From IMG/VR virus record IMGVR_UViG_3300033463_000012: DNA of 64,000 nt; one strand, written 5' to 3'. Under the pieces are notes generated by a model. It was not told the DNA's origin and did not search any database. It saw only the letters and a list, made by a program, of their open reading frames with translations. Every line of letters starts with the position of its first letter. Positions within the stretch are counted from its first letter, which is position 1. Of this stretch, positions 1-64,000 are shown piece by piece. The stretch is from a virus (taxonomy: Duplodnaviria; Caudoviricetes). A program made the translations under genes and the position numbers.

Positions 1-688
1 ACTTCATGGTTTCCGTATCGAAGATATAGCCGCCGCGGGAGCCACCTTTGTCCGTTCGAGTCATTTGATACGGCGCACCCAAGTATCTGCATTCCTTGTT
101 TCTTTCAGTTCTCACGCCAGGTGTATGAATATGACCCGAGAATGTGCGAATGAAGTTGTCAAAGAAAAGCGACAGGTCAACCTGAAAGACATTCTGATTC
201 GAGGTTTCCGGAATGTCGAAGCCAAGTATTTCCAAATGTCCTAATGCATATTTCGCCGTGATCACTTCATTGCTCAGCAAGGAGTCAAGTGCCGCCTTGT
301 TGTATTCAGACAGCCACGGGATTATCAAGAAGTCCCCGACCTGTTCCATCTTGGTGTAGACATTGATGTTCGGAGAAAGGAAGGAGAGGTAGTTGATCGA
401 ATTCACTTCCGTGTCGGTGGTGTAATACATGTCATGATTGCCGACCAGGACGTGAGTGTGAAACTTGGAAAAGTCCTCCTTGAACAGCTTTGAAACCGAG
501 TCAAGGAGTTTAACGGATATCGACTTTCTGTCATTGAAGATGTCACCAAGAAGGAACAGTGTGTCTATTCCATCGTCTTCCAACTTCTTCAAGAAAACGT
601 CCTTGATGAATTTCAGCTGGGATTCAAAGAATACGTCATCCGACTTCTTTATGCCGAAGTGTAGGTCAGCCAACATTCCAACTTTCAT
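1..688 (-). CDS. gp47: Recombination/repair nuclease, gp47 (Mre11/SbcD-like), 3' end beyond window
   Basis: Manual translation MKVGMLADLHFGIKK...LLGDIFNDRK...LVGNHDMYY...GHLE...FSGHIH gives the metallophosphoesterase motifs; lies next to gp46. Not in the ORF track because it runs off the edge. Confidence 0.93.
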   Translation of the reverse strand, partial: MKVGMLADLHFGIKKSDDVFFESQLKFIKDVFLKKLEDDGIDTLFLLGDIFNDRKSISVKLLDSVSKLFKEDFSKFHTHVLVGNHDMYYTTDTEVNSINYLSFLSPNINVYTKMEQVGDFLIIPWLSEYNKAALDSLLSNEVITAKYALGHLEILGFDIPETSNQNVFQVDLSLFFDNFIRTFSGHIHTPGVRTERNKECRYLGAPYQMTRTDKGGSRGGYIFDTETMK

Positions 689-714
689 GTGGATCCTTTT
701 GGTATACCTAAAAT

Positions 715-1329
715 CTAATTAATGAAGGACTCGAATGGATTCGGTTTTTCCTTCTTTTCCGCTGGCTTCTTTTGCTGCACAACGTTCTTCTCTTCCTTGA
801 GTTCATGGGATTCAAGGAAGGAATTGGAGAGGAATTTGTAGCGGTGGGCGAATTCATCAGCTCGTAGATTGTATGATAAATTCTTTATGACCTGAATGAA
901 ATAGGCCAGCGGATTTTCCTTTCTGGAGTCAAAGCGATTAACCACAACCAGAAGGCGGGTCATCACGTCCTGTTTCAAGTCCATCTTGGATTCGTCTGCA
1001 TTCATCTGCTGAAAGCCAAATCCGGCCAGGACTGAGTCGATCAATTCATAGAAAATCTTGAAAAGTTCATCGGACACCTGTTCCAACTTCAGATGTCTTT
1101 CCTTCTTTTCTTCCGGTGTTTCGTTCTTGAGTCTGTCCTTCTTTCCAAGATACCAACCGGATTTGAATTCCACGAAGGCCTTGCGGTTTTCCTTGTAGGT
1201 GTCGAAGGCTTCATCCGACATTCCTTTCGGTCTGATCAACTTGGAATTGAGCCAGGATGCATCGATGTCATCGTTCAGAAACTGATAATCGGATATCAGT
1301 TCATGCAACTTCTTCTTGTCTATCCACAT
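715..1329 (-). CDS. gp55: Late transcription sigma factor, gp55-like
   Basis: NRFDSRKENPLAYFIQVIKN resembles the gp55 FDxxKxxNPFAYFTQI motif; start taken at MWIDKKK, overlapping the gp46 stop. Confidence 0.8.
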   Translation of the reverse strand: MWIDKKKLHELISDYQFLNDDIDASWLNSKLIRPKGMSDEAFDTYKENRKAFVEFKSGWYLGKKDRLKNETPEEKKERHLKLEQVSDELFKIFYELIDSVLAGFGFQQMNADESKMDLKQDVMTRLLVVVNRFDSRKENPLAYFIQVIKNLSYNLRADEFAHRYKFLSNSFLESHELKEEKNVVQQKKPAEKKEKPNPFESFIN

Positions 1330-3074
1330 TTTCTGAGGTCCTTTATGAACTTCACCTGCGAGAAGCGAGCAGGTTTTGTCACTTCCAACATCCCGTCGAA
1401 GTCCATGTTTTGAGGGTCGCGGTGGGTGATGACGAAGGAACACTGCTGATTGTTCCTCACCATTTCCTTGACCGAGTTCACGATTACAGCCAGGTTTTCC
1501 GTATCCACCGAGGAGTCGAACAATTCGTCGAAGAATATGATGTTCGAATCCCAACCTGACAATGTCTTGGTGATTTCCATGAAGGCCAAGAGGATCGCCA
1601 TATCCACTCTTTTCTTTTCGCCTTCGGAACAGCTCATGTAGTTCACCATGTCGTTCTTCAACTTCAGCGCAGCTTCGTCATTCGCATTGAAGACGAATTC
1701 GAAGTCAAGACCGAATTCTATCAAGCGATTGTTCACCATCTGATTGACCACGGTGACGTATTTGTCGATGTAGTATCCTCTGACCCCGTTGTCCGAGAGG
1801 ATGTCGACCAGCTGCTTCTGTATCTTCAAGTCCTTTGTTATGCGCTTGAATTTGTTTTCCTCACTCTGCCAGTTCTGCTTCGCTGTCTTTGCATCCTGTT
1901 CATATTTGTCCAGGTCGATTTCAACGGGAGCGTCCTGCTTTTTGAGCTGTTCATCTATCGTCTTTATCTTCTGCTTCTCTATCTTTTCCTTGTAGGTCAG
2001 ATCAGCGACCACCCTGTCCATCTCATTCAGCTCATTGTTTCTGTCCTGCTGAAGTTGAACCTCGGCTTCTATTTCCTTCACCTTGGACGAGTTGTTCTTT
2101 CCATCTGCTATGACCTTCTCCTTTTCTGCTCCCAATTCCTCCAACTTGTTGGTCTTGAATTTCTTGTCGATTTTCTGTCCACAAGTCGGGCAGCAGTTAT
2201 GAGAGGAGAAAAATTCAATGTTTTCGATCAGCTGTTTTGCCGTCATCCGAAGTTGAGCCAGCTTTTCCTTCAGCTTGTCCAACTTCTTCGTGTCAGGGTT
2301 TGGAACGTTCTTTTCCAGTTCTTCCCGTTTCTTCTTCGCTTCCATCAACTTCTTCGAGAAGCCGGCCATTGCAGTCTTTGCCTTTTCCTTGTCCGATTCC
2401 AGCTTCTGCTTTTCGTCGTCCCCGTGGTTCTTCAGATTTTCCACGGTTTCCTTCATGTTCTCGAAAGTCTGCAAGGCATTGAGTGAAGTGGTCTTGAGGT
2501 TTGTGGCCAGTGCCTCCGAGACCTTGTAGTCGACCTTGAGTTCCGATATGCGCTTCTTAACCTCGGTCGTCATCTTGGAGAATACGCCCAGGTTGAAAAC
2601 GTCCGACAGAAATTCTCGCTGTTCCTGTGCAGTCATCGTCATGAATGGTTTCGTCAATCCAATGGAAAGAATGACCACGCGGCGGAAAAGGTCTTGCTTC
2701 ATGCCGAGTATCTGGTCGATTTCGTTCTGCACCAGTGTCTTTGAGGAAAGAAGGTCAAGCGGTTGCCCGTTCAGGGAGATGTCCAGGATGTTTGGGGAAC
2801 GACCTCGCTGAATGACATATACATCGTCATTGCGCTTGAACTTCACCTCGACCAACATGTCCGAGTTGTTGGTTCGGTTGATGAGTTCATCCATCTTCAC
2901 GTCTCTGTAGGTTTTCCCATAGAGAGCGTAAAACAGGGCGTCGACTATTGTGGATTTACCGGCACCGTTCGACCCTCGTATGGCGTAAAAGCCCTTTGGA
3001 AAATCGATTTCGGTCCACTTGTTGCCGTATGATAGGAAGTTTTTCCAGCGTAAGGAAAGGAATTCTATGTGCAT
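1320..3074 (-). CDS. gp46: SMC-like recombination ATPase, gp46 (Rad50/SbcC)
   Basis: KNFLSYGN, Walker A GSNGAGKST, CPTCGQ zinc hook, signature SEGEKKR, Walker B FFDE, ITH. Confidence 0.95.
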   Translation of the reverse strand: MHIEFLSLRWKNFLSYGNKWTEIDFPKGFYAIRGSNGAGKSTIVDALFYALYGKTYRDVKMDELINRTNNSDMLVEVKFKRNDDVYVIQRGRSPNILDISLNGQPLDLLSSKTLVQNEIDQILGMKQDLFRRVVILSIGLTKPFMTMTAQEQREFLSDVFNLGVFSKMTTEVKKRISELKVDYKVSEALATNLKTTSLNALQTFENMKETVENLKNHGDDEKQKLESDKEKAKTAMAGFSKKLMEAKKKREELEKNVPNPDTKKLDKLKEKLAQLRMTAKQLIENIEFFSSHNCCPTCGQKIDKKFKTNKLEELGAEKEKVIADGKNNSSKVKEIEAEVQLQQDRNNELNEMDRVVADLTYKEKIEKQKIKTIDEQLKKQDAPVEIDLDKYEQDAKTAKQNWQSEENKFKRITKDLKIQKQLVDILSDNGVRGYYIDKYVTVVNQMVNNRLIEFGLDFEFVFNANDEAALKLKNDMVNYMSCSEGEKKRVDMAILLAFMEITKTLSGWDSNIIFFDELFDSSVDTENLAVIVNSVKEMVRNNQQCSFVITHRDPQNMDFDGMLEVTKPARFSQVKFIKDLRKCG

Positions 3075-3118
3075 AGTTAGTATCTAATATAGTCACTGTA
3101 GAGATGAAAGGTAAAAGA

Positions 3119-3150
3119 AAAAGCCCTCCATTTTCAGGAGGGCTTTATTT
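3119..3150. terminator. Rho-independent terminator
   Basis: AAAGCCCTCC-loop-GGAGGGCTTT with A/T tracts, downstream of the 3157-3909 ORF. Confidence 0.75.
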
Positions 3151-3156
3151 ATATGT

Positions 3157-3909
3157 TTATGATAATGCTTCCATCAATTCATCGAAGTGTTCTTCTATGT
3201 CTTTTCTACTTAATTGATAATTACCTCTGACTCTTCTTCCTACATCAGGAACATGTTTTTCTAGATAATCAACCAGTTTTCCTACTGTTCCATAACCATT
3301 AAGTTCTATGTAAACTGGATACTTGTCCTCTGAAATTTCAAAACTTCTATAACAAGAAGAAGGGCCTCTATGTAACCAATTTATACAAGAACCATGGTCT
3401 CCTCTATATCCATCTGCTATGATACGCACCATTTCTCTATCACTACTATCATCAAAAACATCATACAATGCTTCCAAGAATTTCAATACATACTTTGACT
3501 TTTCTTTCTGCTCAGTCCTGAATCCTTCCCGAAGCATCCGACCACGGAGACGACGGGATTCATTGAATTTTCCTTCTCTGGACATTTTTATATGATTTTC
3601 AGTCCTGATGCTGGAAATTTCATCATCAACAACATATCTTATTGCTTTGAACATTGGTCCGGCTGAAAACACAATATCGAAATTTTCAATATCATAAACA
3701 TCAATATCCAATGAAGCACCTAAATCAATAAGAGGCCTGACTATTTTCGTCAAAGCATCTGTCATATTTATTGGCAGATTAGGAAGATTGGTTTTTACTC
3801 CTTCATCATCATTTCTGCGATGGATTTGAACATATGAACCTTCGACTGGATTCAAATCTTTGTCAAAGGCATCAAATCCTTTTCTGTTTACTGTTAGTCG
3901 TCCAAGCAT
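3157..3909 (-). CDS. Hypothetical two-module protein with central FNESRRLRGRMLREG linker
   Basis: 250-aa ORF with AAGGAG RBS; AT-rich halves joined by a GC-richer linker. Confidence 0.75.
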   Translation of the reverse strand: MLGRLTVNRKGFDAFDKDLNPVEGSYVQIHRRNDDEGVKTNLPNLPINMTDALTKIVRPLIDLGASLDIDVYDIENFDIVFSAGPMFKAIRYVVDDEISSIRTENHIKMSREGKFNESRRLRGRMLREGFRTEQKEKSKYVLKFLEALYDVFDDSSDREMVRIIADGYRGDHGSCINWLHRGPSSCYRSFEISEDKYPVYIELNGYGTVGKLVDYLEKHVPDVGRRVRGNYQLSRKDIEEHFDELMEALS

Positions 3910-3921
3910 TTTTCATTCTCC

Positions 3922-4341
3922 TTATTTTGTCTTTGTCATTATGATTCCATCTTCTTCCGTTTCCTGGACAGCGACGAAACCAAAACTTTCATAGATTTCG
4001 ATCAATTTAGCCATCTCGGTTCCTTTGTCCGGATATGCTCGAAGGATGAACTGTTTGCAATGTTCCCTGTTTTCAATCTCCTTCAAGCCCATTCCGAACA
4101 AGGTCTTTCCGAGACCAATTCCCCGGTATTCCTTGTTTATGTAGAAATACTCGATGTTCGTAACTCTTTCGTCGGGGTCAAATCCTCTCATTATGTCAAA
4201 GTCAAATTCATCGGACAAAGTTTCTTCATATTCGTGCATGATTACTTCAAAATATCCACAGGTATATGACAAATATCCTATCTGTTCACCATCCAAAATG
4301 AACTTCACTTCGTTTTCTGAATAGTCAATTGATATGTTCAT
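3922..4341 (-). CDS. GNAT-family acetyltransferase
   Basis: Motif A YINKEYRGIGLGKTL and C-terminal IYESFGF. Confidence 0.85.
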   Translation of the reverse strand: MNISIDYSENEVKFILDGEQIGYLSYTCGYFEVIMHEYEETLSDEFDFDIMRGFDPDERVTNIEYFYINKEYRGIGLGKTLFGMGLKEIENREHCKQFILRAYPDKGTEMAKLIEIYESFGFVAVQETEEDGIIMTKTK

Positions 4342-4877
4342 TTATTGTCCATTATGATTTGATTGCAACAGAATGTCAATTTCCTGATGATTTTTCCTGG
4401 AGAATTATATGAAAAATCCAAGCCATCTGAACGAACGAAGAATGAGTCCGACATTATCCACGTCTTCAAAATGTCGAAGTCACCGGAATTCGTATATCCT
4501 TTCGGAGACAAAACCGAAATCCTGATGTCTCCTATACAAGCCGATGACCAATAACGATGAATGCCATATTGGTCAATGTTCCTTATTTCCAATTCATTCA
4601 CCAATTCCGAAACCTTCCAATCCTTGGTTTCCTCCATGGTGATCGTGAATTCGTAGCCATCGTTTTCCTTCATCACAGGACGGGAGAATGGACGACCTTG
4701 CACCTGGAATCCGACCTTCTGAAATTCCACAGGTTCCTGAATGGATATGTCCGTGACCATCCAGTTCTTTACATCCACTCCCAGGGTATCAGGAAAATTG
4801 ACGATAAACCAGTTGTTCGGTTGTATCGTCTTTTGATTGAACGCTTCCTGTTCCTTTTGAAGAGGTACCTTGGCCAT
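4338..4877 (-). CDS. Tail tube-like protein (divergent gp19 paralog)
   Basis: Same layout as the two neighbouring tube-like genes (FTITMEE...LDFSYNS...KLTF); same operon as the sheath. Confidence 0.55.
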   Translation of the reverse strand: MAKVPLQKEQEAFNQKTIQPNNWFIVNFPDTLGVDVKNWMVTDISIQEPVEFQKVGFQVQGRPFSRPVMKENDGYEFTITMEETKDWKVSELVNELEIRNIDQYGIHRYWSSACIGDIRISVLSPKGYTNSGDFDILKTWIMSDSFFVRSDGLDFSYNSPGKIIRKLTFCCNQIIMDNK

Positions 4878-4880
4878 CTA

Positions 4881-5495
4881 TCAGTCTCCCTTCAATGCTT
4901 CCTTGCAGTTGTCGGTGCCGTCCAGTGACCAATAGTCGAATGCGAAAGTCGCTGTGTATTTCACTGCATCTGATTTTCCATAGTCCAACTTCACGGACGA
5001 AATGCTTGTGATGAATGCATTTCTTATCTTCACTTCGGCTGGAAGCAACTCACCGTTCATGGCATATTGACGAATGACGATTGTGGTGACGAAAGATTCC
5101 TTGAAGTCATTGTATCGTCTGTAATATTGGTTGTCCAGCTGAGAATGGTCATAGATTTCGTGAATCCAGGAGTTGAGCATGGTGACCACTGTCTGGTCCT
5201 CACGTTCAATGAAGTCTATGTCCACCGTCTTTCCACCATCATCCGCGGGCAGAGGAAAGTTGTAGGTATGCCCGAGATATTTTGACGATGTATAGGCAAC
5301 CTTGCGGTCAGGAATGGAAACACCGATTGCGCGGAATTTGAGTTTGTCCTTCATTCCAATCGACTTGCCTGAGCAAGATGACCACAATCGGTGATCCTTG
5401 ATGCATTTCGGATTGTAGATTTCCACTTCCCACAGATTGGTCTTCTGTGGGTCCACCATGTTGGCGAATTTGTTGACAATGTGGAAATCCGGCAT
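4881..5495 (-). CDS. Tail tube-like protein (gp19 paralog)
   Basis: DPQKTNLWEV, SIPDR, IDFIERED, LDY...YTATFAFDYW; clearly paralogous to 5506-6105. Confidence 0.75.
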   Translation of the reverse strand: MPDFHIVNKFANMVDPQKTNLWEVEIYNPKCIKDHRLWSSCSGKSIGMKDKLKFRAIGVSIPDRKVAYTSSKYLGHTYNFPLPADDGGKTVDIDFIEREDQTVVTMLNSWIHEIYDHSQLDNQYYRRYNDFKESFVTTIVIRQYAMNGELLPAEVKIRNAFITSISSVKLDYGKSDAVKYTATFAFDYWSLDGTDNCKEALKGD

Positions 5496-5505
5496 CCGCT
5501 ATCCT

Positions 5506-6105
5506 TTATTCAACCCGGTCTGTAAGTTCCCACCAGTCATACTGGAAAGTGCAGCTGTTTTCAAGACCATTCGAGTTGTCATAAGTCAAGCTGATGTCAC
5601 CGACCGAGGTAGGCCAAGCGTCGTGGAAGATGACTCCTTTGGAAAGGGGTTCACCGTCCATGCCGATCAGCTTGAGTTTGATGTCGGCCGAATAGTTGAA
5701 TCCACGAAGTCCATTGGGGTATTTCTGTCCGGCCAAACCGTGACCACCGTTCCCCTTGGAGGACATGGAATCGAAGATGTTGTTCACCCAGGTATTCAGA
5801 GCACGAGTGATATACTGGTCTTCGTATTCATAAAACTGGATGTCCAAAGTCTTGCCGCTCATGTCTTCGGTTCCTGCATAGTTGGATACCATGCCCATAT
5901 ACCGAGTTTCAATGCTAGGAATCTTACGACCAGGAATTGAACAAGACTTGGCACGAATCATCAGTTCCTTGGTCTGAGGAATTTCATTGCCTTCGACAGA
6001 ATATACAAGACCCTGAGGAATCTGAATTCTCACCTGCCAGAGATTCGACTTCTGAATGTCCGGCAGGGAGTTCTTTACTGCTGCGATATGATAATTGCTT
6101 GCCAT
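5506..6105 (-). CDS. gp19: Tail tube protein gp19
   Basis: SIPGR, DAWPTSVGDISLTYD, TFQYDWW; directly after the sheath gene. Confidence 0.88.
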   Translation of the reverse strand: MASNYHIAAVKNSLPDIQKSNLWQVRIQIPQGLVYSVEGNEIPQTKELMIRAKSCSIPGRKIPSIETRYMGMVSNYAGTEDMSGKTLDIQFYEYEDQYITRALNTWVNNIFDSMSSKGNGGHGLAGQKYPNGLRGFNYSADIKLKLIGMDGEPLSKGVIFHDAWPTSVGDISLTYDNSNGLENSCTFQYDWWELTDRVE

Positions 6106-6124
6106 CTATTTTTCTCCTCTCAGA

Positions 6125-8269
6125 CTAGGATTCCGTGAAGGAAACCCCGGTTCTGGTCACTATGATGTTGAGGTTGATGAATTCCACCGTCTTGACCGGC
6201 TGAACGTATAGGTCGATGTTCAGTTCATTGTTGTCGATTGTGTAGGGGGTATTGTTGGTCGAGTCGCACACGGTATTGTATGCATAAAGACCACCACCTG
6301 CATAAATCGTCTGAAGGAACTGGTCAATGCCCGACTTCACACGAGAACGGAGAAGTTCGGTATTGGGCTCGAACAGATACGCCTGAAGGGAGGGTTCGAG
6401 GGTGTTTTCGATGTAGAGCAAGAGGCGTCGGACATTGATGCGGTCGAGAGCGGAGGCCTTGACCTGACCCGTCTTCTGTCCCCACATGTAGTCACCTGCA
6501 CCACGCACCCGCTTGGAGGTGTTGACGTTGTTGGCGTAGAGGTAGCCGATTTCCTGTTCGGTGTAGACCTTCATCTGGTCCAGGGTTCCCATCGCACCTC
6601 TATTCAGCCCGGCAGGAGCGTCCCAAACATGAGCCACATTGTCGTTGTTGGCTATGATACGACCAGCGAAGGCGACCTTAGGAAGGTAGATGTTCTTGTT
6701 GGTGTATTGGTCATAAACCAAGTCCGTGCCGGCGTAGATGCCTACATAGCTGTTTCTTGCGAAAGAATTGATATTGGGCAATTCAGTTTCAACTATGGTC
6801 TGTGCCTTCACTACATTCAACCCGGAAACGGGAATCACGGCGAAGCAGTCCCGACGAGAGGAAGCGACTTCGCAGACGGCCTGGACCAGTTCCTTGACAA
6901 TGGCGGTTTCGGTAACATAAGGAGCCATCAGGATGTTCGGGGTCACCTGTTCCTTGGAGCCGTATAGTGCTCTCCAACAATCAGCTATGCCGTCGGTCGA
7001 AGACTGATTGTATTCACCCTTAGGCAGAGCCGTGACGTTCTTGGCGGAATAGTTGAGTTCCGAGGAAATGTAGGTCACTGCCTTTTCCATTTCCACTTCA
7101 GTCCCTTCATCGGAACCACAGGAAAGTTCATATCCACTGAGAGTGACGTCAATGCTTCCGATTGTACCTTCAGACTTGATAAGGGTCTTGGTCAGGTATA
7201 TCGTAGTGCTCCGTCTGGATTCACTGTCAATTGCTTCCCAACCACCAGTGACGTCGAATTCGGTTCCATCTGCAACCAGCTTGCCTTCGGAAACCGTAAG
7301 GGAGTCAACTGCAGTTCCGCCGATTGTGGCTCCATCGATCTTGACCTTGAGAATCCCGTTTTCGAAGGTAGGATCAGCATAGGTCAGAGTCATTTCAGTG
7401 GAGCCGGAAGTCAGAGTTTCCGGAACAGTGAGCGTGGAGGAGAACAGGATCAGAGGAACAACAGGATAAAGAGTTCCTTCAATCGGTTTCTTGTTGGTGT
7501 TGACGTAGATGAAATCGGAGTATCCGTTGACCACGTCCTTGACGAACATGGAATTGCCGGAATAGTCCTTGGCCAGAGGGTCATTGGAAACCACCCAGGA
7601 TTCGGTAGGAACCAAGTCCTTCAGAGGATCAACACCGGTCCAACCTGCATCTTCAAATGACTTGTCGGTGGTCTTGGTATAGACGTTGATTCTGTAGTAT
7701 TTTACCGGTTCGCCATTGATGTTGGTTTCGGGATATTTCCCCGCCCAGGTATAGCCATAGGTATAGGCCATAGTCTGAGTTTCGGTGTTGTCTTCGGTCA
7801 CCACGATGATGCCAATGTTGTCGCTTTCGTTCGAAGCGCCAAGTGCAGTGATGACCAGAGGCGAATCAGTGATCTGTTCAGCAGGATAATACTTGTTCGG
7901 CTGGTTGCCGTCTTCGTATCCATCTTCAGAAAAGATGTCTTTGCCTTCGGATTCCTGTCCTTCCTTCCATGATTCACCATCGACCTTGATGTAGCCAACT
8001 GTGTCGTTCTCGGTGGCTGGACGAGTGAACCACATGAAATCGGATGCCTTGAGGAATTCGATTGCGGTGTAGATCGGGTATTCATCTCCATTAATGGGCG
8101 CGCCGAACTTGGACACGAAGTCCTTGTTGCTCGTGGTCAAAACCCGTCTGTTGGTCATGCCCTTGGGAGTCCGGCCCACCAAAGCACCGACGTTGGTGCC
8201 AGCGGGAACGGTCACTTCGGACAAGTCTATCTCTTTGACCTGTACGCCTGGTGCTCTGTATGATGCCAT
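6125..8269 (-). CDS. gp18: Tail sheath protein gp18
   Basis: APGVQVKEIDLS N-terminus, WDAPAGLNRG, WGQKT, SALDRINVRRLL, LFEPN. Confidence 0.96.
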   Translation of the reverse strand: MASYRAPGVQVKEIDLSEVTVPAGTNVGALVGRTPKGMTNRRVLTTSNKDFVSKFGAPINGDEYPIYTAIEFLKASDFMWFTRPATENDTVGYIKVDGESWKEGQESEGKDIFSEDGYEDGNQPNKYYPAEQITDSPLVITALGASNESDNIGIIVVTEDNTETQTMAYTYGYTWAGKYPETNINGEPVKYYRINVYTKTTDKSFEDAGWTGVDPLKDLVPTESWVVSNDPLAKDYSGNSMFVKDVVNGYSDFIYVNTNKKPIEGTLYPVVPLILFSSTLTVPETLTSGSTEMTLTYADPTFENGILKVKIDGATIGGTAVDSLTVSEGKLVADGTEFDVTGGWEAIDSESRRSTTIYLTKTLIKSEGTIGSIDVTLSGYELSCGSDEGTEVEMEKAVTYISSELNYSAKNVTALPKGEYNQSSTDGIADCWRALYGSKEQVTPNILMAPYVTETAIVKELVQAVCEVASSRRDCFAVIPVSGLNVVKAQTIVETELPNINSFARNSYVGIYAGTDLVYDQYTNKNIYLPKVAFAGRIIANNDNVAHVWDAPAGLNRGAMGTLDQMKVYTEQEIGYLYANNVNTSKRVRGAGDYMWGQKTGQVKASALDRINVRRLLLYIENTLEPSLQAYLFEPNTELLRSRVKSGIDQFLQTIYAGGGLYAYNTVCDSTNNTPYTIDNNELNIDLYVQPVKTVEFINLNIIVTRTGVSFTES

Positions 8270-8306
8270 ATTCGTTATCTCCTAATGATAAAACTTTCTG
8301 TTGAAT

Positions 8307-8801
8307 TTAGAACGTGTCGCTTTCGTCATATTCCCAATCGTATATGTTCCCCACATAATCGACTTTCTTCAGTTTTTCCATCAATGACTGGGCAATGGCT
8401 TCATCTTCACCGGTTACACAGGAGATAGCATCTTCCATGCCTATATTTTTATAAGTTGGACAACTTACAATTTTGAATACATCATGATATCCGCCACCAC
8501 ATGGACCATCCCAATCATATCCATCATCATATCCTTCTGATGTAAAAGATGCAAATTCTACTGGTGAATCATCACAGTATTCTTTTACATCAAAAAGCAT
8601 TTTTGTTTCTTCTTCATTGAGATTTGCTTGTTTTGCAAGTTCCTTTAGATTCAGGTGAATTGTCGGAGGTTCACCTATTGCATTTCCAGAAGAACATGTC
8701 CATAATTCTCCTTCATTTTCTATGTCAAATTCCATAACAACATCTTCTGTATCATCCCAGCTTGAACCACTCAGATAATTGCCTTCAAACAATCTTCTCA
8801 T
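8307..8801 (-). CDS. Hypothetical acidic protein
   Basis: ORF with GAGGGG RBS; begins MRRLFEG. Confidence 0.7.
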   Translation of the reverse strand: MRRLFEGNYLSGSSWDDTEDVVMEFDIENEGELWTCSSGNAIGEPPTIHLNLKELAKQANLNEEETKMLFDVKEYCDDSPVEFASFTSEGYDDGYDWDGPCGGGYHDVFKIVSCPTYKNIGMEDAISCVTGEDEAIAQSLMEKLKKVDYVGNIYDWEYDESDTF

Positions 8802-8809
8802 ATCACCCC

Positions 8810-9127
8810 TCACTTCTGGTTGATCACACCAACGGTTTCGCCTTTGTCACCAACCCAGGCGTCCTTCGACTTTTCGGGAGGAGGAATCTGTTCAACGTTC
8901 GGGTTGTATTCAATTCCAAGCAGCTTCAGGAAATGATTCTCGGCTTCCTTGGCGGCATTTTCAATAACCGCCAAAGCCAGCTGTTCATCTCCATCCAAGT
9001 GCCAAAGAAGGACTTGCCATTCCTTTGATCCTGGCTTGATCGCCAACTGCTTCAATGCCTGCTTGTAGTCCGTGGTTATCGCATCTACGCAGGTGTTTTC
9101 CTTCAAATAATCCTTGAAGTTTTTCAT
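8810..9127 (-). CDS. Hypothetical protein with capsid-targeting-like N-terminus
   Basis: Begins MKNFKDYLKE; AAGGAG RBS; CTAAAT motif upstream. Confidence 0.75.
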   Translation of the reverse strand: MKNFKDYLKENTCVDAITTDYKQALKQLAIKPGSKEWQVLLWHLDGDEQLALAVIENAAKEAENHFLKLLGIEYNPNVEQIPPPEKSKDAWVGDKGETVGVINQK

Positions 9128-9189
9128 TTTTGACTATCTCCTTGTCAAAATTCCTACAATCAATTTAGCCCTCAGTCCCTGGACAACTT

Positions 9190-9275
9190 CCTTGAGTGTC
9201 CAGGATGACTTTTCGGTCCAATTTAGAGATAACAGCTAGGTTATAGTTTCCTATGGAAAATGAACAGTAAGGTTA
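9190..9275 (-). repeat. Dispersed palindromic element, copy A (degenerate)
   Basis: Minus strand reads CTATAACCTAGCTG core and AAAAGTCATCCTGGACA arm, similar to copy F. Confidence 0.55.
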
Positions 9276-9282
9276 TACCGTC

Positions 9283-10470
9283 CTAGGCCTTCTTGGGCTT
9301 TCTTCCACAGGATTTCCTTTCAATGCAGTATCCAGTCTTTTCGCATTTAGGAACGAAAAGATTGTCCGAAATCCACTTCCATTCATCGTCCAGTGCTCCT
9401 AATGCCTTCTTCAGTTCATAGGCAAGTCTGTGGATTTCATGGTATGCTCGGCCACAAAGACGCTGGTTCATGAAGTTCTCGAGCATTCTCAGGTTGCATT
9501 TCCAGATGATTTTGGTGCTCATGCCCAAAGGAAGGACATTGGCCGCATCCTCCTTTGAAACGCCGAGTTCCATCAACTTCTTGTATCCTTCCTTGATTTG
9601 ATTCATGACCTGATCATAGATTTCCTCTTGGTCAGGTTTCATCGGAGGAGTGAAGTAGTCGAATTCCGCACAATTGACATATCTGGTCGATTCCTGAAGA
9701 CGAGTTGGGGATCCTCCAATGTGGGTATAGAGTTCCCGAATTGCACGAGCGGACCACCCGGAAAGGACCACTTCAATGTCAACGAATTCCATCGTCCTAC
9801 CATGGCCTGACAGGATGCAATCCTTACCACGGGTGATGTTCTTTTCCAGATTGTCTTCCGAGTTCCAGCAAATTCCGGCCATCTTCCCGATTTTCTGCAA
9901 GGGATTTCTGGTGGTCTCGTCCAATATTACAACTTTTTCCACTTCCTTCTTTTCCACCAGTTTCGACTTGAATTCCGAGTTCCACTTCTTATCGTCCACC
10001 CAATAGGCAGGGCACTGTTTCCATGTTACGTCGAAATGGCGGATGACGTTTTCGGCCGGGATGTTGAATTCGGCCATCAGTTCCTTGGTCAATTCAATGG
10101 CCATATCAATTGTTGCCTGGTTCGGAAGGATTTCGGTCTTGGTGCTTCCGGTTCCGCAGAGTTCAATGCCTATGGAGTTCGTGTTGGTGCATTTTCCGTT
10201 GTAGGTTCCGCCTTGAGTTCCAGACAGAAGTTTCCCGCCACAATGCCAAGCCGCGTGACTGAGGGGAACGGACTGAAGGATTTCCTTGCCGTCCACGAAA
10301 AAGTGTGCAGAGGACTTGGTGACATTGTTCTTGAAGTATTTGCAGTTCCCAGCGGCCGTGTCGTTTTTGTTGGCCGTATAATGTATGACAATATAACATA
10401 CTTTGCCTAGGTCCCTGCTGGTCTTGGCGAAATTGTCCTGATGTGCCTGAACTAGTTTGTATTGCTTCAT
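9283..10470 (-). CDS. thyX: Fusion: N-acetylmuramoyl-L-alanine amidase (Amidase_2) + flavin-dependent thymidylate synthase ThyX
   Basis: N half IVIHYT, SAHFFVD, AWHCGG, NSIGIELC, RHFDV..KQCP; C half SGHGRTMEF, RELYTH, QESTRY, VLPLG, NLR...RLC.RA..EI; no stop codon between them. Confidence 0.88.
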   Translation of the reverse strand: MKQYKLVQAHQDNFAKTSRDLGKVCYIVIHYTANKNDTAAGNCKYFKNNVTKSSAHFFVDGKEILQSVPLSHAAWHCGGKLLSGTQGGTYNGKCTNTNSIGIELCGTGSTKTEILPNQATIDMAIELTKELMAEFNIPAENVIRHFDVTWKQCPAYWVDDKKWNSEFKSKLVEKKEVEKVVILDETTRNPLQKIGKMAGICWNSEDNLEKNITRGKDCILSGHGRTMEFVDIEVVLSGWSARAIRELYTHIGGSPTRLQESTRYVNCAEFDYFTPPMKPDQEEIYDQVMNQIKEGYKKLMELGVSKEDAANVLPLGMSTKIIWKCNLRMLENFMNQRLCGRAYHEIHRLAYELKKALGALDDEWKWISDNLFVPKCEKTGYCIERKSCGRKPKKA

Positions 10471-10570
10471 TTGGTGTCCTTGTTTGAAGAAAATAAAAAA
10501 CAAGCTTGGCGTCAACGGTCGTCGGTGCCAAAACCTGATAAATGCGCGTGTGTTTTCCCTTTGCCGCCAC

Positions 10571-12757
10571 CTACGAACATGCGGAATTCGCTCCTTTCAA
10601 CCATAATTTACGTTTGGTCAACTTGATCCTTGAATTTTGTAAAAAGAAAGAAGGATTAAAGGAAGAAGGAGTGTATAGGGTAGTTTGTCCACTCTTTATC
10701 TTCTCTTTCTTCTCTTTCTTTGATTGATTGATCTTTCTTTCTTGATCTGTATTTAGTAGGAAAGAAAGATTGAAAGGTAACCTTATGGTTGAAGAAACTG
10801 AAGGTTTCTTCACAAGGATGTCAAGAGACTGAAATGCAATGGAGGGCTCTTGCATCCTTGAGTTAGATTGATTTTCCTGGAGTAGAGATAGGAAAACCCT
10901 CTTTACTGTATCATGTTTCCTGACGTATCCAAGACGGAATACTTGAATCCTTGCTTGGTCTATGACTCTGTCTCTTTCCGTTGTCTTGAGGAAGTTCCAT
11001 AGTCTGAGATTCCATCCTTCCTCTTCAATCCAGTTCTTGAGGTGATTTCTCCATAGAGAGGCAACGTGCTGTCTTGAAAGGATCGAGTTCCTTCTCTGTT
11101 CAGGGGTATATGTGGAAGTCCAGGCAGTGGTGTAGAAATAGGATGCTGAATAGGCAAGGTCATGATCAGTCTTGTCCGTTTTGACCTTCTTGTATTCCTG
11201 GATGTAGAGGTCTGTCCATTGTTCCTTGGTAAGGGAGGAGACAAGATGACGGAGCTGGTCTGCAATTACCGCTGATGTGCGTTTCCTTTTGCCGGAAGGA
11301 GTGTAATATGTTTTTGCAGGAGCTGCAGGAGTTTGAACGATTTCCTTAGGTTCAGGTTCTGTTTCGACTTCCGGTTCTTCTTGAATCTGCTGGACAGGAG
11401 CTGGTTCCTCCGTGAATTCATCGAATGTGCCCTTCGCTTTCTTTTCATATTGATGTTCCATGACTTCCCGAATAGGAAGAAGGACATTGTTGAAGATGTA
11501 GAAATAGTCATCCTGATCATTGATGTGTTTTGAGATTTCATCAATGGAATCGGAGGAATTGAAGGCAAAAGGATTCTTGATGATGTATTTGGCGAAACCA
11601 GGGTCAGCGTGGGAGGAGGAGAATTCATTCCATCTGCTGTTGAGCCAGTCCATGAATTTGACTGCTGATTCTCTGGAAACCCACTTTTCGAACACCCAGC
11701 CAATTTGAATGTTTACTGTATGTCCTTTTTCCGTGACCTTGTTGTGGACGATGACGTAGGTCGGTTCAAATCCTTCCAAGTTCATTTCCCAAAGGAAGGA
11801 TTCAAGGTCAGCTTTCCAGCGGTTCAAGTTCATTCCGTCAATGTCAATGACAGCGACATTGGTGAATGGCTTGATTTTTGTTCTGATCTTGCCTTTTTCG
11901 ATCGAGATGATTTCACAAGGACCAGTCGAGAATGATCTGGAGTTTCTGGCGCTCCACATCATACGAATATATTCGAGGCCGGTGATCGGTTTGGAATTGT
12001 CTGGAATGACATCCATTTTTCTGTCACCGGGATGGAACATTTTTGATTGTTCAGTTCCGTCTTGACCTATCCATTTCTTTTTGGTGTTTCTGGAATAGGT
12101 TTCGAATTCTGCACCTATGCGAGGATAGACCATGTCGGTGAAATAGTCACCAGTTTCGTAGAATTCATATTTTCTTTTTTGAGAAGGTTTCAGTCGTTGT
12201 GTTTTTGGTTTGAATGAAATAATCTGATTGACTTTCTTTGATTCTTCATTCAGTTCTTTTGAATTCAAATTCTTGGTCAGTAGATTTTCAGTAGATGTGC
12301 CTATACGGAACAAATAGTTGTTGTTTTCCGAAGAAATATGGGAATTCATATAAATGTTGTTGACTTTATATGTCACCCAATCTTCAAAATCATCAGACTT
12401 GGTTTGCTCTTTGAGTTGCTTTCGTTTTCTTTCAGCTCTATTTCTCAGAGCGGCATAAACCTTTTTGTCCAGATAGTTCACAGGACCATAGAATTTTGTA
12501 GGTTTACCTTCTGGATCCTCATGCAATGGAAGTTCAAGTAGGTTTCCTATTTCCTCAAGATCAACAGTTTCTGACAATTTATGACGTTGCGTAACTTCGA
12601 CATAATCTCTGGAAACTGTATCATAATATCCTTGAAGGTAATCCTTGCTGACAAAATGGGAATCAAACTCCTCTACAGAAGACAGGAAAGACAACTGCTC
12701 CGGAAGCCGTTCCTTTTTTTCTGTTTCATTTTGTTCAGTCAAAGTGTCACACCTCAA
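10571..12757 (-). CDS. Putative replication initiator/primase of ColE2-Rep (AEP) type
   Basis: VAVIDIDG...PTYVIVHN...GH...ADPGFAKYIIKNPF resembles the plasmid Replicase DxD and DxxY/FxxxxxKNP motifs. Confidence 0.55.
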   Translation of the reverse strand: MRCDTLTEQNETEKKERLPEQLSFLSSVEEFDSHFVSKDYLQGYYDTVSRDYVEVTQRHKLSETVDLEEIGNLLELPLHEDPEGKPTKFYGPVNYLDKKVYAALRNRAERKRKQLKEQTKSDDFEDWVTYKVNNIYMNSHISSENNNYLFRIGTSTENLLTKNLNSKELNEESKKVNQIISFKPKTQRLKPSQKRKYEFYETGDYFTDMVYPRIGAEFETYSRNTKKKWIGQDGTEQSKMFHPGDRKMDVIPDNSKPITGLEYIRMMWSARNSRSFSTGPCEIISIEKGKIRTKIKPFTNVAVIDIDGMNLNRWKADLESFLWEMNLEGFEPTYVIVHNKVTEKGHTVNIQIGWVFEKWVSRESAVKFMDWLNSRWNEFSSSHADPGFAKYIIKNPFAFNSSDSIDEISKHINDQDDYFYIFNNVLLPIREVMEHQYEKKAKGTFDEFTEEPAPVQQIQEEPEVETEPEPKEIVQTPAAPAKTYYTPSGKRKRTSAVIADQLRHLVSSLTKEQWTDLYIQEYKKVKTDKTDHDLAYSASYFYTTAWTSTYTPEQRRNSILSRQHVASLWRNHLKNWIEEEGWNLRLWNFLKTTERDRVIDQARIQVFRLGYVRKHDTVKRVFLSLLQENQSNSRMQEPSIAFQSLDILVKKPSVSSTIRLPFNLSFLLNTDQERKINQSKKEKKEKIKSGQTTLYTPSSFNPSFFLQNSRIKLTKRKLWLKGANSACS

Positions 12758-12854
12758 TTGAATTTACTTTTTAGCTGTATTGCGTCTTTTGAGCATTTCA
12801 TTCACCTTTTCACAAAGAAGAATTCAATAATGTCAAAAATGTTTCTCTTTCCAT

Positions 12855-13085
12855 TTAATTCAAACACCTCGACACAAATGAAAGTTCCTGACCAAGAATA
12901 TCCGTCAGGTGATCATGAAGGTCATTTTGAAAACCTAGAAATTCATTGCTGAAATAGCTCCAAGACAAATCTTCCAGAAACATATGAAAATCAAGTTCCG
13001 GAGTAATGTCCTTTTCGAACAAATTGAAAATTGTTTCAGTATCACCCAACCATCCAGCCAATTTGTAGATTTCTATATCTGACAT
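12855..13085 (-). CDS. Small hypothetical protein
   Basis: MSDIEIYK..., with a CTATATTA motif upstream on the minus strand. Confidence 0.5.
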   Translation of the reverse strand: MSDIEIYKLAGWLGDTETIFNLFEKDITPELDFHMFLEDLSWSYFSNEFLGFQNDLHDHLTDILGQELSFVSRCLN

Positions 13086-13191
13086 TCGCAACCCTTTGGA
13101 TAGGACATAATCCTACCCCCTCTATAATATAGCAAGGTAGAGGATAAAAAGTCAAAATCAAATTGGCCAAAATAAAACGAAATGGCCATAA

Positions 13192-13221
13192 TGTTAGTAG
13201 ATTGTTAGTAGATTGTTAGTA
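13192..13221. repeat. Tandem 11-bp repeat (TGTTAGTAGAT x2.7) in an AT-rich divergent intergenic region
   Basis: Directly visible; flanked by TTGGCCAA and ATGGCCAT palindromes. Confidence 0.8.
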
Positions 13222-13385
13222 ATTTCACCATTATTTTACATAGAGTTTACAATAAGGAGATTCATACCCTTAAAGAAACTAAAATCTGAGCCAAAAATTT
13301 TTACAGATGGCTAGCATATATAGTGTACATTTGAGCAGTATATTGATTATATTTACACTAACCCCAACAAACAGAAGGCATCATC

Positions 13386-14414
13386 TTGAAACACATCAAA
13401 CTTTCCGACCTAAAAGAGTTCAAGGACTTTGTTCCTGTGGCTCATGAACCAGAATTCATTTCCTCTGACGTCGCGACCATCAATCTCCTCTTTTCCGGAG
13501 ACGTGAATGGCGGTATCGAGAAGGGCGTCATCAACATGATTTCAGCCGACTCGTCCCTAGGCAAGTCCATGATCGCTTTGAAGTTCCTGAAGAATGCACA
13601 GCGAAAAGGAATGGACTGCTATGTGATTGACTCCGAAACAGCTTTCAATCCCAAAATGGCGGAAGAATTCGGTGTTGACATTTCCGAAGACGCCCTTACG
13701 GTTTTCCAAACTTCCGAAATTGTCAAGATCAAACAGATCATTGCGAAGCTGGCGGAAGGAAGAACAATCGAAGAACGCAGAAACACCTTCATCGTTCTTG
13801 ACTCCTGGGGCACACTTGTTTCTCCTGTGATTTTGACAAAGGCCGAAGAAGGATCAGAAACCAAGGACCTTTCGCTTTCTCAGTGGAAGAACGACTTGGC
13901 CAACTGCTTGAAGGCATTCGGTCAGACCTACATCGTGGTCAATCACGTCATGGCAAACGTTGGTGGATTCGGCGACCCGCTCGGGGTCCCAGGAGGAAAA
14001 CGCCTCTATTTTAATTCTCAGAACGTTGTCCTAGGCATGAGCAAGGCGAAGCAGAAGGACGAAGAAGGGGACGTCGAAGGTGCAATCATCACCGCCATGG
14101 CTCACAAGGGTCGCACAGTGAAGGAAAAGTCCAAACTTCGTTTCCGTATCATGCACTCCGGTGGCCTTGATCCTTTCTATGGTCTGCTCCCCGACGCTGA
14201 AGAAGGTGGATATGTAATCAAGCCTAAGGCCGGTCGTTATTCTCGTCCTTCCGTTCCTGATGACAAGCCATGGAAGGAAACCGAAATCTACTGCAAGGAA
14301 TTCTGGGTGCCGCTTTTCCAGAACACCGACTTCAAGGAATATCTGAAGAACAAGTATACCTATCAGGCGAAGGAAGGAGAAACTTCCGACCTTTCTTCTG
14401 AATACTCCTTCTGA
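13386..14414 (+). CDS. uvsX: RecA-like recombinase UvsX
   Basis: INLLFSG, Walker A ADSSLGKS, IDSE, IVLDSWG, NHV, PGGK, GLDPFYGLL. Confidence 0.93.
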   Translation: MKHIKLSDLKEFKDFVPVAHEPEFISSDVATINLLFSGDVNGGIEKGVINMISADSSLGKSMIALKFLKNAQRKGMDCYVIDSETAFNPKMAEEFGVDISEDALTVFQTSEIVKIKQIIAKLAEGRTIEERRNTFIVLDSWGTLVSPVILTKAEEGSETKDLSLSQWKNDLANCLKAFGQTYIVVNHVMANVGGFGDPLGVPGGKRLYFNSQNVVLGMSKAKQKDEEGDVEGAIITAMAHKGRTVKEKSKLRFRIMHSGGLDPFYGLLPDAEEGGYVIKPKAGRYSRPSVPDDKPWKETEIYCKEFWVPLFQNTDFKEYLKNKYTYQAKEGETSDLSSEYSF

Positions 14415-14466
14415 TCAAGTCTAGATTAAGCAGAACAAAACCTCAACAACCAAAGGAAACACAAGC

Positions 14467-15159
14467 ATGCAAGTCACCTACAACTCCGAACTGCTCAAGG
14501 CCATCAACGACCTGACCATCATCAACGATCGTCTGGCCATCAACAAGGAAGACGAAGAAGTGAACATCAAGGCGAGCGACGAAGCCCACCTCATCATGTA
14601 TCACCTCTCGGCTCCTCTTGAAAATCTGAATCTCTCGGACACCATTGCCTTCTTTGACTATTCCCGTTTCTACAACAAGTTCTCGATGTTCGAAAATCCT
14701 ACCTTGGAAATCGACGAGGGGAACATCACTTGCAAGAGCGGGAATCGGGTGGCGACTCACAACCTCGCCTCCACTTCGGTGATCGGGAATGCCTTCAACA
14801 AGATCAACATTCCTTCGATTGACATGAAGTTCAAGCTGACCGCGGAGATGATAAAGAATTTCAAGGACCTCACCTCCAGTGCCTACTTCGACTCCAACCG
14901 CATCACCCTTGACTTCAACAATGACGTCGCCAGCTACAAGTGCCATTCCACCAAGCACGCCAACACATTCACTGATGATCTGACGGCTGAACGGGTGACC
15001 GAAGAGAAGTTCGACGTCACAATCGACGCCAAGGTCCTTTCCCTCATTCCTTCGGCCAACTATGACGTCAGCGTTTCTTCCGCCGGCATCATGGAAATGG
15101 CAATGGAACGCACCGACAACATTTCCGTCAAGCTGTATGTTGCACGGGTAGCTGAATAA
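14467..15159 (+). CDS. gp45: DNA polymerase sliding clamp gp45
   Basis: 230 aa with gp45-like pattern (LKAINDLTIIN, IAFFDYSRF, LIPSANYDVSVS, KLYVA); replication context. Confidence 0.75.
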   Translation: MQVTYNSELLKAINDLTIINDRLAINKEDEEVNIKASDEAHLIMYHLSAPLENLNLSDTIAFFDYSRFYNKFSMFENPTLEIDEGNITCKSGNRVATHNLASTSVIGNAFNKINIPSIDMKFKLTAEMIKNFKDLTSSAYFDSNRITLDFNNDVASYKCHSTKHANTFTDDLTAERVTEEKFDVTIDAKVLSLIPSANYDVSVSSAGIMEMAMERTDNISVKLYVARVAE

Positions 15160-15650
15160 TGGCGAGAAGAAAGAAGGAAGAAAAGACAGAACAGGTCGAA
15201 GGGGAGGTCAAATCCTCCCCTGATACCGCTGTTCAGGACACCCCTGAAATCCCGAAGCCGACTGTCCCTCGGGAAAAGTTGATCGAAGAGATGAACAAAC
15301 TTTCACCACTTGATCGACTCAAGATGTTGGCAAAGGTCATGGGTGTGCAGATGAACGAACCGAATCCTGATTGTCCGGTATGTCACGGGAACGGATATAC
15401 TGAGGTGAAAGAGGACGGGGAAGTTCAACCCTGCATGTGCATCTTTCCTGGTTTCGGAAACGTCAGATTGAACAGGGAACAGAGAAGGAAGTTGGCGAGA
15501 CAGAGGAGGAAACAGAAATGCCGGAATACACATACCATTGCAAGAAACACGGAAACTTCACTGTCCAAAAGTCAATGGACAAAGCAAGCGAACCCGAATA
15601 CTGCATCAAATGCGGAGAACAAGCCGAGCGAGTCTGGAACGCCAACATAG
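15159..15650 (+). CDS. Hypothetical zinc-finger protein
   Basis: CPVCHGNGY...PCMC, NREQRR; the 3' end overlaps the next gene. Confidence 0.7.
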   Translation: MARRKKEEKTEQVEGEVKSSPDTAVQDTPEIPKPTVPREKLIEEMNKLSPLDRLKMLAKVMGVQMNEPNPDCPVCHGNGYTEVKEDGEVQPCMCIFPGFGNVRLNREQRRKLARQRRKQKCRNTHTIARNTETSLSKSQWTKQANPNTASNAENKPSESGTPT

Positions 15651-15742
15651 ATCAGACGATGTATCAGCGGGAGAATTGGAGGAAGAACATTTCACCCGGT
15701 GATTACGGAAAAGTCTTGAACGGAGAACGGGACCCTTATTGA
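15518..15742 (+). CDS. FmdB-family zinc-ribbon protein
   Basis: MPEYTYHCKKHG...CIKCG...ERV; GAGGAGG RBS. Confidence 0.8.
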   Translation: MPEYTYHCKKHGNFTVQKSMDKASEPEYCIKCGEQAERVWNANIDQTMYQRENWRKNISPGDYGKVLNGERDPY

Positions 15743-15774
15743 GGTCCCTTTCTTTTTTCATAAACTTTGATCAC

Positions 15775-15799
15775 TTTGGCCGAAAAGTTATTATATTAT
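15775..15799 (+). promoter_or_regulatory. Early-type phage promoter motif
   Basis: TTTGGCCGAAAAGTTATTATATTAT, repeated upstream of five transcription units. Confidence 0.8.
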
Positions 15800-15833
15800 A
15801 TTCAGAACCACAGATGATCACAAGGAGGATCAC

Positions 15834-16118
15834 ATGCCTCAATTCGAACGCGAACTCACCCGAAACATCGCCGAGGGTTTGGTCAAGGAATTCATGGCCA
15901 AGCACAATCTCGAAAACATTGCCCAGAGTCGCCGGACCTATATGTTCGACTTCAACGGCTACCGAGTCACCCTGAACTGCCAGATGTGGTGCTTCGCTGT
16001 AAAGAATCGCGAGGCCTATGGGATCAGGGACGAATCCGCTATTTCCATGATCAAAGCTGACCTCGCGAGGATCGAAGATGGAACCCTTCCTAAAGACAAG
16101 CCGAGCATCTTTGACTGA
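15834..16118 (+). CDS. Hypothetical early protein
   Basis: AAGGAGG RBS; follows the early promoter motif. Confidence 0.8.
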   Translation: MPQFERELTRNIAEGLVKEFMAKHNLENIAQSRRTYMFDFNGYRVTLNCQMWCFAVKNREAYGIRDESAISMIKADLARIEDGTLPKDKPSIFD

Positions 16119-16440
16119 TGCTCAGATTGACTTCTCGAACAAGCTGCTGAACAAAATCTTCGTAGTCAAGTTGCAAGAAGATGGCTGGGTGAAGTCTGGA
16201 ATCTTCCCTAGCTATGGGTCGACGCTTATTATATATAGGGCAGATGAGTCCTACCTTATCTACACCCTGAAGCTGAACAAGTCCGGTGTACCCATTATTA
16301 ACTGGGTCACAACTAAAAATCCTATAAATTTCTATCGTCCCTCCCTCGGTGGAATGGCAGTTCAGTCCGAGGCGAAGATGTACAGTGAGTCCATGGAAGA
16401 TTTTTTTGCAAGAATAATTGGAGAAATTCGGCTAAAATGA
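16078..16440 (+). CDS. Hypothetical protein (start uncertain)
   Basis: 120-aa ORF filling the gap to the next promoter. Confidence 0.55.
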   Translation: MEPFLKTSRASLTDAQIDFSNKLLNKIFVVKLQEDGWVKSGIFPSYGSTLIIYRADESYLIYTLKLNKSGVPIINWVTTKNPINFYRPSLGGMAVQSEAKMYSESMEDFFARIIGEIRLK

Positions 16441-16486
16441 CCAACTTTCGAAAAAAATGCATTTTTATGAAAAAAGTTGGTTCCGT

Positions 16487-16510
16487 TTTGGCCAAAAGTT
16501 ATTATATTAT
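16487..16510 (+). promoter_or_regulatory. Early-type phage promoter motif
   Basis: TTTGGCCAAAAGTTATTATATTAT. Confidence 0.8.
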
Positions 16511-16578
16511 TAGAGCCAGGCCAGAGAAGAGTTCGAAAGCCTAGCAAGAACCACCAAGAACCTAGCCAGGAGGCACCT

Positions 16579-17430
16579 ATGAACAACACCGAAATCAAGA
16601 TCAGCACCTCTGAAGTTCCCGCCATCATCGGCGTCGACACCCACAAGACCGCCGTCAACGTCTGGGAAGAAAAGACCGGGAAGGTCACTCCCACCGAAAC
16701 CACGGAAGCCATGGAAATCGGCTCCGCCCTCAAGGAAGTCGCCAAGCGGGTCTGGGAAGTCAAGACCGGCAAGATCGTCAAGCCCGGTGTCCAGGTTTCT
16801 TCCGGTCACTCCTGCGGGACGGTCGACGGCATGGTCGACGGCACCCCGGTCATGATTCAGACGACTCCCTTCGCCTGGGACGAAATCCCGGAAGCGGTGA
16901 AGGTCAAGGCCCAGCACTACATGGCCATGGGTGGCTGGTCCTCCATCAAGGTGATCTGCATGGTCTCCGGTTGCGGCAAGGCTATCGAAGAACACGAAAT
17001 CGAAGCCGACGCCTCCGGCAAGGCCATCCTGGAAGCGGTCGAACACTTCGTCGAGAACGTCGAGAAGGAAGTCGCTCCCGCTCCTCAGACCATCGAAGAC
17101 TGCCGCCGAATCTGGTCCAAGTCCGAAGGCGACACGGTCGAAGCCACGGAAGAAATCGCGGCGAAGATCGAGGCCCTCAAGGCCGCCACCGCCAAGGCCA
17201 AGGAAGCCGAGGCCGAAGCGGACGCCCTGAAGAAGTCCATCATGGAAGTCATGGGCTCCGCCGAAACCCTCACGGTGAATGGCAAGAAGGCGATCACCTG
17301 GAAGTCCAACAAGGACTCGGTCAAGACCGACTACAAGGCCCTGGTCGAAGCCCTCGCCCCCTCGGCCGAAGTCCTGGCCGAACACACCTCCACGGTTCCC
17401 GGTGCCCGGGTTTTCCGCATCGCCAAGTAA
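16579..17430 (+). CDS. YqaJ-like viral recombinase/lambda-exonuclease family protein, active site degenerate
   Basis: ISTSEVPAIIGV, VWEEKTG, AMEIGSAL, VDG, QHYM, ITWK, RVFRI; AGGAGG RBS. Confidence 0.8.
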   Translation: MNNTEIKISTSEVPAIIGVDTHKTAVNVWEEKTGKVTPTETTEAMEIGSALKEVAKRVWEVKTGKIVKPGVQVSSGHSCGTVDGMVDGTPVMIQTTPFAWDEIPEAVKVKAQHYMAMGGWSSIKVICMVSGCGKAIEEHEIEADASGKAILEAVEHFVENVEKEVAPAPQTIEDCRRIWSKSEGDTVEATEEIAAKIEALKAATAKAKEAEAEADALKKSIMEVMGSAETLTVNGKKAITWKSNKDSVKTDYKALVEALAPSAEVLAEHTSTVPGARVFRIAK

Positions 17431-17445
17431 GTCGGTTCGGGAAAA

Positions 17446-17476
17446 GGGAAAGGGGCTCGACGAGAGCCCCTTTCTC
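17446..17476 (+). terminator. Rho-independent terminator
   Basis: GAAAGGGGCTC-loop-GAGCCCCTTTC. Confidence 0.8.
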
Positions 17477-17492
17477 ATATTGTCTAAACATT

Positions 17493-17600
17493 CTCCCTGG
17501 CTGCATAGGATGAGTTTTGAGACATTTTCTGCAAGGGTAGCTATAACTTACTAGCTATCAAATAAATGTCTCAGAATGATTCCCTGGAGATGTGGGACAG
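17493..17600. repeat. Dispersed palindromic element, copy B
   Basis: Arms TTTTGAGACATTT / AAATGTCTCAGAA around core TAGCTATAACTTACTAG (17538-17554). Confidence 0.8.
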
Positions 17601-17651
17601 TTTGGAAGATTTCGAAGAAAATGCACTTTCTGCAAAAAAGTTGATACGCTC

Positions 17652-17674
17652 GGACCAAAAAGTTATTATATTAT
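17652..17674 (+). promoter_or_regulatory. Early-type phage promoter motif
   Basis: GGACCAAAAAGTTATTATATTAT upstream of the ligase. Confidence 0.75.
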
Positions 17675-17706
17675 AAGCAAAGCCCAAAAGAACCACGGAG
17701 GCGCAC

Positions 17707-18999
17707 ATGAACACAAAGGAACTTTTCGAAGCCATCAAGAACACCCCCGGTCACGTGGAAAAGTCCAAGCTCGTCCACGCGAACATGACTGACGGACTCA
17801 AGGGCATCCTCGCCTACACCTACACTCGGGACCGCTACCACGTTCGCTCCACCAACGTGACCATCCCCGCTCCCGGCACGGACGACCTCATCTCCGTTTT
17901 CAACACCTACCCCAAGGCCACTCTGGACGACCTGAAGGCGGGGAAGATTTCCGGCAACGCGGGCATCGCGGCGGTCGAAAAGGTCCTCTCCACACTGGAC
18001 GCCTACAGCCAGCAGGTCTATCTCGCGGTCCTCGATCATAACCTCAAACTCGGGGTTTCTTCCTCGGTCATCAAGGATCTCGGCCTCAACGACAAGTTCG
18101 AAGTCGCGCTCGCCGCCAAGCTGCAGGACCAGAAGGGTTTGGACGTGTTCGACGGCAACTGGTTCGTCTCCCGCAAGCTGGACGGTTGCAGGTGCGTGGC
18201 GGAAGTCAACTGCGAAACTCGGGAAGTGAAGTTCCTTTCTCGCCAGAACAAGGAATTCACCACCCTCTCCAACCTGGTCGAGCCCATCCTCGCCAAGTTC
18301 CCCGAAACCGAAGGTATCTTCTATCTCGACGGGGAAATCTGCCTGGTGGACGACGAAGGAAACGAGGACTTCAAGGGGGTGATCTCCGAAGTCAGGAAGA
18401 AGAATCACACCATGGAACATCCCGCCTACAACGTCTTCGACCTGCTCACCTACGACGAGTTCTGGGGCACGGTGAAGTCTCCCATCTTTTCCCTCCGCCA
18501 CAAGGCCATCATCGATCGCGAGTTCGATGGGGTCTTTGTCCGCCCCCTCAAGCAGGAACGGGTCACCTCGGAAGAACAGTTCCTCAGGTGGAAGGAAGAA
18601 GTCAAGAAGGGTGGCTGGGAAGGCCTGATGCTCCGCAAGGACGCTCCCTATCTCTCGGGTCGCACGAAGGAACTCCTCAAGGTCAAGGACATGCAGGACG
18701 CCGAATACGTGGTCGAAGACGTGGTCCGCGGAGACATCTCCTACGCTGAACCGGGTCGCGGCCAGGTCACCTTCACGGACGTCATCAAGGCGCTCGTCAT
18801 CTCCCACAAGGGGGACAAGGTTCAGGTTGGCTCCGGTCTTTCCAAGGAACAGCGGCTGGAATGGGCGAAGAATCCTGCGGCCATCATCGGCAAGACGATC
18901 ACGGTCCAATACTTCGAAGAAACTCAGGCGAAGGACGGGACCTACTCGCTCCGCTTCCCCATCCTCAAGATTGTCTACGAGAACGGGCGCAACTGCTAG
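17707..18999 (+). CDS. ATP-dependent DNA ligase
   Basis: KLDGCRC, LDGEI, VFDLL, EGLMLRK, LLKVK, VGSG, TVQYFE, SLRFP. Confidence 0.96.
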   Translation: MNTKELFEAIKNTPGHVEKSKLVHANMTDGLKGILAYTYTRDRYHVRSTNVTIPAPGTDDLISVFNTYPKATLDDLKAGKISGNAGIAAVEKVLSTLDAYSQQVYLAVLDHNLKLGVSSSVIKDLGLNDKFEVALAAKLQDQKGLDVFDGNWFVSRKLDGCRCVAEVNCETREVKFLSRQNKEFTTLSNLVEPILAKFPETEGIFYLDGEICLVDDEGNEDFKGVISEVRKKNHTMEHPAYNVFDLLTYDEFWGTVKSPIFSLRHKAIIDREFDGVFVRPLKQERVTSEEQFLRWKEEVKKGGWEGLMLRKDAPYLSGRTKELLKVKDMQDAEYVVEDVVRGDISYAEPGRGQVTFTDVIKALVISHKGDKVQVGSGLSKEQRLEWAKNPAAIIGKTITVQYFEETQAKDGTYSLRFPILKIVYENGRNC

Positions 19000-19006
19000 C
19001 AGAACA

Positions 19007-19087
19007 TAGAGCACCGGGTTGGCCTGAATATCATAACCCAAACAAGCGCATTCTCTTCCCCGATACTTGGGTCAGCTCGGTGCTCTA
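19007..19087 (+). other. 26-bp RNA hairpin rich in G-U pairs
   Basis: 19007-19032 pairs with 19062-19087; five of six deviations are G-U wobbles on the + strand. Confidence 0.65.
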
Positions 19088-19122
19088 AATTCAATACAAG
19101 ACGTTTCTCGCAGGGAGTTGAT

Positions 19123-19533
19123 ATGTTTAATAATTATTACATAAAATGTGAATGCACATGGACGGATGAAGAATTACAAGAAGATCCTATGGGGGGAGAT
19201 GAAGGTCCAAATCAATTCGAAGATGGTGAAACATATTCATTGAGCGATGTCGATGATATGATAAATTCTTTTGTTGAGGATTTTGAAGAACAATGTTGGT
19301 GGGGTGACCGAGATTTTGATGATAGATATATAAGAAAAGATCGAATTTCCATAGAAATTGATAATGATTTGGATAAATTCGCAATAAACTACATAGACGA
19401 AAATGAGGTAGAAAAGACATTAGCGACATTTAACATTAGTGTTCATTTGTATGACAATAATGATACAGACATACGTCCATCGGATTTGAAAGAATTATAT
19501 GGACACATCAAGGGTCAATTAAACAGTCTTTGA
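19123..19533 (+). CDS. Hypothetical acidic, AT-rich protein
   Basis: GGGAG RBS, CTAAAT motif at 19085, own terminator. Confidence 0.75.
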   Translation: MFNNYYIKCECTWTDEELQEDPMGGDEGPNQFEDGETYSLSDVDDMINSFVEDFEEQCWWGDRDFDDRYIRKDRISIEIDNDLDKFAINYIDENEVEKTLATFNISVHLYDNNDTDIRPSDLKELYGHIKGQLNSL

Positions 19534-19552
19534 TCAAGAGTCAATAGATTTC

Positions 19553-19590
19553 AAAAAGTCTAGCTCTCGATCAGGGGGCTAGATTTTTTT
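19553..19590 (+). terminator. Rho-independent terminator
   Basis: AAAAAGTCTAGCTCTC-loop-GGGGGCTAGATTTTTTT. Confidence 0.8.
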
Positions 19591-19613
19591 GCAGATTTCT
19601 TTTCCATTCCACC

Positions 19614-19632
19614 TTGACAATTATTATATTAT
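19614..19632 (+). promoter_or_regulatory. Promoter of the tRNA/ncRNA operon
   Basis: TTGACAA followed by TTATTATATTAT, the 3' half of the early motif. Confidence 0.6.
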
Positions 19633-19686
19633 ACACACGAACCACAGAGTTCTGAAGAAGTTTGAAAGTCAGGTCGGCAGGTTTAA

Positions 19687-19759
19687 TGCTCCATATCTCA
19701 GTAGGCAGAGAGTCCGACTGTTAATCGGAATGTCCCAGGTTCGAACCCTGGTGGAGCAG
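19687..19759 (+). tRNA. tRNA-Asn(GTT), no encoded CCA
   Basis: Cloverleaf; TCCGA-CT GTT AA-TCGGA; GGTTCGAACCC. Confidence 0.93.
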
Positions 19760-19765
19760 TGTTTT

Positions 19766-19856
19766 AGGAGTCGCTCCACCTCGCGGTCTTATAAGCCGTT
19801 GCGCATAATAAATCAGGTGGCGGTGCGCATGTTGGGTTCAATTCCCTCGACTCCTA
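19766..19856 (+). tRNA. Non-canonical tRNA-Ile(TAT)-like RNA, no D-arm, long variable arm
   Basis: Acceptor AGGAGTC/GACTCCT+A; GCGGT-CT TAT AA-GCCGT; TGCGCAT/GTGCGCA arm; GGTTCAATTCC. Confidence 0.7.
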
Positions 19857-19858
19857 TC

Positions 19859-19930
19859 GCACGTGTCGTATAGTGGCTATTACCCCGCCCCTCCAAGGCG
19901 GAGACACCGGTTCAATTCCGGTCACGTGCT
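19859..19930 (+). tRNA. tRNA-Gly(TCC), no encoded CCA
   Basis: GCACGTG/CACGTGC+T; CCGCC-CC TCC AA-GGCGG; ACCGG TTCAATT CCGGT. Confidence 0.93.
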
Positions 19931-19932
19931 TT

Positions 19933-20495
19933 GAAGCAGCTCCACTGAAACTCGGTAGCAAGTGGAGACCCGTTGGAATCGAGTTGTCGTGAACGGGTGG
20001 GTCGTTTTCCGTGACCCAGAATTAGTTGTTGTAAAGGACACCAAAGTCCTATGATTGACGTTCCAAAGCGGATATCTCATAGGGCAACGGAATAAAGTTT
20101 ATGGGCGACCACCGAAAACGTCGATACCATGCCGGAAACACCACATGTTCAGAGCGTGTTGCAACAGCATGGTCCCTTGGCACTTCGTCAAGTAGCACGA
20201 TAGGTGCGAGCCCTTTGATTTTCGTTTCCGTTGAATCTATCTTTTCGGAAACGACCACCGGAAGGCGTTGGGATAGAACAGCGCTTGACAGATCATATTC
20301 GTGGTCCTCCGGTGGAAACCTTTTCACTTCAGACCATCGCTTCGATTTGATTTGAAGTGAACCCATCGGGAGAGGTCCCAGAATCGAAGCAACTGCTCTA
20401 ATTGTTGAGCAAGAATGATAAACCCTCGTCATAGCTTGATAGTGACCTATTTGGCCAATAGCAACCTTTCAAGTGATTGATGAACCGATGGGAAC
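19933..20495 (+). ncRNA. Large highly structured ncRNA (~560 nt), ROOL-like candidate
   Basis: More than 12 stems and 3 loop-mediated pairings fill the gap between two tRNAs; no credible RBS-led ORF. Confidence 0.75.
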
Positions 20496-20501
20496 ACTTT
20501 T

Positions 20502-20592
20502 GGGAGATTGGCCGAGTTGGTCGATGGCGGCGGTCTCGAAAACCGCAGGTGGACCTCAAGTTCATCCGCAGGTTCGAATCCTGCATCTCCCG
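20502..20592 (+). tRNA. tRNA-Ser(CGA), no encoded CCA
   Basis: GGGAGAT/ATCTCCC+G; GCGGT-CT CGA AA-ACCGC; long variable arm. Confidence 0.93.
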
Positions 20593-20602
20593 TTTTGACT
20601 TT

Positions 20603-20706
20603 CTGGAGCGTGGCCGAGTGGATTATGGCGGCTAGTGGGGTGGCAACTCACGGCTTGACGCTCTCGCCGGGCGCCTCGTGGGTTCGAATCCCACCGTTCC
20701 AGACCA
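20603..20706 (+). tRNA. Atypical tRNA-like RNA (8-bp acceptor stem, extended anticodon arm, GGC at loop centre, long variable arm, encoded CCA)
   Basis: CTGGAGCG/CGTTCCAG+A+CCA; Ser-type D arm; GTGGG TTCGAAT CCCAC T arm. Confidence 0.7.
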
Positions 20707-20790
20707 GGGTGAACGCTAACGATGGCGAGTTAGGAGAGACTGTAAATCCCTTGCCTTTCGGCTCAGGAGGTTCGAATCCTTCTTCACCCA
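20707..20790 (+). tRNA. tRNA-Tyr(GTA), no encoded CCA
   Basis: GGGTGAA/TTCACCC+A; CT GTA AA loop; variable arm GCC TTTC GGC. Confidence 0.88.
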
Positions 20791-20902
20791 CTTCGAAGGG
20801 ACAGATTCCGAGGTTTAGCCATTGTCCCCGGAATTTGAAGGATGTTTCTTCCCCGTTTCCTTCCTTCTCACCTTCGAGCACTTTCACAAAAACGGAGAAC
20901 AC

Positions 20903-21262
20903 ATGGACACAGAAAAACTCAAAGCCGACCTGGAACAAAACTTCATTGACCTCTGCAATTCCCGCGGGGTCAAATGGGAAAGGACAGAAGACAAGATCAA
21001 AGTCAATGACGTCCTTTTCCGATTCGAAGTCACGCCGATTTGGAACCAATATCATCACGAATATGACCAGTTCCGATATGTCGCCTACGTACAGATTGGT
21101 GAACAGATTTATTCCTATCTCGGACAAATCATGGATATTGACTGGAAGGGAGATATGATCCCTGTTCCTCGTCAGCATGATTTCGTTCATCGTTTCGTGG
21201 CCGATATTGAATCCAAGTCAGTTTTCGGTGAACGGAACGAAACCCTCGTCAAACTTTCCTAA
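20903..21262 (+). CDS. Hypothetical protein
   Basis: GGAG RBS before MDTEKLK. Confidence 0.75.
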   Translation: MDTEKLKADLEQNFIDLCNSRGVKWERTEDKIKVNDVLFRFEVTPIWNQYHHEYDQFRYVAYVQIGEQIYSYLGQIMDIDWKGDMIPVPRQHDFVHRFVADIESKSVFGERNETLVKLS

Positions 21263-21273
21263 AGGAGAAAGAA

Positions 21274-21573
21274 ATGAAGAAAACCTTGAAGTCAGGGATA
21301 GTCAACTACGACAACGTCCCCATCTACAAGACCTCGGCCAACAAAAAGCATTGGAAGATTGTCCAGGCGTCCAAGTCCGAGTTCCACCTTCTTGAACGCT
21401 CCCGTGGTGGAAGCTATCATCTCATCAAGACATATTCCCGGTATCGTGACGCCCGCAAGTGGCTGAAGGACAACAACCCCGACCTGATCGTCTCCTATGT
21501 TCCTGGGGTGAATTTCTATTGTTCCTCTCAGCTCGAACCTGCCGAAACTCACATGACCTTTGGAGCCAAGTGA
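21274..21573 (+). CDS. Hypothetical protein
   Basis: AAGGAG RBS; phage-like codon use. Confidence 0.75.
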   Translation: MKKTLKSGIVNYDNVPIYKTSANKKHWKIVQASKSEFHLLERSRGGSYHLIKTYSRYRDARKWLKDNNPDLIVSYVPGVNFYCSSQLEPAETHMTFGAK

Positions 21574-21908
21574 TGAATCCCGATATCATCAAAGACATGC
21601 CGAACAATGTGGACTGGAATGTCTGGAAGCCATTGCTGGACGAAGCCCTGGAACAAATCAATTGGAATGACGCCGGAACAGCAGGTGATTCCCTTGGATA
21701 TTCCTACTATCAGATCAAGGGTGACGCTACCGATCTTCAGCTCTACACCCTCATAAAGGAATCCGTGGAAGAAATGATCAAAGATGTTTGTTCCACAGAT
21801 GAAACCAATGAGTGCGTGAATGACATCGGCTATTGGAAGTTGAAGGTCACAAAGTTGCCTCAGCCGAAGATTTCCGTGAAGTTCGTCATCACCGGAACAG
21901 AGGATTAG
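21573..21908 (+). CDS. Hypothetical protein
   Basis: TGATG coupling to the upstream gene; MNPDIIK. Confidence 0.7.
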   Translation: MNPDIIKDMPNNVDWNVWKPLLDEALEQINWNDAGTAGDSLGYSYYQIKGDATDLQLYTLIKESVEEMIKDVCSTDETNECVNDIGYWKLKVTKLPQPKISVKFVITGTED

Positions 21909-22012
21909 GACGGGGTACCTTATTCCTTTCCCACCCCGTCCAAGCCCATGCATAGAAGAAATACCAACGGCACTATGCATGGGCTTTACTATATTTTCAT
22001 AAGAGGTACAAG

Positions 22013-22525
22013 ATGAAAAAGAAAAACGAAAACTTCGATTGGCTCCCCAAGGAAAAGAACCAGACGCATAATCTGCTGATTTGCCCTAATGGAAAGTTCC
22101 TCATGTCGAAGATGGGGACGCTTGGAAGTGAACGAGATTTCTTTTTCGTCGGCCTGTTCAATTCCAAGGAAGAGGCAATCAAGTATTCCGGTGTCAAGGA
22201 TCCTCATTTCTTCAAGACCAAGCCCGAAAAACTTCCTTGGTCAAAATTGGATTTTGTGATCTATGATTTCGGGTGGACAAATTTCTGGGTTGTCATTGCA
22301 GAGGAAACCTTAAGCAAATTGACAAAGAAAAATGGAACCATAATCGATTCCGGGAGATTGCAGGGATTGCCAAAGTTCGTCGCGGCCAGGTGCAAGACAA
22401 TGGATTCTGCCTCGGCTTCCTTGGATGAATTCTGCAAATACACGGGATTCAAGAAGGGGAAGGTCGTGGTCTGGCATTTCAACCCTAGATTCGACGATAA
22501 TGGCAAGGAAATACCGCAGGGCTGA
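22013..22525 (+). CDS. Hypothetical protein
   Basis: GAGG RBS; CTATATT motif upstream. Confidence 0.75.
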   Translation: MKKKNENFDWLPKEKNQTHNLLICPNGKFLMSKMGTLGSERDFFFVGLFNSKEEAIKYSGVKDPHFFKTKPEKLPWSKLDFVIYDFGWTNFWVVIAEETLSKLTKKNGTIIDSGRLQGLPKFVAARCKTMDSASASLDEFCKYTGFKKGKVVVWHFNPRFDDNGKEIPQG

Positions 22526-22620
22526 CAGGGAGGGCCCTAGGAGCCACTTTCTGACTTTGTAAGTATAACTTACTAGCTTACCCTGAAAATGGCCCCTTGG
22601 CTCTCCTATGAGCTGAGGGG
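22525..22620. repeat. Dispersed palindromic element, copy C
   Basis: GAGCCACTTTC / GAAAATGGCCC around TATAACTTACTAG; right arm is the reverse complement of the copy F left arm. Confidence 0.75.
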
Positions 22621-22627
22621 CTAAATA
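22621..22627 (+). promoter_or_regulatory. Late promoter motif CTAAAT(A/T), representative copy
   Basis: Upstream of terminase; about 19 copies precede late genes (listed in findings). Confidence 0.75.
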
Positions 22628-22634
22628 CATTGAT

Positions 22635-24206
22635 ATGGCTTTTGTACCTAATTTCAGTGATACGTTACGATGGGAAGGGGAGCAGATTGAATACACCCCC
22701 GAAATGCTCATCGAATGGAAGAAGTGTCACGATGACATCATTTATTTCGCCGAAAAGTATGTCTATGTGAACAACCTGGACACTGGCTACAATCTCGTCA
22801 AACTCCGTGACTATCAGAAGGAATTGCTGCTTGCCTACATGGATGATTCAGACCCGGACAAGAGAAACACCGTGGTCCTTTCCTCACGACAGTCAGGCAA
22901 GACGGAAACTTCATCGATCTTCATGCTGCACTACATCTTGTTCAATGAATACAAGAAGGTTGCAGTCCTCGCGAACCAGGCGAACCTTGCATTCGAAATC
23001 GTGTCCAACATCAAGATGAAGTATGAGCACTTGCCGAAATTCCTTCAACAGGGAATCAAGCGAGTTGGTGGATGGGCCGCGGGAAGAATCAAGTTGGAGA
23101 ATGGGTGCGAAATGAGAGCGGGCGCCACGACACCACACTCGATTCGTGGCTTTTCGGTCAATGTCCTGTTCTTGGACGAATTCGGAATCATTGACTCGAA
23201 GATGGCGAAGGAATTCATCAAGGCAGTCTTCCCCACCGTATCTTCCGGCAAGACGTCAAAAATCATCATCTCCTCCACCCCGAAAGGAATGAATCACCTG
23301 TATGACATTTGGGAAAAGGCGACCCGTGGTGTAGGTACATTCAAGCCGATCAAGGTCGACTGGACAAGAGTGCCAGGAAGGGACGAGAACTTCAAGAAGA
23401 AGCAGATCGAGGACATAGGCATTTTGGCCTGGAGGCAGGAATATGAATGCGCCTTCCTCGGTTCGTCCAAGTTGCTACTTGAAGGCGACTCCCTGATGTC
23501 CTACGGGATTCCGAAAGAGCCGATCAGATATGAATACAATGAACGTTTGAGGATCTACGAGGACTACAAGCAAGGTTGTTCCTATGTGATCGGTGTTGAC
23601 CCTGCAGTAGGAAACGGTGGAGACGACTCTTGTATACAGATATTGAGGATAGACGGCAAGGACAAGTTGGAACAAGTCGCGGTGTTCAATGACAGTCAGA
23701 CTCAATACGAGACGTTCTGTCAAATAGTGGTGGAACTTGCAGCTCGATACAACAATCCACCGATGATGGTGGAAAACAATGGCGTAGGTTCCGCAGTGGC
23801 CAACAAATTGTTCTATGATCTCGAATACCCCGAAATGGTTCACCTGGCCAAAAAGGGAATTGGTTGTCCTTCCTCCAAGCAGACCAAGTTGGAAATGTGC
23901 CTGTTCTTCAAGCAGTATTTCGAACAAGGCAAAATCAAGTTGAATGACTCCCAGACAATAAGGCAGCTGACCACGTTCGAAGAAGTGCAGCCGAACATAT
24001 TCAAGGCGGCGGGAACGGCTCACGATGACTTGGTCATGGCTTTGCTCTGGGCACTCTATTATTTGAAGACACCGTTCTTTGAAGAGGAAGCGGTATTGCC
24101 ACCTGAAATGCAAATCCCTGAACAAGAACCGATCAATGCCTTCATCTCGTCTCAAGGCAATGGATCCTTCTTGGACGAGGAATACATAGGTGGCGGTTGG
24201 GTCTAA
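22635..24206 (+). CDS. gp17: Terminase large subunit gp17
   Basis: LRDYQ, SRQSGKT, LFLDEF, SSTPKGMNH, QEYEC.FLGS, IGVDPA, HDDLVMAL. Confidence 0.97.
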   Translation: MAFVPNFSDTLRWEGEQIEYTPEMLIEWKKCHDDIIYFAEKYVYVNNLDTGYNLVKLRDYQKELLLAYMDDSDPDKRNTVVLSSRQSGKTETSSIFMLHYILFNEYKKVAVLANQANLAFEIVSNIKMKYEHLPKFLQQGIKRVGGWAAGRIKLENGCEMRAGATTPHSIRGFSVNVLFLDEFGIIDSKMAKEFIKAVFPTVSSGKTSKIIISSTPKGMNHLYDIWEKATRGVGTFKPIKVDWTRVPGRDENFKKKQIEDIGILAWRQEYECAFLGSSKLLLEGDSLMSYGIPKEPIRYEYNERLRIYEDYKQGCSYVIGVDPAVGNGGDDSCIQILRIDGKDKLEQVAVFNDSQTQYETFCQIVVELAARYNNPPMMVENNGVGSAVANKLFYDLEYPEMVHLAKKGIGCPSSKQTKLEMCLFFKQYFEQGKIKLNDSQTIRQLTTFEEVQPNIFKAAGTAHDDLVMALLWALYYLKTPFFEEEAVLPPEMQIPEQEPINAFISSQGNGSFLDEEYIGGGWV

Positions 24207-24239
24207 ATTGAACAGCAGAAACTTTCAGAAGGTGAGAAC

Positions 24240-25295
24240 ATGAAAGATTGGAAAAAATACATCACCGAAGTCAAGAACGTTCACAGCAAGGAAGATTTGA
24301 TTACGAATCTTCGTGCATCCCGTGGTCTCAATTCCGACAATCCAAATCAGGATTCCTCTCAGACGGAAGAAGAGGACACACTTGACTACGAAAAGAAGGA
24401 ATTGGAATACGTCAACACCGAATTGGCCAAACAGACTCATAAGTCCAACAAGAAGGTGAAGTCGCTCAAGAAGAAGCTGAAGAAGTTGAAAGGCAAGGTT
24501 TCTGATCTTGAGGACGAAAAGGACGAATTGGAATCTCAACTTGATCAACAGGGAAGTGAAGATGAAACCGAAGAAACCTCAGAAGACAATTCCGGCGAGG
24601 AAGCCCCTGAAGGCGAAGAAGGCGAATCCTCCAATGAAGAACAGGGTGGCGAGGAAGGCGAAGTAGAGGACAAAGAAGGGGAAGAATCAGAGGAATCGGA
24701 AGAATCAGAAGAAGAGGAAAAAGGCCTCAACTACGACGATGACCTTGACTCCGTGGTCGACCTCGGTGGAAAGAAGAAACGCAATGAATCCTTGGAAAGA
24801 TTGATAAATGGCCCTATGAACATCCTGATGGAAGCGATCGAAAACGGGGCGAAGTTCGAGGACAACTACATCTGGTGGGACAAATATCCCTGCTATTTCG
24901 CCTATGTGGTTTCCCCCGAACAGAAGGGCGTCGTGGTTCTCAAGGGTTCCCATGACCTTCACGTGGTCGGTTCCGGTTTCACAAAGAAGGAGCTGGAAGA
25001 CTGCATGAAGTGCTTGGCTGACAATCTCCCCTCCAACGTTAAGGAGATTTCGTCCCATGGTGGTATTTCTCCGGGAGGCATAAATGTCCTTTTGAGATTG
25101 AAGGACTATGGCTGGACTTTGACCGGAACGGAAACCGGGGACGATCACTATTGGTGCGCTGAAATAGATGAGGAAAAATTCGTCAGTTGGATTTCCAAGG
25201 CCGAAAACGAGGACTATTGGGAAGAAACAGGCGAAACCACGGGTGACTTCCTGAAGGACACTCGACCCAAGGTTCCGGTAATGAAACGAGGATAG
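24240..25295 (+). CDS. Hypothetical late protein: CTS-like N-terminus, coiled coil, acidic linker, C-terminal domain
   Basis: MKDWKKYITE..., RNES linker; CTAAAT at 24203. Confidence 0.8.
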   Translation: MKDWKKYITEVKNVHSKEDLITNLRASRGLNSDNPNQDSSQTEEEDTLDYEKKELEYVNTELAKQTHKSNKKVKSLKKKLKKLKGKVSDLEDEKDELESQLDQQGSEDETEETSEDNSGEEAPEGEEGESSNEEQGGEEGEVEDKEGEESEESEESEEEEKGLNYDDDLDSVVDLGGKKKRNESLERLINGPMNILMEAIENGAKFEDNYIWWDKYPCYFAYVVSPEQKGVVVLKGSHDLHVVGSGFTKKELEDCMKCLADNLPSNVKEISSHGGISPGGINVLLRLKDYGWTLTGTETGDDHYWCAEIDEEKFVSWISKAENEDYWEETGETTGDFLKDTRPKVPVMKRG

Positions 25296-25301
25296 GACCT
25301 C

Positions 25302-25973
25302 ATGCCAATCTCGAACGAACTGCCAGATTGCGACAATTTCGACAGTCCTTACTTTGACTTTGCGTCAGAGTGCTACGAGACTGAATCGAAAATGATCGAT
25401 GATTTGACCACAGAGGAAATCAATTTGGCCGGCGTGATGGGATATTGGTATGTCGTGGACTATTCACTGAAAAATGAAAGAGTGTTCGGTGAGGACAACT
25501 CCAGGACGATATTGCGGAAATTCCCGTTCATGTTCCTGGTCGAAGGTCTGCCGATAGATGACAAGAAGTGGTCAAAATTCGGCATAGAAGGTATGGACAA
25601 CTTTCACATAGTGGTCGCCAAGGCGGGATTCACCCAGGCGTCAATGATGATGGCCGACGGGATGACTCCTGCATACGAGCCGAGAAACCCTCACTCCGGT
25701 GACATTTTTCAATCCACGCACAACAATGTATTCTATCGAGTATTGGACGTGAAGGACAAGGGAGACACAATGCTCCAGCGCGCCCATAGCTTTGACTGCA
25801 TTGTGACTCCTCTGGAAATGGCTCACCACAACATCGCTCCTATTCTGAAGGACGACATCATAGCGAAATTCAATGACGCGAAGGACTCCCTGGCGCAGAA
25901 CATGAAACTCGACAGGTCCAAGCGTCCACAAGGTCTAGATTCTTTTGGCAACGTTGTATTTGGAGGTAAGTGA
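25302..25973 (+). CDS. gp14: Neck protein gp14-like
   Basis: EEINLAG, VFGED, WSKFG, P.SGDI pattern. Confidence 0.75.
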   Translation: MPISNELPDCDNFDSPYFDFASECYETESKMIDDLTTEEINLAGVMGYWYVVDYSLKNERVFGEDNSRTILRKFPFMFLVEGLPIDDKKWSKFGIEGMDNFHIVVAKAGFTQASMMMADGMTPAYEPRNPHSGDIFQSTHNNVFYRVLDVKDKGDTMLQRAHSFDCIVTPLEMAHHNIAPILKDDIIAKFNDAKDSLAQNMKLDRSKRPQGLDSFGNVVFGGK

Positions 25974-26530
25974 TGGCCGAGCAAAAGCGATTCTACAAGG
26001 GAGATTATTCTGCAACCCTCTACATCGGGGACGACATTGACAACGAGATGGCCAAGGACTTCGTCTCGACCTTGGCTCAGATAAGCGCTCAGCTGTTGGA
26101 TACCCCTGGCGCCAAAATCCTCGTGGACATCAACTCCACCGGAGGGAATGTCTATGATGCATTCTCGATCATAAATGCGATCAAGACTTGCCCGATTCAG
26201 GTCGACACCTATGTTTCCGGCCTGGCCGCTTCTTCTGCCTTCGTCATCGCCCTGGCCGGCAAGGATCGTTATTGTTCAGACCTGGCCAACTACATGTTCC
26301 ATTCCGTCTCCGCCACCTCCTCGGGAACCATGGCCTATTTGCAGAATGACGTGGCGCAGACACTGAACTTGCAGAAGATGCTGGTGGATTTCGTCAGGAA
26401 AAATTCGAAGATTTCCAAGAAGAAATTGGAAACCATAGTCAATGCAAACCGGGATAGCTACTACATGCCTGTTGATTGCGTTCGTATGGGCGTGGTCGAC
26501 TACATCGTGGACGTTGAATCCCGAAGATGA
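25973..26530 (+). CDS. ClpP-family serine protease
   Basis: INSTGG.V, GLAASSA (Ser), YMFHS (His), NRD (Asp), GVVD. Confidence 0.9.
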   Translation: MAEQKRFYKGDYSATLYIGDDIDNEMAKDFVSTLAQISAQLLDTPGAKILVDINSTGGNVYDAFSIINAIKTCPIQVDTYVSGLAASSAFVIALAGKDRYCSDLANYMFHSVSATSSGTMAYLQNDVAQTLNLQKMLVDFVRKNSKISKKKLETIVNANRDSYYMPVDCVRMGVVDYIVDVESRR

Positions 26531-26554
26531 GCTAAATTCTCAAAAGGAGAGAAG

Positions 26555-27022
26555 ATGACACTTTTGGAATATGTCAAGAAAATCCCTGGACATAAAAACT
26601 CCAAAGGTGAATCTGCTCCTTGGACGATAGTTTCGCACAAGACCGGCAAGGTTCTTTCCTCTCATAAGACAAAGGAAGAGGCAGAGAAACACTTGCAGCA
26701 GATGCATTATTTCAAAGAGGACGTAAACATGAGCAGAGCGAAGAAAGTTTGCGAAGACGGTGAATACTGGTATGAAGTGGAAGTTGATCCCAACTCAGAT
26801 GAACACAATGATGGCACCTATATAGTCGATTGCAAATTCTGCGGCGACACTTACCTCTTCAAGGGATTGCCCGAAACACTAGTTTTCAACAGAAGCAAAA
26901 AAATCCAGGACATTCTCCCTAATCTCGAACCTGAATATCGGGAAATGTTCATCTCCGGCATGTGCCCCAAATGCTGGGACAAGATGATCGGGGATGACGA
27001 AGAAGAGGAAGATGAGGAATAA
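26555..27022 (+). CDS. Hypothetical two-module protein with C-terminal CxxC...CxxC
   Basis: AAGGAG RBS, CTAAAT at 26532; CKFC, CPKC. Confidence 0.8.
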   Translation: MTLLEYVKKIPGHKNSKGESAPWTIVSHKTGKVLSSHKTKEEAEKHLQQMHYFKEDVNMSRAKKVCEDGEYWYEVEVDPNSDEHNDGTYIVDCKFCGDTYLFKGLPETLVFNRSKKIQDILPNLEPEYREMFISGMCPKCWDKMIGDDEEEEDEE

Positions 27023-27023
27023 T

Positions 27024-27413
27024 ATGGAAGAAGTAAGCGAAACGGAATTGACAAAACTGATCGAATCTGGCTTCAATTGCAAGATTGACTACATGCGATT
27101 GGACGAAGGATATCTTGCGCTCATTGCGAAGATAGGAAAAGACATAAATTTTGAACTGAACTATGACAGTGAAAAATTCTTCCCGAACACCATAACAGGA
27201 ACAGTTGACCGTTGCAGATTTGACACCTACTTCAGTGAACCAAAGAATGTCGAGGAATTCCTTGGCAATGTTTTGTCATCTGTTGCCGATGAATATGGTT
27301 TCAGTAAGACCAAGACTTGGATAAACGGGGTGAACAGGTCCTACATATTCAAGGCACTTGACATGATTCAGAAAGTGGCGAACGGTGAAGCGTATTACGA
27401 CAAGGATGAATAA
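27024..27413 (+). CDS. Hypothetical protein
   Basis: GAGG RBS; operon packing. Confidence 0.75.
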   Translation: MEEVSETELTKLIESGFNCKIDYMRLDEGYLALIAKIGKDINFELNYDSEKFFPNTITGTVDRCRFDTYFSEPKNVEEFLGNVLSSVADEYGFSKTKTWINGVNRSYIFKALDMIQKVANGEAYYDKDE

Positions 27414-28276
27414 TGGCGAAGAAATTGTGCATATCCATTTGTGGTGGCGGGATCAAGGGCGTTTGGGTTTCTCAATTCCTTTCCCGTCTTGAATCCGACC
27501 TTGGCAAATCAATAGCCAAACAGGTGAAGGCTGTGGCCGGGACATCAACCGGTTCCATCATTGCTGCCGCTTTGGCTGAAGGGTTGTCCGCCACGGAAAT
27601 CACTGACCTCTACGTGAACAAGGGGTCCAAAATCTTCACCAAATACCCTGCATACAAGAGAGTCCTTCCCAAATATCCGACCTATGACAATTCCAACTTG
27701 AAGAAGATCCTCAAGGACATTCTCAAGGGAAAGATGAGCGAATTCAAAATCCCCGTCTACATCCCGACCACCTACATGAATGGAACAAGCGTGGAGAAGG
27801 TTTGGGACAAGGGGGACGACAATATTGACAAGTGGTTCGCAGTCCTGACCTCCTGCTCCGCTCCTACCTATTTCGACGTTGTGGTTCAGGGCAATGATTC
27901 CTACTGCGATGGTGGTATTTGGGGAAATGACCCCTGCATGGTTCTTCAGTCCGGTTTGAAAAAGGAATACCCGAAGTTCGGTGACATCAAGGTCCTTTGC
28001 TTCAATACCGGTGGGATTTCCAAGCACGAGGACACCGGAAACAAGACGATGCTCGGGTGGGCTGAATACTTCATCGACAATGTGGGGAACGCAGGGGACA
28101 GCAACTATTTCGAACTCTGCGCCAACATCGGGGAAGAAAATGTGTTCCGGGTCAATCCTAAGGTCGGTGGGAAGATGGATGATGCCTCCAAGGATCACAT
28201 CTCCAAGCTGATAGACATCGGGAATTCTGCCTATGATTCCTGCAAGGACGAGTTGAAGAAGTGGTTGAAGAAATAG
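27413..28276 (+). CDS. Patatin-like phospholipase
   Basis: GGGIKG, GTSTG, SAPTYF, DGG. Confidence 0.93.
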   Translation: MAKKLCISICGGGIKGVWVSQFLSRLESDLGKSIAKQVKAVAGTSTGSIIAAALAEGLSATEITDLYVNKGSKIFTKYPAYKRVLPKYPTYDNSNLKKILKDILKGKMSEFKIPVYIPTTYMNGTSVEKVWDKGDDNIDKWFAVLTSCSAPTYFDVVVQGNDSYCDGGIWGNDPCMVLQSGLKKEYPKFGDIKVLCFNTGGISKHEDTGNKTMLGWAEYFIDNVGNAGDSNYFELCANIGEENVFRVNPKVGGKMDDASKDHISKLIDIGNSAYDSCKDELKKWLKK

Positions 28277-28284
28277 GAGAAATT

Positions 28285-29616
28285 ATGAGAAATGACAGAT
28301 TGAATGAAAGTCACGATTGGGATGAGTTTTCAAAGGAATTTCCTAACTCTGATGAATATCTCCCCGCTAGTGGTGATGGTGACAACATGGGAACTCAGGC
28401 ATCTACTGCACTCTGCAAGTTGGTGTACAAATGGTTCAATGACGGTGACGTTTACGACAACAACTACGGAATGGAAGGATGGTGCAATGACATCTCCGGT
28501 TCCGCAAACTGGCTGTACAAACATATTCCTGAAACAAGGGAAATTCTCGATCGTATCGAAGAGGTCAACACAGATGAAGCATATACTGACCTTCTTTATG
28601 ACCTGTGCGAAGTCGTTGACCCAATGATCCCGGAATTGTTGAACGAACCCAAGGTCGGTGATGCCTACAATGAAGATGGTCCTTATCATTTCACGGAATT
28701 CATCGAGTGTCCCGAATGCAGAGAAAAATTCGATCCTAATGACCCGCTGCAATGGGTCAGCTTCATGGGATGTTGCAGAGATTGTGCAGAAGAAATGGAA
28801 CAGGAAGAGGAAGAAGAACTGGACGAATCTGTTCAGCGGTTGGATGAAACCAGTTGGTTTAAACAACGGGAACTTGCATGGGAACTCAGATATGAAGATT
28901 ACAATGGACTTGAAAGTGCTGAACGAGATCAAAATGACTATGGTCGTGCAAAATGGATAATGGGTGTAATCGAAAAAGATGTTCAGGATTTGCCAGAAGT
29001 CAAAAACACTGATTTGGATGCAGATGGGTATATTCACAAAGAAAAGAAATATGTAGACAGACCTGGATATGCATATTTCTCTGGCCATGCCTATTTGACC
29101 ATAACTGTTAATGACGAAAAAGTTGAATTGGATTTGAATGACAAATACAGATGCATAGACATTTTGTATGGTGACCACCTGGAAAAGACCCTGAAATACG
29201 TCGCCTCCTTCAAACATGACAATAATGGTCAGATGCTCGGGAAGATAAGGGCGAAGATGCGTCCTTGGTGGAAACGTCACCTGTCCGAAGAAAGCTACGC
29301 CAAGTTGTACCCCAATGCTGCAGCCGAAGAAGCTGCAGCAGAGGCAAAGAAAGCTGAACTTCAAAAGGCCAAGGAAGAAGAAAGGGAAAGAAAGGCAGCC
29401 GAAAGACTTGCAGCCCTTGACCCTGACATGGACGTCAACCCGATTCAGATGACTCGCCGTTTCTGGAAGATTCAGAAGGCGCTAAAGGCAGGGGAACAGA
29501 ACCCGGAACCTCAGGAAAAGGTGGATGAACTCAAGGCATTCATGAACACCAAGGGAGCCATGGACGCATTCGGCAAATACTACAATTTCGCCAGAAGTTT
29601 CATGAGCAAACTTTGA
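28285..29616 (+). CDS. Hypothetical multi-module protein
   Basis: MRNDRLNES...; CPEC/CRDC; internal LDESVQRLDE linker. Confidence 0.8.
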   Translation: MRNDRLNESHDWDEFSKEFPNSDEYLPASGDGDNMGTQASTALCKLVYKWFNDGDVYDNNYGMEGWCNDISGSANWLYKHIPETREILDRIEEVNTDEAYTDLLYDLCEVVDPMIPELLNEPKVGDAYNEDGPYHFTEFIECPECREKFDPNDPLQWVSFMGCCRDCAEEMEQEEEEELDESVQRLDETSWFKQRELAWELRYEDYNGLESAERDQNDYGRAKWIMGVIEKDVQDLPEVKNTDLDADGYIHKEKKYVDRPGYAYFSGHAYLTITVNDEKVELDLNDKYRCIDILYGDHLEKTLKYVASFKHDNNGQMLGKIRAKMRPWWKRHLSEESYAKLYPNAAAEEAAAEAKKAELQKAKEEERERKAAERLAALDPDMDVNPIQMTRRFWKIQKALKAGEQNPEPQEKVDELKAFMNTKGAMDAFGKYYNFARSFMSKL

Positions 29617-29624
29617 GGCAATAG

Positions 29625-31094
29625 ATGTTCTACAGGGAACTGTTTGAAGAATTCAAGAAATGGGTGACTTCCTCTCACATGGAGGAAGAGGTCCAGGATG
29701 CCTACGAAACGGGTGACATCAGTGTCTTCGACGAAATCCTCGAACAGTTCGAATTCTTTGTACAACATGAAGTCAAGGCGGATGACATCGTTTCCATGGT
29801 GGACGATTGGTGCGAACTTCAACCACTGACTGAAAGTGCAGAAAGCAGCATTGACTGGAACTCGTTTTCAGACCCGGACATTCAGAAGGGTGTTGATCTG
29901 ATGCGAAAGATAAATGACTGCGGTTACGAGGCATACATAGTCGGTGGCTGTGTTCGTGATATCGTCAATGGAGACAAGGACGTTCATGACATTGACATTG
30001 CCACCAATATGCCAATTTCGGAACTGAAGAGCAAGTTTCACACCGCAGACAATGGCGGGGAGAAACATGGAACAATTCTTGTCGAAAACGACGGAACCAT
30101 GTTCGAGGTGACTCAATTCAGAACCGAAACTGGTTATAGCGACGGACGACATCCTGACAAAGTGGATTGGACAAATTCATTCGAAGCCGACACCAAACGT
30201 CGTGACTTCACCATAAACGCCATGGGCATAGATGCAGATGGAAAGGTGATCGACTACAATGGTGGAATGGACGACCTACGCAACAAAGTGCTTCGTGCAG
30301 TAGGAAATCCCGTTGAACGTTTCACCGAGGACGCCTTGCGTATCATGCGCGCCATGCGTTTTGCCGCTCGATTCGACATGACCATAGCTGAAGAGACAAT
30401 GGAAGGAATAGTCGCTTGCAAGGATCAGCTGAGCAACATTGCAGTGGAACGCATCCAGGCCGAAATGATCAAGACTGCTGAATATGGCTCCAAACAGTTC
30501 GCGATCATTGTTTCCTTGATGAACGACACTGGATGCGGTGAGGTAATCGATCCTTATGGTTTCGTGGATTGGGGCAAGGCGACGGATTTGACCGAAGCAA
30601 GGGCACTGAATCCATTGTTCCCCGAATTGGACAAGGACGTCATAGTCTCCTTGGCCCTGCTGTTCTATGGAAGTGACACAAACAAGGCCATGTCATATTT
30701 CAGATGTTCAGGTGATCAGACCAGGAGCGTTGGATTCATCTATGACAACTTGGAGAATTACAGGCACCTTGAAGATTTGGACCCGATCAATGCCATTAAA
30801 ATTGTGAACAACAAGGACTTTGATCGGCTGCGTGAAGTGAACCATGCGATCGAAGGACATGACAGTGAAAGCGCCAAGGTCATTCCTGTGATCGAAATGC
30901 TGATCGACAAGGCATTGCCGAGATTCAAGGACATTTCCGCGATGATGAAGAAAGCTGGAATAAAATCTGGACAAAACTACGGAATCATCCAGAAGAAAAT
31001 TCAGAACAAAATCTGCAAGATGTATATGGACGGGATTGAACCGACCGATGATCAGATAATGGAAATGCTGATCAAATACAGTGAGCTAAATTAG
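29625..31094 (+). CDS. cca: tRNA nucleotidyltransferase (class II CCA-adding/poly(A) polymerase family) with ~70-aa N-terminal extension
   Basis: AYIVGGCVRD, DIDIAT, EVTQFRTE, RRDFTINAM, RFTEDALRIMRAMRF, ERI. Confidence 0.92.
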   Translation: MFYRELFEEFKKWVTSSHMEEEVQDAYETGDISVFDEILEQFEFFVQHEVKADDIVSMVDDWCELQPLTESAESSIDWNSFSDPDIQKGVDLMRKINDCGYEAYIVGGCVRDIVNGDKDVHDIDIATNMPISELKSKFHTADNGGEKHGTILVENDGTMFEVTQFRTETGYSDGRHPDKVDWTNSFEADTKRRDFTINAMGIDADGKVIDYNGGMDDLRNKVLRAVGNPVERFTEDALRIMRAMRFAARFDMTIAEETMEGIVACKDQLSNIAVERIQAEMIKTAEYGSKQFAIIVSLMNDTGCGEVIDPYGFVDWGKATDLTEARALNPLFPELDKDVIVSLALLFYGSDTNKAMSYFRCSGDQTRSVGFIYDNLENYRHLEDLDPINAIKIVNNKDFDRLREVNHAIEGHDSESAKVIPVIEMLIDKALPRFKDISAMMKKAGIKSGQNYGIIQKKIQNKICKMYMDGIEPTDDQIMEMLIKYSELN

Positions 31095-31138
31095 ACAGAA
31101 AATTTGCATAATAGTGTGCAATGAAAGGAGATTAGGAT

Positions 31139-31777
31139 ATGGCTTTTTATTCATATACCAACAAGGAAAAGGCAATAGATGCACTACAGCGTCTCTCTGA
31201 TGCATATGAAGACGTGGTGAACTACATAAGTGACGAGGACTTCAACAAGATTGCCTATGACATGCCTCTGGAAATCGATGACAATGATGATTATAGCAGC
31301 TTGATGGAAATTTATGACGGTTCTTTCGCTCCTCGTTCATTTGATGAATTGGAAATTACTACATTCTGCGAAGCCATGATCAATGGACTCAAACGTTTGG
31401 ACAATGTCAATGAATCCCGTCATCATGGTCATATGCTTAAGGAAAGTGAAGAAAAGCAGACCATGTACATGGATGACGTTCATTTGAAGAATTTGACAAT
31501 GGACGGAGAAATCTACGATAGATGGGGCTGGGATGATATTATAAACGCACTATGGCAACAGGTAGTTGATAAGGACAATATTGAAGATATTGTACGCACC
31601 GCCTTTGCTGAAAACAAGCACTGGAAAAACCCTACTAATAGAGGGTGGTTCCCTGTTCTTACCAAATTCTCTGGAAATGCAGGTAAGGCATATTTCGCTC
31701 TTAAAAACGAAAACGGTCGTCAGTCAAAGGATCAGGTTCTTGTTTCTTGGACCCCGGTTACTGAAGACGAACTGTAA
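31139..31777 (+). CDS. Hypothetical two-module protein with VNESRHHGHMLKES linker
   Basis: CTAAAT at 31086; RBS present. Confidence 0.8.
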   Translation: MAFYSYTNKEKAIDALQRLSDAYEDVVNYISDEDFNKIAYDMPLEIDDNDDYSSLMEIYDGSFAPRSFDELEITTFCEAMINGLKRLDNVNESRHHGHMLKESEEKQTMYMDDVHLKNLTMDGEIYDRWGWDDIINALWQQVVDKDNIEDIVRTAFAENKHWKNPTNRGWFPVLTKFSGNAGKAYFALKNENGRQSKDQVLVSWTPVTEDEL

Positions 31778-31792
31778 AAGAATTGTGTGACC

Positions 31793-31827
31793 AAAACCCG
31801 CTCCTCCATTGGAGCGGGTTTTCTTTT
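31793..31827 (+). terminator. Rho-independent terminator
   Basis: AAAACCCGCTCC-loop-GGAGCGGGTTTTCTTTT. Confidence 0.85.
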
Positions 31828-31853
31828 GCCTCTAAATTCACTGGAGGTCCTAT

Positions 31854-32159
31854 ATGAACATCAATCGGGACAGTTTCCTTGAATTCGACACAAACACGAA
31901 TGACTTGGACCTTTTGACCAATCAGCTTTTCCGTACCTATTTTCCTGAAACCGAATCCAAGTTTCTGGTCACCGCTCAGGATGTAGGCAGGCCGGACTTG
32001 ATGGCTCAAAGAATACTTGGAACCCAGGAACTATGGTGGGTCCTTCTCAAATACAATGACATTGATGATCCGTGGAATGAACTCTACCCCGGACAGATCC
32101 TCAAGATTCCTTCGGTCACATCCGTTCAATCCTACGCCATGGACTACGAGGTCAGATAA
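31854..32159 (+). CDS. gp53: Baseplate wedge protein gp53-like
   Basis: RPDLMA...LWWVLL.YN.I.DP..EL..GQILKIP. Confidence 0.8.
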   Translation: MNINRDSFLEFDTNTNDLDLLTNQLFRTYFPETESKFLVTAQDVGRPDLMAQRILGTQELWWVLLKYNDIDDPWNELYPGQILKIPSVTSVQSYAMDYEVR

Positions 32160-33293
32160 GTGGCTGTACAAAACAGACAGAACGCTGGCTATTCCATTCT
32201 CCTTGACATCAATGGAGAGGAAGTGCCATATCAGAACGTGGACGGGTTGGTCATTCGTGAATCCATATTTTCGATCCTTCCCCGTCTTTCCATGTCGTTC
32301 AGGGACGTGGGAGATTTCAGCTCGACCAGGCCAGTGAAGACGAAGGACAAGGTCAGGGTATCAATCGTTTCCAATGCAGGAAAATCAGGTGATGTTCATT
32401 GTCCTTTCAGGGTCATGAAGGTCGAAAACCAGAACACTGACCCGAACATGCCGAACACTGCGGCTGTAGGCATCACCGGCATATTGGATTTCCCGGGATT
32501 GTTCGATGGACTCGAATCCGTGGTTTTCAATGACAAGTTTTCCAACGTGGTCTCCGAAGTCGCCAAAATCGTGGGAATGAAACCAAAAATAAACATTGCT
32601 TCGAATGACAAGATGAAATGGACTTGCTTCGGGGAAAACTACATGAAATTCCTTTTGCACTCCCTGAACCATGTGCATATCTCGGAGAAGGAATGCCCTG
32701 TCCTCTATGGAAACAAATCCGGAGAACTGATATTCGATGGACTGAAACGAGCAAGTGAATCTACATCCCGCATATCCCTGGTGTTCGACCCGACAGCCAC
32801 AGTGACGCCCACGGACTACAATGGAAAGGACTTTATCAAGAAAGGACAGGCGGAATCCAGGGTGAATGTTCCTTATTCCAACTGGACATTGTTGGACATC
32901 AAGGAATACATGAACAAATTCGGTGGCGGCGACGGGATCAGATTGTCATACTTTGATGGAGAACCCGTGGAGAAGGATTGGAAACCTAAGGATTCCACAG
33001 GTGTGACGGAAAGAATGGTATATGGGGTCAAAACCCTCAATGTTCACAAAAACTACTATTCTGCCATGGTGAACAACAGACTGAACAAGAATTCATTTTT
33101 CGGAACCTGCATAACCCTGAATACTGGCCTGTTCGGTTTCAAGCCATTGGACAGGGTGCACGTGACGATACCAGCTGGGAACCTCGGGGACACCTCCAAA
33201 GAACTTTCCGGAGAATATATCATCTTTCAAGTCTTGACCGTATTCAACAGGGACGCGAAAGGAGAAATGGTTTCAATGGCCAAAATTTCATAG
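32160..33293 (+). CDS. Putative baseplate hub/tail protein
   Basis: Follows gp53; IRESIFS near the N-terminus, SGEYII near the C-terminus. Confidence 0.5.
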   Translation: MAVQNRQNAGYSILLDINGEEVPYQNVDGLVIRESIFSILPRLSMSFRDVGDFSSTRPVKTKDKVRVSIVSNAGKSGDVHCPFRVMKVENQNTDPNMPNTAAVGITGILDFPGLFDGLESVVFNDKFSNVVSEVAKIVGMKPKINIASNDKMKWTCFGENYMKFLLHSLNHVHISEKECPVLYGNKSGELIFDGLKRASESTSRISLVFDPTATVTPTDYNGKDFIKKGQAESRVNVPYSNWTLLDIKEYMNKFGGGDGIRLSYFDGEPVEKDWKPKDSTGVTERMVYGVKTLNVHKNYYSAMVNNRLNKNSFFGTCITLNTGLFGFKPLDRVHVTIPAGNLGDTSKELSGEYIIFQVLTVFNRDAKGEMVSMAKIS

Positions 33294-33369
33294 GAAATTT
33301 TCATAGTTTCCTTTAATTGGCTATATTTAATACAACAGGAACTCACCAACCACTCAAGGAGAACTGCAG

Positions 33370-34008
33370 ATGAACCTGTTTGAATCCGCTCTTGAAAAGA
33401 AGAATGAACTCAAGGACCTTCGCAAGCAGAGCCGCGGGATGATCAATTCCTACTGCCTGGCCGAATGCGACAACAAGAAGTCGGCCGAATTCAAGGAATT
33501 GAAGAAGGAAGTCAAGCGCTACATGAGTCTGAAGAACAAGATTTCCATTGCCGAAGGCCGTGGCGACGAAGACCCCATTTCGACCTTGTTCGCTCGGGTG
33601 AACGAAACAATCGCCCTTCTCCGCGACATGGGGAAGATTGACAAGCTGAATGAATACCTTGAACAGCTTTCCACTCTTACCGTGGAACTCAAGGATGAAC
33701 AGGCCAGGGTGAAGAATCCGATTTCTGACCTTGAGGATCGGATGAAGGACAATCAGGACGAACAGTTTGAAATCGGCTGCGACCTGAACAATCTTCGCGA
33801 CGAGGCCGAGGATCAGGGGATTTGCTCCAAGTCTCGTTTCAACAAGTTGGTCAAGATCATCCAGGACAGAAATGCAGGGAAGGAAGATTTTGAAGACAAA
33901 CTTCAGGAAGAATACCTGCTGTCCGGGTTGATCAACAAGGGAGCCGAAGCGATTTCTGATCTCATCAACCCAAAGGAAAAACCTGATGCCGACTCTGACG
34001 AAGGTTGA
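33370..34008 (+). CDS. Hypothetical helical protein
   Basis: AAGGAG RBS; CTATATTT motif upstream. Confidence 0.8.
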   Translation: MNLFESALEKKNELKDLRKQSRGMINSYCLAECDNKKSAEFKELKKEVKRYMSLKNKISIAEGRGDEDPISTLFARVNETIALLRDMGKIDKLNEYLEQLSTLTVELKDEQARVKNPISDLEDRMKDNQDEQFEIGCDLNNLRDEAEDQGICSKSRFNKLVKIIQDRNAGKEDFEDKLQEEYLLSGLINKGAEAISDLINPKEKPDADSDEG

Positions 34009-34522
34009 AACATATTCACTGGAAGGGGAAAAGCTGGCCGAGATGATGTATTACGGCCAGAAACCACTTGTCGGTGAAGAAGTTGTGCTATGGGAAAACG
34101 GGGAGGTTCGCGCGATCATCCCCTATGCCCATGGCCGAAAACATGGTGTGGAAAAAGTATTTGACGAAGAAGGCAACCTGGAAATGGAAATACGCTGGAT
34201 AAAGGACAAACAGGGCGGGACCGAGGTCATATACGATGACATTGGCCTCAAGATTCGTTCCTCTCAGTGGAGGGACGGGAAGAAACATGGAAACGAACTG
34301 TTCTACCGACAGAACCAGACCGTATGGAAGTCAGTGGAATGGAAGTGGGGCAAGAGACACGGGGAGGAAAAGGAATACTACTTCCAGGGTCCCGTGAAGT
34401 CAATCCGCCTGTGGCGACGAAACCGCCGTACAGGTTTCGCCCGTTTCTACACCCCTGACGGAAAGAAGGTCAGTTGGTGGCTTCATTTATGGCACGAGGT
34501 CCTCAAGATTTTCCACGTCTGA
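33986..34522 (+). CDS. MORN-variant repeat protein
   Basis: Repeated GxKHGxExxY units. Confidence 0.8.
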   Translation: MPTLTKVETYSLEGEKLAEMMYYGQKPLVGEEVVLWENGEVRAIIPYAHGRKHGVEKVFDEEGNLEMEIRWIKDKQGGTEVIYDDIGLKIRSSQWRDGKKHGNELFYRQNQTVWKSVEWKWGKRHGEEKEYYFQGPVKSIRLWRRNRRTGFARFYTPDGKKVSWWLHLWHEVLKIFHV

Positions 34523-34523
34523 A

Positions 34524-35624
34524 ATGAAACACGACAATGACATGTTGTGGCGATATTGCGTTCTTGCAGCTGAACGCATGAATGGGCATAGGTTGTCCGA
34601 GCACAAATTCAACTTCAAGTGCAATGTCTGCGGAGATGGCCACCACAAGAAACGGGGCTATCTCGTTTTTGACACATCCAGGGATTTGATTTACTACAAG
34701 TGTTTCAATGAAGGAGACTGCGCAGCTGCAGGAGACGGGAACACTTGGCACGCCTCAAGATGGCTGAAATTCACTGACAAAAACCTCTATTCCGCCTATC
34801 GTTCCGAACTGAAGGAAAGTCGGGTAAAAAGGATAGGTAAACTGAGGTTCAAGACAGAGAAAAGCGCCCAGAACTGTCCCACATCTCCAGGGAGCCACTC
34901 AGAGCCAGTTTCTGCAAAGGTAGCTATAACTACTAGGGTACCCCCGAAAGTGGCTCAAAACTCATCCTTGGAGCTGACGGACATAGAACGAGAATTCAGC
35001 TCTTTTCTGCCCATAAAGAAATGCCCGGACAATCTCAAAGAACCTGTAAAGAAATTCTGCCTAGGACGGATGCTCCCGAAAGAGAGGATCAAGGAATTTC
35101 GGGTAGCTGTGAACGGGAAGTATCGGAATCGCATAATCATCCCGACTTTTGACGAGAACCACAAGCTGATCTATTTTCAGGCGCGCGCATTGCTTGGACA
35201 AACCCCAAAATATCTCAACTCAGTGGCGCCAAGGGAAAACGTCATCTATGGTCTTGATCGAGTGGACAAGAGCAAGCCGGTCATTGTCCTGGAAGGTCCA
35301 ATCGATTCAATGTTCGTGGAAAACGGCGTGGCCACCATGGGTTGTTCCTATTCCAAGGAAGTGCAGAGCAAACTCGATCAAATGAATTGTCTCTATCTCA
35401 TGGACAATGACAGGGCTGGAAATTCAAAATCGCGTGAATTGCTGCAGACAGGGCATAAGGTGTTCCTGTGGACTAAATTTCTCAGAGGTAATTGCTTGGA
35501 CAAGAACCTGAAGGATTTGAACGAATACGTCGTCTCGCAGAAGGCACGGATTCCTCTTTCCTTTGATTTCCTGTCCAGCTATTTCTCGGATTCACAATTC
35601 AGCATGTCATATTTGACAAAGTGA
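34524..35624 (+). CDS. gp61: DNA primase gp61
   Basis: NFKCNVCGD, YKCFN..C, RIIIP, FQAR, KYLN, EGPIDSMF, DND, KDLNE. Confidence 0.95.
   Translation: MKHDNDMLWRYCVLAAERMNGHRLSEHKFNFKCNVCGDGHHKKRGYLVFDTSRDLIYYKCFNEGDCAAAGDGNTWHASRWLKFTDKNLYSAYRSELKESRVKRIGKLRFKTEKSAQNCPTSPGSHSEPVSAKVAITTRVPPKVAQNSSLELTDIEREFSSFLPIKKCPDNLKEPVKKFCLGRMLPKERIKEFRVAVNGKYRNRIIIPTFDENHKLIYFQARALLGQTPKYLNSVAPRENVIYGLDRVDKSKPVIVLEGPIDSMFVENGVATMGCSYSKEVQSKLDQMNCLYLMDNDRAGNSKSRELLQTGHKVFLWTKFLRGNCLDKNLKDLNEYVVSQKARIPLSFDFLSSYFSDSQFSMSYLTK
34874..34980. repeat. Dispersed palindromic element, copy D, inside the primase ORF
   Basis: 34874-34893 is the exact reverse complement of 17581-17600; core TAGCTATAACTACTAG at 34921. 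Confidence 0.85.
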
Positions 35625-35721
35625 GAAATTAAAGTGTCCGATTTCAAGCGAATCAAGAAAGTTCAGACTGATACCTACAACCGAAAGGGCCGCAACTCTT
35701 TCACAACAAAGGACTGGGAAG

Positions 35722-35928
35722 ATGAAGACATCTACGATGACGAAGACGCAACTGATTTCAGCTATCAAGAATCAGCTGACGATAGTTGGCAATACAATCA
35801 GTGAGGCGAATCTGGCCAAGGGTCAGAAAGGTTTCAAGGCAGCCAACAAGAAACAGTGGCAGATGGGATACCTTGCCGCGCTGAAGGACACTTTGGATTG
35901 GTTGGACAAGGAGTTCACTGAGGTCTGA
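35722..35928 (+). CDS. Small hypothetical protein
   Basis: 68-aa ORF; start uncertain. Confidence 0.55.
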   Translation: MKTSTMTKTQLISAIKNQLTIVGNTISEANLAKGQKGFKAANKKQWQMGYLAALKDTLDWLDKEFTEV

Positions 35929-36052
35929 CCTTGTGGGATTGGGCACATTCCCGCTTTTGGAAGGACAAGTTCCTTCTGCTTTTTGATCATCGACTTTTGA
36001 TGGTCAAATATCGAAAGTTCAGGAAGTGCATCATGTCAGAGACGGAGAACGT

Positions 36053-36382
36053 ATGAGCTGGCCTTTCCTAGCCGACTTCACTGACAAACAGGTCAAGTAT
36101 GTCTATGGACTGATCACAAGCATGCTGGACCATTACGGGTTGAATTTCCATTTCAATGACAATTGGAAGGACATCAAAATCGAATTCAAAGATTGTGTGA
36201 TGATGATCTATTTCCAGGACAAATGGATTGAATGGAAGGTATGGTCCGCGAATGGTCAACTTTCATATTACAAAGGAAGACCCGCCACATATTTTGAATA
36301 TGCAGACGCCTACAAAGGAATCCAGGAATTGGATTGGGTCATTTCGCATTTGAAGGATGGACCTAGATTCTTCAAGAGCTAA
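36053..36382 (+). CDS. Hypothetical protein
   Basis: GGAG RBS before MSWPF. Confidence 0.7.
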   Translation: MSWPFLADFTDKQVKYVYGLITSMLDHYGLNFHFNDNWKDIKIEFKDCVMMIYFQDKWIEWKVWSANGQLSYYKGRPATYFEYADAYKGIQELDWVISHLKDGPRFFKS

Positions 36383-36413
36383 ATTAGACAAAAGTTTCAA
36401 ACGAGGAACAGAT

Positions 36414-36857
36414 ATGAACGATACAGAAGATTTGATGTACACCAAGGCGAAGATGGACAAGAGAAACCGTATTGACTGGATGAAGGAAGAAACACCCCAG
36501 CAGATGGCCGGCACATCCTGGATGGTGACCTTGATCTACAACATCGGGAAGCAGTTGACCCTGACTCCGGACAAGATTCGCGTGGCTGAATTGAATGTTC
36601 CAGTCGAAGATTGGATCACCACCTATGAAGATTGGGTGGCCGATATGATGGAGAAATACGGAACATCTGCAGTTGATTCAGGTGATGCACTCCAGACCAT
36701 TTACGAAGACCTCATGCGCCACTACGTTTTCGACGCAGTGATGAAGGCCTTCCCCGACGGTTTCGATTACAAGATCACCGAGGACATGAGTGACCTGGCC
36801 CTGGAAAAGGTCAAGAAGGTTTTGGGAACCTGGAAGGATCCAGCTCCCATTTGGTAG
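36414..36857 (+). CDS. Hypothetical late protein
   Basis: CTAAAT at 36379, GAGG RBS. Confidence 0.75.
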   Translation: MNDTEDLMYTKAKMDKRNRIDWMKEETPQQMAGTSWMVTLIYNIGKQLTLTPDKIRVAELNVPVEDWITTYEDWVADMMEKYGTSAVDSGDALQTIYEDLMRHYVFDAVMKAFPDGFDYKITEDMSDLALEKVKKVLGTWKDPAPIW

Positions 36858-36883
36858 AAATTGAACAAACAAGGAGAACGAAA

Positions 36884-37267
36884 GTGGAAAATCCCGAAAA
36901 CAAGAAAAAGAAGACAAGAGTGAGCAAAGTCACCAAGACTACAGTGACCAAGACGACTGAAGTCAAGGTCAAGGCGGAACGCAAGCCACGGACAAAGAAG
37001 GAGCCCAAGGTGGAAACCAAGTTGGAAGCCCCGATCAAGCCCGTGGACGAACACATTGATGATTTCAGTGCAAAGCTGACCGTCGGCATTCTGCTGGTCA
37101 TGCTCGTCGTGCTGATCGTTTGGTCAGTGATGAAGAAGGAAACCCCCAAGCCCATGACCATTGAACCTCAGGCGAACATGATTCTCAAAGACACTGTCGC
37201 CAAGGACACCATGGTCACCGTCCTGGATACGGGCAAGGTCGACACGATAGTCACTGCCAACAAATAA
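36884..37267 (+). CDS. Single-pass membrane protein with basic N-terminus
   Basis: LTVGILLVMLVVLIVWSVM; AAGGAG RBS before GTG. Confidence 0.75.
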   Translation: MENPENKKKKTRVSKVTKTTVTKTTEVKVKAERKPRTKKEPKVETKLEAPIKPVDEHIDDFSAKLTVGILLVMLVVLIVWSVMKKETPKPMTIEPQANMILKDTVAKDTMVTVLDTGKVDTIVTANK

Positions 37268-37287
37268 GGCAGTATCCAAAATGGAAA

Positions 37288-37320
37288 CAACCTGGCCCCT
37301 TCAACGGGGTCAGGTTATTT
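37288..37320. terminator. Terminator between convergent genes
   Basis: AACCTGGCCCC-loop-GGGGTCAGGTT. Confidence 0.7.
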
Positions 37321-38007
37321 CTTTTCCTGCAAGATTGGATATTCGTTGCACGTGGTTTCGCACCAGTATGTATGCCCGAATCTCCTCTCGTCCGGGGTCA
37401 AAAGTCGTTCCAGTCCTTCCTTCGTGTCGGCGGTTCTGGACAGGTCTCGATAGCAAACTCCGGTCGTGTAAGGAACCACAATACAATACTTCCCGAGGTG
37501 CAATGCCTTCAAGGTCTGTTCCTCGGTCAAAGGTTCCCGCTTTTCCACCTTCTCCTTCTCTTCCTTTTCCTTCTGTCTTTCCTTGTCGATTTCCTCGTTC
37601 GGAATGGCGAGATATTTGTCAAGTTCCCCGGTTCGTTCCATTTCGAGAATCTTGTCCTTCCATTCCTTGATGCCAAACCTTGGATTGTCATCGTGGAGGT
37701 CGAGGTACAATTTCGCCAGTGCCTTGCAGGGCTCACAGCAGGCGTCGAGGAATCCGGTCAAGTCTCGATCATCATTCCAAGCGAGACCATATCCACCGCC
37801 ATAGGTGAACAGTTCATTGAACAGATGACCGAGGTGCCACATATCCGGGGCGTCGAAGTCCAAATCCCTGACCACCTTTCGACACTTGAACGCGGCGAAC
37901 AGTTTTGCACTTCGTCCCATACCGGATGAGGTGAGGCGGACGAATTCAGCGAATGCTTCCGGTTTCTTTTTCCGGAATTCCTCGGGATTAGTTATCGGAT
38001 TTCTCAT
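37315..38007 (-). CDS. Hypothetical protein
   Basis: MRNPITNPEE; coupled to the upstream gene. Confidence 0.75.
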   Translation of the reverse strand: MRNPITNPEEFRKKKPEAFAEFVRLTSSGMGRSAKLFAAFKCRKVVRDLDFDAPDMWHLGHLFNELFTYGGGYGLAWNDDRDLTGFLDACCEPCKALAKLYLDLHDDNPRFGIKEWKDKILEMERTGELDKYLAIPNEEIDKERQKEKEEKEKVEKREPLTEEQTLKALHLGKYCIVVPYTTGVCYRDLSRTADTKEGLERLLTPDERRFGHTYWCETTCNEYPILQEKK

Positions 38008-38192
38008 TTTTTCCTTGCCTTCTTTTCCAGCCAGTTTCCGAAAATATCGCACACGTCATCGAACCAATCCGCCATGTGGTCAGAGACGATGAAGGCGAAT
38101 CTTCCGGCGATGATTGCAAGAAAGATGAATACGGCGCACCCGACAAAAAGGATGCTGATCGTAAGTGCGAGACTGGTGATTTCACATTCCAT
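38004..38192 (-). CDS. Small membrane protein
   Basis: Long hydrophobic segment; AAGGAG RBS. Confidence 0.65.
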   Translation of the reverse strand: MECEITSLALTISILFVGCAVFIFLAIIAGRFAFIVSDHMADWFDDVCDIFGNWLEKKARKK

Positions 38193-38194
38193 TT

Positions 38195-38452
38195 TCAGTT
38201 CTCCTTAATCCAAGTCCATCCGCGTTTCATGCACTCTTTCTGCCACCACGTGTGAAGTCGGTCGAATTCCTTTTCGGACAAACCGACGACTTCAATATAC
38301 CCATATTGTTCACAAATACGAATTTCAATTTTGTCATCTTTGTACACAATGTCATAAGGATCGGGCCAAAGGGCGAAACAGTTGAACAGACCATATTGGC
38401 TATTGTCGAAATAGTGGTCCAGGGTTTGTTTTGCAATGCTATACTTGCTCAT
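38195..38452 (-). CDS. Hypothetical protein
   Basis: GAGGAGG RBS; operon packing. Confidence 0.7.
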   Translation of the reverse strand: MSKYSIAKQTLDHYFDNSQYGLFNCFALWPDPYDIVYKDDKIEIRICEQYGYIEVVGLSEKEFDRLHTWWQKECMKRGWTWIKEN

Positions 38453-38454
38453 TT

Positions 38455-38703
38455 TCAATCCTCCTCGTCTTCGGGATGCGGCTTGTCCAAAAGTTTCATC
38501 TTCGAAATGAGCTGGATGTTCACTTCCGCCAGGTGAAGAAAATACTCGGCATCTCTGACGAGTTCATCTTCGGAGCACGGATCGCCCATGAGAACATGCT
38601 CACCGGTGTGAATGCGAATCATGTCTCGCTCGGCCTTTTCCAACATTCCAATCGCCGTATCCACGGAATGAATCGCACGTTCAATTTTGTTCGTCTTTTC
38701 CAT
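38455..38703 (-). CDS. Hypothetical protein
   Basis: GAGGAG RBS before MEKTNK. Confidence 0.7.
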   Translation of the reverse strand: MEKTNKIERAIHSVDTAIGMLEKAERDMIRIHTGEHVLMGDPCSEDELVRDAEYFLHLAEVNIQLISKMKLLDKPHPEDEED

Positions 38704-38705
38704 TT

Positions 38706-39095
38706 TCAGTTCTCCTCGTCTTCGAATCCTTCCTTTCCGTTCTCCCACATTTCCATGGTGTCGAGAACGTCCTTTACCATGATGTCCCGAAGTCCACCAA
38801 GGTTGAGTTTATTCCAGGACTTGAATCCGACCTTCTTCAGGGTTTCAAGGCATTCTTCGAACGTCCCATCTTCCAAAGCGCTCTTGCCTTCGTTGACAAG
38901 ACTGAATTTGATCTTGTCCTTGATTTCCTTTGCTGTCCGAGAGGTCATGTCATTGAACGAAAGGGTGAGAGTCCACATGTTGTCCTTGGCCAGGTTGACT
39001 GCGCACCAAAGATATTCCCACATGTGGTTGTCGGCGTCATCCCAGCAACACTTCGCCACGATCTTGTTCGCGGTGATTTCCTTGAATGTCTTCAT
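38706..39095 (-). CDS. Hypothetical protein
   Basis: AAGGAG RBS. Confidence 0.75.
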   Translation of the reverse strand: MKTFKEITANKIVAKCCWDDADNHMWEYLWCAVNLAKDNMWTLTLSFNDMTSRTAKEIKDKIKFSLVNEGKSALEDGTFEECLETLKKVGFKSWNKLNLGGLRDIMVKDVLDTMEMWENGKEGFEDEEN

Positions 39096-39128
39096 GCTAG
39101 TTCTCCTTGTGGTTGTGAGAGTTAAGGC

Positions 39129-39497
39129 CTAGTAGTGATGGACATATCCGTCGTCCAGATTGCCTTCACAGGCATCTTCACCGGCAGATTTAGGGAACAT
39201 CATCTGTTCAATGATATTCCTATCATGCATGCTGTGGAATTTCGCACACTTGATCGAGTATTCGGAAGGGCATTTTCCTTCGCTTTCACCCAAAACGTAA
39301 ATAGCGTTTTCTCGAACTTCATATTCAGTGCAATAAGCAGTTCCGGCAGAGTGACGAATCTGACTTCCGGTTTCGATTTCTTCATTTTCTTCAGTGTTGT
39401 TCCCGCCATTGGGGCCGAGAGTGTTGGAAGACCCGTCGGAACAAGCGGACATGGAAATGAGAAGAAGGATCGAGATGAGAGAAAGAATCTTTTTCAT
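39129..39497 (-). CDS. Lipoprotein (early)
   Basis: MKKILSLISILLLISMSA|C signal and lipobox; GGAGG RBS. Confidence 0.8.
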   Translation of the reverse strand: MKKILSLISILLLISMSACSDGSSNTLGPNGGNNTEENEEIETGSQIRHSAGTAYCTEYEVRENAIYVLGESEGKCPSEYSIKCAKFHSMHDRNIIEQMMFPKSAGEDACEGNLDDGYVHHY

Positions 39498-39548
39498 AAA
39501 CACCTCCCGGTTTTGGTTCTTTTCCAGACCTCTATTGGCCTGTCTCTT

Positions 39549-39573
39549 ATAATATAATATCTTTTTGGCCAAA
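39549..39573 (-). promoter_or_regulatory. Early-type phage promoter motif
   Basis: Minus strand TTTGGCCAAAAAGATATTATATTAT. Confidence 0.8.
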
Positions 39574-39652
39574 GAGTATCGACTTTTTTGAAATTTTTTC
39601 TCGACCTGGCTAAAAGGGCTAAATTTGAAGAATATCAGCAGGAGACGATATA

Positions 39653-42202
39653 TTGCCTTTACCTACACCGGATTTATTGCCTAAGGTAGACCCGTCTGCC
39701 ACAAATGTCCTGGATAATCAGCCGGACGTGAACCTTCCTGATGCCACGGGATCGGTTTCGGGGTCCTTTGACTTTATCACTGCTTTCTACAATAAATTTG
39801 TGGATATTCTCGTCCCACCTATGGTTTCAGATTCTGACAAACAGGACCTTGAAAACATAATCAATGACCCGGACAGCAGTGAAGATGAAAAGAGTGCGGC
39901 GCAAGCGCAATTGGATGCTGCGAACATGGTCAACATGTTCTCGTCTCCTTTGGTGCGGTTGGTCATTCTTACCTACATAATCATAATCATTCTTAACATC
40001 TTGAGAAGAATCCCTGGGGTGTCCGGTGTTCCTTCGATGTCTTCAATAGCCAACAATTTGTTCAACACTGGTTCATATACATGGACTGATAGGATTCAAA
40101 TTGTAGATGGATTCATGACGATAAGCGATGTTCTGAGATATGACACCACTTATGTGAAAGACAATACATCAGCTATTTACGTGAATTATACTGGAGCAGA
40201 GATAGCTGAACAAGGTTCAAATACTTTCCCTCAGAATTATGTTTATTATAACAATGGAAAGCAATACAGAATACCATTGTTTCCAGAAACATTGATTGAA
40301 AAATCATGGATGCATAATTTCATAGTGAAGATAGATGCCAGAGCTGACTATTATTTGAAATTCACCAACGGCAGCATAAACATAGGAACGGAATCCCAGC
40401 CGAATTATTATGAATTGACTTCAGTGAAAAAAGCAACTGATTGTGAACCATTGCTTCTTGGACAGAACAGAAGTGTTGTGCAAAAGGCAAAAGGAAGACA
40501 AGTCAGGTGTACATCTTTTCAGAAAATAAGAAATACATCTGCAACTACAAAAATTTCAGTGACCGGAATTCCTCAGAATGAAGGGAATGACTACACTGAT
40601 CCTATTGGAAATTTGACATTCGTCAAGAATGCAAGAATGGTGGATGGAAACCTTGAACCGACTGATACATTGAAGGTGACTAACATAACATTCGATGAAG
40701 GACAACTTCATTATGGATGGGACATTGAAAATCTTCCTAAGGGAGGATTCAGCAATTACTTGGTCACCTTCGTGATGTCTTCATGGAATCATAGGTCAGG
40801 CGGTTTACCGGAATATGTTCCTAATTGGCCAAGTGGAAACACCATAAAATTTTTAGATCAAGATGGTAACGATAAAACAGGGTATAGAGTCATAAGAGTG
40901 TCAATGGGTGGTTTCAAAAGAATGGATGAAAAGAAACTTCCATTGTATGAGGAAGAGATTCCATATTCACCTAAATACATTGAAATTTGGATAGTGAACG
41001 ATGATCCTGATCAAAGTGGATACAATGATGACCCTGAATTAAACATAATAACCATTGAAGACAAAGATAATGTAGGCAGTCTGTTCCTCAATTCCAATGA
41101 CAAACCTTTTGAAGAATCTGGTCTGAACAATCTCGAGAGCATTTTCACAACTACAGCAGCAAATTCAATTCGATATGATTTGTCTTCAGCTTCAAACAGT
41201 TTTGCTTCTGCGGTTTCGCAATCTGACCCGAACAGCTTCTGGAATAATTTTTCGTCAGCCATGCTTTCTGTTGAATCAGCAAGCAGACGAATAAATGGCT
41301 ATAAAATATATTCAAGTCAGATAGAATATCTGTATGACACTGTGAATGCATTCTACGGTGAAATCAGTTCCTATTATTCATCAAATCGACATGATGTAAT
41401 TCCAAGCGATGTTTCCAAGGTCACTGAATTTTCTCAATTTGCAAACTATTTCCAGAGTGAATCAAACAGAACAGGACAGATATTAGGTAATCGCTACGAG
41501 AATATAGATGAAGGTGATGCTTCTCATATATCTTTGGAGGATTCTTCCTATTACAATGACAGAACGGAAGCTACAGTAATCACTCAACATAGATGGAAAC
41601 CTATGTCAAGTTCCGTTCAGGAGAAACAACAACGCTGGGATGAAATGTACAAAATCATAAGAAATTCAATAAGAGACATTTATCCTAGGTCTGGTGTTGA
41701 ATTCATGCGAGGAACATCATGGGCTTCCTACGAAGAGGAAATCTCGGCTCCAGCAAAGTTGGCTTTCAAGCTGACTACAGAAGGACATGAAAATGTTCAC
41801 TTTATAGGATCACACAATGGAATGTTTGGCTATTTGTACCCGATGACAGCCAATTGGGATGGTTCAGCTTATGTTCATCCGAATTATGGTCCTGACTACA
41901 AGAGACCTCACATAGCGTTCGTAAATGGTTCCGCCACAGTGGAATCTGACATCGGCATAGATGCAATCGGCGAGAAATATCCCCCGCAGGCGATAGTTCA
42001 GGATGTCCCGGAAATGACATTCGAGGCACAGGATCCTTGCACGCAACCTCAATCCTCCATGGAAAAGAAGATGGCCATGCTCCTTGAAAACGATGCAGAC
42101 CAATTCACCGTCATGGCCGCGTTCGGTTGCTGCTATACAGATGACCTGTGGGATAAATTCCAGGAGCTGAAGAAACTCCGCAGACACATGGTGAGGAATT
42201 GA
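39653..42202 (+). CDS. Large late protein, probably virion-associated
   Basis: 849 aa; CTAAAT at 39619; hydrophobic helix near residue 100-116. Confidence 0.75.
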   Translation: MPLPTPDLLPKVDPSATNVLDNQPDVNLPDATGSVSGSFDFITAFYNKFVDILVPPMVSDSDKQDLENIINDPDSSEDEKSAAQAQLDAANMVNMFSSPLVRLVILTYIIIIILNILRRIPGVSGVPSMSSIANNLFNTGSYTWTDRIQIVDGFMTISDVLRYDTTYVKDNTSAIYVNYTGAEIAEQGSNTFPQNYVYYNNGKQYRIPLFPETLIEKSWMHNFIVKIDARADYYLKFTNGSINIGTESQPNYYELTSVKKATDCEPLLLGQNRSVVQKAKGRQVRCTSFQKIRNTSATTKISVTGIPQNEGNDYTDPIGNLTFVKNARMVDGNLEPTDTLKVTNITFDEGQLHYGWDIENLPKGGFSNYLVTFVMSSWNHRSGGLPEYVPNWPSGNTIKFLDQDGNDKTGYRVIRVSMGGFKRMDEKKLPLYEEEIPYSPKYIEIWIVNDDPDQSGYNDDPELNIITIEDKDNVGSLFLNSNDKPFEESGLNNLESIFTTTAANSIRYDLSSASNSFASAVSQSDPNSFWNNFSSAMLSVESASRRINGYKIYSSQIEYLYDTVNAFYGEISSYYSSNRHDVIPSDVSKVTEFSQFANYFQSESNRTGQILGNRYENIDEGDASHISLEDSSYYNDRTEATVITQHRWKPMSSSVQEKQQRWDEMYKIIRNSIRDIYPRSGVEFMRGTSWASYEEEISAPAKLAFKLTTEGHENVHFIGSHNGMFGYLYPMTANWDGSAYVHPNYGPDYKRPHIAFVNGSATVESDIGIDAIGEKYPPQAIVQDVPEMTFEAQDPCTQPQSSMEKKMAMLLENDADQFTVMAAFGCCYTDDLWDKFQELKKLRRHMVRN

Positions 42203-43155
42203 TGAAACCGAATCCAGCAGAATACACCTTATGCGCCTGGGTTGAGTTCGCCTATCAAGCCCTCACCAAGATGATCGACTGGTGCCTTACCTTCATGGAA
42301 ACTCAGCTGAAGGCACTCATCGCTTCGATCAATGCAATCTATGCAGTCCTTGTGAAGCAGATGAGAACGGCTGTGGACACCATAACCGACATCATCACCA
42401 AGTGCATTGACTCCTATTCACCCCAATTCTCCGAAGATGACCTTGCATGGCTGAATGCAGTTCGGGCTTCTTTGTGCGAAATGTTGAAGAAATGCCGGTT
42501 CGTCTATGACATCATTGTGCAAGGCAACCGACAGGACAATGACACATGGCTTGACTTCACCAACCTGGAATCCATAGACACTCCTCCATATTTTGCGGAA
42601 ATGACCGATCCTTACCTTTGGTTCGAAAAGATCATCTGCAATTTCTCCCTCAAGGACTTGGTCAAACAAGCCGGGGAATTGACGAAGGAAACCCTGAAGG
42701 AGATGATGGACAAATACATCCTGGGAGATGGGACCTACGGGTTGAGCTGGGCGAGGACAAAGGCCGAGGAACTATGGGCGGAATGGAACACCTACATCCA
42801 CAAGCCACTTGACAAAATCATTCCATTCCACATGTTCAGCAAGTTTTGGACAAGGATTTTCGGTTGGATTCCCGAGGAAGGAATGGGAATGGAAACAAAT
42901 CCGAAGAAAATGAACATCTTTGACCTCATGGAATTGTTGGACAAGTTGACCCAGTGCGCCTTCTCGATCTGCAACTTCGTGACCTCGGTGATGACCTACA
43001 AGCAGGACAAGAAGACGAAGATGTACATCGACTGGGACAATGAACTTCCGATACCTCCAACGGCCTTGACGGCTATCTACAAAATGGACAATGAGATTTC
43101 GGACCTAGTGAACAGCTGGCGCACTTCCGCTACATCCAGGGCGTGCGTGAGCTAA
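42202..43155 (+). CDS. Hypothetical helical protein
   Basis: TGATG coupling; 317 aa. Confidence 0.8.
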   Translation: MKPNPAEYTLCAWVEFAYQALTKMIDWCLTFMETQLKALIASINAIYAVLVKQMRTAVDTITDIITKCIDSYSPQFSEDDLAWLNAVRASLCEMLKKCRFVYDIIVQGNRQDNDTWLDFTNLESIDTPPYFAEMTDPYLWFEKIICNFSLKDLVKQAGELTKETLKEMMDKYILGDGTYGLSWARTKAEELWAEWNTYIHKPLDKIIPFHMFSKFWTRIFGWIPEEGMGMETNPKKMNIFDLMELLDKLTQCAFSICNFVTSVMTYKQDKKTKMYIDWDNELPIPPTALTAIYKMDNEISDLVNSWRTSATSRACVS

Positions 43156-43197
43156 ATTATTTAAACCTATCACTTCATCTTGTATCGAAGGAGAACG

Positions 43198-44022
43198 ATG
43201 AAAAACTTATTCACATTCATGCTAAATGAAGACTACGTCAACACCTATGGCCTTGACCGGGTCAGGGAGGACTTTCGCGACCAGGTTCTGATGACCATGA
43301 AGCGACATCTCCTCCCCGGAAAGAAGCTGGAGGACTTCAAACCCTCCAAACTTCATGGGGGAACCAAGGTCGTCGGCGGGTCCTTCATGTACCTTTGTGC
43401 CGCCGCATTCAAGGTATTCGACGAAGGAATAGTTGAAGACCTCCTCAAGCTGTCCGGTGGAAAACGTCCTTCCGCAGGTCCAGGGGAAATCCTTTTGACC
43501 GCCCTGTTCTCCAATGTTCGCTCTGCGTCCAAGGGTGACGTGGTTATAGATGGTCAAAACTGCGAAATCAAGTCAATCAGAGGCGGTGGTGGTCCCTACG
43601 ACAGATCAGTCCTCAAGGACAAACTGAAGCTATGGTCCAATGAACATCGAGTGAATTTGGACGACATTGAATGGAATCCTTCGGGAATCGGTGCACTCCT
43701 TCCCAAACTCCACAAGATGAACGACGAGGCAATAGCCGACCTGGCTCCTCTTTTGGTGGGCAAGGAAATGGGAAAGGTTGCCTACACGGAATTGAAGAAG
43801 GCGGATGAACTTGGTCCTCGGCTTCTCCTCCAACATCTGGGTGCCTGTCAGCTGAAGAATTACTGTGACAAACAGAATGGCAGTGACCTTTTGGTCGTGT
43901 TCCCGGAGGAAAAGAAATACCTCTGGTGTCCGAATGACAAGGTCCTCCAGGTGGGCGATTACGTCAAATTCGGTGGTTGGTCGCAGGCAGGGTTCATGAT
44001 TTCCAAATTGAACGTGGGGTGA
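43198..44022 (+). CDS. Putative PD-(D/E)XK nuclease-fold protein
   Basis: GPGEILL...KGDVVIDGQNCEIKS; starts MKNLFTFMLNE; CTAAAT at 43152. Confidence 0.6.
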   Translation: MKNLFTFMLNEDYVNTYGLDRVREDFRDQVLMTMKRHLLPGKKLEDFKPSKLHGGTKVVGGSFMYLCAAAFKVFDEGIVEDLLKLSGGKRPSAGPGEILLTALFSNVRSASKGDVVIDGQNCEIKSIRGGGGPYDRSVLKDKLKLWSNEHRVNLDDIEWNPSGIGALLPKLHKMNDEAIADLAPLLVGKEMGKVAYTELKKADELGPRLLLQHLGACQLKNYCDKQNGSDLLVVFPEEKKYLWCPNDKVLQVGDYVKFGGWSQAGFMISKLNVG

Positions 44023-44024
44023 GA

Positions 44025-44840
44025 ATGAACAATGAAATCTTCAAAGACTTGCCAAAAGGAACACTATTGTATAGAGGTGGTCGCGACCCAGATTATTTGA
44101 GTTCAAAACAGAAGCAATTTGAAAATCCAATATATTTTTCACTGAATCCTGTCCTAGCTCGTGCATGGGGACGAGTTATGACATATCTGACAAAAAGAAA
44201 ACTTACTGTTCTGTCATTTTTGGTAGATGAACAATCTAGCTCACAGACCAAATCATACAAAAATACATTAAAAACATACAAAGTTGACAATGATGTGTTG
44301 GAAGAACTATTGTCCGAATATGCTAAAAATGTAGGGCTAAAACTGAAATTAAAGGATGTTTTGGAGGTTTTTCGACTAGGTGAGGTGGGAGCATATTACA
44401 GAACAAAATTTGAAAGAACATCTTTTTACAAGTGGATTGTTGAAAATTATGGCGTTGATGGTGTTCTTGTGACTGAAAACAAATCAATGGATGAAGTTGG
44501 CATTTCCGTTTGGTTGGCAAATCCTCCAAAGATGGTTGAAAAAATAGATGACATGAAAAAGTATAGAGATGAACATCCAACAATAACTCAAAAACATAGA
44601 ATGTTGGCTTATGTATATGCATATCCAGACAACACTATGGATGATTGTCTATTTCATCTTTATGGTAAAAAAAGCAATTTTTCCATTTACACGGATTTGT
44701 ACAAAAATGGTTTGTTGAATAGAAAAAAGCAAGGAAGACAGTTTTTGTATTCATTGTCGTATAAAGGTGAAGAGGAGCTGGAAAACATTTTGAGAAAAAC
44801 CAAAATGTCCTATAAGAAATTGATCAATTATAGTGAGTGA
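44025..44840 (+). CDS. Putative ADP-ribosyltransferase-fold protein with C-terminal winged-helix-like part
   Basis: LYRGG, YFS..P..A..W, GVDG...DE pattern; AT-rich gene. Confidence 0.5.
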   Translation: MNNEIFKDLPKGTLLYRGGRDPDYLSSKQKQFENPIYFSLNPVLARAWGRVMTYLTKRKLTVLSFLVDEQSSSQTKSYKNTLKTYKVDNDVLEELLSEYAKNVGLKLKLKDVLEVFRLGEVGAYYRTKFERTSFYKWIVENYGVDGVLVTENKSMDEVGISVWLANPPKMVEKIDDMKKYRDEHPTITQKHRMLAYVYAYPDNTMDDCLFHLYGKKSNFSIYTDLYKNGLLNRKKQGRQFLYSLSYKGEEELENILRKTKMSYKKLINYSE

Positions 44841-44846
44841 TGAATT

Positions 44847-45047
44847 ATGGAACAAATGACGGAAGAGTGCAAGAAGGCCTTCGTGGAATTCATGCAGGCA
44901 CAATTGCACGAAATTGACGTTCACAAATGGATAAAAAGCGAGGAAGCTGGACATGATTTGGGGGACGCGGCCGTCAGGGATTGGATAGACAACCATGCTG
45001 CAGATTTCAGAAAAGAGTGGGAAGAGGCACACAGAAGGCTAAATTAA
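44847..45047 (+). CDS. Small protein, DUF4032-like
   Basis: EI..HKW..SE.AG.DLG..A..DW motif. Confidence 0.65.
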   Translation: MEQMTEECKKAFVEFMQAQLHEIDVHKWIKSEEAGHDLGDAAVRDWIDNHAADFRKEWEEAHRRLN

Positions 45048-45069
45048 GAAACGTTCAGGAGGTTCATTG

Positions 45070-46701
45070 ATGTCAAGATTGGAATATCTTTTTGAATCAG
45101 CCAGGTATACAGCGCCTGATGATCCGTATGCGAAATTCATAAGCGACCTTTCACGTGAGCTGACTGCCAAACACTTTCCTTTGTGGAACTACAGCAAAAG
45201 GGACAAGAAGAACTTCAGAACACCGGCCACTGTTGCGTCGTTCAGAGTTGGTTTTGACAGCCAAAAATTGCCTCATTTCTATACGCTGGATTCCAACACA
45301 CTTGGAATGACTTGTCCAAGAACCGGCGGATGCACTCTTTTCATAGAATCCGAAGGACAGGGTGAAGAACACTTTGTGAACACCAATTCGTATTACAGCA
45401 AAGAGGGCTATAACACCACCGAAAACCTGTATTATCAAGGTCCTACATGGAAGTTGAGGGGAGTCGATGACAAGGAATACTTCAAGACTGGAATTCAGCG
45501 AAATCAACTGGCCGACACCATCATCGAGTTTTTCGAGAAGAATGAGCCTTCGTTCGACATCAAAGGAATCTGGGACAAAATCATCGAAAGATTGAAGGAA
45601 GTTACCAAGTCCAACGAAAAATACTACGAAGACAACACAATGAGGATGGCGAATCCCACGGGTGAATACTCAGATTACAAGGACCCCTCGTTGATAAATT
45701 TCATCCACAAGCAGTTCCGTTCCAATGAACTGGAAAACAAGAGAATAGCAGACGCCCTGGAGGAACCTGCCCTTCCCAAGGACTTGAATTCCTCGGATGC
45801 ACCTGAACGCAAAAAGAAGAGTTGGTTCGGTGGTGAAATTTGGACGACATATCACCCAATGAAAATAAGATGGGTGGTTCCTGCATGGAACAAGAGCGAA
45901 GCGCTGAGGATCATCAAGGACTATTACTGTCCGAAGTCACGCGGAAGGAACAAGGAACAGGAATACGATCCTAAGTCGATCAGACTTTTGTATGAATTCG
46001 ATTCTGAAGAAGAAGCAAAGAAATGGCAAAATTACATAAAGGAAAACAATATGAGACATTTTCATGAACACAGGCATTGCAACTGCCATCACAGATTGGA
46101 CGAAAAGCAGGTCATCTCCACCGTCAACACTACGAGGGTCGATGACGAAGGAATGAAGCGTTGCCCAATCTGCGGAAACGAGGAAATCGAAGAAAGGGAA
46201 CTATGCTTCGGTGACGGCATCTATGACCTTGGCCAGACCATGTATTGCCCCGAATGCGACAAGGAATGGACATCCTGGTGGAGACTCAAATACGACACCT
46301 CCAACGTGAAGAATCGCTACAAGCACGGGGACAGAAAGTGGAGCTACAGGACAATGGACGATGTCGGAATGGTTCCCGGGAATTGTCCTTATTGTGGATC
46401 ACTGGACACTTTCGTCGAAGGAACCAGCACTGACCATGTGAAGAACGTGGTCGTCACCAATCAGTGCGAAAGATGTCATGGACTATGGGACGACATCTGG
46501 GAAATCACTGAATATGTGGACACCAGAATCGATGACCCCGAAGCCGACCAGGCCAGATATGACCATGATCAGTATCACAGGATGGTCAACAAATTCTACG
46601 GGAAGAAGCGTCTCGACAAGGCCGACAAGGAAGAACTCGAAGAAATCGACCGGCTGTACAAGAAGTATGGTGGTGGTCTTGAAATCCCTGGTTATTGCTA
46701 G
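45070..46701 (+). CDS. Hypothetical multi-module protein with tandem zinc ribbons
   Basis: MSRLEYLFES; CPIC/CPEC, CPYC/CERC; CTAAAT at 45039. Confidence 0.8.
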   Translation: MSRLEYLFESARYTAPDDPYAKFISDLSRELTAKHFPLWNYSKRDKKNFRTPATVASFRVGFDSQKLPHFYTLDSNTLGMTCPRTGGCTLFIESEGQGEEHFVNTNSYYSKEGYNTTENLYYQGPTWKLRGVDDKEYFKTGIQRNQLADTIIEFFEKNEPSFDIKGIWDKIIERLKEVTKSNEKYYEDNTMRMANPTGEYSDYKDPSLINFIHKQFRSNELENKRIADALEEPALPKDLNSSDAPERKKKSWFGGEIWTTYHPMKIRWVVPAWNKSEALRIIKDYYCPKSRGRNKEQEYDPKSIRLLYEFDSEEEAKKWQNYIKENNMRHFHEHRHCNCHHRLDEKQVISTVNTTRVDDEGMKRCPICGNEEIEERELCFGDGIYDLGQTMYCPECDKEWTSWWRLKYDTSNVKNRYKHGDRKWSYRTMDDVGMVPGNCPYCGSLDTFVEGTSTDHVKNVVVTNQCERCHGLWDDIWEITEYVDTRIDDPEADQARYDHDQYHRMVNKFYGKKRLDKADKEELEEIDRLYKKYGGGLEIPGYC

Positions 46702-46712
46702 GAGAAAGACAA

Positions 46713-47606
46713 ATGAACATCGAAAAATTCAAGAACATAGATGGATTCAATCTATCAGAATTCCGAGACAGTTTTCTTTATTACGGTCCTCATTCAAATT
46801 TTATTGAATTCGCGTGCTATGTAAATGAACACCTGCCTGAAGGTTGTACAGCAAAGCTGGTAGCCGGAACTCAGGCAATTAAGGTATCATATAAAAATTA
46901 TACTCTTTCGTGCGCATACATGTCAGTCAATGACAAGGAAATTCATTTAGACAGCGGAAAAAACTTCAAGAAAATGAAGATAAATGGCGACCCAGATGGA
47001 TGTGCGAGAAGATTCCTCAAAACTGTCGTAGAACCTAGGATCCTAACGGCAAAGGAACAGGAACGAAAAGAAGAGGAAGTCAGAGTCGCCAACGCGAACA
47101 AGGTGAATAACTTTTTGTCCTATGTGATTCCAGACGAAAAGGACATCTACAGAGCTGAAACTGCCTGGGAACGAAGCCATGGGCTTCTATCCAAATATAT
47201 TAAGTTTCTTGATCAGCAGTTGAATAAAATCACTGATCCTAACAAGGCAAAGCGTCGTATCAAGGCCTTCTATGATCATCTATTGTCAATGACAAAGGAT
47301 AATGCAGAAGATTTATCTGTCAACAAAACATTAAGTCGCCTTAAAAACAGAATGCTTGATCATATGAATGAGTCATACGTGTTTAATGAATCCGAAGAAC
47401 CGGAATTTGCCTATTTCTTCCGATTCAGTGACCCGGACGAGGCAGCTGATGAAGAATACTATTTCCGGGAAAGTTGGGGCAATGAATACGATTCAGTTGC
47501 AGAACATGAATATGTCGTGGTCGTAGCTGACGAAAAAGGCGCCAAGATTGCAGAGGAATTCTTCAAGAAAAATCCAGTAATGATCAGAGAGATTTCGGAG
47601 GACTAG
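46713..47606 (+). CDS. Hypothetical protein
   Basis: AGGAG RBS; MNESYVFNES linker; shares a domain with 50766-51794. Confidence 0.8.
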   Translation: MNIEKFKNIDGFNLSEFRDSFLYYGPHSNFIEFACYVNEHLPEGCTAKLVAGTQAIKVSYKNYTLSCAYMSVNDKEIHLDSGKNFKKMKINGDPDGCARRFLKTVVEPRILTAKEQERKEEEVRVANANKVNNFLSYVIPDEKDIYRAETAWERSHGLLSKYIKFLDQQLNKITDPNKAKRRIKAFYDHLLSMTKDNAEDLSVNKTLSRLKNRMLDHMNESYVFNESEEPEFAYFFRFSDPDEAADEEYYFRESWGNEYDSVAEHEYVVVVADEKGAKIAEEFFKKNPVMIREISED

Positions 47607-47609
47607 AAC

Positions 47610-47852
47610 ATGTGGATTAAGAGATACATAGATGCCGACAATCTGCAGGACAACCTCTGGGGTCAAGGTCAGAGGAATTATGCAGAATACAAGGAAAGAG
47701 GAGCTACCGATGAGCAGCTCTATGACCTTGCATCTGAATATCTTGCAGATTGGAGCGAAAACAAGGTGATCGACGAAACCAGTCTCAATGACTTTTTCGC
47801 CTATGAATCCAATTTGATCGAAGGTGAATTGAGATTGGAAGGAGAGGAATAA
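47610..47852 (+). CDS. Small hypothetical protein
   Basis: GGAGG RBS. Confidence 0.75.
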   Translation: MWIKRYIDADNLQDNLWGQGQRNYAEYKERGATDEQLYDLASEYLADWSENKVIDETSLNDFFAYESNLIEGELRLEGEE

Positions 47853-47853
47853 C

Positions 47854-48771
47854 ATGGACAAAGAAAAATTGGAAAGAATTCGGGCTGCCAGTGAAGCAAG
47901 AAAAGCCAGAGAGGAAAAGGCAAGGCAGGAAAAGGAAGCTGCAGAAAAAATTGCTCGAGATGAAGAACTAAAACGGAGCAATGCTGCCTGGGAAGCCCGT
48001 GAAGTCAAGGAAAAGGAAGAGGAAGAAAACAGCAGAAAGGAATATGCTTCAGAAGTTTCTGCAGTGGAAAGCAAAGTTCGAGCATTGTTCAAAGAATTTT
48101 CGGAACTTCAAGCTGATTGTGTTGAATATAACAAGTTGTACAAAGAAACTAACAATTGGGATATTGATCCTGATCCAATTGATGTCATTTATGCTGATAA
48201 TAGCGACAAGTTGAAGTATGGACCAGAAGAAAGTGTGCCACTGGATGATCAGGATGTCATTGTAATCAGCACTCCTAATGGTGAAGATTTTTACATGTCT
48301 TGCAAGGATTATGACAGTGATTATTTCTTTACACTTACCGACCGCGTCCTTTATTGCGGGACGGCTCCAGAAGACATTTGGATGATCACTGACACAAGTC
48401 CAGAGTTTTGGCTCGAAGACACTCCAGGTAGATATGTGAAATTCATGAAGGAAAAGGGCGAAGATCCTATCAAGATGCTGGATGAAGTCGAAAGAAGATT
48501 CAATATCATCAAGGACAAAGTCGAATATTTCATAGACGAGAATATGAAGATAATCGAAAAGAAATATGAAGGAGAGGATCTCAATGAATCTGTCGGTTCC
48601 AAGGTCATGAACGCCAAGACAGCCAAGAAATACATGAACAAGATTGCTGACCTGTCCACCGAACTTTCCGAATATGTTTCAGAAAAGGAAGATTGGAATG
48701 ACAGAGTCACACAAAGAGCCGTCAAGTCCTTGAATGGTGCAATTGACCACCTAGAGGATATTGAAGACTAA
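47854..48771 (+). CDS. Hypothetical protein with N-terminal coiled coil
   Basis: GAGG RBS; LNES near the C-terminus. Confidence 0.8.
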   Translation: MDKEKLERIRAASEARKAREEKARQEKEAAEKIARDEELKRSNAAWEAREVKEKEEEENSRKEYASEVSAVESKVRALFKEFSELQADCVEYNKLYKETNNWDIDPDPIDVIYADNSDKLKYGPEESVPLDDQDVIVISTPNGEDFYMSCKDYDSDYFFTLTDRVLYCGTAPEDIWMITDTSPEFWLEDTPGRYVKFMKEKGEDPIKMLDEVERRFNIIKDKVEYFIDENMKIIEKKYEGEDLNESVGSKVMNAKTAKKYMNKIADLSTELSEYVSEKEDWNDRVTQRAVKSLNGAIDHLEDIED

Positions 48772-48817
48772 ATTCAACGTGGGAAATTTTCCACCCCATA
48801 ACAAAAGAGGTAAAACA

Positions 48818-49753
48818 ATGAAAAGAGAATTGATTGAACGTTGGGAACGCCGTCGCGAACTCAAGCGCAAGATTCGCGAATCTGTGCGTGCCGCTCGTCG
48901 GAAGAAGATGCTTGAATCCATCATGGAACGGAAGGAAATCAGCCATAGCCGTCGTCATGGCCTGGCCGAACGTCTTCACGAGTCCTCCAAGCTTCGTCGG
49001 GAACGTCTCCTGGAAGCCCTGAAGGAACGTCGAAAGAGCCGTCTCGCCGAAGCCGTTGAACGTCGGAAGGCTCATCGCCTCGCCGAAGCCCTCCGTGAAC
49101 GTCGTCGTGCTCGCCTGACCGAAAGCCGGTTTGGTGGTCGTCGCGTCATTGATGGTTCTTCCCGTGGTTTCCGTCGTGAGGACGAATCCCTTGACCTTGA
49201 CAGCAAGCTGAGCCGCAAGTCTCGCATTGCCGCCCTTCTCAACAAGCGTCGCGATTTCACTCGTGGCTATGATGAAGATTGGGAAGATGATGATCTGGAC
49301 GAATCCCGCAAGGAACGTCGCCAGCGCATCATGGAAAAGATCAAGGAACTTCGCAGCAAGAAGGCCCTGAAGGAAGACGAACTGGATGTCGAAATCCAGG
49401 ACGACACTCTCCCCATGGACCCTGAAGCCACGCCCGATGAACTCGGTGCCGATTCAGTTGACGGTGAAGAACTTGACGCTGACCTCCTTCTCGGTGAATC
49501 CAAGGAAGTCAAGGCCGACATCAAGCAGCTCAATGAATCCAAGCGTTTCCAGACTTTGATCAACAAGTATCTTTCCGAAGGCGTCCTTGAAGAATCCAAG
49601 AAGGAAGACAAGGAAGACAAGGAAGACAAGGAAGACGAAGAAAAGGAATGCAAGGACGGCAAGTGCAAGGACAAGAAGGACGACAAGGCCACCGCCAAGA
49701 AGTCCGTCAAGGAAAAGGTCCAGGCCTGCAAGGAATGCAAGTCCAAGAAGTAG
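48818..49753 (+). CDS. Highly charged R/E-rich protein, putative prohead core/scaffold or internal protein
   Basis: More than 10 (L/I)-x-E sites; strong codon bias; CTAAAT at 48768. Confidence 0.6.
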   Translation: MKRELIERWERRRELKRKIRESVRAARRKKMLESIMERKEISHSRRHGLAERLHESSKLRRERLLEALKERRKSRLAEAVERRKAHRLAEALRERRRARLTESRFGGRRVIDGSSRGFRREDESLDLDSKLSRKSRIAALLNKRRDFTRGYDEDWEDDDLDESRKERRQRIMEKIKELRSKKALKEDELDVEIQDDTLPMDPEATPDELGADSVDGEELDADLLLGESKEVKADIKQLNESKRFQTLINKYLSEGVLEESKKEDKEDKEDKEDEEKECKDGKCKDKKDDKATAKKSVKEKVQACKECKSKK

Positions 49754-49801
49754 TCCTATTGTATCACTGCCGAAAACAGAATAAGGCATGATCAAAGGAC
49801 G

Positions 49802-49830
49802 GGAGGGCTCGAAAGGGCCCTCCTTTTTTT
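49802..49830 (+). terminator. Rho-independent terminator
   Basis: GGAGGGCTC-GAAA-GGGCCCTCC-TTTTTTT. Confidence 0.85.
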
Positions 49831-49846
49831 GAAAAAAGTTGTACAA

Positions 49847-49871
49847 TTTGGCCGAAAAGTTATTATATTAT
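49847..49871 (+). promoter_or_regulatory. Early-type phage promoter motif
   Basis: TTTGGCCGAAAAGTTATTATATTAT, identical to 15775-15799. Confidence 0.8.
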
Positions 49872-49898
49872 ACCTAGAACCCAATCAGGAGGCATCCT

Positions 49899-50078
49899 AT
49901 GGAAATCATCTACCGAGCCCTCGACCTCTCGATCATCTTCGCCATCTGGCTTGTCAGCGGGTGCATCGCGGTGGCCATTTTCGACAAAATCGGGAAGAAA
50001 TTGGCCGAACGGAGGCACAGGAAGGAACTGGTCCGCCGAGCCGTTTGGATGACCTGTCGCAACAAAGGGAGGATTTAA
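49899..50078 (+). CDS. Small membrane protein (59 aa, below ORF-track cutoff)
   Basis: AGGAGG RBS; MEIIYRALDLSIIFAIWLVSGCIAVAIF. Confidence 0.7.
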   Translation: MEIIYRALDLSIIFAIWLVSGCIAVAIFDKIGKKLAERRHRKELVRRAVWMTCRNKGRI

Positions 50079-50079
50079 C

Positions 50080-50190
50080 ATGAGCGATCAACCGCAGAAA
50101 CCCCAGCCGGAAAGAAGGAATCCCTACCCCAAGTGGACCCCTCAGTGGGTGAACTGGAACATCATTCACAACCACGGGAAGATGAGATGA
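50080..50190 (+). CDS. Small hypothetical protein (36 aa)
   Basis: GGAGG RBS; MSDQPQK...; ATGA overlap with the next gene. Confidence 0.55.
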   Translation: MSDQPQKPQPERRNPYPKWTPQWVNWNIIHNHGKMR

Positions 50191-50429
50191 GCAACGCGGA
50201 CATCAGATTCATCGTCTTCGGAATTTCCTGTTTCATTCTCGGAGTTTCCCTAGCCAAGTATTTCATCACTTCCGCGTATCTGAAGAAGATGGAGGAAGAA
50301 GGAATGGAGGCCTTCACGGAAGGGCTGCTCAAAGCCGCAGAGAAGACCAATTCCATGACGCTCGAGGAATTCAAGGAAACGTTCGGAATCAGTCTCGAAG
50401 TAAAGGAAAAGGAGGATGATCATGAGTGA
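50187..50429 (+). CDS. Small membrane protein
   Basis: FIVFGISCFILGVSLA segment. Confidence 0.7.
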   Translation: MSNADIRFIVFGISCFILGVSLAKYFITSAYLKKMEEEGMEAFTEGLLKAAEKTNSMTLEEFKETFGISLEVKEKEDDHE

Positions 50430-50712
50430 AGAATTTCATTTCGACGTGAGTCAGTGGGCGGATGAGCCCCTCGCCATTGTTCCTCTGCCCAAGCCGAAGA
50501 AAGGGGAAAAGAAGAAGGAATGGTCGCCAGATGATCCCAATCGTCCGAAGAATCCTTGGGAACCGGGTGGGGACGAATACTCGAACTACCTCAACAAGAA
50601 AATCAGGGAAAAGCCCGATTGGATGCAAAAGAGCGATGAGAATCCTCCCAACATTATGGAAATCATCAAGAAGATTGAGGAACGGGTTGGAAAGGACTTC
50701 ATGAAAATCTGA
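50422..50712 (+). CDS. Hypothetical protein
   Basis: GGAGG RBS. Confidence 0.7.
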   Translation: MSEEFHFDVSQWADEPLAIVPLPKPKKGEKKKEWSPDDPNRPKNPWEPGGDEYSNYLNKKIREKPDWMQKSDENPPNIMEIIKKIEERVGKDFMKI

Positions 50713-50718
50713 AAGAAC

Positions 50719-50746
50719 AAGGGGGACCACGAAGGTCCCCCTTTTC
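50719..50746. terminator. Terminator between convergent genes
   Basis: AAGGGGGACC-loop-GGTCCCCCTTTT. Confidence 0.85.
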
Positions 50747-50765
50747 ATATCGCCTCTAATTCGAA

Positions 50766-51794
50766 CTAGGTGTTTTCTTCGAAGCAGTCCATGCAGACCT
50801 CTTCGGTTCCGTCGTCAGTTTCGATTTCCTTGCATTCTTCGTCAGAGAAAATCTTGGAGCCACAAAGGGCGCAGCAGCACTTGACCCGAGGACGGAATCC
50901 TTCAAGAACTGGCCGAGGACGAATTGATTCATTCAGGTTGTCGATGATGCTTTCAATTCTGTCCAAGGCGTATTTCCAACCACGATATTCATAGCTGGAT
51001 TTGTCAGAGGGTTGGTTTCTCAGCAATTCCTTGTAGAATGCGACAGGACGTCTGATTGCCTTTCCGGGGTCAGTGATTTTGTTTATCTGCTGGTTCAGAA
51101 GGTCGACATAATGATACCAGTCACGGGCTCTGCCGACTGCATCACTGGCTCTCATTTCGTCCTTAGGTTCGATATAGGTCTTGTTCACAATCTTCTGAAT
51201 GTGGTCGAACTTGCGTTCCTTTTCCTGTCTTTCGGCCCTTTCCTTGGCTTCGGCTTCCGCCTTCGCCTTGGCTTCCTGTTCACCCTTGACACGATTGTAA
51301 CGCTGGTCACGGGTTTCTTCAGGGTTCCAATTGCGGGTCATCTTTCTGCCCTTCAGATATTCATAAAGCCAATAGCAGTCAGCAACGGTCACTGCATAGT
51401 CCTTGGCGTTTCGGTCGAGATAGGGAACAACAGTAAGGTTCTGTCTGTTCCAATCTCCAAGGTCATCGTCGTTCATGTTGATCTTGACGACCTGCTTGAC
51501 CTTGTTGCCTAGCCATTCCTTGAACTTGTTTTCGTCGAATGTGTATTCGTAATTTTCATATTTCAACCATTCTTCCGGGATGTCATACCATTTCGACCCA
51601 TATCCCTTTTCACTAGATTTGATAGTGAACTCGATGCCCTGAGGAACTTTTTCATAATCGCAAAGGTTCCAATATTTTTCCATGCGAGGGCTGTTTTCCC
51701 AAATGCCGTCCGAGAGCTGACCGAACACCGAACTGATAATGTCATAATAGACGGGGTCCTTTAGCGGGAGGACGAACTTGTATTCTGTTGCCAT
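50766..51794 (-). CDS. Hypothetical multi-module late protein
   Basis: GGAG RBS; LNESIRPRPVLEG linker then a CxxC...CxxC module. Confidence 0.8.
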   Translation of the reverse strand: MATEYKFVLPLKDPVYYDIISSVFGQLSDGIWENSPRMEKYWNLCDYEKVPQGIEFTIKSSEKGYGSKWYDIPEEWLKYENYEYTFDENKFKEWLGNKVKQVVKINMNDDDLGDWNRQNLTVVPYLDRNAKDYAVTVADCYWLYEYLKGRKMTRNWNPEETRDQRYNRVKGEQEAKAKAEAEAKERAERQEKERKFDHIQKIVNKTYIEPKDEMRASDAVGRARDWYHYVDLLNQQINKITDPGKAIRRPVAFYKELLRNQPSDKSSYEYRGWKYALDRIESIIDNLNESIRPRPVLEGFRPRVKCCCALCGSKIFSDEECKEIETDDGTEEVCMDCFEENT

Positions 51795-51819
51795 ATCTTT
51801 TCTCCATTAATGGTTAAAA

Positions 51820-51928
51820 CTGTCCCACAGCTACAGGGATGACTTCTGGTTCATTTTCCTCAAGGGTAAGTAAAAGATACTAGCCAGAGGTAAAACTGTC
51901 TCAGAATGGCTCCTAGAAGCTGATAGAC
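51820..51928. repeat. Dispersed palindromic element, copy E
   Basis: CTGTCCCACA..., GGATGACTTCTG arm, CAAGGGTA..TACTAG core, TGTCTCAGAATG arm. Confidence 0.7.
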
Positions 51929-52074
51929 AAAATCCTTGGACATTGAATTTAGCCAATGATTTTACAATCAGTTGGCACATTAGCTATATTATATACGGGT
52001 GCAGATTGGCCCACCCATCATTAACCCGGGGTTGCCACACCGGGCCAGTCTGCACTCATTTAAAAGAGGACGAT

Positions 52075-52722
52075 ATGGTTGACACCAAAAGCGAATTCAC
52101 CGAAGAGGAATTGGAACAGGCGATCAAAAATCTCACATCGATCATCAAGGGAAAACCGGCGGACAACGCAAACAATTTCGCCGGATTCGTTGATCAGATA
52201 CTTTGGCCTGAGTTCAAACAAATCAAAGACAAGGTCGGGCTGTTCGGTTTCATCAACGGGGAATCCTGCACGGCTTGTACCCAGTATTTGAAGAATCTGA
52301 AAAATCTCGGAAGTCTCAAATCCAAGATGACATTGGTTCTGCTCATGAAAAATCACATGAGTGAAGTTCTGGGGACTGACGGGGTCACTGTTCCATTCAC
52401 GCGAATCTACAATGGCGGAAGTGAGCCGATTTGGGAAGTCCAAGGTGTTCTCTATTCAACTCAGATTGAAAGTCTCTACAAGGCATACAAGACCTTGTCC
52501 GATGGTTCCAATTACCACACGATGGACGAATTCAAGGTGTTTTCGGCCAAGTCGAAGGTAATGGACGTTCAGGCGTTTCAGGTCAAGGAATTCGTCAATA
52601 TGGACATCATGGGCAAGACCGTGGTCGCGCGCCCAGGTCAATATGTGGTTTTCTGGAGACACTCCGGAGCTGTCGACGTGATGGACGAAACCGAATTCGA
52701 CAGTAGGTTCGATAGGGTTTGA
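52075..52722 (+). CDS. Thioredoxin-fold-like protein
   Basis: CTAC motif and downstream VPF. Confidence 0.55.
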   Translation: MVDTKSEFTEEELEQAIKNLTSIIKGKPADNANNFAGFVDQILWPEFKQIKDKVGLFGFINGESCTACTQYLKNLKNLGSLKSKMTLVLLMKNHMSEVLGTDGVTVPFTRIYNGGSEPIWEVQGVLYSTQIESLYKAYKTLSDGSNYHTMDEFKVFSAKSKVMDVQAFQVKEFVNMDIMGKTVVARPGQYVVFWRHSGAVDVMDETEFDSRFDRV

Positions 52723-52774
52723 AAGCTAAATTGAATAGAAGTTTAAATGCACGATGAAGTGCAAAAGGATTATT

Positions 52775-53419
52775 ATGGAAAAGAAATATGAACTTACAGA
52801 TGAGACAATGGAATTTTATGATGCTGTTCCTCATATTCTTCATAGAATCAGAGCCCTCAAGGACTTCACCCTCAATGGCTACGCGGGTGATGTTAAGGCC
52901 GGGGATCTTGGTGGCTGGATTGAATCTGAGGATAATCTGAGTCAAGATGGCAAGTGTTGGGTAGGGGAAAATGCCAAAGTATATGGAGGAGCCAAGGTAT
53001 ACGAAGATGCCCTGGTTAGTAATATTGCAGTGGTTTCTGAAAATGCCAAGGTATACGGGAAGGCCAAGGTGTGCAGATGGTCCCAGTTGCACGGAAATGC
53101 GGATGTTTCGGGAAATGCTTTTGTGCATGGAAATGCTCATGTATATGAGAATGCCGAAGTATATGGACATGCCGATGTATACGATAACGCCCAAATATAT
53201 GGAAATGCTAGTGTATCTGAAAATGTCTATGTGTATGGAGATGCACAGGTGTTTGGAGATGCTAAGGTTTCCGGTGACATCTGGATTCATGAAGATGCAT
53301 ATGTACAAGGTAATACAAATTTGGATGATTCGTTTGGTAAGTTGGACATCCGCGGTAATGCAAACATTAAATCGGATAAAGATATTGACAAACCCGAAGA
53401 AAGAAGGACATTTCGTTAG
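52775..53419 (+). CDS. Left-handed beta-helix (hexapeptide repeat) protein
   Basis: KYELT...RIRALKDF...GDLGGWIE...NLSQ..CWV then (V/I)YGNAx repeats. Confidence 0.9.
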   Translation: MEKKYELTDETMEFYDAVPHILHRIRALKDFTLNGYAGDVKAGDLGGWIESEDNLSQDGKCWVGENAKVYGGAKVYEDALVSNIAVVSENAKVYGKAKVCRWSQLHGNADVSGNAFVHGNAHVYENAEVYGHADVYDNAQIYGNASVSENVYVYGDAQVFGDAKVSGDIWIHEDAYVQGNTNLDDSFGKLDIRGNANIKSDKDIDKPEERRTFR

Positions 53420-53437
53420 GCAAAAAGAGGTATCACA

Positions 53438-53872
53438 GTGAGACCAGCGTACAATGTGAAGAATGGAATAGCGGACCTCATTGTGGCCACTGTTCCTGAA
53501 TTTCCTGAAGTGATGTTCAACAATCGCAAGACGTTGGACAAGATAGAAGGCGCCAACCTTGCCCATGCTGTTGACCATCACAACACCGAGGACAACACAG
53601 GGAAACGCATTGACATCGAAAAATGTTCAGATGACATGTTTTCCTTCGCTGACCAGATTGTTGACGTGCTGAAGGAAGTGAAATCCGTGGACGAGATGAA
53701 GGAATTGCTGGGAATGATGAGCGTGAAGGACTACATTGACTACATAACCGTGTTGTTTCCAATGATACGTCAACGAGAAAGACCTGCCGTCACGTATCAT
53801 TATGACAGGGAATTCAGAAAATTCTTGAATCTTGAAAGTGTACAAAGGTCCTTGAACTTGATCGAGGACTAA
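53438..53872 (+). CDS. Hypothetical protein
   Basis: GAGG RBS, GTG start. Confidence 0.7.
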   Translation: MRPAYNVKNGIADLIVATVPEFPEVMFNNRKTLDKIEGANLAHAVDHHNTEDNTGKRIDIEKCSDDMFSFADQIVDVLKEVKSVDEMKELLGMMSVKDYIDYITVLFPMIRQRERPAVTYHYDREFRKFLNLESVQRSLNLIED

Positions 53873-53898
53873 ATTAAACAAACATTTAGGAGCATAAA

Positions 53899-54384
53899 AT
53901 GGACAAAGCAAAAGTAATGGACGTATTCGAAGACGACAAGAGATTCGACGGGGACAAGATTTGGCGCCGGGTGTTCAGAAACCTTGAACCTGACGAAGGA
54001 TATGATGTCCTCAAGGCTTCATTCGGGGACGAGGACGTGACCCGGTTCCCTGATTCCGAAAAGCCGAAGTTCCCTGGTTCCGCGTTCGACAAATTCACTG
54101 ATGCCCTGGCCGAAAAGATCGCCACTTTCAAGGACATTGACGAAGCGAGCGAAGACCTGGAATTCGACATTGAACTTGACGTTTTGGACAAGTTGGAACC
54201 CACCGTGATCGAAATCAATGACAAGAACATGGTCGATCATGCTGACGCCAGAATCGTAAATGAAGTAAATGAACTGAAGGAAGCGATCGAAAACAATGAC
54301 AATTGGAAGGGAATCCTCAATGGTGACTTCTCCTTGTTCATTGAAGAATTGAAGGAATTCGTCGACACTTGGGAAGTTGATTAA
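53899..54384 (+). CDS. Hypothetical acidic late protein
   Basis: CTAAAT at 53869; AGGAG RBS. Confidence 0.8.
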   Translation: MDKAKVMDVFEDDKRFDGDKIWRRVFRNLEPDEGYDVLKASFGDEDVTRFPDSEKPKFPGSAFDKFTDALAEKIATFKDIDEASEDLEFDIELDVLDKLEPTVIEINDKNMVDHADARIVNEVNELKEAIENNDNWKGILNGDFSLFIEELKEFVDTWEVD

Positions 54385-54393
54385 GGAGAACCA

Positions 54394-54699
54394 ATGATCC
54401 CTGGCTACATCACATTCATGGAATCAAAGTCCACTTCGGCCATGTTCTTGGATTCGGAGATTCGGCTCATAAAGAAATACTGCAATGACAATGACGGCAT
54501 TGTTCGCTTCAATTTCATCGGGGATTCACAGGTCGCCAATATGCAGTTCGGGCCCTCGCTTTATGACCGGGTGGAATTGATCAGACGTCCGGATTGCTAC
54601 AGATTGAGAATGAAATCCAATGACATAGACACAAAGCCGGTCAGCGAGGATTTCAAATCGTTCAAGGAAGCGCTGAAGTTCCTTGAGGAGGAAAGTTAG
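54394..54699 (+). CDS. Hypothetical protein
   Basis: AAGGAG RBS; begins MIPGYITFMES. Confidence 0.75.
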   Translation: MIPGYITFMESKSTSAMFLDSEIRLIKKYCNDNDGIVRFNFIGDSQVANMQFGPSLYDRVELIRRPDCYRLRMKSNDIDTKPVSEDFKSFKEALKFLEEES

Positions 54700-54700
54700 G

Positions 54701-56284
54701 ATGAAGGAAAATGTTGTAATTTTCGCGTCCCCGCTATTGGGCAAGCTCGTAAAAACCCACCTCAGGATTTATACTGAGCTATTGGAACGCGGGGTCAAGG
54801 TTTATTCAATTGACTGCCGAACCGCAAAGGTCCTTGAACCAGGGAAGATTCAGGGCAAGGTCGCCAAGATGGAAGGGGATCAGATCATCGAATTCGACCC
54901 CAATTGCACTGCCTGTGTGGTTTCCAATGGCATAGTCGGAAACAAACATGCTTCCGAGTTCGTTGATGACCTGGAGGACATGGGCGTCTATGTGGTCAAT
55001 TCCCTGGAAGGCATCAACATCGCCAGAAACAAGGAAAACTACGACCGCATTTGCAAGAAGTTCGACATTCCGGCACCCAAGACGGTTTTGGTCACAAACC
55101 CTGGACAACTTGAAACAGTCCTTCCTGAATTCAATTTCCCGATTGTTTGCAAGACCACCACTGGTTCCTTGGGTGTAGGTGTCTTCAAGGTCGACAAGGC
55201 GTCCCTGGTCAAGCCGATATTCCAGGCCATGTGGAAACTCAATCCCGACTTGAAGAACGACGGCATTCTCATTCAGGAATTCGTTCCCAATCATGGTGAC
55301 ATCAGAACGATTGTCGTCGGTGGAAACATCGTCGGTTCAATGAAGAGAATTGCAAAGGAAGGGGATTTCCGTAACAACTTCTCCCAGGGCGGTTCAGTGG
55401 AAAACTATGCACCGTCCTATGAAGAACAGCAGGTAATCCTGAAAGCCGCGAAACATTCCAAGTGCGAAATCTGCGGTGTTGACCATATCCTGGCGGAAGA
55501 TGGAAAGCCCTATGTTATCGAAGTGAACTCCTGCCCCGGGACCGATGGCTTCAAGCAGGTCCACCCGGAAGTCATTGAACGCATGGCCGACTTCGTCCTT
55601 TCCAAGTGCAAGGAATCGACCAAGACCCGGATTATCGGAGCCATGGAAAAGGTCGACCTGGAGGAAATCGGGGAACTTGAAGCCCTGATGGACATGAGTG
55701 AACGGCAGAATTCAGTTTTGGACGCACGGGACATTGACCTTGATGACCAGTTCGTGACCTTCACCTCCAACCAGAGACGGGTCAAACTTCCGGTCCATGA
55801 CGTGAACACCTACATCGTGAACGGGAACTACAGAAAGGTTCCTGTGGTCAAGCTGGACATGAAGATGGGCGGAACCACTTTCGAAAACATTTCCTTTGAA
55901 TTGGTGAACCGCGAAAACAAGAAGACCCCGGTCCTCCTGTCCAAGTCCTTCCTTACTGGTCATAAATACCTTATTGACCCGAACAAGACCAACTCGCTCC
56001 TGAAGGAATCCGTGGAAGAGGATTTGGACGCCGAAATGCTGGACGAACCGAGTGCCTCCTTCTCCCCGGATTTGTCGGACGAAGCCCTGGTCGCCCTGTT
56101 CTCGCTCACGCAGAAGGGTCCGGTCGAGGAAAAGCCATTGACTCAAGCAGCGATCGATGAACTGAAAATGCACGAATTCATCACCGAAGACAACGAACTC
56201 ACCGAAGGCGCCTGGGAATACCTGACTTCGGATGCATCAGTTGAACGTTTGGAAAATCTGCGCAATGGCATGGAAGAGGCATAA
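54701..56284 (+). CDS. RimK-family ATP-grasp ligase fused to a degenerate aspartic-protease-like domain and an acidic tail
   Basis: PKT, FPIVCK..GSLGVGV, IQEFV, DIR, FRNNFSQGG, GVD, IEVNSCPG; second domain ALMDMS...PVLLSKSFL. Confidence 0.88.
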   Translation: MKENVVIFASPLLGKLVKTHLRIYTELLERGVKVYSIDCRTAKVLEPGKIQGKVAKMEGDQIIEFDPNCTACVVSNGIVGNKHASEFVDDLEDMGVYVVNSLEGINIARNKENYDRICKKFDIPAPKTVLVTNPGQLETVLPEFNFPIVCKTTTGSLGVGVFKVDKASLVKPIFQAMWKLNPDLKNDGILIQEFVPNHGDIRTIVVGGNIVGSMKRIAKEGDFRNNFSQGGSVENYAPSYEEQQVILKAAKHSKCEICGVDHILAEDGKPYVIEVNSCPGTDGFKQVHPEVIERMADFVLSKCKESTKTRIIGAMEKVDLEEIGELEALMDMSERQNSVLDARDIDLDDQFVTFTSNQRRVKLPVHDVNTYIVNGNYRKVPVVKLDMKMGGTTFENISFELVNRENKKTPVLLSKSFLTGHKYLIDPNKTNSLLKESVEEDLDAEMLDEPSASFSPDLSDEALVALFSLTQKGPVEEKPLTQAAIDELKMHEFITEDNELTEGAWEYLTSDASVERLENLRNGMEEA

Positions 56285-56295
56285 GGAGCAACTGG

Positions 56296-56655
56296 ATGGC
56301 AGATCGTAAGGACCAAGTTTCAGATGTCGTGATGGCTGTTTTGATCCGCAAGTTGTTGAAGCCAGCGGGACAGACCAAGGCATTTCGCTTGGGCCTTATT
56401 GACAACCAAGGACATCAACTGCGGGAACCGAAGAATCAGACCGAAGCCAACGAAATAACCTCGTTCGACAAGCTGGTCTGGAAACTTCAACGAATGCTCG
56501 GTCCTCGTGTGAATCAGCTCGCCCAGTTTGCCTACATGAATTCGTTCCCAGAGGAAATCGAAAAATATCTCTATGCTCGTGGGTCGATTTGGAGCAGAAC
56601 GCAGGTACAGAGAGCAAAGAAGGACTTGGAGAAATTCGATCAAAAAGGAAGATAA
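56296..56655 (+). CDS. Conserved T4-like hypothetical protein
   Basis: AFRLGLID..G..L..P...FDKLVWKLQRML resembles a common T4-like family; function not assignable. Confidence 0.7.
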   Translation: MADRKDQVSDVVMAVLIRKLLKPAGQTKAFRLGLIDNQGHQLREPKNQTEANEITSFDKLVWKLQRMLGPRVNQLAQFAYMNSFPEEIEKYLYARGSIWSRTQVQRAKKDLEKFDQKGR

Positions 56656-56661
56656 AACAGG

Positions 56662-57036
56662 ATGCACATCTATCGTAATTTCAAACTAACCGAAAAGAAA
56701 AAGCCAGTCAGCAGGACAGTGGCTGTAAATGCATCCTGGAAGGCGATCCTTACTGAACGCGGAATGATCATTCAGCGTTTGCTCGGGGACGAAAGATTGA
56801 AATTGGCCGACATCAACTATCCTTCCATGGTGGAAAACGTGATGGAATTGATCGAGGACGGAGATGAATATTCACTTGAAAACATAGCTGATGACTATGT
56901 TGACCTTCTGGACATTCTTGAACAATCGAAAAACTATATGAAGGAAAGTGTATACAATAGGACAAGAACGGACGTAGAGGACATTCTTGCCCTGATCGAT
57001 GAAGGAAATGAATGGAAGGAGAGGAAGGAAACATAG
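56662..57036 (+). CDS. Hypothetical protein
   Basis: Operon packing; FKLTE near the N-terminus. Confidence 0.75.
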   Translation: MHIYRNFKLTEKKKPVSRTVAVNASWKAILTERGMIIQRLLGDERLKLADINYPSMVENVMELIEDGDEYSLENIADDYVDLLDILEQSKNYMKESVYNRTRTDVEDILALIDEGNEWKERKET

Positions 57037-57596
57037 ACCTTAGTGAATTTGATGAACCGATCAGGGGAGAGGATTCATCCAAATCCTCTCGCACTGACTA
57101 TTTCAAATTCCTCAAGGAATGCATCGATCCGGTGAATGACATGCGGGTTGGGCTGTTCTATGCCTTCACCTACAACTCTCAGGCCAAGGAAGAAACGGTC
57201 AACCAGTTTGCATTCACTGACTTCAATCCATTGATTTTCCTGTATGGACCCGTAGGCAAGGACAAACTCGAGGCATTGAATTTCCATTTTCTGCCAGTGG
57301 AAGTGAGATTGACTTGGTTGGACATAGTGGACAAGATGAGTCAAGGAGCCATATCCAATGACGGAAGAGTGACCATTCCCATGTACATGTTGAAGAAACT
57401 CGGCGTGAAATTGGAATTCGCCAGAAGAGTGTATGACGTGAAAGGGATAAAGGAATGGAGAAGGGTCTATTCGTCCACTATGTGGGACCTTTGCAAATTC
57501 ACACCGAACACCTATGGTGGAGCGAACTACGAAACAGTGGCCAGGGCCTTCAACATTTTCAATCCTTCTAAATTAACAAACGGCTCAAGAGGATAG
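57012..57596 (+). CDS. gp2: DNA end protector protein gp2-like
   Basis: G.FY.F.Y...K...D.NPLI...LNFHFLP...R. Confidence 0.75.
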   Translation: MEGEEGNIDLSEFDEPIRGEDSSKSSRTDYFKFLKECIDPVNDMRVGLFYAFTYNSQAKEETVNQFAFTDFNPLIFLYGPVGKDKLEALNFHFLPVEVRLTWLDIVDKMSQGAISNDGRVTIPMYMLKKLGVKLEFARRVYDVKGIKEWRRVYSSTMWDLCKFTPNTYGGANYETVARAFNIFNPSKLTNGSRG

Positions 57597-57602
57597 TGTC
57601 AA

Positions 57603-59288
57603 ATGAATCTGCAGAACCTCAACCCATTTTCTTCTCAGTTCCTCAAATTCGCTGGGGACGCTCCAAAGAAGATTGAGCAGATCGGGAAGAACTCGGTCGG
57701 CGAAGGCATCAATGACCAGCCAATAATCGGTGACATTCTCCTGACGAACATGACCTATGGTGGACAATACGACACCACGGGAGTCACCTTCGGTCAGTAT
57801 TTCGAGAACAAGGCCAGCCGAATCAGCCAATACAGGACCATGGCGAACTATCCCGAAATCGCTTCTGCAATCTATATGATCTGCGACGAGGCGATCAATG
57901 AAAACAACGTCGGTGACTTCATCTCCTTCGACATCAAGGACACCGATGGATTGAAACGCAAGACCATTCGTGACCTGAAGGAAGAATGGAACATCGTCAT
58001 CAATGAATTGTTCAACTTCAAGGAAACCGGCTGGGAATTGTTCAAGTGCTTCATGGTCGAGGCGGAACTCTATTTCGAAATCGTGTTGAGTGACCCGGAC
58101 GAGAAGGGAAATCAGGAAATCATCGCCTTCAAGCAGCTTCCGGCCTACACCATGACCCCGGTATACAAGAACGGGGCTATCATCAAATATCTTCAGGTGA
58201 CCGAAGATGGGACAAAGACATTCCAGGAAAACCAGATCCTCTATGTGAACTACGGTGAATACGGTGACAACAAGATGGACATTCGTGGCTATCTTGACCC
58301 CGTCATCGCGATCTACAATATGATCAGAAACCTTGAGGACTCGGCCGTCATTGCACAGATAGTCAGGGCACCGGAACGTCGCGTGTTCAACATTGAAGTC
58401 GGCAAGGTTTCCCCTGGGCGCGCCGAACAGATTCTGCAGAAGACGATGCATAACTACAGAAAGAACCTGAAGTTCGACCCGACCACAGGGCTTTTGAATG
58501 CAGGTGACAGATTCCAGGCCATGACCGAGGACTTCTTCTTCGCCAAGTCTGATGGTCAGGGATCCTCGGTCGAAACCCTTGCATCAGGACAGAATTTGGA
58601 ACAGCTCATAGAATTGCCCAACTATTTCCTCCGCAAGATGTACAAGGCACTTCACATTCCTTCGACAAGATGGGGTGGCGGGGTCCTTGCTGGTGCATCC
58701 GAGGGCGGTCAGGGTCAATACAACAACAAGATGGACATTGAACGTGAGGAACTGAACTTCACCAAATTCATTGAACGTCTCACCCGTCGGTTCTGCAAGC
58801 TGTTCTACAAGGCATTCATTTTCGACATCACGTTGAAGAAATTTGACCCAGCTACTCTTGTTCCCTTCAACTACAACATTCGTATGAACCCGAACAACCA
58901 GTATGCTCAGTATCGGGAACTTGAACTGATGAAGGAAAAGCTGGACATGTTGAGTCAGTATGGAGACCTGCGTTTGACGGCGGAAAACCCGAATGCAGTC
59001 TTCGCCAATGAATACTTCCTCAAGAACATCTGCGGATTCACTCAGTCTCAGCTCGAAACCAACGAGGACATGAAGGCGGAGGAAAAGAAGGAATTGCAGA
59101 TGCAGCAACCCGAAGGCGAAGAAGTGGAATTCGGTGGTGAATCCGACTTCGGCGGAGGTGGTGACGGCGGATTCGGAGGCAGCGACTTCGGCGGTGGTGA
59201 CGAAGGAGCAGGCGATTTTGGAGGTGGACCCAGTGAAGGACCAGGAGAAGGCGGTCCAAGCGAAGGTCCAGGGGAACCAGGGATGTAG
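57603..59288 (+). CDS. gp20: Portal protein gp20
   Basis: YRTMANYPEI, EDSAVI..IVRAPERRVFNIEVG, EDFFF, YKALHIP.TR, REELNF.KFI.RL. Confidence 0.97.
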   Translation: MNLQNLNPFSSQFLKFAGDAPKKIEQIGKNSVGEGINDQPIIGDILLTNMTYGGQYDTTGVTFGQYFENKASRISQYRTMANYPEIASAIYMICDEAINENNVGDFISFDIKDTDGLKRKTIRDLKEEWNIVINELFNFKETGWELFKCFMVEAELYFEIVLSDPDEKGNQEIIAFKQLPAYTMTPVYKNGAIIKYLQVTEDGTKTFQENQILYVNYGEYGDNKMDIRGYLDPVIAIYNMIRNLEDSAVIAQIVRAPERRVFNIEVGKVSPGRAEQILQKTMHNYRKNLKFDPTTGLLNAGDRFQAMTEDFFFAKSDGQGSSVETLASGQNLEQLIELPNYFLRKMYKALHIPSTRWGGGVLAGASEGGQGQYNNKMDIEREELNFTKFIERLTRRFCKLFYKAFIFDITLKKFDPATLVPFNYNIRMNPNNQYAQYRELELMKEKLDMLSQYGDLRLTAENPNAVFANEYFLKNICGFTQSQLETNEDMKAEEKKELQMQQPEGEEVEFGGESDFGGGGDGGFGGSDFGGGDEGAGDFGGGPSEGPGEGGPSEGPGEPGM

Positions 59289-59303
59289 CAAGGTAGGACA
59301 AAA

Positions 59304-59669
59304 ATGAACGAAATGTTTGCAACTTTCAACTCTGCGTGGGCGGCAATCGGTGGCGTGGTCCTGTTGGTGATATGGTTCTACAGAATCAGAATAGACACCA
59401 ACGTGAACACTTCAAGGATAAACAGCTTGACTAACGAGATGAGGGATCACAAGACGTATGTCGACAACAAGCTGACAAACACTGAAAACTCAATAAGGGC
59501 CGAAATCTCCAAACTTCGTGAGGAGGTCCAGCTTCAGTTGAGGACTCATCAGGCCGAACAAAAGGAAAAGATGGAAACCTTGTCTGAACAGATTTCCCGT
59601 CTGACCGAAGCCGTGACCGACCTGAGAATCGAGATCAAGTCATTCAATCACCTCACGGAGGACAAATGA
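59304..59669 (+). CDS. Membrane-anchored coiled-coil protein (holin-like candidate)
   Basis: N-terminal TM WAAIGGVVLLVIWFY followed by heptads. Confidence 0.6.
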   Translation: MNEMFATFNSAWAAIGGVVLLVIWFYRIRIDTNVNTSRINSLTNEMRDHKTYVDNKLTNTENSIRAEISKLREEVQLQLRTHQAEQKEKMETLSEQISRLTEAVTDLRIEIKSFNHLTEDK

Positions 59670-59821
59670 ACGATAGGAAATTCATCGAAATTGTGGATGA
59701 ATTGAAACGTTGTCTGATTGACGAGATTGAAGACCTGGTTCCAGATGAACTCGAAGGCAAAAAGATGATAATAGATATGGCACTGAAGCAGGTATCTAAA
59801 TTCTACGGCAACAAGCTATAG
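59666..59821 (+). CDS. Small hypothetical protein (51 aa)
   Basis: GGAGG RBS, ATGA overlap; MNDRKFIEIV. Confidence 0.6.
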   Translation: MNDRKFIEIVDELKRCLIDEIEDLVPDELEGKKMIIDMALKQVSKFYGNKL

Positions 59822-59824
59822 GAG

Positions 59825-59922
59825 GTCATAGGAGAGCCAAGGAGCCATTTTTCACTGAGGTAGCTATAACTTACTAACCTTAGGCAAAAGTGGCTCAGAA
59901 GTCATCCTAGACAGCCAGGGAG
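59825..59922. repeat. Dispersed palindromic element, copy F
   Basis: GAGCCATTTTT / AAAAGTGGCTC around TAGCTATAACTTACTA (59861-59876). Confidence 0.8.
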
Positions 59923-59927
59923 CATAT

Positions 59928-60524
59928 ATGGCAAGTTTCATGTTTGACGAGTATATCAAATCGGTCGGGCACAACACGACCAATATTCCTGTCCCGATCA
60001 CTGAAACGTCGGGTGTTGGCTTTTGTCTGATCGTCTCCGGTGAAACTGAACTCAAAAAGACGGACAGCTTTGGTGCGGTTCCAGATAGTGAAGGAAACAC
60101 TAATGACACCATTACCGAAAGAATTGCAATCGACGAAACCGATGGAGCCAAGGCGATCATCCCTTTGAACACTTCGGAAACTCATATTCATTTCAAGGAC
60201 ATCCCGACTGAATATGACGACGAAGTGGACATCACGACAAATGGATATACGATGATCAAAGCCCACTCGGCCAAATTCGGAAAGAATCCAAGCGTGACCA
60301 CCATAAAGGACGTGATAGGTGCAGTCATGTTTGCCTATTCCGGGTCTGATGTTCCGAGCACTTTGACTGGAAATGCAATTCCAGTTTGCTATGTGGATTT
60401 CAATGGAACGGTCAATTCTTCGGCTGGTCCATTCAAGGTGGTTTTCAAGAATGGAACACCTGACCAAGAGGACGACCCGGCTACTGTTCCGGATTCTTAT
60501 GGAACAATTTTCATCATGAAGTAG
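59928..60524 (+). CDS. Hypothetical beta-rich late protein, probably structural
   Basis: GGGAG RBS; CTAAAT at 59796. Confidence 0.7.
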   Translation: MASFMFDEYIKSVGHNTTNIPVPITETSGVGFCLIVSGETELKKTDSFGAVPDSEGNTNDTITERIAIDETDGAKAIIPLNTSETHIHFKDIPTEYDDEVDITTNGYTMIKAHSAKFGKNPSVTTIKDVIGAVMFAYSGSDVPSTLTGNAIPVCYVDFNGTVNSSAGPFKVVFKNGTPDQEDDPATVPDSYGTIFIMK

Positions 60525-60529
60525 GAGTA

Positions 60530-61219
60530 ATGAAAATGAGATTTATGAATGAAGACCTAGCAAGCATTAGAAAGCGCGTAGATGACCAGACGGAAGCACT
60601 CAGAAAGCGTTCCGAACGTTGGTCTCGACATCAGGAAGAAGCTGAAGCCGAGGAAGAGGCACAAACTGAACGAATCGCCAAAAGGGTGGAATTCCTAGCC
60701 AAGGGTTTGAACAAGAGATTGGCCGAAATTCTGGAAACCTGGAAGGGTGTTTGTGAAATAGTGGGGAAACCGGAAGGAGTCAAAATCATTGCAGATGAAA
60801 ACTCGTCCATAACTGCAGATGAATTCAATGATGAATTTTTGAGTGACCAAGTCGGAGATTACACCGAGATTTGCAGATTGCTCGAAACAGGTGAAATCAT
60901 CCTACGCCCTGCAGATTTCGGAACGATATTCACATATTCTACTGATGAAGGTTCCATTGGCGCATGGTTGGATGCGACCGTCGGGGCTCCCAGTGGCAGT
61001 AGTCCTTCACATAGGTGGTATTTCGTGAATCTCAGTGATGATGCCAGCAGCTATGTGGAAGAATACCTGGGATGGTTAGGAAGCGATGAAGATGACGAGA
61101 TAATCGAAAGCGTTTCCGATCTCAAGCCGCTGATAGACGAACTCGAAAATGCGGTCGAAACCTGGGCAGAAAATGAGCTGAATGACAATGAACAGAAAGT
61201 CATTCGCAAAAGAGGCTAA
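60530..61219 (+). CDS. Hypothetical protein
   Basis: Begins MKMRFMNE; coiled coil then acidic domain. Confidence 0.75.
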   Translation: MKMRFMNEDLASIRKRVDDQTEALRKRSERWSRHQEEAEAEEEAQTERIAKRVEFLAKGLNKRLAEILETWKGVCEIVGKPEGVKIIADENSSITADEFNDEFLSDQVGDYTEICRLLETGEIILRPADFGTIFTYSTDEGSIGAWLDATVGAPSGSSPSHRWYFVNLSDDASSYVEEYLGWLGSDEDDEIIESVSDLKPLIDELENAVETWAENELNDNEQKVIRKRG

Positions 61220-61238
61220 ATAACGAAGAGGTAACAAA

Positions 61239-61478
61239 ATGGAACCAGAAAAGAAGACACACGTAAAGCTGGACACGGAATCCATCAAGAATTTCCTTGA
61301 ACTCCCTGTGTGCATTGAAACGGCGAACAAGGTTGACGACTTGGTGATGGATTTGATCCTCAGCTATATCGACAGCTCAGCCGACAATGGATATGCCACG
61401 GACGAAGAGATCAAGGAATTCTTTGACAATCATAAGTTCGAACTTCTCCGTGCCGTGTATGGCAGGGGTGACATCTAG
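61239..61478 (+). CDS. Small hypothetical late protein
   Basis: CTAAATA at 61216; GAGG RBS. Confidence 0.75.
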   Translation: MEPEKKTHVKLDTESIKNFLELPVCIETANKVDDLVMDLILSYIDSSADNGYATDEEIKEFFDNHKFELLRAVYGRGDI

Positions 61479-61498
61479 AATTCCCAGGAGATTACGTC

Positions 61499-61690
61499 AT
61501 GGACACTTCGAAATTCCTCAAGACTTCTGACTTTGACCAATTCAACGGCACCCTCATCTCTCGTGTGATGATGGAGAAGGACTACATCGGCCTTGAACGT
61601 GACCTCGACGCCATAATCAAGGGCAAGATCGAGGAGCGCAAGAACCAGGCCCGGGAGGAATGGAAGGAAATGATGAGAGGGGAGGAATAG
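61499..61690 (+). CDS. Small hypothetical protein
   Basis: AGGAG RBS. Confidence 0.7.
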   Translation: MDTSKFLKTSDFDQFNGTLISRVMMEKDYIGLERDLDAIIKGKIEERKNQAREEWKEMMRGEE

Positions 61691-61692
61691 GG

Positions 61693-62625
61693 ATGATAGA
61701 CGAAAAGGAAATACCCGAAGAGCTGGTCAAGGCCGTGAATGATGCCCATAGACCTTGGCATTATACTGATAATATGAATTATACCAATGCTGATAAAAAA
61801 TGGGCAATTAAAGTCATCAAAGAAGCTATTCATACAATACACAGTTTGATGAACAAGGGGGTTGACCCTGCAGAAAAACAGACTGGACATAGCTCAAATC
61901 ACTATATAGAAATACTAGATTGGATGGGTCTTGATGCTGACTGGGAATCCTTTTTCGCTGAACTTTGTAATCAAACCTATTCTCAGAAGGAAATTTTTTA
62001 TCTGTATATTGATGGAAAAAAAGACCAGGTTTTTGCCAATTTCGATGATGCCAAAAATGAAGCAGATATCATATATTCGTATGGAAACTTTACAGATTCA
62101 GTTAAAGTGAAGGATGAAAAAGGCGAAGTGTTTTATGATCCTAGTGAGTATGATGAAGAAGATGAGTCATATGAACCTATTATGTATAATGTTTTCTTTG
62201 ATTCTGTTTCTGGAAAAGAATGGTATTATCTGCACACCTTCAGAACTCTGGAAGATGCAAAGGATTATGTATGTAAAGACACAGGCAATTACAAAATCAA
62301 AAATTCTTTTGGTGAACTTATTTTAGATACAGATGATATTGAAAAGTTACGTCAGGAACGTAGCAATATTTCCGAATCCACCAACATCTTTGAATCCTTC
62401 CTCGGAAACAGGCAGAAGGGTGGTTTCGACGCTGCAAAGGTGGTCAGAAACCTAAAGGACGGAAGATACGACAGCGAGAATGTCATAGCTGCCTGCGTGT
62501 CGGCCCTGGAAGAAAGACAGAAGTCGGCTCTTGCTCAGAAGTTGGTCAAGCAGTTGCAGTCCGACGGAATCCTGGCCAAGGTGTTCAAGCGCAGTGGGGA
62601 ATTCGGGACGAAGGAGCAACAATGA
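61693..62625 (+). CDS. Hypothetical multi-module protein
   Basis: GGAGG RBS; ISESTNIFES linker before a GC-richer C-terminal module. Confidence 0.75.
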   Translation: MIDEKEIPEELVKAVNDAHRPWHYTDNMNYTNADKKWAIKVIKEAIHTIHSLMNKGVDPAEKQTGHSSNHYIEILDWMGLDADWESFFAELCNQTYSQKEIFYLYIDGKKDQVFANFDDAKNEADIIYSYGNFTDSVKVKDEKGEVFYDPSEYDEEDESYEPIMYNVFFDSVSGKEWYYLHTFRTLEDAKDYVCKDTGNYKIKNSFGELILDTDDIEKLRQERSNISESTNIFESFLGNRQKGGFDAAKVVRNLKDGRYDSENVIAACVSALEERQKSALAQKLVKQLQSDGILAKVFKRSGEFGTKEQQ

Positions 62626-64000
62626 GAATCGATGAAGCATTTAGCAAGCCAAGACAGATCAAGCAGAAATACCGTCTTTCTGCGGAGAAGATGACACTTA
62701 AAGGTGGAACTATCCTTCATCGTATTGTCGCCATGAGAGATTTTGGTGATGTAAAAAAAGGCGATAAGGGTGGCTGGGTTGAATCCGATGATAATTTGAG
62801 CCACGATGACGATTGCTGGATTTATGACGATGCCAAAGTTTATCAAAATGCACAAGTTTATGATAATGCACAGGTGCGAGATAATGCTATCATATTAGGT
62901 GATTCCAAAATTTTCGATAATGCAAAAATATATGGAAATGCAAAGGTATATGGAACCAATGGTTTCAATAGATGTAAGGTATATGGAAATGCACAGGTAT
63001 ATGAAAATGCGCAAGTTTTATTCTTTGCAGAAGTGTATGGAAATGCACAGGTATATGGCAATGCCGAAGTGGGTGGAGAATCCAAAGTATATGGAAATGC
63101 TAAGGTATATGGAAATGCCAAATTAGAGCGGGAACCTATTATACACGGTGATGCCAAGGTATACGAAGATGCCACTGTGCGTGGTGAAGCGGAAGTATAT
63201 GAAAACGCTAAGGTATATGGACATGCACAAGTACACGGAGATGTAAAGATTTATGGCTATGCCCGTGTATATGGTAATGCCGAAATATATGAGGATGCCA
63301 AAGTGTTTGGGTCATCCTTTGTGTATGGTGATGCCAAGGTATATGGTGATGCCACAGTTGAAGAATCTGCGCATATATACGAAAACGCTGTAGTAGAACA
63401 TTATGCGCATGCATTCGGATACATTCACGGAAATGCACATGTCTATGGTGGTTATGTAGGTGGCAACATATATGAAAACGCCAGAGTATATAGTGGGGTC
63501 ATCGGTGATTCGGAAGTTTATGGTGAAGCAATGATTGGCGGCGAAAACGTGAAAATATTAGAAGGATCAAAAGTGTTCGGCAAAGCAGAAGTTACTGGAG
63601 GAAAGATTCTGCATTCATTTGTATATGAAAATGCCGATGTATCCAATTGTAATAAAATTTCATGGTCATATATTCATGGAAATGCTCACATAAGAGAAAG
63701 TGCCAATATACACAGCTATGCTGATATATATGGACATGCTGAGATTTCTGGATATGCCTGGATAGAAAATGGTTCGAAAGTGTTTGGAAATGCAAAGATT
63801 TCTGGAAAAGCAAGATTAGAAAGATATTCAACTGTTCTTGAAAATGCTGTAGTATGTGATAATGCTTTCATTAAAGAATCAACAGTGGGTGGACATGCAA
63901 AGGTATGCGATAAAGCGCAGTTGTATCATTCTGAAGTTGGTGGAAGAGTCACTATTGATGAAGATATTGAATTAGATAAGGCAAAAATCTATTCAGGCCT
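62622..64000 (+). CDS. Long left-handed beta-helix (hexapeptide repeat) protein, runs off window end
   Basis: MRIDEA...LHRIVAMRDFGDVKKGDKGGWVESDDNLS..CWIY then many VYGNA repeats; paralog of 52775-53419. Confidence 0.9.
   Translation, partial: MRIDEAFSKPRQIKQKYRLSAEKMTLKGGTILHRIVAMRDFGDVKKGDKGGWVESDDNLSHDDDCWIYDDAKVYQNAQVYDNAQVRDNAIILGDSKIFDNAKIYGNAKVYGTNGFNRCKVYGNAQVYENAQVLFFAEVYGNAQVYGNAEVGGESKVYGNAKVYGNAKLEREPIIHGDAKVYEDATVRGEAEVYENAKVYGHAQVHGDVKIYGYARVYGNAEIYEDAKVFGSSFVYGDAKVYGDATVEESAHIYENAVVEHYAHAFGYIHGNAHVYGGYVGGNIYENARVYSGVIGDSEVYGEAMIGGENVKILEGSKVFGKAEVTGGKILHSFVYENADVSNCNKISWSYIHGNAHIRESANIHSYADIYGHAEISGYAWIENGSKVFGNAKISGKARLERYSTVLENAVVCDNAFIKESTVGGHAKVCDKAQLYHSEVGGRVTIDEDIELDKAKIYSG

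What the first reader, a model, noticed from the sequence alone, without database searches (positions are those of the whole stretch)
20603..20706. tRNA-like RNA with 8-bp acceptor stem, extended anticodon arm and apparently mismatched identity
Seen: acceptor CTGGAGCG/CGTTCCAG followed by A-CCA, the only encoded CCA in the cluster. The D arm is nearly that of the neighbouring tRNA-Ser (GCCGAGTGG..ATGGC). The anticodon arm is GCT-A-GTGGG[GTGGCAA]CTCAC-GGC, about 8 bp with a bulge, and a long variable arm CGCTC/GGGCG follows. The loop centre GGC would read Ala codons, but there is no G3-U70 Ala determinant. An alternative 7-bp register with discriminator G is also possible. Known: 8/5 folds occur in bacterial tRNA-Sec, and long variable arms drive SerRS recognition. 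Inference: a non-translating amino-acid donor, a decoy for host anticodon nucleases, a mis-sense or frameshift tRNA, or a decayed gene.
Basis: partly seen in the sequence, partly recalled or inferred. Interest (0 to 1): 0.72.

Follow-up and report, generated by a model that had tools for sequence, protein, structure and literature searches.

The report
Phage tRNA with overlong anticodon arm
A T4-like phage from the cattle gut carries a conserved serine-tRNA-shaped RNA whose codon-reading arm ends in an alanine anticodon loop but is three base pairs too long, so it is a real gene that probably does not read codons in the ordinary way.

Summary
Window 20603-20706 (+) is a 104-nt class II tRNA-like gene between tRNA-Ser(CGA) and tRNA-Tyr. 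It has a serine-type D arm and a 7-bp variable arm. Its anticodon arm is a normal 5-bp stem and 7-nt loop (U33, GGC, A37) set on three extra pairs and a bulged A. It also has a possible 8th acceptor pair and the only encoded CCA in the cluster.

It is not a decayed gene.
- Near-identical copies occur in other ruminant and gut metagenomes, in three further gene orders.
- A diverged copy sits in a phage with 72% TerL identity (L038). It keeps every internal pair, with six compensatory double changes, one of them in the anticodon stem.
- The L038 loop is AUGGCAU, the A32-U38 signature of real tRNA-Ala(GGC).

The 8th pair and the CCA are absent from L038, so they belong to the window's lineage, not to the whole family. 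The three extra pairs never vary, so covariation does not test them.

No other member was found in IMG/VR, JGI metagenomes, GTDB genomes or cultured phages.

Best reading: a chargeable (probably seryl) tRNA mimic that is not an ordinary elongator. Its function is unknown.

The scan has noted other phage tRNA mimics on other DNA, none of them this family.

The parts
20603..20706 (+). The whole tRNA-like RNA in the 8-bp register, including the encoded ACCA (104 nt)
   Evidence: CM R1 scores it at 139.6 bits, and it is the only copy in the 132-kb record.
20603..20610 (+). Acceptor stem, 5' strand. C20603 is the optional 8th pair (position -1 in the 7-bp register). 20608 is G (a G.U pair) here and A (an A-U pair) in relatives.
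20613..20629 (+). Serine-type D arm: a 3-bp stem and a 17-nt arm with G18 G19
   Evidence: It is 19/20 identical to the D arm of tRNA-Ser(CGA) in L098.
20631..20654 (+). Extended anticodon arm. The extra pairs (pedestal) are 20631-20633 with 20652-20654. The bulged A is 20634. The distal 5-bp stem is 20635-20639 with 20647-20651. The loop is 20640-20646 and the anticodon GGC is 20642-20644.
   Evidence: The distal stem has one compensatory double change and one G.U to G-C change in L038, and the pedestal is invariant.
20657..20675 (+). Long variable arm with a 7-bp stem (one A.C mismatch here, A-U in L038) and a 5-nt loop. These are the same dimensions as the variable arm of the neighbouring tRNA-Ser(CGA).
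20678..20694 (+). T arm: a 5-bp stem and a canonical 7-nt T loop
   Evidence: One compensatory double change in L038.
20695..20702 (+). Acceptor stem, 3' strand. G20702 is the discriminator in the 7-bp register or the partner of C20603 in the 8-bp register.
20703..20706 (+). Encoded ACCA. In the 8-bp register this is discriminator A plus CCA. Homology with relatives ends exactly here in three further contexts.
20501..20593 (+). Upstream neighbour, an ordinary tRNA-Ser(CGA)
20707..20791 (+). Downstream neighbour, tRNA-Tyr(GUA). Cutting at its 5' end by RNase P would free the ACCA 3' end (inference).
29625..31094 (+). Context: a phage-encoded nucleotidyltransferase of the CCA-adding / poly(A) polymerase family. 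It could serve the cluster's tRNAs that lack CCA.

Best explanation
This is a real, conserved phage gene for a chimeric class II tRNA-like RNA. Its body is that of a bacterial-type tRNA-Ser: the D-arm architecture, a 7-bp variable arm, an intact elbow and G2-C71.

In place of the lower anticodon stem and loop it carries a complete 17-nt anticodon stem-loop of tRNA-Ala(GGC) type. This sits on three leftover pairs and a bulged A.

The RNA is transcribed with the tRNA cluster and cut out by RNase P. In the window's lineage C(-1) pairs with G73. RNase P should therefore leave an 8-bp acceptor stem, and the encoded ACCA becomes the finished 3' end when the adjacent tRNA-Tyr is cut.

SerRS does not read the anticodon arm, so host SerRS probably charges the RNA.

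The anticodon sits about three pairs (roughly 8 Angstrom and about 100 degrees of twist) out of register with the CCA end. The RNA therefore most likely cannot serve as an ordinary A-site or P-site substrate. It would then act as a tRNA mimic: a decoy or sponge for a host factor that binds tRNA, or a non-ribosomal aminoacyl carrier.

What is shown: the gene, its fold, its conservation and its mosaic make-up. What is inferred: processing, charging, exclusion from decoding and the final role.
For: - Rfam's tRNA model scores the gene above its gathering score: 33.4 bits here and 37.9 bits in L085.
- All 28-31 cloverleaf pairs are kept in three distinct sequences. Six pairs carry compensatory double changes, including one in the distal anticodon stem and one in the T stem. 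None of 500 shuffles reach this.
- The rod-like fold preferred by energy breaks three to four pairs in L038 and shows no double change in its internal helices.
- Near-identical copies lie in 11 ENA/Logan contigs, between tRNA-Tyr and tRNA-Ser(UGA). Copies also occur in contigs of three other studies, in other gene orders. The only change inside the gene there is 20608 G>A, which turns the G.U pair into A-U.
- Homology ends exactly at the ACCA in three further contexts.
- The D arm is 19/20 identical to that of an ordinary tRNA-Ser(CGA). That tRNA occupies the same genomic slot in L098/L099 that this RNA occupies in L038.
- The variable arm has the same 7-bp stem and 5-nt loop as the neighbouring tRNA-Ser.
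- The L038 loop carries A32 and U38 around GGC, reported as the peculiarity of real tRNA-Ala(GGC) (PMC5041475).
- Natural anticodon stems are described only up to 6 bp: Sec, Pyl, mt-Ser(UCN) and allo-tRNA (PMC7609411).
- GCC and GCT make up 54% of the phage's own alanine codons, so an efficient serine-inserting decoder would damage the phage's own proteins.
- From established knowledge, not tested here: SerRS recognises the variable arm and acceptor, not the anticodon; and pairing of -1 with 73 shifts RNase P cleavage, as in tRNA-His.
Against: - There are only three distinct sequences, effectively two lineages.
- The three extra pairs and the bulged A never vary, so covariation does not test them.
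- A well-kept, authentic tRNA-Ala(GGC)-type loop (U33, A37, purine 32) is what a working decoder would show.
- L038 has a normal 7/5 acceptor/T branch, which EF-Tu could bind.
- The 8th pair and the CCA are missing in L038, so they cannot be essential to the family.
- The same cluster holds other oddly shaped tRNAs that still look like decoders, so this lineage may tolerate unusual shapes.
- No partner protein is conserved next to the gene.
- No factor using aminoacyl-tRNA was found in the 132-kb piece, which is only 66% complete.
Confidence: 0.45

Rival explanations
1. It is a working missense (dual-identity) tRNA. It is charged with serine through its class II body, enters the ribosome despite the long anticodon arm, and puts serine, or whatever it carries, at GCC/GCU alanine codons.
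For: - The loop is a canonical 7-nt loop with U33, GGC and A37 in all copies. The L038 loop equals the A32-U38 form typical of real tRNA-Ala(GGC).
- L038 has a normal 7/5 branch.
- GCC is the phage's commonest alanine codon.
- Class II tRNAs with anticodons foreign to their body, proposed as missense or nonsense suppressors, are described: allo-tRNAs (PMC5389517).
Against: - Three extra pairs move and rotate the anticodon relative to the CCA end. No natural decoder with more than 6 anticodon-stem pairs and a full D arm is described (PMC7609411).
- Serine at 54% of the phage's own alanine codons would be costly.
- There is no G3:U70, so correct alanine charging is not expected.
Confidence: 0.2
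2. It is a cis-acting structural module of the polycistronic tRNA transcript. Its tRNA shape would recruit RNase P or other processing enzymes, or stabilise neighbouring tRNAs, and it would have no role as a free RNA.
For: - It always lies directly against other tRNA genes in the window's lineage, with spacers of 0-10 nt.
- Its end defines the 5' end of tRNA-Tyr in the window.
Against: - In L038 it stands alone, 100 nt or more from any gene and with no other tRNA in the 15.7 kb held.
- Gene order around it differs between relatives while the RNA itself is kept.
- Selection on the distal anticodon stem and loop is not explained.
Confidence: 0.1
3. It is a decaying tRNA-Ser gene, or a recombination scar with no function.
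For: - Default ARAGORN does not call it.
- It looks like a mosaic of parts from cluster tRNAs.
- A related phage has an ordinary tRNA-Ser(CGA) in the slot where L038 has this RNA.
Against: - Six compensatory double changes and no broken internal pair between lineages whose TerL is only 72% identical.
- The substitution 20608 G>A improves a pair.
- The gene is retained through at least three rearrangements of the cluster.
Confidence: 0.03

Closest known systems
Bacterial and phage class II tRNA-Ser (within Rfam RF00005)
   Same: - D arm of the same length and architecture, and nearly the same sequence as phage tRNA-Ser(CGA).
- Long variable arm with a 7-bp stem and 5-nt loop.
- G2-C71, an intact elbow and a canonical T loop.
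- It sits beside, or in place of, tRNA-Ser genes.
   Different: - The anticodon is GGC (alanine codons).
- The anticodon stem has 8 pairs with a bulged A instead of 5.
- The window's lineage has an optional 8th acceptor pair and an encoded CCA.
tRNA-Ala(GGC) anticodon stem-loop (A32-U38 type; PMC5041475)
   Same: The 5-bp stem and 7-nt loop carry U33, GGC, A37 and a purine at 32. The L038 loop has the A32-U38 combination.
   Different: - There is no G3:U70 alanine determinant.
- The body is class II.
- The stem-loop is offset from the body by three pairs and a bulge.
allo-tRNAs and (8/4) tRNA-Ser of phages and rumen bacteria (Mukai et al. 2017, PMC5389517)
   Same: - Long-variable-arm tRNAs whose anticodons are foreign to their body.
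- Presumed serine identity.
- Found in phages and the rumen.
- Acceptor stems longer than 7 bp occur.
   Different: - allo-tRNAs keep a 12-bp acceptor/T branch (8/4 or 9/3) and have a Sec-like long D stem with a tetraloop.
- Here the branch is 8/5 or 7/5 and the D arm is ordinary serine type.
- The defining oddity here is the anticodon arm.
Bacterial tRNA-Sec (Rfam RF01852)
   Same: An 8/5 acceptor/T branch in the window's lineage, a long variable arm and charging by SerRS (presumed here).
   Different: - No 6-bp D stem with a 4-nt loop.
- The anticodon is not UCA.
- No RF01852 match was listed for it.
- L038 is 7/5.
tRNA-Pyl of Methanomassiliicoccales (M. alvus), whose anticodon stem is interrupted by an unpaired base (PMC7609411)
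   Same: A lengthened anticodon stem broken by a single unpaired adenosine.
   Different: - That stem has 6 pairs, with the bulge on the 3' side.
- It has a tiny variable loop and a CUA anticodon, and is a proven decoder in an archaeon.
- Here the stem has 8 pairs, with the bulge on the 5' side.
Phage T4 RNA C and RNA D, small stable RNAs from the T4 tRNA region (PMC3014915)
   Same: Small non-mRNA products encoded inside the tRNA cluster of a T4-type phage, with unknown function.
   Different: This RNA keeps a complete cloverleaf with an anticodon loop.

Membership tests
tRNA (Rfam RF00005) | Score at or above the gathering score (29 bits) of the covariance model | tested here: met
   33.4 bits for the window and 37.9 bits for L085. 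The L038 copy was not reported at E<=0.01 in a 44-kb search.
tRNA (canonical cloverleaf) | 5-bp anticodon stem directly after position 26 (6 bp at most in known exceptions) | tested here: not met
   There are 8 pairs plus a bulged A. Rfam aligns 29 nt where 17 are expected. The same holds in all copies.
tRNA (canonical cloverleaf) | 7-bp acceptor stem and 5-bp T stem | tested here: inconclusive
   L038 is 7/5. The window and its close relatives can form 8/5, and only that register gives an encoded CCA. The mature 5' end is unknown.
Bacterial tRNA-Ser | Class II body: 3-bp D stem with a serine-type D loop, and a long variable arm | tested here: met
   The D arm is 19/20 identical to that of tRNA-Ser(CGA) in L098.
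Bacterial tRNA-Ser | Serine anticodon (NGA or GCU) | tested here: not met
   GGC in all copies.
Bacterial tRNA-Ser | Aminoacylation by SerRS | not testable with these tools
   Needs an in vitro or in vivo charging assay.
tRNA-Ala | G3:U70 wobble pair in the acceptor stem | tested here: not met
   3:70 is G-C (window, either register) or C-G (L038). The only G.U (20608 with 20697) is not conserved.
tRNA-Sec (RF01852) | 13-bp acceptor/T branch, 6-bp D stem with a 4-nt loop, UCA anticodon, match to the model | tested here: not met
   Only the 8/5 branch is present, and only in the window's lineage. No RF01852 match for this stretch was listed at E<=10.
allo-tRNA (PMC5389517) | 12-bp branch arranged 8/4 or 9/3, with a Sec-like D stem-loop | tested here: not met
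   The T stem has 5 pairs in all copies and the D arm is serine type.
Known bacterial tRNA mimics in Rfam (skipping-rope/RCd1, DUF2693-FD, salivarius-1, YrlA, tmRNA) | Match to the family's covariance model | tested here: not met
   There is no match at gathering score. The only weak match at E<=10 is YrlA at 14 bits against 69, which is at chance level.

The most novel reading that the evidence does not exclude
The RNA really decodes. On this reading a tRNA with an 8-pair, bulged anticodon stem and a full D arm is accepted by the bacterial ribosome, and the phage uses it to place serine at GCC/GCU alanine codons. That would break the rule that the distance between anticodon and CCA end is fixed.
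Probability: 0.12. Interest if true: 0.9.

Novelty: new variant of a known kind. Interest (0 to 1): 0.6.

Why it matters
The length of the anticodon arm is one of the most constant features of tRNA, because the ribosome needs a fixed distance between anticodon and amino acid. Here selection keeps a serine-type tRNA body, an authentic alanine-type anticodon loop and a three-pair offset between them.

That leaves two possibilities. Either the ribosome tolerates more than is thought, or phages build chargeable tRNA look-alikes for another purpose, such as titrating host factors that attack or sense tRNA.

Both can be tested with simple charging and reporter assays. The pedestal-plus-loop design may also be of use for engineering orthogonal tRNAs. 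In addition, the gene shows how tRNA finders miss such genes in phage genomes.

Tried and rejected
- Default ARAGORN does not call the gene.
- ARAGORN in intron mode reads it as tRNA-Pro(GGG) with a 22-nt intron. I reject this because the supposed anticodon becomes AGG in L038, and because bacteria lack such introns.
- ARAGORN's 97-nt tRNA-Ala call on L038 has a mismatched acceptor stem and is a forced fit, though it picks the same anticodon stem-loop.
- The minimum-energy and RNAalifold folds are rod-like. I reject them because L038 breaks three to four of their pairs and they show no double change in their internal helices.
- Searches for more members found none.
  - An exact anticodon-arm scan of IMG/VR gave 0 hits.
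  - A degenerate arm pattern in IMG/VR gave 1 chance hit.
  - An anticodon-free arm pattern gave only chance hits in coding DNA, in JGI metagenomes and in GTDB genomes.
  - A pattern of D arm plus pedestal in IMG/VR gave 5 chance hits.
  - BLAST against cultured phages matched only T-arm fragments.
  - Loci found through the DNA ligase (<=41% identity) have no such gene.
  - Phages with TerL 50-72% identical (L039, L040, L042, L043, L079-L084) have none within the flanks held.
- A scan for class II genes with an unusually long distance between D loop and T loop found 25 other odd genes in IMG/VR. None is related (<=47 bits).
- Expression: no RNA holder was listed among the sequencing runs, so expression could not be assessed.
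- Partner proteins: the genes next to the L038 copy have no homologue in this genome. No EF-Tu-like GTPase, class II synthetase core, FemAB, RNA ligase or peptidyl-tRNA hydrolase was found in the 132-kb piece, which is 66% complete. The RNA_lig_T4_1 control rang nowhere, so that search says nothing.
- One contig look-up returned no DNA because the sample file was too large.

Full report
**Setting.** The window lies in a 132-kb IMG/VR virus record estimated to be 66% complete. The same DNA occurs in bovine gut metagenome runs. The phage is T4-like. It has a large terminase at 22635-24206 and a DNA ligase at 17707-18999, and its relatives carry T4-type portal, sheath, baseplate and gp23 genes.

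On the + strand between 19687 and 20791, ARAGORN finds tRNA-Asn(GUU), Gly(UCC), Ser(CGA) and Tyr(GUA). The finding fills the 113-nt gap between Ser and Tyr.

**The observation.**
- Acceptor: 20603-20610 pairs with 20695-20702 (8 pairs, one G.U), followed by ACCA.
- D arm: serine type, at 20613-20629.
- Anticodon arm (20631-20654): three pairs, a bulged A, five pairs and a 7-nt loop with U33, GGC and A37.
- T arm: canonical.
- CCA: none of the other four tRNAs has an encoded CCA.
- The ACCA touches the first base of tRNA-Tyr.

Rfam's tRNA model scores 33.4 bits (gathering score 29) in the 7-bp register with discriminator G. It skips 29 nt where it expects the 17-nt anticodon arm. ARAGORN misses the gene by default. 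In intron mode it produces an 8-bp-acceptor 'tRNA-Pro with intron', which I reject (see below).

**Relatives.** Pattern scans of IMG/VR, JGI metagenomes, GTDB genomes and cultured phages found no further copy. Relatives came instead from proteins encoded near the gene.
1. A contig whose terminase is 72% identical (L038) carries a solitary copy at L038:629-727.
2. Eleven ENA/Logan contigs have a 61%-identical copy of the small downstream protein. They carry one identical copy at L085:2701-2804 and equivalent positions, lying between tRNA-Tyr and tRNA-Ser(UGA).
3. Contigs from three other studies (sheep and gut metagenomes) were laid on the window. They hold 20497-20706 or 20600-20706 with a single change inside the gene, in two further gene orders.

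A covariance model built from the window and L038 scores the family at 129-140 bits and every other class II tRNA at 51 bits or less. The window's record holds only one copy.

**Is it under selection?** Yes. In the three-sequence alignment A2 every pair of the D, anticodon and T helices is a standard pair in all sequences.
- Six pairs carry changes on both sides: four in the acceptor stem, one in the distal anticodon stem (G-C to A-U) and one in the T stem.
- Three more pairs change between G.U and Watson-Crick.
- None of 500 shuffles reach these values, and slid structures pair in only 35-48% of cells.
- The one polymorphism among close relatives, 20608 G>A, converts the G.U pair of the acceptor stem into A-U.
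- Unpaired positions change far less than paired ones, as in working tRNAs.

The rod-like fold preferred by energy alone loses three to four pairs in L038 and gains no double change in its internal helices. The cloverleaf is therefore the supported structure. This rejects the pseudogene reading.

The limit is that there are only three distinct sequences. The three pedestal pairs and the bulged A are identical in all of them. Their pairing therefore rests on thermodynamics and on the exactly conserved count of extra nucleotides.

**What is family-wide and what is not.** The extended anticodon arm, the serine-type body and the GGC loop are in every copy. The 8th acceptor pair and the CCA are not. 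In L038 position 73 is A, so C(-1) cannot pair, the stem has 7 pairs (U1.G72), and AUG follows instead of CCA.

Within the window's lineage the ACCA is followed by three further, different sequences. In each case similarity stops exactly after the ACCA. A CCA in the right register is expected by chance only about once in 30-60. I therefore take the 8-bp plus ACCA form to be real for this lineage, but it is not defining for the family.

The phage also encodes a nucleotidyltransferase of the CCA-adding family (29625-31094). This enzyme could finish the other tRNAs.

**Origin.** The gene looks like a mosaic.
- Its D arm is 19/20 identical to that of an ordinary tRNA-Ser(CGA) in L098/L099. These phages are within 90% TerL identity of L038. 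They carry that tRNA-Ser in the very slot where L038 carries this RNA, just upstream of a variable minus-strand cassette of transferase genes.
- Its variable arm has the dimensions of the neighbouring tRNA-Ser's arm.
- Its T arm and acceptor resemble those of a long-armed tRNA(UAU) in the relatives.
- The distal 17 nt of the anticodon arm form a complete stem-loop. In L038 the loop has A32 and U38 around GGC, described as the special feature of genuine tRNA-Ala(GGC) (PMC5041475).

The simplest description is a tRNA-Ser whose lower anticodon stem and loop were replaced by a whole tRNA-Ala(GGC)-type stem-loop, leaving three pairs of the old stem as a pedestal. This is an inference.

**How it probably works.**
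- SerRS recognises the variable arm and acceptor stem and ignores the anticodon (established knowledge), so serine charging is likely.
- There is no G3:U70 in any register or copy, so alanine charging is not expected.
- Pairing of -1 with 73 is known to shift RNase P cleavage by one position, as in tRNA-His. This would give the 8-bp stem in the window's lineage.
- Natural anticodon stems are reported only up to 6 pairs (PMC7609411). Three extra pairs would displace and rotate the anticodon relative to the CCA end, which a single bulge is unlikely to undo.
- GCC and GCT are 54% of the phage's own alanine codons, so an efficient serine-inserting decoder would harm the phage itself.

I therefore favour a chargeable but non-decoding tRNA mimic (confidence 0.45). 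Its possible roles, all unproven, are a decoy for a host factor that binds or attacks tRNA, or an aminoacyl carrier outside translation.

Against this reading:
- The loop is exactly what a decoder would have.
- L038 has a normal 7/5 branch.
- The same cluster contains other strangely shaped tRNAs that still look like decoders.

A missense decoder therefore keeps a probability of about 0.2. No conserved neighbouring protein or obvious partner was found. No RNA data were available.

**Comparison with known kinds.**
- The RNA passes the general tRNA model.
- It fails the canonical anticodon-stem rule.
- It matches the tRNA-Ser body but not its anticodon.
- It lacks the alanine determinant.
- It is neither a tRNA-Sec nor an allo-tRNA, which need a 12-bp 8/4 or 9/3 branch or a Sec-type D arm (PMC5389517).
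- It matches none of the Rfam tRNA-mimic families.
- T4's RNA C and D are a loose positional analogue of unknown function (PMC3014915).

I class it as a new variant of a known kind. It is a small family, so far seen only in T4-like phages in ruminant and other gut metagenomes.

**Earlier notes of this scan.** The same stretch was read in an overlapping window as a 'tRNA mimic with no anticodon'. I find that it does have a well-formed anticodon loop. Other notes describe unrelated phage tRNA mimics on other genomes. They supplied leads to papers but no evidence for this gene.

Noticed in passing
window 19765-19856 (+): Between tRNA-Asn and tRNA-Gly lies another tRNA-like gene that ARAGORN misses. 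It has a 7-8-bp acceptor stem, an anticodon loop with UAU, a T arm, no D hairpin and a long variable arm. The variable-arm loop holds GGUGG, complementary to CCACC in the D region, so a pseudoknot is possible. Rfam gives only 23.7 bits, to the tRNA-Sec model.
   Followed up: partly
L085:2004-2094 (+), and the same gene in L088, L089 and L095: The close relatives carry a 91-nt tRNA(UAU) with a normal 4-bp D stem and a long variable arm. That arm has a 7-nt loop, CUGAUUA, which contains GAU, the anticodon of the major tRNA-Ile, so it may act as a pseudo-anticodon. Its acceptor and T arm resemble those of the RNA studied here. Rfam's tRNA model gives 55.3 bits.
   Followed up: partly
window 19933-20495 (+): About 560 nt without a credible ORF lie between tRNA-Gly and tRNA-Ser. 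Parts (19937-20118, 20223-20319) are conserved with substitutions in contigs of other studies, while 20320-20496 is absent there. No Rfam family matches. Another first-stage reader also noted this stretch.
   Followed up: partly
window 20707-20791 (+): tRNA-Tyr(GUA) is atypical. Rfam's general tRNA model does not report it, and the tRNA-Sec model gives 26.9 bits (31.8 in L085). It has a long D stem and a short D loop.
   Followed up: no
window 29625-31094 (+): A 489-aa nucleotidyltransferase with PolyA_pol head and RNA-binding domains, probably a phage CCA-adding enzyme.
   Followed up: partly
L054-L078 (IMG/VR loci): Twenty-five viral contigs carry class II-type tRNA-like genes with 55-72 nt between the D loop and the T loop. 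Several recurring types have the anticodon arm replaced or enlarged. In L068, for example, a 6-bp stem ends in a short helix capped by GAAA. They are unrelated to the present family.
   Followed up: no
L038:841-2108 and L098:1420-4044 (minus strand): Next to the tRNA slot, related phages carry different minus-strand cassettes of sugar or nucleotide transferase genes. L038 has Nucleotid_trans and DUF6926. L098 has ATPgrasp_TupA and Glyco_transf_34. This is a variable region at a conserved position upstream of the terminase.
   Followed up: no
L085:1574-1816 (+): An 80-aa HicB-like antitoxin gene lies directly upstream of the tRNA cluster in the close relatives.
   Followed up: no
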